A DNA stretch of 13,970 bases, taken from UHGV virus genome UHGV-0254771, one strand, 5' to 3'. The notes beneath the pieces were generated by a model. The model was not told where the DNA came from. It saw only the letters and a list, made by a program, of their open reading frames with translations, and made no database searches. Below, piece after piece: positions 1 through 13,970 of the stretch. The translations under genes and the position numbers were made by a program. The stretch comes from a virus. The first letter of the stretch is position 1. Each line of letters begins with the position of its first letter.

Positions 1-233
1 GTCTTTTTCCCTTTTCCGGTTAACGTGACACACCAATAACTCTTGTCGAAAAAGCCAGCAAGCTGAAAGACAGGTATTCACCGCCACCAGCGCGTTTACT
101 GTACTGACGCGATTTCAGTCATAAAAAACCCGCCAGGCGGCAGGTTTAAGCTGTATGACGGAGTGACCAATCTTAACAGATTAAGATGGTTTTTGTTATA
201 ACACAAATCATTTCCTCGGTATCTTTATATCCC

Positions 234-851
234 TTATGTTTCAATCGCCATAGATACCATCAATGAAAGTCGCTTAAAAAACTCTGTAGCAGCTTTGTCT
301 AACGTTGAATAAGTTCTTAGCTCTCCACGCCCGGGACCAGTCACAACCCACGGACGTCTTTTAGGTGTTCTGGCTCCCTCCGAAATCACAACACCTGATA
401 GACTGACATCAATTGTTATCTCCGTTCTTGTTTCATCCTCATGTCTTTCCATAAACTGAATTGCCATAAATGCTGTTTTTTTTCTTTTTCCATTTTTGAA
501 AAAATCAAATAGAGCAAATTCATGATCATTAAATTCAACTCCCCATCGACCTTCCGGATACAGGCTATGAAAGTCCTCATACACACTCTGCATCGTCTCA
601 TAAACTTTAAGCTCTAAGCTTCCATATGGCACAGTTATCATGGACGAGTCACTAGGTAGTTGTATTTTCCCAATATTAAAAAACTTTACAGCATCAGTAC
701 TATGGCATCTTGCCCTAAGTTTATCTTCTGATATGCTTATCGGAGATATATCTCTCAATGTTCCTGGCTGACTACCTCCTAAGTAAATTACCGTTAAAGA
801 TTTCTTATTTTCAATTGCATCCAGCAATATGTGTCTTACATTTTGATTCAT
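234..851 (-). CDS. Hypothetical protein (205 aa); AT-rich accessory (moron-like) gene immediately downstream of the Q antiterminator
   Basis: Intact ORF with ATG at 851..849 preceded by AGGAGG (complement of 858..863) at about 6 nt spacing. Markedly more AT-rich than the flanking replication genes. No recognisable motif, signal peptide or TM segment. Confidence 0.6.
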   Translation of the reverse strand: MNQNVRHILLDAIENKKSLTVIYLGGSQPGTLRDISPISISEDKLRARCHSTDAVKFFNIGKIQLPSDSSMITVPYGSLELKVYETMQSVYEDFHSLYPEGRWGVEFNDHEFALFDFFKNGKRKKTAFMAIQFMERHEDETRTEITIDVSLSGVVISEGARTPKRRPWVVTGPGRGELRTYSTLDKAATEFFKRLSLMVSMAIET

Positions 852-857
852 AAATAA

Positions 858-885
858 CCTCCTGCTGAACGTGTATCATCAGGAG
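858..885 (-). promoter_or_regulatory. Short hairpin whose 3' arm is the Shine-Dalgarno of the 234..851 gene (possible SD-sequestering element)
   Basis: CTCCTG (859..864) and CAGGAG (880..885) are inverted repeats giving a 6-bp stem with a 15-nt loop. On the minus-strand mRNA the AGGAGG ribosome-binding site lies in the downstream arm. The stem is short, so this is tentative. Confidence 0.3.
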
Positions 886-917
886 ATTACTGTAAAATAT
901 AACTAGTAACTGTTCAT

Positions 918-1310
918 TTATCTTGAATCATTTTCGTGATTCATATAGCAATCCATTTCTAAAGATACCTCGAGCATTGCCAGACACCCTTCAACAAACC
1001 CTTCAGCTTTCTGCAATCTAATAACAACTTGATTAAGCGATATCCCCATTTTCGCCCCTAACGCTCGTAATGTGATCCCATATACATAATACATTTCCAG
1101 TAATTGGTATTGATATGGTTCCTTTTTCTTGAGAACTGCCATAACTGAACTAATGATAAGACCATCATCATCGCAACATTGCGGTCGAAATTTTACTTTT
1201 GAGGGGATGAGGCCTTTAAACCCCGCAGCAATTGGCGACCAACTAACATTCTCATGATTATTTGCCGCCCATGCTCCCCAGCGTTCGAGAACCATCTGAA
1301 TATCACGCAT
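918..1310 (-). CDS. Phage late-gene antitermination protein Q (QuuD-like, about 130 aa)
   Basis: Translation [22 protein letters not shown]...[22 protein letters not shown] matches my recollection of the small Q antiterminators of E. coli lambdoid prophages, and sits in the expected position at the end of the early-right operon. The ORF track starts at a TTG (1325); I prefer the in-frame ATG at 1310..1308, which has GGAG about 7 nt upstream. Confidence 0.75.
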
Positions 1311-1327
1311 CAACTTTCTCCACAAAA

Positions 1328-2347
1328 TCAGGACAGCACACCTATCGCCAGCGCGCGATCGATAAAACGAAATATCAGCTCCAGTTGGGAACCATACTTC
1401 TCTTCAAATGCCACGGTATCCGCATGCAGTTCGTCATGGTGTTTTCTGCACAAAGGCAACACAAAAAGGTCATGCGCTTTTGTACCCATTCCACCCTGAC
1501 CATGACCAATCAGGTGATGAGGATCGTCGGCTGGCTTACCACAACATGCACACGGCTGCGTCTTAACCCAGCGCGTGTACTTTTCATTAACCCAGCGACG
1601 ACGTTTTGGGCGTAACATAAAAGACTCCGGCGACTCCGGATCCACTTTCAGCGCCAGCACCTTTTTCGCCTTATCCTGGATGATGCTGGTGGCAGTAACC
1701 GAAGGCACAAGGTCACTTTCCCGGGTGACAGACGGCACAACAGGCTTCGGTAATCTCAGTGCCTTACGGGCTGCACTTTCCGGTAAGGCATCCGCCAGGT
1801 CATTACGAATCAGCCACCAGCACAGTTCCGGCATTGTCACAACGTGACTGTCATCAAAACCAAGATCACGGCGCACAACAGATAACACCCAGCGGGCACA
1901 GTTATCCGTTGCCATTGCTTCCAGCCGTTCCGTGAACTGGTCACGGAGAAGATTGTCACAGTGCCAGCACAGACGGATTGCACCCGGCGCGTGCCGCATT
2001 GTGGTTATGTTCTCGCTGTGCCATCCGGAATGAGGCCACTGACAGCCCTTTTCACGAAGTAACCAGCTTTCAAGACATTCCACCCCACCAGTACAACGAA
2101 TAACTGCCTCATTGCGGAACACGGCCCGAACGGCAGGATCATCCGCCAGCGGTTGTGATGCTGCCGGAACGGCACCGCTGGCGAAAGATGAATAACGTTC
2201 CGGCTCAGGCTCCAGCAGGACACGCCCCTGCATAAACAGGGGCATCAGCTCTGAACCGGGCCTGAACAATACAATCCCCATACGCGGGGCAATTTCAGGG
2301 GTCAGCAGTGCTCTCACGGTCACCTCAGCAAACGATATTGAATGCAT
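1328..2347 (-). CDS. DUF968-like prophage protein (YdfU-like) with a C-terminal Cys/His HNH-like motif
   Basis: 339-aa ORF. C-terminal segment ...[43 protein letters not shown] has paired Cys and His-His spacing as I recall for DUF968/HNH-like zinc sites. It sits in the nin-region position between the replication genes and Q. No obvious SD before the annotated ATG, so the start is uncertain. Confidence 0.65.
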
Positions 2348-2368
2348 ACAGAGAAAAAAACTCAGTCA

Positions 2369-2626
2369 TCACGCAGTAAACTCCTTCACCAGTATTTCAA
2401 ACTGGCTTACCTGTCCTTCCAGTTCCGCCACGCAATCCACCAGCTCATCCACCGCCTTTTGTGTGCGGTGTTTTGCCTGCAGCAGATCACGAAGCGCCGG
2501 AGTAAGCTGCTTGCGGAGCGTATCTTTTTTCACGCTCGTTTTTTCCATCTGTTCAGCACAACGAAGCATCTCCTGCGCCTGCCGACGAAGTTGTTCCGGT
2601 GAAACAGTGATTGTTCTGTTGTTCAA
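2369..2626 (-). CDS. Small hypothetical phage protein (85 aa), predicted helical or coiled-coil
   Basis: ORF whose start overlaps the stop of the upstream helicase gene by 4 bp (ATGA at 2623..2626), implying translational coupling. Charged, heptad-like composition. No family recognised. Confidence 0.5.
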   Translation of the reverse strand: MNNRTITVSPEQLRRQAQEMLRCAEQMEKTSVKKDTLRKQLTPALRDLLQAKHRTQKAVDELVDCVAELEGQVSQFEILVKEFTA

Positions 2627-4023
2627 AATAAACGCTCCGTTTTACTGCCCGACATGCGGTTATTGCTGTATCTGCGCGGATTGCCCGGCGTCATGGGTGT
2701 GGAAAGAACCCGGGCACTCTCCTGGTCCACAGGCAGAAAATGTCCGTTATGAAAACGCCGGTAAATGGTCCCGAGCGTGCCATTACGCTGTTTCGTGATG
2801 TTGATTTCTGCTATGCCTCTGGCCTGAGTTTCCGGGTTGTATACCTCATCCCTGTAAAGCATCAGAATGATGTCGGCATCCGCCTCGATTTCCCCGGAGT
2901 TTTTCAGGTCCGAGTTCATTGGGCGTTTATTGGGTCTGGATTCCACGCCGCGGGAGAGCTGGCTCAGAGCAATCAGCGGAAAACCGCCGGATTTTGCCAG
3001 GCTTTTAAGTCCCTTTGAGATTTCCCCCACCGCAAGGTCGTGACGCCCCGTGCTGCGGGTTTTAATCAGGCCGAGGTAATCGACCACCACCAGCGCCGTT
3101 TCCGGGTGTTTCATCCGGTGGTGCTTCGTGGTTGCACATATCTCATCAATGGTCAGGTTTGCCTGGTCCACCATCCAGATATTACGCCCCGTCATTCGTC
3201 CCACGCCCTGCGAGAAACGCGCCCAGTCTTCATCTTCAAAACGGGCAACAGACTTAAGACGGGATACCGGCATTCCACCGGCAGCAGACACCATACGTTC
3301 ACCAATCTGGATGTTCGCCATCTCCATGGTGAACAGAAGCACGCCATGCCCCTGCTCAGTCACCTTGTCGATGATGTCCAGCGCAAGTTCGGTTTTCCCC
3401 ATCGAAGGACGGGCGGCAATGAATACCAGGTCTCCGGGCTCCATACCGCCCGTTTTTGCGTCCAGTTCATCAATACCGGTCATCAGCGCCCTGGATTTCT
3501 CCAGTCCCTGATTGCGGCATTCAACACGGTCGACCACTTCCGGAAGGACATCATCAATGTGAACCGGCTGAATGACGCCCTTTCCGGTCGACAGTGAGGC
3601 CATCATGTTCTGCGCATCCTTCAGGGCATCCTCGGCTGCTTCACAGGTATACGCATCACGTAAATTCTGTAATGCTTCAGTCAGTGTTTTTTCTGCATCG
3701 CGCAGTGCGGCATTGCGCCGCAACGCTGCGACATAGTGCTCCAGTGAAGACTTCACCCAGGTTTTGCGTCCGGTGTCGGTAATCACCGGGGCAAGTTCCG
3801 GCATCTCATTGCACAGCAGTACGGGGTCAATGACGCCGGATATGCGAGCCTGTCTGCAAATCCCCGCGTAAATATCCCGGTACTGACGCACAAAAAATAC
3901 ATCCGCCGGAAGTGTGGCCAGAATATCCATCACTTCCGGATCGGCCCCACGCAGAAAAAACGCACCGATGACAGCGCCTTCCAGGTCATCGTTACGCCAT
4001 GCCGGGGTGTTCTGGCTGGTCAT
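2623..4023 (-). CDS. DnaB-family replicative DNA helicase (phage-encoded)
   Basis: 466-aa ORF with Walker A ...ARPSMGKTELAL... and the overall layout of DnaB-like hexameric helicases. GGAGG lies about 9 nt upstream of the ATG. Start overlaps the upstream loader gene stop (ATGA at 4020..4023). Confidence 0.85.
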   Translation of the reverse strand: MTSQNTPAWRNDDLEGAVIGAFFLRGADPEVMDILATLPADVFFVRQYRDIYAGICRQARISGVIDPVLLCNEMPELAPVITDTGRKTWVKSSLEHYVAALRRNAALRDAEKTLTEALQNLRDAYTCEAAEDALKDAQNMMASLSTGKGVIQPVHIDDVLPEVVDRVECRNQGLEKSRALMTGIDELDAKTGGMEPGDLVFIAARPSMGKTELALDIIDKVTEQGHGVLLFTMEMANIQIGERMVSAAGGMPVSRLKSVARFEDEDWARFSQGVGRMTGRNIWMVDQANLTIDEICATTKHHRMKHPETALVVVDYLGLIKTRSTGRHDLAVGEISKGLKSLAKSGGFPLIALSQLSRGVESRPNKRPMNSDLKNSGEIEADADIILMLYRDEVYNPETQARGIAEINITKQRNGTLGTIYRRFHNGHFLPVDQESARVLSTPMTPGNPRRYSNNRMSGSKTERLF

Positions 4024-4928
4024 GCGGCAACACCTCCGATACGAGAACGGTAGCTGGGCCAGTTAAACGACAACCAGTTGCGCCCGCCATCGGTGATCCT
4101 GTCGGCAATCCGGGGACTGATGAACGCCCACAATTCTTCCGGTGAAAGGTTGCTGATCAGGATAGTTGGCAAAATACCCTCATACCGGGCATTGATAATT
4201 TCCTGCAAAATGGCCATTTCAGCCGCACTGCCAAACTGAACGCCGACTTCGTCGACAATCAGCAAATCCAGTGACGCATAATGCTCAATGACGTCATCCG
4301 CTGTTTTTTCACTGTCATTCCGCCAGCAGTTTTTCACAGCCCGGGTAAGGCGCATCACGTCGGTGATCTCCACACTGGCCAGATAGTTACGGATGATGTG
4401 TTTTGCCATTGATACCGCCAGATGATTTTTCCCGGTACCGCAACTGCCGGTCATAACAAGACTGGTACCGTTCTCCAGCATATCTGGCCAGTTCTCCGCA
4501 TAGCGGCGACAGGCCGCAAGATTTCTGGCTGCGTCAGGATTAACCTCCAGATAATTATCAAACTCGCAGTCCCGAAAACGCAGAGCAATTCCGGCGTTAT
4601 CAGTCAGTTCTTCCGCCTTGAGGGACGACAGTTCCATGGTCAAATCACTGGCCTCAGCGATCAAGCAGTCAGGGCAGCATGAAATTTTTTCTCTGTCCTC
4701 GCCATTACGATCGATCCACACCAGTATATGCGTACGATATTTACCGTGTTTTTCGCAATATCCGCGACCTTCACGCATCAGGCAGGAACGATAAGGCCAT
4801 GGCTTTTCGCCCTTCTGAGCAAATGCAATCTCTGCCCGTAACTCATCCATTTCTGCCCGTAACTCATCCATTCGCGCCTGTAGTCTTGTTTGTTTCTCAC
4901 GTTGGTCAATCGTCATCATCGCTGTCAC
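4020..4928 (-). CDS. DnaC/IstB-like AAA+ helicase loader with an N-terminal coiled-coil and Cys-rich (zinc-finger-like) region
   Basis: 302-aa ORF. Walker A GSCGTGKNHLA and Walker B DLLIVDEVG are typical of DnaC-like loaders. N-terminal region has C...C...H and CCPDC spacing. Contains a perfect 21-bp in-frame tandem duplication (MDELRAE x2). Confidence 0.85.
   Translation of the reverse strand: MTAMMTIDQREKQTRLQARMDELRAEMDELRAEIAFAQKGEKPWPYRSCLMREGRGYCEKHGKYRTHILVWIDRNGEDREKISCCPDCLIAEASDLTMELSSLKAEELTDNAGIALRFRDCEFDNYLEVNPDAARNLAACRRYAENWPDMLENGTSLVMTGSCGTGKNHLAVSMAKHIIRNYLASVEITDVMRLTRAVKNCWRNDSEKTADDVIEHYASLDLLIVDEVGVQFGSAAEMAILQEIINARYEGILPTILISNLSPEELWAFISPRIADRITDGGRNWLSFNWPSYRSRIGGVAA
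4831..4872. repeat. Perfect 21-bp tandem duplication (TCTGCCCGTAACTCATCCATT x2) inside the loader gene
   Basis: Positions 4831..4851 and 4852..4872 are identical. On the coding strand this is an in-frame 7-codon duplication giving MDELRAEMDELRAE. Confidence 0.9.
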
Positions 4929-4929
4929 C

Positions 4930-5922
4930 TCAGAATGTCAATTTGTTACTGGATTTACCGAATTTGTCAGACATGGCTCCCAGGCCAGCCAGGACATCGA
5001 CCTGTCGCTGTCGCCCACCTCCGTGAGCGGCTGGCTGTTGCCAGTAATCTTCGAAGTGACGATCGGGTCCAAAGAACGTCGCAGCCTGCTTCACGAACTG
5101 TGTGCCGGTATTTCCTGTAGCACGTACCCAGGCGGCATACCGCTTCACGCCATCAAGCATGGTCTCCGGTTTTATTCCCTCCCTGATACGGGCTTTCCAG
5201 GCTTTGAAGGCTGCTGACTTGGAATTGCCACCAGCACGTTTGGGATATTCCTGCCAGGCCTGTTCAAATTCCGGTGAATATTCCTGTCGGGCAGAACGCG
5301 CTGGCGCAGACGCGTCAGCGGATGCATCAATAGTGTTTTTAGTCTCCGTTGTAATCTCTGTAGTAATCTCTGTATTTGTATCAACATTCGGCGTATCCCC
5401 TGTTCCGTTATGACGTCGGGGGGTGTTCCGTTTTAACGTAATAGCTGTATCGCTGATTGCATTATTGCTGTTACTTTCTGGCGAAACAGAAGAAGGTGTG
5501 GTGATGGCCGCAATTGCCTGTGGGTTGATCCCGACAAACAAAATATTGCTGCATTTCACCCCATCGAGCATTTCCACCGTGCGTAAATCCAGAGTAATAA
5601 ACCCTGCATCGCGCAGACGCTTCAGCGCATCTGCGGTTTCCCTTTTCCCGAAACCAAACTGCTCAGCAAACGCCTGGTAGCTTCTTTGCAGTTTGTCGCC
5701 CTGAAAACGCTTGCGATATCCCAGCAACGCTCCGGTGTGCTCATCCCTGACCTCTGTCGGGCGGTACCAGTAAACGATCTCTGAAAGCAGAGCGATAGCC
5801 GTCGCATCCGGACGCCCACTGGGTAGTCGAATATATTTCCACCAGTTCGCAGGTGTAACATTGCCGGAAATATTAATTTGACCAATAGCCATAACTTCCG
5901 GTGTGGTGGCGTAACGGCTCAT
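4930..5922 (-). CDS. Replication initiator / replisome organiser (lambda O-like role), 330 aa
   Basis: Sits immediately upstream of the loader and helicase genes in the same operon. N-terminal winged-helix-like region, low-complexity linker (TEITTEITTE, ASADASA) and a conserved-looking basic C-terminal domain. Contains internal DNA repeats consistent with an origin embedded in the gene, as in lambda O. Family assignment is from position and general features. Confidence 0.65.
   Translation of the reverse strand: MSRYATTPEVMAIGQINISGNVTPANWWKYIRLPSGRPDATAIALLSEIVYWYRPTEVRDEHTGALLGYRKRFQGDKLQRSYQAFAEQFGFGKRETADALKRLRDAGFITLDLRTVEMLDGVKCSNILFVGINPQAIAAITTPSSVSPESNSNNAISDTAITLKRNTPRRHNGTGDTPNVDTNTEITTEITTETKNTIDASADASAPARSARQEYSPEFEQAWQEYPKRAGGNSKSAAFKAWKARIREGIKPETMLDGVKRYAAWVRATGNTGTQFVKQAATFFGPDRHFEDYWQQPAAHGGGRQRQVDVLAGLGAMSDKFGKSSNKLTF
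5351..5374. repeat. Two tandem 12-bp repeats (GTAATCTCTGTA x2) within the initiator gene; candidate origin iterons
   Basis: 5351..5362 and 5363..5374 are identical direct repeats; the GACGCGTC palindrome lies about 40 bp upstream (5309..5316). Lambda-type origins lie inside the O gene as tandem iterons. Only two copies are seen here, so this is tentative. Confidence 0.4.
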
Positions 5923-6218
5923 ACAACCTCCTTCCGCGGCATGAGAATTGTGTAGCCACGCGCAGGTTGTAGTCTGGCTTTTGCATCAATAGTAAGCGTT
6001 GCAATTTTTCGGATATGAAGATAACCAGCTCTTTCCAGTGCCAGGGTTTCCCTGAATATCGCTTGCTTAGAACAACAGCAGAAATCAGCAAGCACCTGAT
6101 GATCAATAACTCTCTCGCCTTCACCGTCTGAAGAACCCGACATCAAAACACGCAACATAATCAGGCGCTGAATCGGGTTATCGAAAGCACATCCGCACAC
6201 AAACTGAAAACAGTTCAC
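5919..6218 (-). CDS. Small hypothetical protein (99 aa), possible winged-helix DNA-binding fold
   Basis: ORF with ATGA overlaps at both ends (5919..5922 and 6215..6218). Segment ...LADFCCCSKQAIFRETLALERAGYLHIRK resembles a helix-turn-helix. Confidence 0.5.
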   Translation of the reverse strand: MNCFQFVCGCAFDNPIQRLIMLRVLMSGSSDGEGERVIDHQVLADFCCCSKQAIFRETLALERAGYLHIRKIATLTIDAKARLQPARGYTILMPRKEVV

Positions 6219-6439
6219 GCCACACCTCCCAGACGCTTAAACATTTTTCCAGACAGAAATACCGCCAGAGGGTAACTGATGGTGTAGCTACGCCCCTGTA
6301 GTTCGCACACGACTTTCTGGCTTTCAGCGTTGACCAGGCAAACCCGCAGAACGTGACCGTTGCTGGTGGCGAACCACTGCCCCACACGGGGGCAACGGTT
6401 GTATCGGTGATACAGGGAATTAACGATGTGGCGGATCAT
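6215..6439 (-). CDS. Small hypothetical phage protein (74 aa)
   Basis: ORF linked to neighbours by 4-bp overlaps (6215..6218 and 6436..6439). No motif recognised. Confidence 0.45.
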   Translation of the reverse strand: MIRHIVNSLYHRYNRCPRVGQWFATSNGHVLRVCLVNAESQKVVCELQGRSYTISYPLAVFLSGKMFKRLGGVA

Positions 6440-6630
6440 GGACGCACCTCCGCCGTAGTTACGTATTTAACCGGGCTACCTTTCATTGAGATGGTTTCAC
6501 ACATCTCTGCCGCTTTCAGTTCCGCTGTTTTTCTGGATTTATAGCAACGGTGCCAGACAGATACATCCGTGCGAACTGATACATCGTTTCTGTATTCCGT
6601 AGTGGAGATGATGATTTCGTAACTAATCAT
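6436..6630 (-). CDS. Small hypothetical phage protein (64 aa)
   Basis: ORF linked to neighbours by 4-bp overlaps (6436..6439 and 6627..6630). No motif recognised. Confidence 0.45.
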   Translation of the reverse strand: MISYEIIISTTEYRNDVSVRTDVSVWHRCYKSRKTAELKAAEMCETISMKGSPVKYVTTAEVRP

Positions 6631-7178
6631 GGGCGAACCTCCTTGTCAGAACCATTCAGCCTGGAATCAACAAGTGCAGCGCCAAAAACAGCATCACCAA
6701 CACGGTCGTACAGTTTGCTAGCCAGCGGAGATTCAACGGCCTTAAGCATTGGATAAAGCTGGCTTGTCCAGATTTGATGGATTTCACGCAAATGCAGGTA
6801 TACGCCTCTGGCGTTTCGTGCGACAGCTGACATATCAGACGCATCGGCACCTGATAAACTCTTCTCCATCAGGTTAAAGGCGTTGATGTATGCCTCTTTG
6901 AACTGGGCAGCACGTTTACCAGTGAAGCCCATAGCAAGGAACGCGAAGCCATCACGGGTGATTTGATAGCAAGGTAGTTTGCGGCCTGTGCAATCGGTGT
7001 AATCACTCACCGAAAAATTGCGGGCAGTGAATGATGCGGAGCATTCAAGCGTGCGGATCTTTTTCAGTACATCGTCATGACGCTTGGAGAAGAAGTTGGC
7101 AACAGCCAGGGATGAAGTAACAGCCTGACCATCAACGATGGCAATTTCAGGTTGAGTGAGGGTTGGGATCGTAGCCAT
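6627..7178 (-). CDS. Rha-family phage regulatory protein (about 183 aa from the internal start)
   Basis: Segment ...VDGQAVTSSLAVANFFSKRHDDVLKKIRTLE... carries the (F)GKRHD(N/D)VLR-type signature I associate with Rha-family proteins. The ORF track extends to 7478 (283 aa), but the ATG at 7178..7176 has GGAGG about 8 nt upstream and places the Rha domain at the N-terminus, as is usual. The ATG at 7478 has no SD and would add 100 low-complexity residues. Confidence 0.65.
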   Translation of the reverse strand: MATIPTLTQPEIAIVDGQAVTSSLAVANFFSKRHDDVLKKIRTLECSASFTARNFSVSDYTDCTGRKLPCYQITRDGFAFLAMGFTGKRAAQFKEAYINAFNLMEKSLSGADASDMSAVARNARGVYLHLREIHQIWTSQLYPMLKAVESPLASKLYDRVGDAVFGAALVDSRLNGSDKEVRP

Positions 7179-7562
7179 GATGGCAGCCTCCGTTGACTGT
7201 GGAAAACTTCCACCACCGGAGCTGCGAAACTCACTGGTGGCAGACTGAACAGGGTTCGCAGTACCGGCGTCAACGGAGACCGGCGAGCCTTTCGGCTCCC
7301 CTGCCCAGCCCACCATAATTCTGGCGTGCGTGAGCGCGGACGATAAAAAAGACGCTGGCGCGTCATATATCGCCGTTGACAATTCCGGGCTGCGACCCCC
7401 GGCACCCGCTTTATAAGGTGCAGAGACAGTGTAACGTCCCGAAATTGCAGAATCAATATTTGGTCTTGAAATGATCATATAGCTGCTGATATCTTTAGAA
7501 CTGTTCTTGGATGTTTCGGAGCCGTTTTATGCGAAACAGCTCCCCGTTATTGATGTTGAGTG

Positions 7563-7587
7563 AGCCGGGTTACTCCCGGCTTTTTTT
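7563..7587 (+). terminator. Intrinsic terminator oriented for plus-strand transcripts (7-bp GC-rich stem, 5-nt loop, T7 tract)
   Basis: AGCCGGG (7563..7569), TTACT loop, CCCGGCT (7575..7581), then a T run through 7587. On the minus strand the stem is preceded by A and followed by CACTCAACAUC, so it works on plus-strand RNA only. The T tract abuts the stop codon of the minus-strand gene 7587..8300. Confidence 0.6.
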
Positions 7588-8300
7588 CACCGCTGCCAAC
7601 CAATAACCTGAAATAACCCCATTTTCGGGTGATACCAGCGAGTCCCTCGCGGTTCTGCTTCCTCCATAACCCGATAAAAAGCAGCCATAAACGGTTCCAC
7701 AGCAACAATTGCGCGACGTGACAACAATCCGTCCGGCGTCATGAACTCATGGGTGTCTGTAGGAATCTGATAGGCGTTCACCAGATTGCGGCATTTATCA
7801 TCTGACAAACCGGTTTTTGCTTTCAGTTGGCGATATCCGGCATAGCCCTCACGAATAGTGCCCTTTTTAATTTGCTCGACTGTTTCAGCAACGTGGCTGA
7901 CTTTTTCTTCCACCTGAGTGATCCGTTTCTGCTGACGAACTGCTTCAAGAGCCATCGCGGCAACCATTTCGATTTCGCTCATTGGCTTACGGATCTGTTC
8001 TTCCAGTTCGCGCCAGCGATCTACCAGGCGAGCAGTGAATTCAGGACAGAGCTGTGCGACGACAATGATGCTGTCGCGCTTACCTTGTTCTCCTTCAAAC
8101 AGGTAATGCTCATATTGAACTTTAAAACCTAAGTTATTGATTCTTTCGGAAACCTCAATTTGAGGAGACCGGACAACGCCACCTTTGGCTAATGTTTCAA
8201 TAGTGCGTTTCACATTGTCATGACGTTTACCCACCAGCTCTGCGATCTCAACGCTGGTCATGGATGCTTTGTCGTTAAAAATTGCGGTGTTCACTGCCAT
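7587..8300 (-). CDS. Rha-family phage regulatory / antirepressor-like protein with a divergent C-terminal domain (ORF6C-like)
   Basis: N-terminal MAVNTAIFNDKASMTSVEIAELVGKRHDNVKRTIETLAKGG carries the Rha-type KRHDNV signature; the C-terminal half is unrelated to the 6627..7178 paralog. Start is uncertain: ATG at 8300 has AAGGAG directly adjacent, GTG at 8294 has ideal 6-nt spacing, and the ORF track starts at 8336. Confidence 0.7.
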   Translation of the reverse strand: MAVNTAIFNDKASMTSVEIAELVGKRHDNVKRTIETLAKGGVVRSPQIEVSERINNLGFKVQYEHYLFEGEQGKRDSIIVVAQLCPEFTARLVDRWRELEEQIRKPMSEIEMVAAMALEAVRQQKRITQVEEKVSHVAETVEQIKKGTIREGYAGYRQLKAKTGLSDDKCRNLVNAYQIPTDTHEFMTPDGLLSRRAIVAVEPFMAAFYRVMEEAEPRGTRWYHPKMGLFQVIGWQR

Positions 8301-8413
8301 CTCCTTACGGATAAATTCTTTTAAGATTCCGCACATTCGTATTTATTGGTGCCGAACCTTCCTTCAGTTATCCTTTTGATCCCTATAAACAAAAGAACCA
8401 AAGGAGGTTCGAC

Positions 8414-8707
8414 ATGAAAGTTCAGGCCGTTGGTTTATTCTGGTTTCGCGATGCGATTCAGTATCATGAGCTCAAAAATATTTTTACTGATGCTGATGTG
8501 CTCTCCGACAGTTACACCGAGTGGAAACACGACGCTGAAAAATTGATTAAGCGTGTCGAAAGAAGCGGGCAACGAGTTATTAAAGTTGAAGCGGATACAG
8601 CCGAGTTCATCACCTGGTGTACAAGCGAAGGCATTGGAATCAATGCCGAAGGTAGAATGCAGTTCGCATCCTTTAAGGCTTACCAACAACTTCTCAGCGA
8701 ACGCTAA
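8414..8707 (+). CDS. Hypothetical protein (97 aa) encoded convergently to cro, inside the early-right operon
   Basis: Textbook RBS AAAGGAGGTTCGAC-ATG (AGGAGG at 8402..8407). Balanced charged composition and E. coli-like codon choice. Followed by a GC-rich hairpin (8714..8738) and T-rich tail. A minus-strand ORF (8435..8767) overlaps it entirely but looks like a shadow frame. Confidence 0.6.
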   Translation: MKVQAVGLFWFRDAIQYHELKNIFTDADVLSDSYTEWKHDAEKLIKRVERSGQRVIKVEADTAEFITWCTSEGIGINAEGRMQFASFKAYQQLLSER

Positions 8708-8713
8708 TGTGAT

Positions 8714-8746
8714 TGGGGCAATCGAAATGGTTGCCCCATCGTATTT
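8714..8746 (+). terminator. Probable terminator hairpin for the 8414..8707 gene
   Basis: TGGGGCAA (8714..8721) pairs with TTGCCCCA (8731..8738), 9-nt loop, followed by TCGTATTT and further T-rich sequence. The U tract is interrupted, so strength is uncertain. Confidence 0.4.
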
Positions 8747-8777
8747 AATAGTTATTTTTTCGCTCATATCACCACCA

Positions 8778-9050
8778 TCACTTCTCGTCCTCTGTGTGCG
8801 CTAAGCTTGGATTTGAAATTTTGCGTAACGAATCAGGAATTCCATCTTCAGGGTGAGGATAAAGATCTGGCCTTAAGCCATGTGGCGTGACCTTCCATGC
8901 AACTACTTCACATACGCGTAAAACGAAACGAGCAGGAATTGTGTTTTTTGAAAACCACTGATTCACCGCTTGCGGCGTCACACCAAGATTTCGCGCTATG
9001 GCATTTTGCGCAATTAATGCACGAAGTTTGTCGTAATCATTTCCTTTCAT
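8778..9050 (-). CDS. cro: Cro-like small HTH regulator (90 aa)
   Basis: Divergent from the CI-like repressor across an operator-rich intergenic region. Helix-turn-helix ...ALIAQNAIARNLGVTPQAVNQWFSK... Symbol given as functional analogy to lambda cro. Confidence 0.75.
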   Translation of the reverse strand: MKGNDYDKLRALIAQNAIARNLGVTPQAVNQWFSKNTIPARFVLRVCEVVAWKVTPHGLRPDLYPHPEDGIPDSLRKISNPSLAHTEDEK

Positions 9051-9183
9051 AACAAAGCACCAACATTAACTTTATAAATCAAGAATACATCAAGTTTAAA
9101 TTAACATGCAAGTTGCAAAAGGATCGAATACACTAAAATCAAGTAAAGATTTATCCTTGTAAAGAAACCCACAGGATTTGGTC
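9051..9183. promoter_or_regulatory. Divergent immunity control region (pR/pRM-type promoters and operators) between cro and cI
   Basis: 133-bp AT-rich intergenic region between divergent HTH genes. ATCAAG recurs at 9078..9083, 9089..9094 and 9138..9143 with TTATAA/TTTAAA cores; the same half-site occurs as a palindrome near the pL-like promoter. Exact -35/-10 boxes could not be assigned by eye. Confidence 0.6.
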
Positions 9184-9873
9184 ATGAAGAACGTCAAAAA
9201 CACGGAAAATCGAATAGCCGCGATGCTGAAAGCAAAAGGATGGACTCAGGCTCAACTGGCCCGCAAGTTAGGTGTGAGTGCGCAATCAGTGCAGTACTGG
9301 ACAACAGGAAAAACATTTCCACGGAGTGATAAGCTCGCGCATTTATCCGAGATTAGCGGTTATCCACAATCCTGGTTCTTAGGTGAAGACTCCTCACCAA
9401 CCTTTTCCTCGCAAGAGAAACACCAGACAAGAACAGATAGCGTCGTGTTTAATGTCCTTGATGTTGAGTTTAGTTGCGGTGATGGAACTCATGTCCGTGG
9501 TGACTTGATAGATGTAGTGCGCTCAATAGAACTTGATCCTGAATATGCCCGACGCCTTGTTGGAAATCGGGCATTCAAAAATATAGAAATAGGTAACGCC
9601 AGAGGAGACAGTATGGCTCCCACAATCTCACCTGGCGACCTTCTTTTTCTTGATAAGACAGTAACTTATTTTGATGGCGATGGCATTTATGCATTTTGTT
9701 TTGATGGAGAATGCTACGTGAAAAGACTTCAAAAAATTGGAAGCAAAATCATGGTGTTATCTGATAACCCCAATTATCAACCATGGAGCATCGAAAAAGA
9801 GGGGTTAGCTCTGCTTTATATCCAGTCTAAAGTGATCTCATCAGTACCATTCAATATAAACAGATTTGGTTAG
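9184..9873 (+). CDS. cI: CI-type prophage repressor: N-terminal XRE-family HTH plus C-terminal S24 (LexA-like) autopeptidase domain
   Basis: HTH ...WTQAQLARKLGVSAQSVQYW...; C-terminal GDSMAPT (Ser nucleophile) and downstream VKRL (Lys) match the S24 autocleavage dyad. ATG at 9184 has AGGA about 7 nt upstream (track starts at a TTG, 9178). Followed by a strong terminator. Symbol is by analogy. Confidence 0.9.
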   Translation: MKNVKNTENRIAAMLKAKGWTQAQLARKLGVSAQSVQYWTTGKTFPRSDKLAHLSEISGYPQSWFLGEDSSPTFSSQEKHQTRTDSVVFNVLDVEFSCGDGTHVRGDLIDVVRSIELDPEYARRLVGNRAFKNIEIGNARGDSMAPTISPGDLLFLDKTVTYFDGDGIYAFCFDGECYVKRLQKIGSKIMVLSDNPNYQPWSIEKEGLALLYIQSKVISSVPFNINRFG

Positions 9874-9885
9874 TCTTTGATTTTA

Positions 9886-9906
9886 ACGGGCTTTGCCCGT
9901 TTTTTT
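9886..9906 (+). terminator. Intrinsic terminator downstream of the repressor gene
   Basis: ACGGGC (9886..9891), TTT loop, GCCCGT (9895..9900), followed by six T (9901..9906), starting 13 bp after the cI stop codon. Confidence 0.8.
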
Positions 9907-9936
9907 CTGCCTAAAACACACGATATCAATTTTTTC

Positions 9937-9988
9937 TTGACAGCCTATTTCTCAAAGCATAATATCGCGCCATCAATTATAACTTGAT
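9937..9988 (+). promoter_or_regulatory. pL-like early-left promoter with a 17-bp palindromic operator
   Basis: TTGACA at 9937..9942; -10 candidates CATAAT (9958..9963, 15-nt spacer) or TAATAT (9960..9965, 17-nt spacer). Palindrome ATCAATTATAACTTGAT at 9972..9988 shares the ATCAA(G/T) half-site with the cro-cI region. Sits between the cI terminator and the first early-left gene. Confidence 0.5.
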
Positions 9989-10018
9989 TAAATTCAATTT
10001 AAAATTGTTGGTGGGTAT

Positions 10019-10567
10019 ATGAAGACACTAAAAGCAACTCCAGAAACAACTAATTTTATCAACTGCGGCTGTGTTACGCTTGAAGGCTTAGAACTTGATT
10101 CCTTTGCATTAAATATTGCAAATTTGCTAAGTGCTGTACGCACATTCCATCTTCTGGATTGTGCTCGCTCAAAGGAACTGGGCATTGAGGTAATGGAATT
10201 TATCCATGAATATGCCCTATCTGCGGCTTCTCCTGCACAACAAAAACAATCCTTCCCTAAAAGCTGGCTGGTTAACCTTCGCACCCAACGCGAAGCCTGC
10301 GGCTTAACAACCGCCGAACTCGCCAGGCTGCTCGATCTCGATGAAGAAATCATCATTCAGTGGGAGAGCGGAGAGTATGAACCAACCATCAGTATGCTTA
10401 TCCCACTGGCAAATATTCTTGGCTGCGATCCGATGTGGCTGTTAACTGGCGAGGTTACTCCTCCGGAGCAACCAAAAAGTGAGGAGCAGCAACACCATGA
10501 CGCATCTCAACAAGTTTGCCCCTTATCTCGCGAAGCTCTTCTGCGGAAGAACCAATACCAATGGTGA
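10019..10567 (+). CDS. Hypothetical protein (182 aa) with a C-terminal XRE-family helix-turn-helix domain; first gene after the pL-like promoter
   Basis: C-terminal region ...LRTQREACGLTTAELARLLDLDEEIIIQWESGEYEPTISMLIPLANILGCDPMWLLTGE is a clear HTH_3/XRE-type motif. N-terminal 85 aa are unrecognised. SD is weak (GGTGGG 3 nt from the ATG). The 3' end overlaps two alternative small ORFs, so the C-terminal extent is uncertain. Confidence 0.55.
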   Translation: MKTLKATPETTNFINCGCVTLEGLELDSFALNIANLLSAVRTFHLLDCARSKELGIEVMEFIHEYALSAASPAQQKQSFPKSWLVNLRTQREACGLTTAELARLLDLDEEIIIQWESGEYEPTISMLIPLANILGCDPMWLLTGEVTPPEQPKSEEQQHHDASQQVCPLSREALLRKNQYQW

Positions 10568-10695
10568 CATAATCGCCGCTTCGCCCTTCAAGGTACATGC
10601 GAACATTTTTATCAATCATTGCGGAAACAGTCTCAATATGAAAACACTTCTGAGACTCGCTATATAGCAGAACATATAAGTCAGCTGAGGAAGCC

Positions 10696-11061
10696 ATGAA
10701 AAAGTTCGAAAACATAACTGTTCTCCATGTTGATGACTTTGATTATACAAACCCGGAACTTCTCCCGGAGGTTGTAAAGGCAATAGATGTTGCCGATATA
10801 GTGATTAGAGAAAAGAGAATTGTCAAAAACAGGCTCGCATGCACTTCAGGAGCAATGACAGAAACAACCTCACAGCAAGATAATTACGAAGGCATTTGCC
10901 TGGAGCCTGATTCATTTGCAATAAATGTTTATCATTTATTGCATGCAACACAGGTATTACATATGTCCAGTAATCACGAAACGAAAACACTCGGCAGCGA
11001 AATTCTGAATTTTGCATGTGAGTATACAAAAGCTGCTGCCGAAAAAGAATTAGCGCAATAA
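10696..11061 (+). CDS. Hypothetical protein (121 aa), AT-rich accessory gene
   Basis: ORF with GAGGAA about 5 nt upstream of the ATG. No motif recognised. Its start overlaps the start of a minus-strand ORF at a CATG palindrome. Confidence 0.55.
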   Translation: MKKFENITVLHVDDFDYTNPELLPEVVKAIDVADIVIREKRIVKNRLACTSGAMTETTSQQDNYEGICLEPDSFAINVYHLLHATQVLHMSSNHETKTLGSEILNFACEYTKAAAEKELAQ

Positions 11062-11139
11062 CAACAAATATGCCCTGAACGTTTATTGCGGTTTTATCGC
11101 CGGGGATTGTTACAACCTTAATCCACAGGAGGCTTTATT

Positions 11140-11253
11140 GTGACTTTTATAAAGAATATGGCATCACACAAGACCGCCTGCCTTATTGCACAATACGGTG
11201 AAAATTACATGCATATTGCCTGCTTATTTCTGCGTAAAGCATACGGGAGATAA
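11140..11253 (+). CDS. Candidate small ORF (37 codons, GTG start), below the ORF-track size cutoff and translationally coupled to the next gene
   Basis: AGGAGG at 11127..11132 followed 7 nt later by GTG (11140); reading frame VTFIKNMASHKTACLIAQYGENYMHIACLFLRKAYGR with stop TAA at 11251..11253, 2 nt before the ATG at 11256. The SD of the downstream gene lies inside its 3' end. No homology evidence. Confidence 0.3.
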   Translation: MTFIKNMASHKTACLIAQYGENYMHIACLFLRKAYGR

Positions 11254-11255
11254 TA

Positions 11256-11456
11256 ATGCATCAGAAAACAGCAGAACACGAACAAACCAGAGTATTGCTG
11301 ACCATCAAAAACGGGAAAGTAATATTCATTCGCCATGTTCATGACGATGAACTTGTAGGAACTCTTTCAACATTCCTGTTTATTGCAGAAAGGGCAGGAT
11401 ATGACGTTATTGCACCAGCAGATGAAGATGAAGATGAAGATGAAGATGAGGAATAA
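11256..11456 (+). CDS. Small protein (66 aa) with a poly-acidic C-terminal tail (DEDEDEDEDEE)
   Basis: ORF with GGGAGA 5 nt upstream of the ATG. C-terminus is encoded by a (GATGAA)n hexamer repeat. Compact N-terminal domain of about 50 aa. No family recognised. Confidence 0.55.
   Translation: MHQKTAEHEQTRVLLTIKNGKVIFIRHVHDDELVGTLSTFLFIAERAGYDVIAPADEDEDEDEDEE
11421..11450. repeat. Hexanucleotide tandem repeat (GATGAA x4 plus GATGAG) encoding the acidic tail
   Basis: 11421..11444 is four perfect GATGAA units, followed by GATGAG (11445..11450). In-frame, so copy-number change would lengthen or shorten the tail without a frameshift. Confidence 0.9.
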
Positions 11457-11461
11457 ATATC

Positions 11462-12043
11462 ATGCAATACGATGAATTCCAGGCTGAAGCAACAGCCAAT
11501 GGTATACGAACTGGCAGTATGACGATTGATTATCACGACGCCATACGTCGTCTGGATGCCGGAGAATTCGATACTCCTAATGTGCGAGGTTTACGTATCC
11601 TTCAGTGTCTGGCGCAAGCCGACGAAGCAGGATTACTGGGTAAACTTCCGGTTGAGATGAAGGTTGCTCAGTGGCGATGGTTGTATGTGACGACATTCAT
11701 CAACGAAGAAGAAGACAAGAACGGCACAATTGATATCCTGAATGAACACGGAACAACTGAACACGCCGTGGTATATAACGGGATGTATGGGTTTATGACG
11801 ATATATCCCGGCCCCATTCGATTTGCCTTACAACAGTATATTGAATGGAATTTAATTCAAAAATACGGCGAAGCTGAAGGAATGGGAAGAGCGCTGTTTC
11901 TTTATCAGAAAATGCTCACTACTTCCCCTGATAAAGGTTTCATTCTTTCAGATATGGGTCGAGAAGGGCTTGAAATCCTTCTGGATGAAATTATTAACGA
12001 AATGAATACTCATGGCATGCAATCCGAAACAGATATTAAGTAA
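11462..12043 (+). CDS. Hypothetical protein (193 aa)
   Basis: ORF starting 5 nt after the previous stop, with GAGGAA upstream. Protein-like composition; no motif recognised. Confidence 0.6.
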   Translation: MQYDEFQAEATANGIRTGSMTIDYHDAIRRLDAGEFDTPNVRGLRILQCLAQADEAGLLGKLPVEMKVAQWRWLYVTTFINEEEDKNGTIDILNEHGTTEHAVVYNGMYGFMTIYPGPIRFALQQYIEWNLIQKYGEAEGMGRALFLYQKMLTTSPDKGFILSDMGREGLEILLDEIINEMNTHGMQSETDIK

Positions 12044-12053
12044 AAGGGACCAC

Positions 12054-12302
12054 ATGACCGTTATCGAGTATATCCAGGAAAATCCAGATTGCAGTAGAGA
12101 AGATATATCCCTCGCACTTGGAAGAAGCGCAACTTCTATCAGTAATGAATTATCACGGTTATTGTGGAATGGGTTAATAGTACGAACTGGAGAAAAAAAC
12201 AAAATGATTCTGTACTGCGTAAACAATCTGCCGTTTGGATACAGCAATCCCCTAAGTGTTATGTTCAACCAGTTACTTAAACAGGTAAGAAATGGCAACT
12301 GA
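12054..12302 (+). CDS. Small winged-helix-like DNA-binding protein (82 aa)
   Basis: ATG at 12054 with AAGGGA 4 nt upstream (the track's longer ORF from 12012 overlaps the previous gene). Segment ...CSREDISLALGRSATSISNELSRLLWNGLIVRTGEKNKMILY... resembles an HTH followed by a beta-hairpin wing. Confidence 0.55.
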   Translation: MTVIEYIQENPDCSREDISLALGRSATSISNELSRLLWNGLIVRTGEKNKMILYCVNNLPFGYSNPLSVMFNQLLKQVRNGN

Positions 12303-12582
12303 CTCACAACTAACCATAGAAACGGCCCTGAATGTCGGCCTGGCGCTCCTTGGTTATTTTTACATCGTGTTCTGCAGCGGACGGTGGCTGTCGCTGTTGT
12401 TCCTGAAAAAATGGAATAAACGCCGTAAGCAGGATGAACGCCAGAAGGCATTAGAAGCGTTCTATGACGCATTTGAGCTTAGCCGCATTGAACCAGGTAC
12501 AACAGCCAGGATAGCGACAAAAGGCGACCTGATGATAGTGATGTTCCGACAGGAGAGAGCAGAGAAAGGGGAATCAGCATGA
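12292..12582 (+). CDS. Small predicted membrane protein (96 aa)
   Basis: Hydrophobic segment ...VGLALLGYFYIVFCSGRWLSLLFL... followed by a basic/charged tail. Start overlaps the previous gene by 11 bp; stop overlaps the next gene start (ATGA at 12579..12582). Confidence 0.5.
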   Translation: MATDSQLTIETALNVGLALLGYFYIVFCSGRWLSLLFLKKWNKRRKQDERQKALEAFYDAFELSRIEPGTTARIATKGDLMIVMFRQERAEKGESA

Positions 12583-13319
12583 AATTTTCCAAATTTTCTG
12601 AGTTGGTGAATCGTATTTTGTCCAACAACCACAGCCATCGTCGCGATATGGATGTAACGATCGTTGTTCATTCGCCTGGCAGCATTGGTTCAACACCCTC
12701 AGTTGAAGTTCAGTCAATTCACGCTGGTTTTGATTGGGATTCCGGGAAAGTGCTGATTTTCCCAGCACAGCCACTGACCACTCTAACACCAGAACAGATT
12801 ACTGATATTACTGATAGTGTGCGCAAAGGTCAGTCCTGGCACGCATATCAGGAATACAAGAAGCATAAAGAGCAGTTGGAAAAATTATCGATTGAACTTG
12901 ATGCCGCAAAACAGCGCATTGCAGAGCTGGAGGGTAATTTCACGGCGCTGGCAGCGGAGAATGCGGGAATAAAGTCTGCAATTCCAGAATCACGGGATAT
13001 TGAAGATGACAATGACAATATGGATGACGTATCTCTCGCGGAAGACTTCGGGTTCAATCATGCAATAGAACGGATGAGGAGACAGATACCTGAAACGCCA
13101 ACCACTGATGCTTTCCTGGCTGAAGTCCGGGCGCAGGGGGTGGATGCTGCTATAGAAGCTGCAAAAAATCTGGTGGCCCAAGAATATGAGTATAAGGATT
13201 TCAAAGCGGCGCAGAGTGATTGCTGTATGTACCCTGGTTCAGACCTGGTAGGGAAGGTTGAAATGACTGAGTGGTTAGTTGACTTTGCTGCCCAGCTTCG
13301 CAAAGGAGGCAACCAGTGA
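12579..13319 (+). CDS. Hypothetical protein (246 aa) with a central coiled-coil and acidic segment
   Basis: ORF with AAAGGGGAA upstream. Central ...KEQLEKLSIELDAAKQRIAELEGNFTALAAENAGIK... is coiled-coil-like, followed by DIEDDNDNMDD. Overlaps the next gene start at 13316..13319. Confidence 0.6.
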   Translation: MKFSKFSELVNRILSNNHSHRRDMDVTIVVHSPGSIGSTPSVEVQSIHAGFDWDSGKVLIFPAQPLTTLTPEQITDITDSVRKGQSWHAYQEYKKHKEQLEKLSIELDAAKQRIAELEGNFTALAAENAGIKSAIPESRDIEDDNDNMDDVSLAEDFGFNHAIERMRRQIPETPTTDAFLAEVRAQGVDAAIEAAKNLVAQEYEYKDFKAAQSDCCMYPGSDLVGKVEMTEWLVDFAAQLRKGGNQ

Positions 13320-13852
13320 GCGAAATTAATTACCAGTCACTGCGTGAGGTGGCGGAACGTGCAATTCCAGCAATGGAACGCCTGTTAATGTTGCCAGCTG
13401 ATGATGATTTGTTAAGTGAACAGGAACTTAAAGATTACGGTGTGGATATTGATGCGCTCAATGCCTTCAAATTTCTGACCGGACCAGAAACCGTGCTGGC
13501 ACTACTGGATGAACGGGAAAGAAACCAGCAATACATCAAACGCCGCGACCAGGAGAACGAGGATATTGCGCTTACGGTTGGGAAGCTGCGCGTTGAGCTT
13601 GAAGCAGCAAAATCAAAACTCAACGAGCAGCGCGAGTATTACGAGGGAGTTATCTCTGATGGGTGCAAGCGTATTGCTGAACTGGAAGCGCGGGAAGTTC
13701 AATTACCGACTCGCTACGACCTTCGATATGGACACCCGATAAATGCAGATGAGCGACAAGTCATGATACCTAAAGAAAATGGCAGTTGGCTTTACCTGAT
13801 TGACCTAGAACACGCATTACGCGTCGCTGACATTGGCATCAAAGGAGAGTGA
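13316..13852 (+). CDS. Ead/Ea22-like early protein (178 aa)
   Basis: GTG start at 13316 with AAAGGAGG upstream. Sequence MSEINYQSLREVAE...LLDERERNQQYIKRRDQENEDIALTVGKLRVELEAAKSKLNEQREYYEGVISDG...IGIKGE matches what I recall of lambda Ea22 and its prophage homologs. Confidence 0.65.
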   Translation: MSEINYQSLREVAERAIPAMERLLMLPADDDLLSEQELKDYGVDIDALNAFKFLTGPETVLALLDERERNQQYIKRRDQENEDIALTVGKLRVELEAAKSKLNEQREYYEGVISDGCKRIAELEAREVQLPTRYDLRYGHPINADERQVMIPKENGSWLYLIDLEHALRVADIGIKGE

Positions 13853-13854
13853 GA

Positions 13855-13970
13855 ATGCAAATTTCACCGGTTACTCTTCGTGTTGCGAAGGCGTTTATAT
13901 CCAGACATCACCGACACAATAAACCCCCGGTGGGGCATAAATTCAGCATTGGTCTGAGAAATGATGCCGG
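13855..13970 (+). CDS. 5' end of a further early-left gene (partial; runs off the window)
   Basis: ATG at 13855 with AAAGGAGAG upstream. Open frame MQISPVTLRVAKAFISRHHRHNKPPVGHKFSIGLRNDA... continues to the window end. Not recognised. Confidence 0.4.
   Translation, partial: MQISPVTLRVAKAFISRHHRHNKPPVGHKFSIGLRNDA

What the first reader, a model, noticed from the sequence alone, without database searches (positions are those of the whole stretch)
7179..7587. About 380 bp of GC-rich apparently non-coding sequence with a plus-strand-only terminator between two minus-strand Rha genes: candidate small or antisense RNA
The operon is otherwise tightly packed, yet the stretch between the likely start of the downstream Rha gene (7178) and the stop of the upstream one (7587) has no convincing ORF. 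Two minus-strand frames are open here, but both translate to low-complexity A/G/S/P/R-rich sequence with no SD. The region ends in a canonical intrinsic terminator (7563..7587) that works only for plus-strand RNA, preceded by a second imperfect hairpin (7519..7544). A terminator oriented against every nearby gene implies a plus-strand transcript ending here, antisense to the leader of the 6627..7178 gene, comparable to lambda OOP or P22 Sar. Alternatively the region is a degraded N-terminal domain.
Basis: partly seen in the sequence, partly recalled or inferred. Interest (0 to 1): 0.5.

Follow-up and report, generated by a model that had tools for sequence, protein, structure and literature searches.

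The report
Known phage antisense-RNA switch, misannotated as protein
The "empty" gap holds a well-known phage control cassette, two small RNAs (IsrK and C4) on the same strand as the genes that gate translation of the next gene by base pairing; this is ordinary, although public annotation wrongly reads it as protein.

Summary
The gap 7179-7587 is real and non-coding, but its main content is on the minus strand, not the plus strand. Rfam finds two full-length RNA genes there: isrK (7421..7345) and C4 antisense RNA (7320..7233), both above their gathering scores.

The layout matches the P1 immI, P4 immunity and Gifsy-1 isrK-anrP cassettes. In order:
- a conserved promoter;
- an IsrK leader carrying target copies a1/b1, with its own leaky terminator;
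- C4, carrying a'/b';
- target copies a2/b2, with b2 covering the Shine-Dalgarno of the Rha-type gene (ATG 7178).

In 28 diverse relatives the three sets of sites change together (97.6% and 89.8% paired, strong covariation).

RefSeq's 283-aa ORF and the Pfam "Ash" domain are translations of these RNA genes. They show no codon-position or pN/pS signal, and in phage P4 "Ash" maps onto the CI RNA.

The plus-strand terminator (7562-7589) is also real. It travels with the 3' end of the upstream roi-like gene. A conserved promoter-like site (7466-7495) lies about 70 nt before it, so an ~88-nt plus-strand RNA is possible (about 0.4). That RNA would not overlap the Rha leader.

Verdict: already known system; low-moderate interest.

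The parts
7428..7456 (-). Promoter of the cassette (PisrK-like): -35 TTGATT at 7456..7451, 17-nt spacer, -10 TACACT at 7433..7428, start at G7421.
   Evidence: Read from the sequence. The same TTGATT-17-TA(C/T)A(C/G)T-6-G arrangement stands before isrK in most of the 16 loci from other genera. The tool scan misses it (8 of 12 consensus matches). The transcription start was mapped in Gifsy-1 (PMC4825925), not here.
7345..7421 (-). IsrK-type leader/sRNA. Contains hairpin 1 (7421..7402), hairpin 2 whose loop is target copy a1 (GUCGCAG, 7396..7390), target copy b1 (GUCAACGG, 7380..7373), and its own intrinsic terminator (7364..7345, GACGC-GCCA-GCGUC-U6).
   Evidence: Rfam RF01394: 58.7 bits against gathering score 50, full model. 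Terminator found. Hairpin 1 is 100% paired with 5 of 6 pairs changed on both sides. a1/b1 pairing with C4 is 97.6% across 28 sequences.
7233..7320 (-). C4-type antisense RNA. A long closing stem encloses two hairpins. Loop b' is CUCCGUUGAC (7278..7269). Junction a' is CUGCGAA (7261..7255). The 3' end has ...CCACCA.
   Evidence: Rfam RF01695: 78.8 bits against gathering score 45, full model. Helices are 99.2%, 100% and 93.4% paired, and 15 of the 28 pairs in these three helices are changed on both sides.
7314..7316 (-). Conserved AUG at C4 nucleotides 5-7, equivalent to the first AUG of Gifsy-1 orf45. Here it is in frame with ATG 7178 and would give a 229-aa product.
   Evidence: ATGG(T/C)GG is present in all 16 loci. 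Invariant columns A106 T107 G108 in alignment A1. Translation of orf45 is shown only in Gifsy-1 (PMC4825925).
7222..7228 (-). Target copy a2 (UUCGCAG) in the leader of the Rha-type gene, complementary to a'.
   Evidence: helices 3 and 4: 90-93% paired, 6 of 7 pairs changed on both sides.
7199..7213 (-). Small leader hairpin (GUGGAA-GUU-UUCCAC) between a2 and b2.
   Evidence: Only 60% paired in relatives, so support is weak.
7187..7197 (-). Target copy b2 (GUCAACGGAG, 7197..7188) overlapping the Shine-Dalgarno GGAGG (7191..7187). It lies 8 nt before ATG 7178 and is perfectly complementary to the C4 loop b'.
   Evidence: Sequence. b'-b2 helix is 87.7% paired with 7 of 8 pairs changed on both sides.
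6627..7178 (-). Regulated gene: Rha-family, antirepressor-like protein of 183 aa. Its first ~10 codons (MATIPTLTQP) resemble the start of P1-like icd.
   Evidence: Pfam PF09669 at 104.8 bits. Homologs are annotated as antirepressor in Stx phages. Coding signature: entropy 0.64/0.54/1.00 by codon position. icd-like start seen.
7562..7589 (+). Plus-strand-only intrinsic terminator (GAGCCGGG-UUACU-CCCGGCUU + U7) abutting the stop codon of the upstream gene.
   Evidence: Kept in all three known spacer haplotypes with 6-8 T. An unrelated hairpin plus T-rich tail sits at the same place in another context (L083/L084). Absent upstream of isrK in other genera.
7518..7543 (.). Second hairpin; the strand on which it acts is undecided.
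   Evidence: Folds on both strands: -11.8 kcal/mol on plus, -15.1 on minus. The three haplotypes have different sequences that each fold. G-U variants favour the minus strand in haplotype A and the plus strand in haplotype B.
7466..7495 (+). Plus-strand sigma-70-like promoter candidate: TTGAAA-18-TG-n-TATCTT, back-to-back with the isrK promoter. It would start an ~88-nt RNA at about 7500 ending at 7587-7589.
   Evidence: It is the only promoter-like site the scan finds in 6000-9500. The same site is the only hit in haplotype B (L082) and haplotype C (L220). No expression data.
7587..8336 (-). Upstream roi-like Rha-family gene, whose 3' flank carries the plus-strand terminator.
   Evidence: Pfam PF09669 at 40 bits. 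Annotated Roi or DNA-binding protein in phages. Mosaic breakpoints show that 7564-7640 travels with this gene.

Best explanation
The interval is an immI-type antisense-RNA control cassette on the minus strand, the same strand as the genes.

Proposed mechanism:
1. A conserved promoter (-35 at 7456..7451, -10 at 7433..7428) starts transcription at G7421.
2. Most transcripts stop at a weak terminator (7364..7345). This gives the 77-nt IsrK RNA, which carries target copies a1 and b1.
3. Read-through transcripts continue through C4 (7320..7233) into the Rha-type gene.
4. C4, probably cut out of the read-through RNA, pairs through junction a' and loop b' with a2 (7228..7222) and b2 (7197..7188). Because b2 overlaps the Shine-Dalgarno GGAGG, pairing blocks translation of the 183-aa Rha-family (antirepressor-like) protein that starts at 7178.
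5. IsrK, carrying the decoy copies a1/b1, competes for the same C4 sequences. High IsrK therefore frees the ribosome site.

What is shown here: the RNA families, the folds, the three-way complementarity and its covariation, and the conserved promoter and terminator.

What is inferred from P1, P4 and Gifsy-1: processing of C4, the direction of the regulation, and the antirepressor role of the protein.

The 283-aa ORF in RefSeq and the Pfam 'Ash' domain are conceptual translations of these RNA genes.

The plus-strand terminator is a separate element. It belongs to the 3' flank of the upstream roi-like gene. It either ends a short divergent plus-strand RNA or shields roi from antisense transcription.
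For: RNA families in the window:
- Both families match over the full model above their gathering scores.

Conservation of the arrangement:
- The same isrK -> C4 -> Rha-gene order, with isrK starting 233-253 nt before the ATG, occurs in 16 loci from Serratia, Citrobacter, Edwardsiella, Pantoea, Erwinia, Marinomonas, Endozoicomonas and others.
- The same two Rfam families hit the P1-like immI region (RCS47) and the P4 immunity region. Both share the AGGAGGCUGCCAU(U/C)AUGGCUAC start region.

Structure and pairing in 28 sequences:
- Intramolecular structure is 90.3% paired, 24 pairs are changed on both sides, and the covariation score is 0.342 against 0.164 in shuffles and 0.06-0.11 when partners are slid.
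- a1/b1 with a'/b': 97.6% paired, covariation 0.919 against 0.209.
- a'/b' with a2/b2: 89.8% paired, covariation 0.653 against 0.194.
- 0 of 500 shuffles reach the observed covariation score or percentage paired in any of the three tests.

Other elements:
- The promoter is conserved across genera.
- The minus-strand terminator is present.

Coding tests:
- Entropy by codon position is 0.60/0.57/0.56 in the extension and 0.64/0.54/1.00 in the Rha CDS.
- pN/pS is 0.83 in the gene frame against 0.80 and 1.01 in the other frames. In the Rha CDS it is 0.63 against 0.96 and 0.98.

Pfam Ash:
- In P4 the family maps onto the old 'cI protein' ORF over the CI RNA. The true P4 epsilon protein belongs to another family.

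Experimental precedent:
- In Gifsy-1, compensatory mutations proved the IsrK G28/G31 pairing with orf45 C162/C159. A processed ~80-nt species (STnc1160) covers the C4 position (PMC4825925).
- P1 c4 represses Ant synthesis (PMC8546580, PMC8198154).
Against: - No expression, processing or reporter data exist for this phage.
- The Rfam c4-a1b1 model scores only 17.2 bits in the window, below its gathering score of 46.7. The a1/b1 complementarity itself is present.
- a1 pairs over only 6 of 7 positions.
- The reading frame through isrK and C4 is open in 51 of 54 close variants. That could mean the region is also translated.
- The two published models differ on the role of IsrK: an activator acting in trans on the long RNA (Gifsy-1) or a passive upstream target copy (P1). 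Sequence alone cannot decide between them here.
- The function of the Rha-family product as an antirepressor is untested.
Confidence: 0.88

Rival explanations
1. A short (~88-nt) plus-strand sRNA is made from the promoter-like site 7466-7495 and ends at the terminator 7562-7589. It is divergent from the isrK promoter. It would be antisense only to read-through RNA coming out of the upstream roi-like gene, or it would act in trans. This could hold in addition to the main explanation.
For: - The terminator is strong.
- The promoter-like site is the only one the scan finds in 3.5 kb.
- The same TTGAAA-18-TGnTAT(C/T)TT site, at a similar distance (60-70 nt) from the terminator, is the only hit in spacer haplotypes B and C, which are about 70-80% identical to the window here.
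- The T-run (6-8 T) lies outside any coding sequence yet is always kept.
- A 13-nt block just after the predicted start (GTTCTTGGATGTT, 7503-7515) is conserved in haplotypes A and B.
Against: - Only three haplotypes exist, so conservation has little statistical weight.
- The promoter matches 9 of 12 consensus positions with an 18-nt spacer.
- The strand of hairpin 2 is ambiguous.
- No Rfam family matches.
- The element is absent from isrK-C4 cassettes in other genera.
- No transcript data were found in the literature searched.
Confidence: 0.4
2. One reading: a plus-strand RNA ending at 7587 that is antisense to the leader of the 6627..7178 gene and controls it, in the way lambda OOP or P22 Sar control their targets.
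For: The terminator orientation. P22 ant and P1 ant are indeed controlled by antisense RNAs (own knowledge; PMC8546580).
Against: - No plus-strand promoter-like site lies below 7466, so any plus-strand RNA ending at 7587 starts upstream of the leader's 5' end (7421).
- Conservation in 7233-7421 is explained by minus-strand folds, including invariant G-U pairs that would be A-C mismatches on the plus strand.
- The regulator that is complementary to the SD is C4, on the same strand.
Confidence: 0.04
3. The interval encodes a real N-terminal 'Ash' protein domain fused to Rha, giving the 283-aa product that RefSeq annotates.
For: - Pfam PF10554 matches at 62.1 bits against a cut-off of 26.
- PGAP calls the 283-aa CDS.
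- The frame is open in 51 of 54 close variants, and spacing differences are multiples of 3 (240/243/246).
- Column shuffles expect 0.57 stops per sequence where none is seen.
- In-frame ATGs with SD-like sequences lie upstream in some genera.
Against: - There is no third-position excess and no frame-specific pN/pS.
- The 'domain' spans the -10 box, a transcription start and an intrinsic terminator.
- The frame is broken in L011, L014, L016, L018, L072, L074, in F004/P13374 and in the P1-like phage, while the RNAs stay intact.
- ATG 7478 lacks an SD.
- In P4 the family maps onto the CI RNA.
- Allowing for linked alleles, the stop-codon deficit is only about p 0.03-0.13 (my estimate).
- A weaker version remains possible at about 0.3: ribosomes read through from the conserved AUG at 7316 as a leader or coupling device, as for Gifsy-1 orf45.
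Confidence: 0.06
4. The two hairpins at 7518-7589 act in the sense (minus-strand) RNA, as a 3' stability or processing element for the roi-like mRNA. On this view the plus-strand 'terminator' look is a by-product.
For: - The minus-strand fold is more stable than the plus-strand fold relative to shuffles (z = -4.65 against -2.97).
- Haplotype A variants keep G-U pairs on the minus strand.
- The hairpin sits directly after the stop codon in several contexts.
Against: - The A6-8 run before the hairpin, which is the T-run on the plus strand, is non-coding. It has no obvious role in a sense-strand stability element, yet it is always kept.
- Haplotype B and L144/L184 variants keep pairing only on the plus strand.
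Confidence: 0.25

Closest known systems
Bacteriophage P1/P7 immI operon (c4 antisense RNA - icd - ant1/ant2)
   Same: - Same order on one strand: promoter, upstream target copies a1/b1, a terminator-like hairpin, C4 with a'/b', then downstream copies a2/b2 with b2 over the ribosome site of the next gene.
- The P1-like phage RCS47 is hit by the same two Rfam models and has the same AGGAGGCUGCCAUUAUGGCUAC start region.
- The first codons of the regulated gene resemble icd.
   Different: - Here b2 gates a Rha-family protein directly. There is no separate 73-aa icd followed by a KilAC/Ant-type antirepressor.
- The cassette sits in the early operon of a lambdoid Stx-type prophage, not in a plasmid prophage.
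- No C1-type operator was recognised.
- The specificity sequences differ: window a' is CUGCGAA and b' is CUCCGUUGAC; RCS47 has GUCUCAA and CCUUUGAC.
Salmonella Gifsy-1 isrK-orf45-anrP-isrJ locus (Hershko-Shalev et al. 2016, PMC4825925)
   Same: - IsrK with its own promoter and leaky terminator.
- A conserved AUG at the start of the C4-equivalent (orf45 / STnc1160).
- An antirepressor-like gene behind it.
- IsrK-to-downstream pairing at the positions that correspond to a1-a'.
   Different: - In Gifsy-1, orf45 ends in an AUGA overlap with anrP. Here the frame runs straight into the Rha gene, like the 287-aa S. dysenteriae case noted in that paper.
- The Gifsy-1 cassette follows antQ. Here it follows a roi-like gene ahead of the replication genes.
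- No isrJ was found here.
Satellite phage P4 immunity (seqA - CI RNA - seqC)
   Same: Rfam isrK and C4 hit the seqA and CI regions of P4. A processed RNA pairs with copies upstream and downstream of itself.
   Different: - In P4 the outcome is premature transcription termination of the replication operon (own knowledge, and PMC4825925 discussion).
- The isrK-to-start spacing is 327 nt in P4 against 243 nt here.
Lambda OOP RNA / P22 Sar RNA
   Same: Short RNAs with an intrinsic terminator in a phage regulatory region. Sar also controls an antirepressor gene.
   Different: OOP and Sar are transcribed from the opposite strand and overlap their target. Here the proven complementary regulator is on the same strand, and the possible plus-strand RNA overlaps neither the coding sequence nor the leader.

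Membership tests
C4 antisense RNA (Rfam RF01695; P1/P7 c4, P4 CI) | Match to the covariance model above the curated gathering score, over the full length | tested here: met
   78.8 bits against 45, model positions 1-87 of 87, at 7320..7233 on the minus strand.
C4 antisense RNA (Rfam RF01695; P1/P7 c4, P4 CI) | Closing stem plus two internal hairpins, supported by compensatory changes | tested here: met
   Helices are 99.2%, 100% and 93.4% paired in 28 sequences, and 15 of the 28 pairs in these three helices are changed on both sides.
C4 antisense RNA (Rfam RF01695; P1/P7 c4, P4 CI) | Single-stranded a' and b' complementary to a2/b2 downstream, with b2 covering the ribosome-binding site of the next gene | tested here: met
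   7-bp a'-a2 and 10-bp b'-b2 over GGAGG. 89.8% paired, covariation 0.653 against 0.194 in shuffles.
C4 antisense RNA (Rfam RF01695; P1/P7 c4, P4 CI) | Second set of target copies (a1/b1) upstream of C4 | tested here: met
   a1 at 7396..7390 and b1 at 7380..7373. 97.6% paired, covariation 0.919 against 0.209. The RF03163 model itself is below threshold in the window (17.2 against 46.7) but above it in 5 relatives.
C4 antisense RNA (Rfam RF01695; P1/P7 c4, P4 CI) | Cut out of the operon transcript (by RNase P in P1) and acting as translational repressor of an antirepressor | not testable with these tools
   Needs RNA mapping and reporter assays. The 3' ...CCACCA and the Rha-family product (annotated as antirepressor in relatives) are compatible with it.
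IsrK (Rfam RF01394; Gifsy-1) | Match to the covariance model above the gathering score | tested here: met
   58.7 bits against 50, model positions 1-77 of 77, at 7421..7345 on the minus strand.
IsrK (Rfam RF01394; Gifsy-1) | Own promoter and own intrinsic terminator, giving a short RNA and a read-through mRNA | tested here: inconclusive
   The promoter is conserved in most of the 16 loci and the terminator is present. Read-through and the two isoforms cannot be shown from sequence.
IsrK (Rfam RF01394; Gifsy-1) | Followed by a short translated ORF (orf45) coupled to the antirepressor-like gene | tested here: inconclusive
   The AUG is conserved at 7316..7314. Here it is fused in frame to the Rha gene rather than ending in an AUGA overlap. 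Translation is untested.
Cis-encoded antisense RNA of the OOP / Sar type | Promoter on the strand opposite to the target gene | tested here: inconclusive
   One promoter-like site at 7466-7495, kept in three haplotypes. No activity data.
Cis-encoded antisense RNA of the OOP / Sar type | Transcript overlaps the target's coding region or ribosome site | tested here: not met
   The predicted RNA (about 7500-7589) ends at the stop codon of the upstream gene and lies upstream of the IsrK start at 7421.
Pfam PF10554 Phage_ASH protein domain | Profile match above the curated cut-off | tested here: met
   62.1 bits against 26, residues 16-111 of the 283-aa ORF, which is window 7433..7146.
Pfam PF10554 Phage_ASH protein domain | Evolves as a protein: excess third-position change, and lower pN/pS in the reading frame than out of it | tested here: not met
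   Entropy is 0.60/0.57/0.56. pN/pS is 0.83 in the gene frame against 0.80 and 1.01 out of frame. The Rha CDS gives 0.64/0.54/1.00 and 0.63 against 0.96/0.98.

The most novel reading that the evidence does not exclude
Two readings are not excluded.

(1) An ~88-nt plus-strand sRNA gene (promoter 7466-7495, terminator 7562-7589) sits back-to-back with the isrK promoter in this group of Stx-type prophages. It would be a third, undescribed RNA in the cassette, possibly acting on read-through RNA from the roi-like gene or in trans.

(2) The reading frame through two working sRNA genes is kept open by selection. Ribosomes starting at the conserved AUG inside C4 (7316) would run into the Rha frame and make a longer isoform, so the locus would be both RNA regulator and leader ORF.
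Probability: 0.4. Interest if true: 0.45.

Novelty: already known. Interest (0 to 1): 0.3.

Why it matters
- **Lysis-lysogeny control.** The cassette is an RNA gate on an antirepressor-like gene in prophages of the Stx-converting type. It therefore bears on the decision that governs Shiga toxin release.
- **Annotation.** RefSeq calls this stretch a protein ("ash family protein", or a 283-aa Rha protein) in hundreds of E. coli genomes and lists no RNA. Published comparisons of Stx phage regulatory regions discuss an "Ash domain" of unknown function (PMC8951638). The evidence here says that domain is the translation of the IsrK and C4 RNA genes.
- **One system, not three.** IsrK (Salmonella), the a1/b1 leader of P1 and seqA of P4 are the same element of one system. 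Reviews still list them as separate examples.

Tried and rejected
- **tRNA/tmRNA scan:** nothing found.
- **Rfam at permissive E-values on 7150-7700:** only terminator-driven weak hits on the plus strand, for example sroD at 24.5 bits against gathering score 50. No known family for the plus-strand unit.
- **Shared operator motifs:** searched between 7422-7600 and the cro-cI or roi-upstream intergenic regions. Nothing longer than one 8-mer, and only an 8-bp palindrome, ATGATCAT at 7471.
- **Trans target for the conserved block ACATCCAAGAAC:** only the self match in the window. A wider RNA-duplex scan for targets timed out, so this was not tested.
- **Very long in-frame ORFs upstream in L005, L006, L008 and L009 (300-400 codons):** the translations look like antisense-of-gene noise, so I rejected them as evidence for a fusion protein.
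- **Pfam Ash as P4 epsilon (as stated in a preprint):** rejected. Epsilon is PF25738, and Ash maps on the cI/CI-RNA ORF.
- **My first C4 structure string was mis-registered by 2 columns.** Corrected.
- **Original P1 papers (PMC312442, PMC196329):** not held. P1 mechanistic details beyond PMC8546580 and PMC8198154 rest on my own knowledge.
- **Hairpin 1 as a boxB/nut-like site:** considered and dropped. The AGUAA loop does not fit and there is no boxA; this was judged by eye and not tested further.
Full report
**1. The observation**

The window is part of a lambdoid, Stx-converting-type prophage. It is 100% identical over 7100-7700 to many E. coli chromosomes, and over 7425-7640 to phages Stx2_EH2201 and ASU11 (99.5% to PhiR49_2).

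- All genes from 234 to 8336 lie on the minus strand and mostly overlap by a few bases.
- Between the ATG of a Rha-family gene (6627..7178, Pfam Phage_pRha 104.8 bits) and the stop of another Rha-family, roi-like gene (7587..8336, 40 bits) lies a gap of about 410 bp.
- The plus-strand terminator is there: stem 7562-7582, 8 pairs, then T7. It folds at -16.1 kcal/mol, z = -4.2.
- The imperfect hairpin at 7518-7543 is also there.
- The "GC-rich" description fits only 7200-7440 (0.58-0.61). The stretch 7440-7560 is AT-rich at 0.38.

**2. What the gap contains**

A scan against Rfam finds two full-length matches, both on the minus strand:
- C4 antisense RNA at 7320..7233 (78.8 bits; gathering score 45);
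- isrK at 7421..7345 (58.7 bits; gathering score 50).

The isrK match ends in a minus-strand intrinsic terminator at 7364..7345.

Directly upstream is a promoter, TTGATT-17-TACACT, placing the start at G7421.

Downstream of C4, a strong Shine-Dalgarno (GGAGG, 7191..7187) precedes ATG 7178.

**3. The pairing scheme**

C4 folds into a long closing stem with two hairpins.

- The loop of its second hairpin (b', CUCCGUUGAC) is perfectly complementary to GUCAACGGAG (b2, 7197..7188), which overlaps the Shine-Dalgarno.
- The junction after that hairpin (a', CUGCGAA) is complementary to UUCGCAG (a2, 7228..7222).
- A second set of targets lies in IsrK: GUCGCAG in the loop of hairpin 2 (a1, 7396..7390) and GUCAACGG (b1, 7380..7373).

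This is the arrangement described for the P1/P7 immI operon. Rfam even holds a separate model for the a1/b1 copies (RF03163). That model overlaps the 5' half of the isrK hits in five relatives.

**4. Relatives**

A search for relatives of the 183-aa protein in one genome per species returned 80 loci. Of the 20 scanned with Rfam, 16 carry isrK followed by C4 directly before the gene, with isrK starting 233-253 nt before the start codon. They come from Serratia, Citrobacter, Edwardsiella, Pantoea, Izhakiella, Symbiopectobacterium, Erwinia, Endozoicomonas, Marinomonas and Phlomobacter.

The promoter is conserved in most of them.

The a and b sequences differ between loci but change together at all three places. 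On an alignment of 28 sequences (A1):

| Structure tested | Cells paired | Pairs changed on both sides | Covariation score | Shuffled | Partners slid |
|---|---|---|---|---|---|
| Intramolecular (isrK + C4) | 90.3% | 24 of 50 | 0.342 | 0.164 | 0.06-0.11 |
| a1/b1 with a'/b' | 97.6% | 13 of 15 | 0.919 | 0.209 | 0.05-0.15 |
| a'/b' with a2/b2 | 89.8% | 13 of 17 | 0.653 | 0.194 | 0.06-0.15 |

The shuffle control does not correct for relatedness. The slid-partner control does, and it is equally clear.

Invariant G-U pairs in C4 fix the strand as minus.

**5. Link to characterised systems**

- The same two Rfam models hit the immI region of the P1-like phage RCS47, between pacB and ant, and the immunity region of satellite phage P4.
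- All three share the AGGAGGCUGCCAU(U/C)AUGGCUAC start region. The first codons of the window gene (MATIPTLTQP) resemble the start of P1-like icd.
- In Gifsy-1, IsrK is made from its own promoter, and read-through of its terminator gives the isrK-orf45-anrP mRNA. IsrK supplied in trans activates translation.
- In the same study, compensatory mutations (IsrK G28/G31 with orf45 C162/C159) proved a pairing that corresponds to a1-a' here. A processed ~80-nt RNA (STnc1160) covers what Rfam calls C4 (PMC4825925).
- In P1, c4 RNA represses synthesis of the Ant antirepressor (PMC8546580, PMC8198154).

I therefore read the window as a member of this system. C4 occludes the ribosome site of the Rha-type gene. 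IsrK carries decoy copies that compete for C4.

Processing of C4, the sign of the IsrK effect and the antirepressor activity of the protein are inferred, not shown.

**6. Is the 283-aa ORF real?**

RefSeq annotates 6627..7478 as one CDS and lists no RNA. Many genomes call the stretch "ash family protein". Pfam Phage_ASH matches residues 16-111 of that ORF. That is window 7433..7146: the -10 box, IsrK, C4, the leader and 11 codons of Rha.

Against a protein domain:
- Variability by codon position is flat in the extension (0.60/0.57/0.56). It shows the coding pattern in the Rha CDS (0.64/0.54/1.00).
- pN/pS in the gene frame (0.83) is no lower than in another frame (0.80). The Rha CDS gives 0.63 against 0.96 and 0.98.
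- The frame is broken in six of the 16 loci from other genera, in the F004/P13374 phages (within isrK) and in the P1-like phage, while the RNAs stay intact.
- In P4, the Ash profile maps on the obsolete "cI protein" ORF lying over the CI RNA. The real derepression protein epsilon belongs to PF25738.

One point remains unexplained:
- In 51 of 54 close variants the frame is open, and spacing varies by multiples of three. Column shuffles expect 0.57 stops per sequence.
- Allowing for the few linked alleles, this is only suggestive.
- It may reflect ribosomes that start at the conserved AUG inside C4 (7316, the orf45 AUG of Gifsy-1) and here run in frame into Rha.

**7. The plus-strand terminator**

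Where it belongs:
- Mosaic breakpoints in E. coli genomes show that 7564-7640 travels with the upstream roi-like gene and 7425-7464 travels with the isrK promoter. The spacer between them occurs only where both meet.
- Among about 170 viral contigs the spacer has just three haplotypes.
- All three keep the hairpin directly after the stop codon and a run of 6-8 T on the plus strand.
- In another context (L083/L084) an unrelated hairpin with a T-rich tail sits at the same place.
- Where the next gene follows at once there is no hairpin.
- Cassettes in other genera lack it.

So the terminator is a conserved feature of the roi flank, not of the RNA cassette.

A possible plus-strand RNA:
- The only sigma-70-like site the scan finds in 6000-9500 is on the plus strand at 7466-7495 (TTGAAA-18-TGaTATCTT). 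It lies back-to-back with the isrK promoter, 67 nt before the terminator.
- The same site is the only hit in haplotypes B and C.
- This would give an RNA of about 88 nt.
- The strand of the middle hairpin is undecided: variants keep G-U pairs on the minus strand in haplotype A and on the plus strand in haplotype B.
- I give a plus-strand RNA about 0.4.

**8. Verdict**

The finding is a known RNA control system, present here in complete form and misread as protein by public annotation.

Two things remain open and modestly new: the possible divergent plus-strand RNA, and the persistently open frame through two sRNA genes.

Noticed in passing
window 7146-7433 (minus strand); L167 (phage P4) 8330-8521: The Pfam family PF10554 'Phage_ASH' appears to be built on translations of the IsrK/C4 RNA genes. 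Here it spans a -10 box, a transcription start and a terminator. In P4 it maps on the obsolete 'cI protein' ORF over the CI RNA, not on epsilon. RefSeq names many E. coli CDS 'ash family protein' from it.
   Followed up: yes
L170 (P1-like phage RCS47) 1491-1569; L167 (P4) 8615-8692: The Rfam isrK model hits the a1/b1 leader of the P1-like immI operon and the seqA region of P4. IsrK, the P1 leader and P4 seqA are therefore one element. A hairpin plus T7 terminator also stands between a1/b1 and C4 in the P1-like phage.
   Followed up: partly
L086 220-408 and 1080-1268; L012 1299-1493 and 2258-2446; L072 2004-2082: Some prophages carry two isrK-C4 cassettes in tandem, each before its own Rha/'ash' gene. 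L072 has an extra C4 copy.
   Followed up: no
L013 2367-2453; L036 2347-2437; L169 (phage P13374) 1868-1951: The Rfam family sRNA-Xcc1 (RF02221) occupies the position of C4 directly upstream of Rha homologs, and next to antB in the O104:H4 Stx phage. It may be a C4 relative that Rfam has not placed in the C4 clan.
   Followed up: no
window 7150-7178 (minus strand): The first ~10 codons of the Rha-type gene (MATIPTLTQP) match the start of P1-like icd (MATVPTPTHP). The mobile cassette therefore seems to include the start of whatever gene it controls.
   Followed up: partly
window 8414-8738 (plus strand): A 97-aa ORF on the plus strand, with its own strong terminator (8714-8738), lies between the cro-like gene (8778..9050, minus) and the roi-like gene. 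It is convergent with cro. It has no Pfam match.
   Followed up: no
window 7587-7589 and 7478: The stop codon of the upstream roi-like gene is in the same reading frame as the 283-aa ORF, separated from it by two stops. Long in-frame open stretches upstream in some other genera look like antisense-of-gene noise.
   Followed up: partly

What the first reader, a model, noticed from the sequence alone, without database searches (positions are those of the whole stretch)
8337..8777. Plus-strand gene with a textbook RBS embedded against the flow of the early-right operon, with a long-range anti-SD pairing
Between cro and the first Rha gene, where lambda carries cII on the same strand as cro, the best ORF is on the opposite strand (8414..8707, 97 aa), convergent with cro. 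It has AAAGGAGG-N6-ATG and its own downstream hairpin (8714..8738), so early-right transcription would have to read antisense through it. Separately, CGAACCTTCCTT (8353..8364) is complementary, with one bulge, to AAGGAGGTTCG (8401..8411), which would sequester the SD in an 11-bp stem around a 36-nt loop. The arrangement suggests an independently regulated cargo gene, possibly controlled by transcriptional interference or a structured leader. A fully overlapping antisense ORF (8435..8767) begins 10 bp after the cro stop, so which strand is coding should be tested.
Basis: partly seen in the sequence, partly recalled or inferred. Interest (0 to 1): 0.6.

Follow-up and report, generated by a model that had tools for sequence, protein, structure and literature searches.

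The report
Prophage moron with shared palindromic promoter head
The plus-strand ORF is a real 97-residue gene of unknown function, inserted backwards between cro and rha of an E. coli prophage, and its promoter and ribosome site sit in a roughly 70-bp palindromic "head" that many enterobacterial prophages reuse in front of unrelated small genes.

Summary
The plus ORF 8414..8707 is the coding one: dN/dS is 0.07-0.13 in the plus frame and about 1.1 in the minus frame. It has about 1000 homolog clusters and an AlphaFold model with pLDDT 95. The antisense ORF 8435..8767 is a shadow ORF.

A related phage, PhiR49_2, has cro overlapping roi with nothing between them. So 8295..8777 is an inserted moron with a promoter, RBS, gene and one-way terminator, pointing the same way as cI.

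The "anti-SD" complementarity is real, conserved and covarying, but it probably does not act in the cargo mRNA. Its 5' arm lies between a -35-like TTGGTG and a -10-like box, which is a perfect TATAAT in some variants. All 37 variants fold better as minus-strand RNA, that is, as the early-right read-through transcript.

The same roughly 70-bp head precedes at least seven unrelated cargo families, including BssS-like and ECs1072-family proteins. It occurs in 562 of 5426 complete E. coli genomes and in several other Enterobacterales. Neither the function of the 97-aa protein nor that of the hairpin is shown.

The parts
7587..8294 (-). Downstream flank: Rha/Roi-family gene. Start taken as GTG 8294, with AAGGAG at 8306..8301.
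   Evidence: Pfam Phage_pRha. PGAP coordinates in L001. N-terminus aligns with PhiR49_2 Roi.
8295..8345 (.). Left end of the insertion. It carries the RBS now used by rha and is absent from the empty site.
   Evidence: In PhiR49_2 the cro stop overlaps the roi start, with no intervening DNA.
8346..8351 (+). -35-like hexamer TTGGTG of the cargo promoter (inferred).
   Evidence: It is (T/C/A)TGG(T/A/C)G in all 37 unique heads. Conservation between unrelated flanks begins exactly here.
8369..8374 (+). -10-like hexamer TATCCT, 17 nt after the -35-like hexamer. Predicted transcription start about 8379-8382 (inferred).
   Evidence: 30 of 37 heads match TATAAT at 4 or more of 6 positions, at 16-18 nt spacing, against 12% of shuffles. 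Five heads have a perfect TATAAT.
8350..8414 (-). Imperfect palindrome: a roughly 26-bp hairpin that is most stable as minus-strand (early-right read-through) RNA.
   Evidence: Better on the minus strand in 37 of 37 variants. Covariation and slid controls. G.U cells 90 on minus against 16 on plus.
8400..8407 (+). Shine-Dalgarno sequence AAAGGAGG, 6 nt before the ATG.
   Evidence: Read directly from the sequence. GGAGGTTCGAC-ATG is conserved in front of every cargo type.
8414..8707 (+). Cargo gene: a 97-aa cytosolic protein (WP_000867914.1, phrog_4753) of unknown function.
8714..8738 (+). Intrinsic terminator stem-loop of the cargo transcript, with a T-rich tail running to about 8760. It works on the plus strand only.
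   Evidence: It folds better as plus RNA in all 9 terminator variants that retain the hairpin. There is no U tract after it on the minus strand.
8435..8767 (-). Antisense shadow ORF (110 codons). It is not under protein-level selection.
   Evidence: dN/dS 0.95-1.26 and 47-55% amino-acid identity, against 76-82% for the plus product. It lies in the codon-aligned frame and stays open because the plus gene has a single TTA/CTA/TCA codon.
8778..9050 (-). Upstream flank: cro-like HTH gene, first gene of the early-right operon.
   Evidence: Pfam YdaS_toxin and P22_Cro, and phrog_35. Annotated as Cro in PhiR49_2.

Best explanation
The interval 8295..8777 is a moron cassette inserted backwards between cro and rha of a lambdoid prophage.

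What the cassette contains:
- A roughly 70-bp head carrying a sigma-70 promoter (TTGGTG, 17 nt, TATCCT; start about 8381) and a strong RBS.
- A real gene for a 97-residue soluble protein.
- A terminator that works only on the plus strand.

It points the same way as cI. It is therefore probably transcribed in the lysogen, while pR is repressed, and is read in antisense by early-right transcription during lytic growth.

The head is a shared module. Enterobacterial prophages place it in front of at least seven unrelated small cargo genes at equivalent sites in the early-right operon.

The SD/anti-SD complementarity belongs to this head. It most likely forms a long hairpin in the minus-strand operon transcript, ending just before the RBS of the next operon gene. 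My preferred reading is that this hairpin insulates the operon mRNA from the inserted DNA. It would do so by locking up the CCUCC anti-SD that the cargo's SD creates on the operon RNA, and/or by acting as a processing or stability element.

Shown: the coding strand, the insertion, the shared head, the covariation and the strand asymmetry. Inferred: the promoter and transcription start, expression in the lysogen, and the function of the hairpin. The biochemical function of the protein is unknown; it is probably a dimeric accessory factor.
For: Coding strand
- Substitutions against homologs of 77-85% identity fall [16,7,52], [15,7,42] and so on by plus-frame codon position.
- dN/dS is 0.07-0.13 in the plus frame and 0.95-1.26 in the minus frame.
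- phrog_4753 matches over the full length, E 2e-49.
- 994 clusters reach E<=1e-3 among 1.84 billion proteins, including tandem-domain fusions.
- AlphaFold2 gives pLDDT 95.3 and pTM 0.84.

Insertion
- PhiR49_2 has the same cI, cro and roi, with the cro stop overlapping the roi start.
- Homologs of 34-47% identity lie in the same antisense position near cro/cII.

Shared head
- Scans of IMG/VR with either arm recover 37 unique heads in front of nine protein clusters.
- One cargo is BssS-like and one belongs to the ECs1072 family.
- A head identical to the window's precedes a BssS-like gene between the same flanks.
- The head is in 562 of 5426 complete E. coli genomes and in Salmonella, Citrobacter, Klebsiella, Hafnia, Xenorhabdus and Izhakiella.

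Promoter inside the head
-. The next minus-strand gene's SD starts 1-3 nt from the head in most contexts, which leaves no room for a conserved upstream promoter.

Minus-strand hairpin
- All 37 heads fold better on the minus strand, mean -31.5 against -23.6 kcal/mol.
- 91% of cells are paired. 26 cells carry a change on both sides, against 11.8+-2.7 in shuffles (0 of 500 reach it). Slid controls give 35-51% paired.
- G.U cells number 90 on the minus strand and 16 on the plus strand.
- As an internal control, the cargo terminator folds better on the plus strand in all 9 variants that retain it.

Expression
- ECs1072 was detected as a regulated transcript in O157 Sakai cultures (PMC2241611).
Against: - No transcript ends or expression data exist for this locus. 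The window's promoter is weak by consensus (3/6 and 4/6), and the generic promoter scan found nothing at its threshold.
- The strand asymmetry comes from related sequences and from a limited number of pair positions.
- Four more distant lineages (L040, L043, L044, L005) fold slightly better on the plus strand.
- The insulation idea has only weak in-silico support. Shuffling the decoy arm lowers the accessibility of the downstream RBS in 11 of 15 contexts, but not in the window's own context, where the rha RBS lies about 40 nt further away.
- No function could be assigned to the protein: no Pfam, NCBIfam or PADLOC hit, and the only structural neighbour is itself uncharacterised.
Confidence: 0.7

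Rival explanations
1. The hairpin forms in the cargo (plus-strand) mRNA and sequesters the SD and AUG, so that translation of the 97-aa protein is gated, for example by temperature, processing or a trans factor.
For: - The SD and start codon lie in the 3' arm, and the plus-strand fold is significant (-21.9 kcal/mol, z -3.7).
- Covariation supports pairing as such.
- Distant lineages, such as L040 at -37.4 against -31.6 kcal/mol, fold a little better on the plus strand.
Against: - The 5' arm lies between the conserved -35-like and -10-like hexamers.
- Sequence conservation starts exactly at the -35-like hexamer, and the neighbouring minus gene's RBS abuts it, so there is no conserved upstream promoter.
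- The predicted 5'UTR 8379-8430 is unstructured (-6.3 kcal/mol, z -0.2).
- All 37 heads favour the minus strand, and G.U cells are 90 against 16.
Confidence: 0.12
2. The minus-strand ORF 8435..8767, in the cII position 10 nt after the cro stop, is the real gene or a second, overlapping gene.
For: - The antisense frame is open over most of the gene in 11 of 12 lineages.
- It starts right after cro.
- The annotators of phage EKP1 called that strand.
- The N-terminal stretch beyond the plus stop codon looks similar between lineages.
Against: - Minus-frame dN/dS is 0.95-1.26, and its first codon position is the most variable.
- Its product is only 47-55% identical where the plus product is 76-82% identical.
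- It lies in the codon-aligned shadow frame, which needs only that TTA, CTA and TCA be avoided. I counted 12 such codons in 11 lineages, against about 18 expected from typical E. coli codon usage. That expectation is my own rough estimate; the counts come. The depletion is not significant.
- It has no family hit.
- The similarity beyond the plus stop codon coincides with the conserved terminator stem.
- Other cargo families have no spanning antisense ORF.
Confidence: 0.04
3. The palindrome acts at the DNA level. It could be two inverted binding sites for a regulator of the cargo promoter, a recombination boundary that mediates cargo exchange, or a relic of how the head arose, with no RNA role.
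For: - The promoter spacer is unusually conserved (CCGAACCTTCC), which is typical of an operator.
- GAACC-N6-GGTTC at the RBS is itself a small palindrome.
- Cargo replacement happens exactly at the head.
Against: - The inner stem differs in sequence between variants but stays paired (CTTTTG/CAAAAG, CTGTTG/CAACAG, TTCTTGG/CTAAGAA). That fits a folded nucleic acid and not a protein site.
- A duplex or cruciform element should show no G.U strand asymmetry, yet 90 against 16 is observed.
Confidence: 0.14

Closest known systems
Morons of lambdoid phages (Hendrix/Juhala concept; also used in PMC2629481 and PMC7067206)
   Same: A single gene with its own promoter and factor-independent terminator, inserted between two genes that are adjacent in a related phage. 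It is antisense to lytic genes, a position that PMC7067206 calls characteristic of accessory loci.
   Different: Here the promoter and RBS region is a conserved palindromic module shared by unrelated cargo genes. It sits inside the early-right operon next to cro, not in the late operon.
Lambda oop / pO antisense unit (from my own knowledge; the BTP1 OOP equivalent is noted in PMC7067206)
   Same: A leftward promoter located between the cro/cII region and the replication genes, firing against pR transcription and ending at an intrinsic terminator.
   Different: oop is a 77-nt non-coding RNA that overlaps cII. This unit encodes a protein and overlaps no operon gene. I saw no sequence similarity.
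[quoted passage not shown]
   Different: Sequence identity is 11-14% and there is no sequence-level hit. The 97-aa protein has no helix-turn-helix domain, and Aca2 and YdiL themselves are not hit. I could not see which residues of SO3848 align. SO3848 has no known function.
Conserved promoter regions of anti-CRISPR (acr-aca) operons
   Same: A conserved regulatory head with inverted repeats placed in front of variable small accessory genes in phages (PMC8434428, and my own knowledge).
   Different: No aca-like regulator gene accompanies the cargo here. The inverted repeat spans the whole promoter-to-ATG region and shows RNA-type covariation.
SD-sequestering leaders and RNA thermometers, such as the lambda cIII leader (from my own knowledge)
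   Same: A stem pairs the Shine-Dalgarno sequence with an upstream pyrimidine tract.
   Different: The upstream partner is predicted to lie outside the mRNA, and the pairing is better on the opposite strand. There is no Rfam match.

Membership tests
Moron (independent transcription unit inserted in a phage operon) | Absent from an otherwise collinear related phage | tested here: met
   PhiR49_2 has the cro stop overlapping the roi start, with no cassette.
Moron (independent transcription unit inserted in a phage operon) | Own promoter upstream of the gene | tested here: inconclusive
   Conserved TTGGTG-N17-TATCCT, with a perfect TATAAT in five variants. It falls below the generic scan threshold in this window, and there is no transcript mapping.
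Moron (independent transcription unit inserted in a phage operon) | Own factor-independent terminator downstream | tested here: met
   Stem-loop 8714-8738 plus a T tract. It has plus-strand polarity in all 9 variants that retain it.
Moron (independent transcription unit inserted in a phage operon) | Expressed from the repressed prophage | not testable with these tools
   Only indirect evidence: same orientation as cI, and a different cargo behind the same head (ECs1072) was detected on O157 Sakai arrays.
phrog_4753 / the roughly 100-aa 'W..D..W..G..WC..R' protein family | Full-length profile match and conserved residues | tested here: met
   phrog_4753 matches residues 1-97 of 97, E 1.8e-49. 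W10, D26, W37, G52, W68, C69 and R81 are invariant or nearly so in 94 sequences.
Aca2 / YdiL / SO3848 transcriptional regulators | [quoted passage not shown] | tested here: not met
   No HTH family hit. The model is strand-helix-helix-strand-helix-helix over 97 residues. Aca2 and YdiL are absent from the fold hits.
Aca2 / YdiL / SO3848 transcriptional regulators | C-terminal dimerisation fold with two parallel strands | tested here: inconclusive
SD-sequestering mRNA leader / RNA thermometer | Both arms of the stem lie within the regulated mRNA | tested here: not met
   This rests on prediction only. The 5' arm lies between the -35-like and -10-like hexamers, and the predicted UTR is unstructured. 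It needs 5' end mapping to settle.
SD-sequestering mRNA leader / RNA thermometer | Pairing conserved on the mRNA strand | tested here: not met
   80.9% of cells are paired on the plus strand against 91.1% on the minus strand. G.U cells are 16 against 90. All 37 heads are more stable on the minus strand.
Antisense overlapping protein-coding gene | Purifying selection in the second frame | tested here: not met
   Minus-frame dN/dS is 0.95-1.26.
Known RNA families (Rfam 15) | Covariance-model match at or near the gathering score | tested here: not met
   Only miRNA models at 18-22 bits, against thresholds of 67-80.
Known anti-phage defence proteins (PADLOC) | Profile match | tested here: not met
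   No family at E<=1 for either strand's product.

The most novel reading that the evidence does not exclude
Enterobacterial lambdoid prophages share a modular accessory-gene slot inside the early-right operon. It is defined by a roughly 70-bp dual-strand head. On one strand the head is a promoter plus RBS that expresses interchangeable small cargo genes in the lysogen. On the other strand it folds into a covarying hairpin in the operon mRNA that insulates the essential downstream genes from the inserted DNA. The cargo set (this 97-aa family, BssS-like, ECs1072-family, small membrane proteins and others) would then be an uncharted pool of lysogen-expressed host-modifying or anti-phage factors.
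Probability: 0.3. Interest if true: 0.7.

Novelty: new variant of a known kind. Interest (0 to 1): 0.55.

Why it matters
It also corrects at least one public annotation: phage EKP1 has the shadow strand called as the gene.
- The head is a simple sequence handle. Searching for it finds a whole set of uncharacterised genes, probably expressed in the lysogen, in about 10% of complete E. coli genomes, including O157:H7. Slots of this kind have often turned out to hold superinfection-exclusion, defence or host-physiology genes.
- If the minus-strand hairpin really protects the operon transcript, it would show how phages tolerate backward insertions into essential operons.
- The 97-aa family has about 1000 clusters, a confident fold and no Pfam entry. 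It is a reasonable target for functional work.

Tried and rejected
1. Dual coding, or the minus strand as the coding strand. I took this seriously because the antisense frame is open in distant homologs and EKP1 annotates it. I rejected it on codon-position counts and dN/dS and on the small number of TTA, CTA and TCA codons needed to close the frame.

2. The antisense ORF is kept open so that ribosomes can read through the moron and prevent Rho polarity. I rejected this because the other cargo families behind the same head have no spanning antisense ORF.

3. The hairpin is an intrinsic terminator for pR transcription. No U tract follows it on the minus strand in most variants. Only the window's variant has a weak 5-bp hairpin followed by a U-rich run at 8410..8395.

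4. A LexA box, or a minus-strand promoter, inside the head. I inspected this by eye and found no consistent match.

5. Function by homology. Pfam, NCBIfam, PADLOC, PDB sequence profiles, BFVD and source names gave only "hypothetical".

Single distant proteins found nothing in IMG/VR. The afdb50 fold library was unavailable.

7. Literature. No paper was found that describes this head or the protein WP_000867914.

8. In-silico test of the insulator idea. The effect was modest, and there was none in the window's own context.

Full report
**Layout.** The window is part of a lambdoid prophage. The same sequence occurs in E. coli strain S4, integrated next to a DUF72-family gene and yecN.
- Early-right genes run on the minus strand: cro-like 8778..9050, two Rha-family genes, replication genes including a DnaB-type helicase, and Q.
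- An S24-type cI-like repressor (about 9185..9873) and the leftward genes run on the plus strand.
- The finding lies between cro and the first rha gene.

- The plus ORF 8414..8707 (97 aa) and the antisense ORF 8435..8767 (110 aa) are both there.
- AAAGGAGG lies 6 nt before the ATG.
- The stem-loop 8714..8738 with a T-rich tail is picked up by the terminator scan and folds at -20.6 kcal/mol, z -3.0.
- The inverted repeat has arms 8350-8364 and 8400-8414. Its core pattern is expected 0.01 times per window by chance.

**Which strand codes.** The two ORFs share codon boundaries: plus position 3 is minus position 1. The minus frame therefore stays open whenever the plus gene avoids TTA, CTA and TCA. 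That made the question a real one, because distant homologs (about 30% identity) in phages EKP1 and Kp4865-4 also have an open antisense frame, and EKP1's annotators called that strand.
- Five homologs of 77-85% identity from IMG/VR settle it. Substitutions by plus-frame codon position are [16,7,52], [15,7,42], [16,8,52], [14,7,44] and [17,8,43].
- Nei-Gojobori dN/dS is 0.07-0.13 in the plus frame, or dS is saturated. It is 0.95-1.26 in the minus frame.
- The plus products are 76-82% identical, the minus products only 47-55%.
- The plus protein matches phrog_4753 end to end and has 994 cluster representatives at E<=1e-3, a few with two or three tandem copies of the domain.
- It folds with pLDDT 95.3.
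- The plus gene has one antisense-stop codon. Across 11 lineages I counted 12, where ordinary codon usage would give roughly 18 by my own estimate, so there is no convincing selection to keep the shadow frame open.
- The apparent similarity of minus-frame N-termini beyond the plus stop codon coincides with the conserved terminator stem.

**It is an insertion.** Phage PhiR49_2 has the same cI, cro and roi, but its cro stop overlaps the roi start. Everything from 8295 to 8777 is therefore extra DNA. The comparison also places the rha start at GTG 8294, as PGAP does. Homologs of only 34-47% identity occupy the same kind of site: plus-oriented like cI, and embedded against minus-strand early genes near cro, ydaT/cII, rha or replication genes.

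**The head is a shared module.**
- The upstream region is more conserved than the protein. EKP1's protein is 34% identical to the window's, yet its TTGGTGCCGAACC...GGAGGTTCGgcATG is nearly the same.
- Scanning IMG/VR with both arms, and then with the 3' arm alone, gave 37 unique heads. Every enterobacterial hit to the 3' arm also had a 5' arm, exact or with one or two substitutions.
- Behind the heads are nine protein clusters: this family, an ECs1072-family protein (NF033230), a BssS-family protein (PF13991) and several with no match. I count these as at least seven unrelated families.
- A Hafnia genome adds a small membrane protein.
- A head identical to the window's precedes the BssS-like gene between the same rha and cro flanks, so the cargo has been exchanged in place.
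- The head is present in 562 of 5426 complete E. coli genomes, with up to four places per genome. In O157:H7 it precedes the ECs1072-family gene between ydaT and the replication gene.
- A one-genome-per-species scan finds it in six Enterobacterales genera.

**A promoter inside the head.**
- Conservation begins exactly at (T/C)TGGTG. In most contexts the next minus-strand gene's SD starts 1-3 nt from it, and its start codon is 11-18 nt away. A conserved upstream promoter is therefore excluded.
- At 16-18 nt downstream, 30 of 37 heads match TATAAT at 4 or more of 6 positions (12% of shuffles do), and five are perfect TATAAT. Several others read TGnTAnnnT.
- In the window this gives TTGGTG 8346-8351, TATCCT 8369-8374, and a start near 8381.
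- The resulting 5'UTR is unstructured (-6.3 kcal/mol, z -0.2). The cargo's RBS should therefore be open, and the anti-SD arm should lie outside the mRNA. This is an inference. The generic promoter scan found nothing at its threshold.

**The palindrome favours the other strand.**
- All 37 heads fold more stably as minus-strand RNA (mean -31.5 against -23.6 kcal/mol). In the window the values are -29.3 (z -4.7) and -21.9 (z -3.7).
- On a 30-sequence alignment read as minus-strand RNA, 91.1% of cells pair. 26 cells carry changes on both sides, against 11.8+-2.7 in shuffles (0 of 500). Sliding the partners gives 35-51%.
- Several pairs run through U.A, U.G and C.G. G.U cells number 90 on the minus strand and 16 on the plus strand.
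- As a control for the method, the cargo terminator folds better on the plus strand in all 9 variants that retain it.
- Caveats: the sequences are related, and four more distant lineages lean slightly to the plus strand.

**What the hairpin might do.**
- It comes with the cassette, since it is absent from the empty site. It is not followed by a U tract. It ends just before the next operon gene's RBS, across at least six different downstream gene families.
- My preferred reading starts from the cargo's GGAGG, which puts a CCUCC anti-SD into the operon mRNA 60-80 nt upstream of the next gene's SD. The SD-like tract on the other arm would keep that anti-SD paired. The stable stem could also act as a processing or stabilising element.
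- A folding test gave weak support. Shuffling the decoy arm lowered the predicted accessibility of the downstream RBS in 11 of 15 contexts, but not in the window's own context.
- An RNase III site, a DNA-level role, or no function at all are not excluded.

**The protein.**
- It has no Pfam, NCBIfam or PADLOC family and no PDB sequence match. Public sources name it only "hypothetical" or "putative cytosolic protein".
[quoted passage not shown] The 97-aa protein lacks the HTH domain.
- Conserved residues are W10, D26, W37, G52, W68, C69 and R81.
- Distant 101-107-aa homologs are chromosomal in anaerobes. In two of three contexts they follow a rubrerythrin gene. This is a lead, not a function.

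**Verdict.** The proposed SD-sequestering leader is probably not how it works. The gene itself is an ordinary moron of unknown function. The more interesting result is the shared, two-strand head and the cargo slot it marks, which I did not find described in Rfam or in the searched literature.

Noticed in passing
L004 4001-4435 (Elizabethkingia phage EKP1, OM284015): The record annotates the antisense shadow ORF ("hypothetical protein 21") instead of the plus-strand homolog. The phage's head and its neighbouring genes (DUF4222, cI/cro type) look enterobacterial, so the host assignment may deserve a check. The same applies to Actinobacillus phage vB_Apl-pPE4, which carries a head 97% identical to one found in Salmonella and in IMG/VR contigs.
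   Followed up: partly
L026 and L033 (IMG/VR), equivalent to window 8519-8524: Two prophage variants carry a premature stop in the plus gene, giving products of 36 and 35 aa, while the shadow frame stays open. A Klebsiella copy is cut to 10 aa, and an ECs1072-type cargo in Izhakiella to 56 aa. Cargo genes in this slot decay in some lineages.
   Followed up: no
window 8410..8395, minus strand: A small hairpin GAACCUCCUUUGGUUC followed by UUUUGUUUAU looks like a weak intrinsic terminator for pR transcription. It would compete with the long hairpin. The U-rich tail is not conserved in other head variants.
   Followed up: partly
window 7587..8336: The longest rha ORF starts at ATG 8336. PGAP and the alignment with PhiR49_2 Roi place the start at GTG 8294, with AAGGAG 6 nt upstream. 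Two Rha-family genes lie in tandem (7587..8294 and 6627..7478).
   Followed up: yes
L238 3501-3806; L240-L242 (metagenome contigs): Distant 101-107-aa homologs of the cargo protein are chromosomal in anaerobic bacteria. In two of three contexts they sit directly downstream of a rubrerythrin or ferritin-like gene. Together with the invariant Trp-Cys motif, this hints at a redox or metal link.
   Followed up: partly
P0018 (506 aa), P0025 (206 aa), P0037 (319 aa): Some family members carry two or three tandem copies of the roughly 90-residue domain in one polypeptide, which fits a module that normally self-associates.
   Followed up: no
L055, L074, L105 (IMG/VR): A prophage BssS-family gene (PF13991, biofilm regulator family) sits behind a head identical to the window's, between the same rha and cro flanks. 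It has its own, different terminator.
   Followed up: partly
L235 (Hafnia paralvei ATCC 29927): The same head drives a 134-aa protein with an N-terminal transmembrane segment. This is the type often seen in superinfection-exclusion or abortive-infection morons. In this variant the two strands fold equally well.
   Followed up: no
L130 / L166 / L219 (Xenorhabdus type): Here the head follows a plus-strand terminator of a co-directional upstream gene, instead of abutting a minus-strand gene start. The cassette is therefore not always embedded antisense. Its SD-pairing segment is the most degenerate of all the variants.
   Followed up: no
L218 5448-5926 (O157:H7 strain 86-24 prophage): A RelB/RelE toxin-antitoxin pair sits immediately beside the cI-like gene of the O157 prophage that carries the ECs1072 cassette. 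This is another accessory insertion in the same immunity region.
   Followed up: no

What the first reader, a model, noticed from the sequence alone, without database searches (positions are those of the whole stretch)
9907..10715. HTH protein in the first early-left position, with a three-way ORF overlap at its 3' end
The first gene after the pL-like promoter (10019..10567) encodes an unrecognised 85-aa N-terminal region fused to a clear XRE-type HTH, not an arginine-rich N-like antiterminator; I could find no boxA/boxB-like nut element near either early promoter. The slot next to the repressor is where lambda carries rexAB and other phages carry exclusion or abortive-infection genes. The 3' end (10455..10715) is open in three overlapping frames: the HTH gene tail, a plus-strand alternative frame (track ORF 10479..10667, in-frame ATG at 10497), and a minus-strand 86-aa ORF (10455..10715) with its own GGAG 7 nt from the ATG. 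A CATG palindrome at 10695..10698 gives back-to-back start codons on both strands. This could hide a small convergent gene such as a toxin or antisense regulator.
Basis: partly seen in the sequence, partly recalled or inferred. Interest (0 to 1): 0.55.

Follow-up and report, generated by a model that had tools for sequence, protein, structure and literature searches.

The report
Hidden antisense gene in prophage early operon
The minus-strand ORF overlapping the end of the HTH regulator gene is a real, conserved and largely unannotated 86-aa gene, and it forms a head-to-head pair with the next early gene in unrelated temperate phages and a Pirellula genome. The other two open frames are by-products of it.

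Summary
The window is a phiP27-like lambdoid prophage of E. coli S4.

Of the three overlapping frames, only the minus-strand ORF (10715→10455, 86 aa) is under selection:
- dN/dS is 0.08 outside the overlap and 0.34 inside it, with no stops in 9 divergent homologs from Escherichia, Salmonella and Citrobacter.
- The HTH tail frame has dN/dS 1.36. Its stop falls 20-143 nt into the small gene.
- The plus alternative frame (10479-10667) has dN/dS about 1.5. It is a codon-register shadow ORF.

The small protein belongs to a broad uncharacterised family of 372 clusters, with a confident ββαβα model. It has no Pfam, PDB, PADLOC or NCBIfam match. PGAP annotated it in none of the 40 E. coli genomes sampled out of 218 that carry it.

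Its start is head-to-head with the next early gene (10696-11061). That gene's N-terminal "VKNR" domain is the divergent neighbour of small-family genes in three unrelated metagenomic phage-like contigs and a Pirellula MAG.

Best reading: this is a conserved two-gene cassette set antisense in the early operon. The two genes are probably expressed reciprocally, the small gene in the lysogen and the partner from pL. The biochemical function is unknown. The promoter and the toxin idea remain untested.

The parts
9885..9901 (+). Intrinsic terminator after the cI-like repressor gene (9178-9873)
   Evidence: Hairpin AACGGGCTTTGCCCGTT followed by a T-run.
9925..9988 (+). pL-like promoter region. TTGACA(9937)-17-TAATAT(9965) with operator-like palindromes ATCAA-N7-TTGA(T/C) at 9925-9941 and 9972-9988.
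   Evidence: Promoter scan 10/12. Half-sites shared with the cro/cI intergenic region 9079-9154 (pairs I1, I3, I7 and D5).
10019..10567 (+). First early-left gene, a 182-aa XRE-family HTH protein. aa 24-70 (10088-10228) form a module paralogous to the C-terminus of the next + gene. HTH_3 covers aa 87-141 (10277-10441). The conserved end is ...DPMWLLTG (aa 144).
   Evidence: Pfam HTH_3 E 4.8e-11. phrog_4836 and phrog_4739. PGAP name 'helix-turn-helix domain-containing protein' WP_027662181.1. Paralogy E 1e-10.
10451..10567 (+). Unconserved 38-aa C-terminal tail of the HTH protein (aa 145-182 plus stop), read antisense through the 3' end of the small gene.
   Evidence: Tail length and stop position vary (overlap 20-143 nt) among 9 homologs. 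dN/dS 1.36 in this frame. Homologs without the small gene end 6-10 aa after LLTG.
10455..10715 (-). Real 86-aa protein-coding gene (pI 5.3). The start is ATG 10715-10713 with GGAG at 10726-10723. It is a member of phrog_6104 and of a broad uncharacterised small-protein family (motif VLL[WY]SxSQxCFHIET ... NxR ... DY).
   Evidence: phrog_6104 E 1.4e-49. Homologs 58-97% identical in Escherichia, Salmonella and Citrobacter. dN/dS 0.08 and 0.34, 0 stops in 9 representatives. Variable sites are concentrated at codon position 3, p 1e-5 and 1e-3. 372 family representatives at E<=1e-3. AF2 pLDDT 85.7, bb-a-b-a. Met-1 and the SD are conserved.
10479..10667 (+). Shadow ORF (62 aa), not a gene. It is the codon-register reverse complement of the small gene.
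   Evidence: dN/dS 1.3-1.5. Interrupted in the ASU11 and L092 homologs. It ends at the antisense of the small gene's first internal CTA, codon 17. No PHROG or Pfam hit.
10696..11061 (+). Second early-left gene (phiP27 L08-like, 121 aa). It has an N-terminal 'VKNR' domain (aa 1-50, 10696-10845), a disordered linker (aa 49-72) and a C-terminal two-helix module (aa 74-120). The VKNR domain is the conserved head-to-head partner of the small gene. Its 5' end overlaps the small gene's 5' end by 20 nt.
   Evidence: phrog_5451 E 2.8e-83. The frame is intact in 9 divergent homologs. N-terminal codons 8-47 have dN/dS 0.33 and 0 stops. Homologous 54-78 aa proteins lie divergent from small-family genes in L096, L105, L107 and L008. 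hhalign gives 94.4% probability, E 8.9e-8. AF2 model.
10798..10826 (-). Candidate promoter for the small gene: TTGACA(10826-10821)-17-CACTAT(10803-10798), antisense to the conserved DIVI and IVKN codons of the partner. Unproven.
   Evidence: Sequence read. TTGACA is kept in 8 of 9 homologs. An equivalent TTGACG-17-CACAAT sits at the homologous spot of the distant locus L096. The synonymous-site test was not significant.
10742..10769 (-). Alternative candidate element: a perfect TATAAT (10747-10742) preceded by the hairpin TCCGGGAGAAGTTCCGGG (10769-10752). It is poorly conserved in homologs.
   Evidence: The leader fold has z -2.3.

Best explanation
The 3' end of the HTH gene overlaps a genuine 86-aa gene on the minus strand (10715→10455).

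This gene is one half of a compact head-to-head cassette. The other half is the N-terminal 'VKNR' domain of the next early-left gene (10696-11061). In relatives the two start codons are separated by 1-13 nt, and here the genes overlap by 20 nt. Each ribosome-binding site lies next to or inside the other gene.

The cassette sits inside a repressor-controlled early operon. The pL transcript therefore reads the HTH gene, then the small gene in antisense, then the VKNR-domain gene in sense. The HTH protein's last 38 residues and the plus alternative ORF are passive consequences of reading antisense through a gene that lacks TTA, CTA and TCA codons there.

Inferred mechanism (not shown):
- The small gene is transcribed from its own promoter inside the partner's coding sequence when pL is repressed, that is, in the lysogen.
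- On induction, convergent pL transcription and full-length complementary RNA silence it while the VKNR protein is made. The two products would thus be expressed reciprocally.
- No terminator was found downstream of the small gene. Its transcript should therefore run antisense into the upstream regulator gene (HTH here; cro or a WYL regulator in distant relatives) and dampen early transcription.
- The small acidic alpha/beta protein most likely acts by binding another protein. Its co-inherited VKNR partner is the prime candidate.
For: Shown:
- Purifying selection acts only in the minus frame. dN/dS is 0.08 (non-overlap) and 0.34 (overlap), against 1.36 for the HTH tail and 1.49 for the plus alternative frame. 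There are no stops in 9 representatives, and variable sites are biased to third positions with p 1.3e-5 and 1.3e-3.
- ASU11 keeps the minus ORF at 76% amino-acid identity, while its HTH gene stops only 20 nt into it.
- HTH tails differ in length and sequence. They are only 6-10 aa long where the small gene is absent.
- The family has 372 representatives with conserved motifs and a confident AF2 fold.
- Synteny HTH / small gene / L08-like gene holds in Escherichia, Salmonella and Citrobacter.
- Prophages lacking the small gene also lack the VKNR domain. There, a 66-aa protein equal to the L08 C-terminal domain follows the HTH gene.
- VKNR homologs are the divergent neighbours of small-family genes in three unrelated metagenomic phage-like contigs and a Pirellula MAG. 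hhalign gives 94.4% probability, E 8.9e-8.
- In L096 and L105 the small gene is opposite in orientation to both neighbours within a repressor/cro region. In L107 it is inverted relative to the flanking minus-strand genes, but a 76-aa co-oriented gene follows it and no repressor or cro was seen.
- Met-1 and the GGAG are conserved.

Suggestive only:
- TTGAC(A/G)-17-CAC(T/A)AT lies at the homologous position in the window and in L096.
- No minus-strand terminator lies between 10455 and the pL region.
Against: - No transcript, translation or phenotype data exist.
- The promoter is not established. Candidate hexamers coincide with conserved partner codons, and the synonymous-site test was not significant. 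The consensus scan found no minus-strand promoter above threshold upstream of 10715, and none in L105.
- Small-family genes also occur alone, without a VKNR partner. Examples are a Vibrio locus among IS elements, a locus next to MNT/HepT, and the Klebsiella virulence plasmid. The protein therefore does not strictly need the partner.
- phiP27 itself carries a truncated copy, so the gene is dispensable for phage viability.
- The dN/dS sums use non-independent pairs of 9 sequences.
Confidence: 0.6

Rival explanations
1. The small gene and its VKNR-domain partner (or the HTH protein) form a toxin-antitoxin-like or abortive-infection pair. One product is harmful, and the other neutralises it. The head-to-head overlapping 5' ends provide antisense control.
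For: - The pair is tightly co-inherited across phyla.
- The RBS regions are interdigitated, so the two mRNAs would be complementary at their translation start sites.
- Neighbours in some loci are TA modules: HigB, HicA and MNT/HepT.
- The location is a mobile element.
Against: - There is no match to any toxin, antitoxin or defence model in Pfam, NCBIfam or PADLOC.
- The genes are not a co-oriented bicistron.
- The small gene occurs solo in several contexts.
- phiP27 keeps the partner gene with a truncated small gene. That would be lethal if the small protein were the antitoxin of a VKNR toxin.
Confidence: 0.15
2. The main function is at the RNA or transcription level. A promoter inside the second early gene fires against pL (or pR in relatives). 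It acts by transcriptional interference or antisense RNA to damp early gene expression and stabilise lysogeny. The encoded peptide is secondary.
For: - The small gene is convergent with an upstream regulator gene in the window (HTH), in L105 (cro, 10-nt gap) and in L096 (WYL).
- No terminator follows the small gene in the window or L105.
- The small-gene mRNA would be fully complementary to the early transcript.
Against: - Strong purifying selection on the amino-acid sequence (dN/dS 0.08) and a well-folded conserved domain show that the protein itself is selected.
- Family members occur outside any convergent arrangement.
Confidence: 0.15
3. The minus ORF is a chance or shadow ORF of the HTH gene tail. 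Only the 182-aa frame is functional.
For: - PGAP does not annotate the minus ORF in any sampled RefSeq genome.
- phrog_4739 aligns to the end of the 182-aa protein.
Against: - More than half of the minus ORF (10568-10715) lies outside the HTH gene, and this is its most conserved part.
- The HTH tail frame has dN/dS 1.36 and variable stops.
- Distant homologs exist with no HTH gene opposite them.
Confidence: 0.03
4. The plus-strand alternative frame (10479-10667, or from the ATG at 10497) encodes a third protein, which would make this a true three-way coding overlap.
For: The frame is open for 62 codons and stays mostly open in homologs.
Against: - It is in exact codon register antisense to the small gene. 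It stays open simply because the sense codons TTA, CTA and TCA are absent there.
- dN/dS is 1.3-1.5.
- It has internal stops in ASU11 and L092.
- It has no family hit.
Confidence: 0.02

Closest known systems
Prophage 'morons' (e.g. lambda bor/lom, HK97-type morons; own knowledge, Hendrix-lab concept)
   Same: It is a small accessory gene embedded in a temperate-phage operon and oriented against its neighbours. It is dispensable (truncated in phiP27), present in only some related prophages, and presumably expressed from the prophage.
   Different: - Classical morons are inserted between genes with their own promoter and terminator. This gene overlaps both neighbours, has no detectable terminator, and any promoter must lie inside the neighbour's coding sequence.
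- It travels with a fixed partner domain, and its GC content is not distinctive.
Convergent or antisense control in temperate-phage switches (lambda oop RNA vs cII, P22 sar vs ant, coliphage 186 pR/pL face-to-face promoters; own knowledge)
   Same: A transcription unit points against an early promoter and is complementary to an early regulator's mRNA.
   Different: In those systems the product is a non-coding RNA, or the lysogenic operon itself. Here the antisense unit encodes a conserved folded protein of a widespread family.
Divergent type I toxin-antitoxin loci with 5'-overlapping transcripts (e.g. zor-orz, tisB/istR-1; own knowledge)
   Same: The arrangement is head-to-head, and the two transcripts would pair across the translation-initiation regions.
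   Different: - Both partners here are proteins of about 55-90 aa.
- Neither is a hydrophobic membrane peptide.
- No toxicity is known.
PHROG families phrog_6104 (small gene), phrog_5451 and phrog_4587 (L08-like 121-aa and 66-aa forms), and phrog_4836 ('CII-like regulator', HTH gene)
   Same: All give direct HMM matches.
   Different: These are catalogue families. 6104, 5451 and 4587 have no known function. 'CII-like' for 4836 is an annotation label, not a tested function. PHROG models the small protein from Met-7 (80 aa), whereas conservation favours Met-1 (86 aa).
GIY-YIG nuclease core and MbtH-like proteins (topological resemblance only)
   Same: The order of secondary-structure elements is the same, beta-beta-alpha-beta-alpha. 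Several GIY-YIG and MbtH-like entries recur among the weak structural hits.
   Different: - No Pfam GIY-YIG hit occurs in any of 40 family members.

Membership tests
XRE/Cro-C1 HTH regulators (182-aa protein) | Pfam HTH_3-type helix-turn-helix domain above the gathering score | tested here: met
   HTH_3 at 43 bits against a cutoff of 23, aa 87-141. HTH_19 and HTH_31 are also above cutoff.
Lambda N / nut antitermination | Small arginine-rich N protein as the first pL gene | tested here: not met
   The first pL gene is a 182-aa HTH protein.
Lambda N / nut antitermination | boxA/boxB nut site downstream of pL and pR | tested here: not met
   A boxA-like pattern gives 3 matches in the window against 9.5 expected, none near 9965-10020 or 9050-9180. 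No Rfam hit there. boxB hairpins were not searched exhaustively.
DicA-type repressor (NCBIfam PRK09706) | Score above the curated cutoff | tested here: not met
   41.5 bits against a cutoff of 101, and only the HTH part aligns.
phrog_6104 (small minus-strand protein) | Full-length HMM match | tested here: met
   E 1.4e-49, aa 7-86 on profile positions 1-80 of 80.
Real protein-coding gene (small ORF) | Purifying selection in its own frame, intact frame in divergent homologs, homologs beyond the DNA-similarity range | tested here: met
   dN/dS 0.08 and 0.34 with 0 stops. Third-position bias. 372 HMM hits, including a Pirellula MAG and a Klebsiella plasmid.
Real protein-coding gene (small ORF) | Evidence of transcription and translation | not testable with these tools
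   No expression data are available. Only a conserved ATG and GGAG.
Moron (autonomous prophage accessory unit) | Own promoter upstream | tested here: inconclusive
   Candidates at 10826-10798 and 10747-10742. None passed the consensus scan. Synonymous-site conservation was not significant.
Moron (autonomous prophage accessory unit) | Own terminator downstream, and insertion between genes rather than overlapping them | tested here: not met
   No minus-strand terminator was found downstream of the small gene's stop at 10455, as far as the pL region; the only nearby minus-strand hairpin (10769-10752) lies upstream of the gene. The gene overlaps both neighbours.
Type II toxin-antitoxin module | Co-oriented bicistronic pair with a recognisable toxin or antitoxin family | tested here: not met
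   The genes are convergent or divergent. There are no Pfam, NCBIfam or PADLOC toxin hits.
Known anti-phage defence or exclusion systems (rexAB, sie, Abi etc.) | Match to a PADLOC model for the small protein or the L08-like protein | tested here: not met
   No hits for the L08-like protein. The small protein has only an E 0.03 chance-level hit. The HTH protein hits only generic HTH parts of RmrA and CapH.
GIY-YIG nuclease superfamily (small protein) | Significant structural or sequence match to the GIY-YIG core | tested here: not met
   [not shown]
Conserved head-to-head cassette (small protein + VKNR domain), proposed here | Homologous partners in divergent orientation with start codons 20 nt or less apart in independent lineages | tested here: met
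   Seen in the window group, L096/097, L105/106, L107/108 and Pirellula L008. In addition, P0170 and P0199 both list a single 1264-bp longest contig, which suggests co-location but was not checked. Partner homology: hhalign 94.4%, E 8.9e-8.

The most novel reading that the evidence does not exclude
The small protein and the VKNR-domain protein may constitute a previously undescribed, self-contained two-gene module, conserved from enterobacterial prophages to Planctomycetes. The genes are head-to-head and their mRNAs overlap at the ribosome-binding sites. This would make their expression mutually exclusive. The module would act as a lysogeny/lytic toggle or as a new prophage-encoded defence or addiction system. 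In this phage the module is also wired to the first pL regulator, because the VKNR protein's C-terminus and the HTH protein's N-terminus share a helical module.
Probability: 0.25. Interest if true: 0.75.

Novelty: new variant of a known kind. Interest (0 to 1): 0.5.

Why it matters
- A conserved gene was annotated in none of the 40 RefSeq genomes sampled, out of 218 of 5426 complete E. coli genomes that carry it (151 at 80% or more of its length). The carriers include ST131 strains. This is a concrete example of how antisense-overlapping genes escape standard annotation pipelines.
- The gene defines a broad, uncharacterised small-protein family with a confident fold that has no structural relatives. 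Members sit in temperate-phage immunity regions and on the hypervirulent Klebsiella virulence plasmid.
- The head-to-head pairing with a second small domain gives a testable two-component hypothesis.
- The arrangement places the cassette at the first genes fired from pL, so it could influence prophage stability or induction.

Tried and rejected
- Pfam, NCBIfam, PADLOC and a PDB sequence search gave nothing for the small protein or for 40 family members.
- I tested for an embedded promoter through reduced synonymous variation in the partner gene. There is a small dip at VKNR (0.23 against 0.32 overall), which is not convincing.
- The consensus promoter scan found no minus-strand promoter upstream of 10715.
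- Scans for distant relatives in IMG/VR and JGI metagenome contigs returned almost nothing usable.
- Three literature searches found no description of the gene, the pair or the HTH protein.
- I considered Met-7 (the CATG palindrome) as the start. I rejected it in favour of Met-1, because Met-7 is lost in some homologs and has no SD.
- I considered that the L08 N-terminus might be non-coding promoter DNA, as the PGAP 68-aa call implies. I rejected this because of dN/dS 0.33, 0 stops, and free-standing homologs.
Full report
**Source and layout**

The window is identical to E. coli strain S4 chromosome at 587.5 kb and 98% identical to phage PhiR49_2. Parts of it match phiP27 and the Stx phage ASU11. 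It is the immunity and early region of a lambdoid prophage, drawn so that "leftward" lambda transcription runs on the + strand:
- The cro-like gene is at 9050→8778 (-).
- The cI-like S24 repressor is at 9178-9873 (+), followed by its terminator at 9885-9901.
- A TTGACA-17-TAATAT promoter follows at 9937-9965.
- ATCAA-N7-TTGAT palindromes overlap the -35 element and lie just downstream of the -10 element. Their half-sites recur between cro and cI. This is a repressor-controlled pL.
- The first pL gene is 10019-10567.

**Observation check**

- The 182-aa ORF has Pfam HTH_3 at aa 87-141.
- The plus alternative ORF is 10479-10667, with an ATG at 10497.
- The minus ORF is 10455-10715, with GGAG 7 nt upstream of its ATG.
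- CATG lies at 10695-10698.
- No boxA-like element lies near either early promoter.

**Which frames are real?**

The minus ORF matches phrog_6104 (E 1e-49). It has full-length homologs at 58-97% identity in Escherichia, Salmonella and Citrobacter prophages. In all of them it is sandwiched between an HTH gene and an L08-like gene.

I codon-aligned 9 divergent loci, drawn from 32 unique sequences, and compared all six frames:
- The minus frame has dN/dS 0.08 in the part outside the HTH gene and 0.34 in the overlap, with no stops.
- The HTH-tail frame has dN/dS 1.36.
- The plus alternative frame has dN/dS 1.3-1.5.
- Variable sites concentrate at the minus frame's third positions (39 of 64, p 1e-5; 58 of 119, p 1e-3). 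Those positions are second positions of the HTH frame.

The HTH tails after the conserved ...DPMWLLTG differ in length and sequence, and the HTH stop falls 20 to 143 nt into the small gene. In related prophages without the small gene, the HTH protein ends 6-10 residues after LLTG. The 38-aa tail here (aa 145-182) is therefore an unselected read-through.

The plus alternative ORF is the exact codon-register reverse complement of the small gene. It stays open because the sense codons TTA, CTA and TCA are absent from that stretch, and it terminates at the antisense of the small gene's CTA codon 17. It is a shadow ORF.

Met-1 (10715) and its GGAG are kept in all homologs, while Met-7 (the CATG) is not.

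**What the small protein is**

- A profile search found 372 cluster representatives at E <= 1e-3, mostly 60-100 aa. They share the motif VLL[WY]SxSQxCFHIET...NxR...DY..LA...EEA.
- AlphaFold gives a confident beta-beta-alpha-beta-alpha core for aa 14-74 (pLDDT 85.7; above 94 over aa 11-70).
- Pfam, NCBIfam, PADLOC and PDB sequences match nothing.
- The protein is mildly acidic (pI 5.3) and has no membrane or DNA-binding signature.
- The gene is present in 218 of 5426 complete E. coli genomes (151 of them at 80% or more coverage). PGAP annotated it in none of the 40 sampled rows.
- Among 50,697 deposited phage genomes, only PhiR49_2, ASU11 and phiP27 (truncated copy) have it.

**The partner**

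The next + gene (10696-11061, 121 aa, phrog_5451) starts 20 nt inside the small gene's 5' end. Its frame is intact in all 9 divergent loci, and its N-terminal codons 8-47 have dN/dS 0.33 with no stops. This contradicts PGAP's 68-aa call.

Prophages that lack the small gene also lack this N-terminal part. There, the HTH gene is followed directly by a 66-aa protein equal to the L08 C-terminal domain. So the small gene and the N-terminal "VKNR" domain come as one module.

In distant small-family loci, the divergent neighbour is a 54-78 aa protein with the same motif pattern (...hhVhFxxGxhVKNRhG). The start codons lie 1-13 nt apart:
- L096/097: a metagenomic phage, downstream of an S24 repressor.
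- L105/106: a prophage, directly after cro.
- L107/108: a metagenomic contig.
- L008: a Pirellula MAG.

Profile-profile comparison of the enterobacterial N-termini with the three metagenomic-contig neighbours gives 94.4% probability, E 8.9e-8. In L107 and L105 the short spacer encodes both Shine-Dalgarno sequences back to back.

In L096 and L105 the small gene is inverted relative to the surrounding early operon within a repressor/cro region. In L107 it is inverted relative to the flanking minus-strand genes, but a co-oriented 76-aa gene follows it and no repressor or cro was seen. The VKNR gene is co-oriented with the flanking genes in all three.

Some family members are solo. These are a Vibrio locus among IS elements, a locus next to MNT/HepT, and the Klebsiella virulence plasmid between iroN and peg-344.

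**Mechanism**

Shown:
- The small ORF is a real gene.
- It forms a conserved head-to-head cassette with the VKNR domain.
- It is placed antisense in early operons.
- The HTH tail and the plus alternative ORF are by-products.

Inferred:
- The small gene needs a promoter inside the partner's coding sequence.
- One candidate is TTGACA-17-CACTAT at 10826-10798, antisense to the IVKN and DIVI codons. An equivalent TTGACG-17-CACAAT sits at the homologous spot in L096.
- A second candidate is the TATAAT at 10747-10742.
- Neither is proven. The synonymous-site test was not significant.
- pL transcription reads the small gene in antisense, and no terminator was found downstream of it.
- I therefore expect reciprocal expression, with the small protein made in the lysogen and the VKNR protein made on induction. 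I also expect antisense interference with the upstream regulator gene.
- What the proteins do is unknown. A direct small-protein/VKNR interaction is the most economical guess, but I could not model it.

**Comparison with known systems**

- The small gene resembles a moron in being an inverted, dispensable accessory gene. It fails the moron hallmarks of an own terminator and an intergenic insertion.
- It resembles oop/sar-type antisense control and 5'-overlapping type I TA loci in geometry. However, both partners here are folded proteins.
- It is not a member of any characterised toxin, defence or nuclease family that I tested.
- The HTH protein is a bona fide XRE-family protein but does not reach the DicA model's cutoff. 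Its "CII-like" label in PHROGs is only an annotation.
- Its previously unrecognised N-terminus (aa 24-70) is 43% identical to the C-terminal two-helix module of the L08-like protein (E 1e-10; AF2 model). This hints that the second pL product could pair with the first.

**Verdict**

The find is a moderately interesting, apparently undescribed variant: a conserved antisense-embedded, head-to-head two-gene cassette of unknown function.

Noticed in passing
window 7233-7320 (-) and 7345-7421 (-): Rfam finds a C4 antisense RNA (78.8 bits) and an isrK sRNA (58.7 bits). Both lie inside the 5' third of the 283-aa ORF 6627-7478, which PGAP annotates whole as a 'Rha family phage regulatory protein'. This looks like a P1/P7 immI-type or IsrK-type antirepressor control region, and the protein probably starts further downstream.
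   Followed up: no
window 10088-10228 (+) and 10900-11040 (+): The HTH protein's N-terminal aa 24-70 and the L08-like protein's C-terminal aa 69-115 are paralogs (43% identity, E 1e-10). AF2 predicts a two-helix hairpin for the latter. In Stx2_14040 and E. coli 14EC017 this module is a free-standing 66-aa gene directly after the HTH gene. It may be a dimerisation module or an anti-regulator.
   Followed up: partly
L110 4974-5195 (Klebsiella pneumoniae Kp52.145 plasmid II); also L109: A divergent member of the small-protein family (73 aa, WP_004144043; hhalign 97.4%, E 9e-12) sits between iroN and peg-344, next to rmpADC, on hypervirulent-Klebsiella virulence plasmids. tblastn hits it on 448 Klebsiella plasmids.
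   Followed up: partly
window 10855-11061 vs 10696-11061: PGAP annotates the L08-like gene as 68 aa, starting at 10855. The 121-aa frame is intact and under selection in all divergent homologs.
   Followed up: yes
L002 (phiP27) 3204-3782: In phiP27 the small gene is cut after about 36 codons by a ~580-bp replacement that carries ORF L09. About 60 E. coli genomes match only the first 107 nt of the gene, as this truncated form would.
   Followed up: partly
window 8414-8707 (+), terminator-like hairpin 8714-8738: A second gene is inverted relative to its operon. It is a 97-aa hypothetical protein (WP_000867914) lying between cro and the Rha-family gene in the early-right operon, followed by its own terminator-like hairpin. 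It has no family match.
   Followed up: no
window 10003-9976 (-): A minus-strand promoter-like site, TTTAAA-16-TATAAT (10/12), lies in the pL leader and overlaps the operator-like palindrome at 9972-9988. It points back toward cI.
   Followed up: no
window 10277 and 10432-10449: These are mosaic breakpoints. Many E. coli prophages share only 10277 onward (HTH domain + small gene + L08-like gene), and others share only up to about 10432-10449. The HTH proteins have interchangeable N-terminal parts, and some carry a second HTH domain (237-265 aa).
   Followed up: partly

What the first reader, a model, noticed from the sequence alone, without database searches (positions are those of the whole stretch)
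11062..11456. Small acidic-tailed protein encoded by a hexamer repeat, preceded by a coupled 37-codon ORF
The 66-aa protein (11256..11456) ends in DEDEDEDEDEE, encoded by (GATGAA)4-GATGAG (11421..11450). A short poly-acidic tail on a tiny early phage protein resembles DNA-mimic or protein-docking tails, and the repeat offers an easy route to in-frame length variation. Just upstream, an AGGAGG-N7-GTG small ORF (11140..11253) stops 2 nt before the 66-aa gene's ATG and contains its SD, suggesting translational coupling or a leader peptide. Both were visible only by reading the intergenic sequence.
Basis: partly seen in the sequence, partly recalled or inferred. Interest (0 to 1): 0.55.

Follow-up and report, generated by a model that had tools for sequence, protein, structure and literature searches.

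The report
Unannotated microprotein gene heading prophage cassette
In an E. coli prophage, a real but almost never annotated 37-codon gene sits 2 bases upstream of a small phage protein whose Asp-Glu tail grows and shrinks by repeat slippage; what either protein does is unknown, and nothing supports a DNA-mimic role.

Summary
The window is a lambdoid E. coli prophage and the finding lies in its early-left operon.

- **The 66-aa gene.** It is a genuine, already annotated hypothetical gene (PHROG 340, phage phiP27 L07 family). It has a confident beta-hairpin plus helix core and a low-confidence tail.
- **The acidic tail.** It is clade-specific. (GATGAA)n varies from 1 to 7 copies (60-72 aa) among relatives, even on identical flanking haplotypes, and always in frame. 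Distant homologues lack the repeat but mostly carry short polar, mildly acidic tails. No fold or sequence match supports a DNA mimic or an SSB-type docking tail.
- **The 37-codon ORF.** This is the more interesting part. It is a conserved coding gene (pS 0.73 against pN 0.14 versus phiP27). It belongs to a 35-38-aa family found in many temperate enterobacterial phages, is absent from Pfam, PHROGs and NCBIfam, and PGAP left it uncalled in the three genomes checked. It always abuts the next gene (-11 to +5 nt), whichever gene that is, and carries that gene's Shine-Dalgarno.
- **A new upstream element.** A 4-bp RNA hairpin with compensatory changes (11089-11102) precedes the cassette.

Functions remain unknown. 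Interest is moderate.

The parts
10696..11061 (+). Upstream gene of the operon, a phiP27 L08-like protein of 121 aa. The leader of the cassette starts after its stop codon.
   Evidence: Full-length match to phrog_5451 (positions 1-121 of 121, E 2.8e-83). PGAP calls only the C-terminal 68 codons, 10855-11061.
11081..11113 (+). Conserved leader motif. It contains a 4-bp hairpin (stem 11089-11092 CGGT with 11099-11102 GCCG, loop 11093-11098 TTTATC) followed by GGGGAT.
   Evidence: In 26 diverse leaders 94% of cells are paired. All 4 pairs show compensatory double changes, 0 of 500 shuffles reach the observed covariation score or the percentage of paired cells, and slid registers give at most 61% pairing. 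RNAalifold picks the same helix on its own. The covariance model gives one hit in the window (36.8 bits, E 1e-9) and one hit per locus in 90 of 100 small-ORF loci. G-U wobble pairs point to an RNA on the + strand.
11127..11132 (+). Shine-Dalgarno AGGAGG of the small ORF, 7 nt before its GTG start.
   Evidence: Read directly from the sequence. The relatives inspected also carry a purine-rich, Shine-Dalgarno-like stretch before the start, strong in some and weak in others.
11140..11253 (+). 37-codon microprotein gene, unannotated, GTG start. Peptide: MTFIKNMASHKTACLIAQYGENYMHIACLFLRKAYGR.
   Evidence: The ORF is intact in 86 of the 88 sequences examined (window plus 87 loci); phi467 and an IS-disrupted locus are the exceptions. 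Among 14 nucleotide variants, variable sites by codon position are 13/4/23. Against phiP27, pS is 0.73 and pN is 0.14. Family-wide there are 64 nucleotide variants and 42 peptides of 35-38 aa, with per-site differences of 0.37/0.25/0.56 at codon positions 1/2/3. There is no hit in Pfam, PHROGs, NCBIfam or PADLOC.
11245..11249 (+). Shine-Dalgarno GGGAG of the 66-aa gene, lying inside the Gly-Arg codons that end the small ORF. The stop TAA is at 11251-11253 and the ATG at 11256.
   Evidence: Read directly from the sequence. Stop-to-start spacing is -11 to +5 nt in 41 of 42 distinct small-ORF contexts, whatever the downstream gene. The exception (+186) has no called ORF in between.
11256..11456 (+). 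66-aa protein of the phiP27 L07 / PHROG 340 family: a beta-hairpin plus helix core (about residues 12-54) and a low-confidence acidic tail.
   Evidence: phrog_340 E 1.2e-23. 529 homologues of about 54-100 aa, all unnamed, in Enterobacteriaceae prophages. AlphaFold2 mean pLDDT 84.8, strands 13-18 and 21-27, helix 37-46, tail pLDDT about 57.
11421..11450 (+). (GATGAA)4-GATGAG microsatellite encoding (Asp-Glu)5.
   Evidence: TRF: period 6, 5.0 copies, 100% matches. Copy number is 1-7 in relatives.
11448..11452 (+). GAGGA, the Shine-Dalgarno of the next gene. It is formed by the last repeat unit (GAT GAG GAA).
   Evidence: Read directly from the sequence. The next ATG is at 11462, 5 nt after the stop codon.
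11462..12043 (+). Next coupled gene, a phiP27 L06-like protein of 193 aa with unknown function.
   Evidence: phrog_1515 E 3e-90. The order L07 then L06 is conserved in phiP27 and ASU11.

Best explanation
The region is the head of a mosaic accessory-gene cassette in the early-left (PL-side) operon of a lambdoid E. coli prophage. In order it contains the following.

1. **A short RNA hairpin.** It is maintained by compensatory changes and its role is unknown.
2. **A 37-codon gene for a helical, basic microprotein.** It has a strong Shine-Dalgarno and is under purifying selection.
3. **An L07/PHROG-340 family gene, 2 nt later.** Its own Shine-Dalgarno lies in the last codons of the microprotein gene. 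Ribosomes finishing the small ORF are therefore placed to initiate on it (translational coupling). The same arrangement links it to the next gene, L06.

The 66-aa protein has a small beta-beta-alpha core that defines the family. Its tail is probably disordered. In this clade the tail is (Asp-Glu)n, written by a (GATGAA)n microsatellite. The array expands and contracts by slipped-strand mispairing and cannot shift the frame, so it is a tolerated or at most tuning length polymorphism, not an on/off switch.

**Shown:** the coordinates, homology, selection signature, repeat polymorphism, covariation, and conserved stop/start geometry.

**Inferred:** actual translation, dependence of downstream translation on the small ORF, and disorder of the tail.

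**Unknown:** the biochemical targets. My best guess is that both products are small protein-binding regulators or host-takeover factors typical of this operon.
For: **Context.** The window is 100% identical to E. coli S4 over the 1.5 kb searched. The flanking order is cI-like repressor, HTH gene, L08, L07, L06, DUF4752, Ea22, xis, int. A terminator-like site and a promoter-like site lie between cI and the HTH gene.

**L07 family.** PHROG 340, phiP27 L07 and ASU11 homologues, and 529 homologues in the large protein database. AlphaFold2 gives a confident core and a low-confidence tail.

**Repeat.** TRF detects the array. Copy number is 1-7, and 7 of 40 identical-flank haplotypes carry several copy numbers.

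**Small ORF.** Codon-position bias is 13/4/23, and dN/dS is about 0.06-0.23 in the comparisons where it could be computed. Family-wide differences are 0.37/0.25/0.56 at positions 1/2/3. Lengths are 35, 37 or 38 codons, and the length differences lie next to the conserved Gly in the middle of the peptide. ATG is the start in most relatives. Homologues are found by tblastn, without any imposed pattern, in Fels-1, ENT39118, SaltyDalty, Fraca, AsXd-1, a Klebsiella phage and phi467.

**Coupling geometry.** It is conserved with different downstream genes.

**Hairpin.**
Against: - There is no expression or translation data for this locus.
- The invariant C-terminus (R/K)KAYG-X-stop overlaps the downstream Shine-Dalgarno, so part of the peptide conservation could be a nucleotide constraint.
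- RNA folding energies of the leader and of the junction are no better than shuffled sequence (z about 0 and -1.2). The hairpin rests on covariation alone, and no start-site-sequestering structure supports obligatory coupling.
- AlphaFold2 models the microprotein as one long helix at only moderate confidence (pLDDT 76) from a 4-sequence alignment.
- L07 is frameshifted in some lineages, such as O157:H7 PV15-279 and the variants P0021, P0025 and P0026. It is therefore dispensable there.
- Most L07-family tails are net negative (79 of 99), so some role for negative charge cannot be excluded.
Confidence: 0.7

Rival explanations
1. One reading: the poly-acidic tail is the functional part. It would act as a DNA or nucleic-acid mimic, or as a docking tail that blocks host restriction, defence or DNA enzymes. 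Repeat number would tune or diversify that activity.
For: The gene lies in the early-left operon, where lambda ral and similar host-takeover genes sit (general knowledge). Tails of distant family members are mostly net negative: mean -1.7, with 79 of 99 negative. Copy number is variable.
Confidence: 0.12
2. The 37-codon ORF is a regulatory leader or arrest peptide, of the TnaC, SpeFL or SecM type. On this view its translation or stalling at the conserved C-terminus gates expression of the whole downstream cassette, perhaps together with the hairpin. The free peptide would have no function of its own.
For: It always sits at the head of the cassette and abuts the next gene, whichever gene that is. 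The (R/K)KAYG-X-stop end is invariant and lies over the downstream Shine-Dalgarno. Its size resembles SpeFL, which I recall as about 34 aa. A conserved RNA hairpin lies upstream.
Against: The whole peptide is conserved, including MTFIKD and the central A..L...G. No terminator-like structure or U-run follows the hairpin or the ORF. No stable alternative structure is predicted. No known arrest motif is recognisable.
Confidence: 0.15
3. The 66-aa protein is an antitoxin-like or toxin-neutralising protein: a folded N-terminal domain with a disordered acidic tail that wraps a partner. The partner would be related to the ParE-like-domain protein that often follows L07 genes. In this window it would be an orphan, perhaps aimed at host toxins.
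For: A 72-aa protein with the Pfam ParE_like domain (E 1.6e-21) lies downstream of L07 homologues, with nothing of the five families in between, in about 31 of 133 contexts. It overlaps the preceding gene by 29 nt in most of the contexts listed. Type II antitoxins typically have a disordered, acidic C-terminal tail (general knowledge).
Against: No ParE-like gene lies downstream in the window. The ParE-like gene occurs without L07 in 18 contexts, and L07 occurs without it in about 80. No RHH, AbrB or HTH fold is detected, and there is no PADLOC hit.
Confidence: 0.06
4. The small ORF is not translated. On this view its conservation reflects an RNA or DNA element, or recent horizontal spread.
For: Gene callers almost never predict it: only 4 entries in a database of 5.8 billion proteins. 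There is no family in any library searched.
Against: Third-position excess and pS far above pN. Length changes occur only in whole codons. A start codon preceded by a purine-rich, Shine-Dalgarno-like stretch is seen in the relatives inspected. Amino-acid identity of 51-64% persists in distant phages of other genera. No Rfam match.
Confidence: 0.05

Closest known systems
Phage phiP27 L07 / PHROG 340 (uncharacterised small early-left proteins of temperate enterobacterial phages)
   Same: Clear sequence homology: phrog_340 E 1.2e-23, and about 50% identity to phiP27 L07. Same size, same position between L08 and L06 homologues, and the same core motif RVLLTIxNGxVI...TF...AxxAGYxV.
   Different: phiP27, ASU11, phi467 and Fels-1 members have no Asp-Glu repeat. 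Only the E. coli clade that includes the window carries the (GATGAA)n tail.
Translationally coupled gene pairs and small upstream ORFs in phage operons
   Same: The stop codon is 2 nt before the next ATG. The downstream Shine-Dalgarno lies inside the upstream ORF. The arrangement repeats along the operon (small ORF to L07 to L06) and is conserved across phages.
   Different: The upstream ORF is itself a conserved 35-38-aa protein family under purifying selection, not a variable spacer ORF. It is portable between different downstream genes.
Regulatory leader or arrest peptides (TnaC, SpeFL, SecM)
   Same: Small size, position ahead of an operon segment, and a strongly conserved C-terminal end next to the stop codon.
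   Different: No attenuator, terminator or Rho-dependent logic can be identified. There is no known arrest motif, and stalling is untested.
Acidic-tailed or DNA-mimic phage proteins (T7 Ocr, ArdA, T7 gp2.5 and SSB C-terminal tails)
   Same: A run of acidic residues at the C-terminus of a small early phage protein.
   Different: The core is not acidic, is not an OB fold, and has no structural match. The tail lacks a terminal hydrophobic residue, is not conserved in the family, and varies in length among near-identical prophages.
Simple-sequence contingency loci (phase-variable genes)
   Same: A perfect tandem repeat inside a coding region, with copy-number polymorphism among very close relatives.
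   Different: The unit is 6 nt, so every change stays in frame. Only tail length changes, not gene on/off state.
Lambda nut sites (boxA/boxB), for the leader hairpin
   Same: A small conserved stem-loop in an early-operon transcript, apparently maintained at the RNA level.
   Different: The stem is 4 bp with a 6-nt loop, not 5 bp with a GNRA-like pentaloop. No boxA was noticed. It lies about 1.1 kb downstream of the promoter-like site. There is a single copy, with none on the PR side in the window.

Membership tests
PHROG 340 / phiP27 L07 family | Significant profile match across the core domain | tested here: met
   phrog_340 E 1.2e-23, residues 2-65. tblastn to phiP27 L07 gives E 2e-13. 529 homologues in a profile search.
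PHROG 340 / phiP27 L07 family | Location in the early-left operon next to L08-like and L06-like genes | tested here: met
   The gene order in the window matches phiP27 and ASU11.
DNA-mimic anti-restriction proteins (Ocr / ArdA type) | Acidic residues spread over a folded, DNA-shaped surface | tested here: not met
   By my count of the sequence, residues 1-55 hold about 7 D/E and 6 K/R. The negative charge sits in the low-confidence tail (pLDDT about 57).
DNA-mimic anti-restriction proteins (Ocr / ArdA type) | Sequence or fold similarity to a known mimic | tested here: not met
DNA-mimic anti-restriction proteins (Ocr / ArdA type) | Inhibition of restriction or other DNA-binding enzymes | not testable with these tools
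   Needs plating assays on restricting hosts and binding assays.
SSB / gp2.5-type acidic docking tail | OB-fold DNA-binding core with an acidic tail ending in a hydrophobic or aromatic residue | tested here: not met
   The model is a beta-hairpin plus a helix. The protein ends ...DEDEE.
Translationally coupled gene pair | Stop and start codons overlapping or within a few nt, with the downstream Shine-Dalgarno inside the upstream ORF | tested here: met
   TAA at 11251-11253, ATG at 11256, GGGAG at 11245-11249. Spacing is -11 to +5 nt in 41 of 42 distinct contexts.
Translationally coupled gene pair | Downstream translation depends on upstream translation | not testable with these tools
   Needs start-codon or stop-codon mutants with a translational reporter. 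The predicted junction structure is weak (z -1.2).
Regulatory leader / arrest peptide | An attenuator, terminator or Rho-dependent element controlled by the uORF | tested here: inconclusive
   No terminator-like site lies between 11062 and 11456. Folding energy is no better than shuffles. Rho dependence could not be tested.
Regulatory leader / arrest peptide | Sequence-specific ribosome stalling | not testable with these tools
   The conserved (R/K)KAYG-X-stop end is only a lead.
Phase-variable contingency locus | Repeat copy number polymorphic among close relatives | tested here: met
   Copies 1 to 7 occur in 36, 24, 5, 5, 1, 4 and 1 loci respectively. Seven identical-flank haplotypes carry several copy numbers.
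Phase-variable contingency locus | Repeat changes switch the reading frame or the promoter on and off | tested here: not met
   The unit is 6 nt, and all 76 matched variants stay in frame.
Lambda-type nut site (for the hairpin) | boxB-type 5-bp stem with pentaloop, boxA, and copies in both early operons | tested here: not met
   The stem is 4 bp with a 6-nt loop. The window has a single covariance-model hit and none on the minus-strand PR operon.
Type II antitoxin | An adjacent cognate toxin gene | tested here: not met
   No ParE-like gene lies downstream in the window. L07 and the ParE-like gene occur independently of each other in many contexts.

The most novel reading that the evidence does not exclude
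The hairpin and the 35-38-codon gene together would form a previously undescribed portable 'cassette head' of temperate enterobacterial phages. Two versions fit the evidence. In one, the microprotein is a trans-acting effector comparable in importance to lambda CIII or Kil. In the other, it is a ligand- or state-sensing arrest peptide that gates a whole block of accessory genes, including the L07 family and a ParE-like protein. The element is in 340 of 5,426 complete E. coli genomes, including Stx phages, yet is missing from annotation and from every family library searched.
Probability: 0.25. Interest if true: 0.65.

Novelty: new variant of a known kind. Interest (0 to 1): 0.4.

Why it matters
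The acidic tail on its own is a minor curiosity: a slippage-prone, in-frame microsatellite in a hypothetical prophage gene.

The more useful result is the small ORF. A conserved microprotein gene is missed by PGAP in the genomes checked and is absent from PHROGs, Pfam and NCBIfam. It heads an accessory-gene cassette in many temperate phages of Escherichia, Salmonella, Klebsiella, Cronobacter and Aeromonas, including Shiga-toxin phages and Fels-1. A covarying RNA hairpin that is not in Rfam precedes it.

If the microprotein or the hairpin controls expression of the cassette, or acts on the host, it would add a regulator to the much-studied lambdoid early-left operon. It is also a concrete example of the small-gene blind spot in prophage annotation.

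Tried and rejected
- **Family libraries.** Pfam, NCBIfam and PADLOC scans of the 66-aa protein, the small ORF and the neighbouring genes gave nothing for the first two. PHROGs gave only 'unknown function' families.
- **Anti-repressor lead.** PHROGs also gave weaker hits of the 66-aa core to the C-terminal part of two 'anti-repressor' families (phrog_4792 E 1.5e-6, phrog_2379 E 1e-3). I could not substantiate this. hhalign against the window's own Rha/Ant proteins and against the ORF6N anti-repressors of ENT39118 and SaltyDalty was negative. tblastn with two different family members found no fused protein in 50,697 phage records.
- **Spurious hit.** A 1,950-aa hit (P0027) from the representative search is a repetitive surface-type protein that scores by summing 10 weak stretches. 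I dismissed it.
- **Genome-contig scan.** The scan with the family alignment confirmed no locus.
- **Small ORF versus known small prophage proteins.** There is no similarity to YdfA, YdfB, YdfC, DicB or YdfD of the Qin prophage. A weak resemblance to one TPR repeat of designed proteins (E 0.026) is only a hint of a helical hairpin.
- **Rfam.** Nothing in or near the leader.
- **Other frames of the repeat.** The poly-Ser ORF on the minus strand (11339-11536) and the MKMK frame (11383-11475) have no homology support and were rejected.
- **Literature.** One search (phiP27 / L07) returned nothing relevant.
- **RNA thermodynamics.** Folding of the leader and of the junction is not distinguishable from shuffled sequence.
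Full report
**Context**

Over the 1.5 kb searched, the window is 100% identical to the chromosome of E. coli strain S4. That stretch occurs in 324 of 5,426 complete E. coli genomes. The RefSeq annotation and my ORF and PHROG scans show a lambdoid prophage.

- On the minus strand lies the early-right operon: a cro-like gene, two Rha/Ant genes, replication genes, a DnaB-type helicase, RusA and Q.
- On the plus strand lie a cI-like S24 repressor (9178-9873), a terminator-like site (9885-9901) and a promoter-like site (9937-9965).
- The early-left operon follows: an HTH protein, an L08-like gene, the finding, an L06-like gene, a MarR-like gene, DUF4752 and ead/Ea22 genes. Xis and int follow beyond the window, in the genome record.

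**Check of the observation**

- AGGAGG lies at 11127-11132, then 7 nt, then GTG at 11140.
- The 37-codon ORF ends with TAA at 11251-11253. TA follows, then ATG at 11256.
- GGGAG at 11245-11249 lies inside the last two sense codons of the small ORF.
- The 66-aa ORF ends PADEDEDEDEDEE, from (GATGAA)4-GATGAG at 11421-11450.
- TRF reports period 6, 5.0 copies and 100% identity.

There is one correction. The 66-aa gene is annotated in RefSeq (WP_089633249.1). Only the small ORF is not.

**The 66-aa protein**

It belongs to PHROG 340 (E 1.2e-23) and is the homologue of L07 of Shiga-toxin phage phiP27.

A profile search finds 529 relatives, all about 54-100 aa. All are 'hypothetical', from prophages of Escherichia, Klebsiella, Salmonella, Raoultella and Shigella. 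A full HMMER scan of 1.8 billion representatives adds only more small proteins.

The only functional hint is a weak PHROG match of the core to the C-terminal part of two 'anti-repressor' families. I could not substantiate it.

**The acidic tail**

Among 80 independent IMG/VR loci, 76 matched the extraction pattern. Their GATGAA copy numbers, and the resulting protein lengths, are:

| GATGAA copies | Loci | Protein length (aa) |
|---|---|---|
| 1 | 36 | 60 |
| 2 | 24 | 62 |
| 3 | 5 | 64 |
| 4 | 5 | 66 |
| 5 | 1 | 68 |
| 6 | 4 | 70 |
| 7 | 1 | 72 |

Of 40 haplotypes identical over the core plus 150 nt on each side, seven carry more than one copy number. RefSeq genomes show 62-, 64-, 66- and 68-aa forms. 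This is recurrent slipped-strand mispairing. Because the unit is 6 nt it can never switch the gene off.

The last unit is GAT GAG GAA, which forms the Shine-Dalgarno (GAGGA, 11448-11452) of the next gene. That gene starts 5 nt after the stop codon.

Distant homologues have no Asp-Glu repeat. phiP27 and ASU11 end in PPAKEQTL, phi467 in ...INSNTNS, and Fels-1 in ...EEISNVG.

Across 99 homologues without the repeat, the tail has these properties:

- The region after the AGYxV motif has a median length of 17 residues, is polar and is low in complexity.
- Its mean net charge is -1.7, and 79 of the 99 are negative.
- Many end in (D/N)S(N/D)T(H/N)S.

A short, mildly acidic, presumably disordered tail is therefore a family trait. 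The long Asp-Glu run is a clade-specific exaggeration of it.

By my count of the sequence, the first 55 residues are about neutral. The protein ends in EE. It has no structural relative. I see no support for a DNA mimic or an SSB-type docking tail, although a charge-dependent role is not excluded.

**The 37-codon ORF**

This is the more substantial result.

- **Conservation near the window.** The ORF is intact in 86 of the 88 sequences examined (the window plus 87 loci). The exceptions are phi467, where a shorter copy sits further upstream, and one locus with an IS insertion.
- **Selection.** Among 14 nucleotide variants, variable sites fall 13/4/23 on codon positions 1/2/3. Against phiP27, pS is 0.73 and pN is 0.14.
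- **Wider family, found without an imposed pattern.** tblastn finds homologues in Fels-1, Cronobacter ENT39118, Aeromonas AsXd-1, a Klebsiella prophage, and the phages SaltyDalty, Fraca and EKP1.
- **Wider family, pattern scan.** A degenerate pattern scan of IMG/VR gave 111 further stretches.
- **Diversity.** In total there are 64 nucleotide variants and 42 peptides, all of 35-38 residues. Mean pairwise differences are 0.37/0.25/0.56 at codon positions 1/2/3. The pattern fixed both ends of the peptide, so this statistic was computed on the 27 inner codons only.
- **Shape of the peptide.** The consensus is MTFIKDKAAYKTAxL..G..Y..IAxLFLRKAYG-X. Length differences lie next to the conserved Gly in the middle of the peptide, which suggests a helical hairpin. 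AlphaFold2, from a shallow alignment, gives one long helix at pLDDT 76. A weak TPR-like resemblance agrees with helix-turn-helix packing but proves nothing.
- **Annotation status.** The family is absent from Pfam, PHROGs, NCBIfam and PADLOC. It has only 4 entries in a database of 5.8 billion proteins. PGAP did not call it in the three genomes I inspected. Some GenBank phage records list a hypothetical protein over it.
- **Prevalence.** Leader plus ORF occur in 340 of 5,426 complete E. coli genomes, including O157:H7, O55:H7 and O111:H8 strains.

**Relation between the two genes**

The small ORF is not specific to the 66-aa gene.

In 41 of 42 distinct contexts the next gene starts at -11 to +5 nt from its stop codon, and in the cases I inspected the Shine-Dalgarno lies in its last codons. 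The exception is at +186 nt, with no called ORF in between.

The next gene differs between phages:

- L07 itself in the window and in phiP27.
- A 119-aa protein (phrog_1737) followed by L07, in E. coli prophages whose small ORF is nearly identical to the window's.
- A 67-75-aa protein (phrog_8959), then phrog_1737, then L07, in Fels-1, EKP1 and the Klebsiella prophage. SaltyDalty and Fraca have the first two but no L07.

HMM annotation of 133 distinct contexts gives a fixed order with optional members: small ORF, [p8959], [p1737], [L07], [ParE-like domain protein], [L06]. L07 is present within 3.5 kb in 111 of them, although the sampling is biased toward L07.

The small ORF therefore heads a mosaic cassette. 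The geometry for translational coupling is a conserved property of that head.

**A conserved hairpin upstream**

I aligned 26 diverse leaders. They show a 4-bp stem with a 6-nt loop, followed by GGGGAT. In the window this is 11089-11092 pairing with 11099-11102.

- 94% of cells are paired.
- All four pairs show compensatory double changes (CG/UA, GC/AU, CG/GC, CG/UA) as well as G-U wobbles.
- 0 of 500 shuffles reach the observed covariation score or the percentage of paired cells.
- Slid registers give at most 61% pairing.
- RNAalifold finds the same helix independently.

A covariance model finds exactly one copy in the window and none in the PR operon. It finds one copy, on the same strand and upstream, in 90 of 100 small-ORF loci. 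In ENT39118-type phages the copy lies upstream of an S24-peptidase-like gene that overlaps the small ORF.

It is not a terminator, because no U-run follows it. It is not nut-like, given the single copy, the different shape, and its distance of about 1.1 kb from the promoter-like site. It is not in Rfam. Its thermodynamic stability is unremarkable, so the case rests on covariation. Its function is unknown. Protein binding, mRNA processing or mRNA stabilisation are all possible.

**Verdict**

The repeat-driven length variation and the reality of the upstream ORF are shown. Coupling is strongly suggested but untested. The DNA-mimic or docking idea is unsupported.

What is really there has three parts:

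- an ordinary hypothetical prophage gene with a slippage-prone tail;
- an uncatalogued, widely conserved microprotein gene just upstream of it;
- a covarying RNA hairpin ahead of both, the three together forming the head of an accessory cassette.

Functions remain unknown. I rate the finding of moderate interest.

Noticed in passing
window 11081-11113 (+): A conserved leader hairpin (4-bp stem, 6-nt loop, then GGGGAT) with compensatory changes in all four pairs. The window holds a single copy. It precedes the small-ORF cassette in 90 of 100 related loci and is not in Rfam.
   Followed up: yes
window 10696-11061 (+), compared with 10019-10567 (+): The full 121-aa ORF matches phrog_5451 end to end, but PGAP annotates only its last 68 codons (10855-11061). 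Its C-terminal half is homologous to the N-terminal domain of the adjacent HTH protein: both hit phrog_4587, phrog_5451 and phrog_4836.
   Followed up: partly
window 4831-4872 (gene on the minus strand, 4020-4928): A perfect 21-nt tandem duplication (TRF score 84). It duplicates the heptapeptide MDELRAE near the N-terminus of the 302-aa protein that RefSeq annotates as 'ATP-binding protein'.
   Followed up: no
window 5343-5374 (gene on the minus strand, 4930-5922): A 12-nt repeat of 2.7 copies inside the 330-aa protein that RefSeq annotates as hypothetical. It encodes TEITTEITTE. These could be origin iterons, but I did not examine them.
   Followed up: no
L019 (IMG/VR contig 2627853868_000001), about 2240-2390: Foreign sequence that looks like an insertion-sequence end replaces the first third of the small ORF, while the L07 gene downstream stays intact.
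   Followed up: no
L208 1373-1556 (E. coli O157:H7 PV15-279), and the Stx2a phages EH1846 and EH2201: The L07 homologue is a frameshifted pseudogene in these lineages, while the small ORF and its leader are retained.
   Followed up: partly
L093 791-1009 (SaltyDalty), L205 2207-2428, L206 2420-2638, L207 2160-2381: A 72-73-aa protein with the Pfam ParE_like toxin domain (E 1.6e-21) is a frequent member of the same cassette. Its start overlaps the preceding gene by 29 nt in most contexts, and a 130-168-aa gene follows with a 4-nt overlap. This could be a toxin-antitoxin-like pair.
   Followed up: partly
L205 1828-2235 (Aeromonas phage AsXd-1), and many L07-family proteins (P0028, P0034, P0035, P0039): A shared C-terminal ending, (D/N)S(N/D)T(H/N)S, appears on the tails of many L07-family proteins. 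It also appears on the phrog_1737 protein of AsXd-1. This suggests a common C-terminal tag or docking motif within the cassette.
   Followed up: no
L088 1618-2004 (ENT39118), with similar arrangements in L099, L144, L155, L175, L178, L189 and L205 (AsXd-1): In these phages a protein of about 128 aa with only an S24-peptidase-like domain (no HTH) ends in an ATGA overlap with the start of the small ORF. The leader hairpin lies upstream of that gene instead.
   Followed up: partly
window 8414-8707 (+): A 97-aa gene (phrog_4753, unknown function) lies in the opposite orientation between the Rha/Ant gene and the cro-like gene of the early-right operon. The placement is moron-like.
   Followed up: no
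L091 (phage EKP1, OM284015.1): This phage is recorded as infecting Elizabethkingia, yet it carries an enterobacterial-type cassette: the small ORF (64% identity), phrog_8959, phrog_1737 and an L07 homologue. The host assignment may deserve a check.
   Followed up: no
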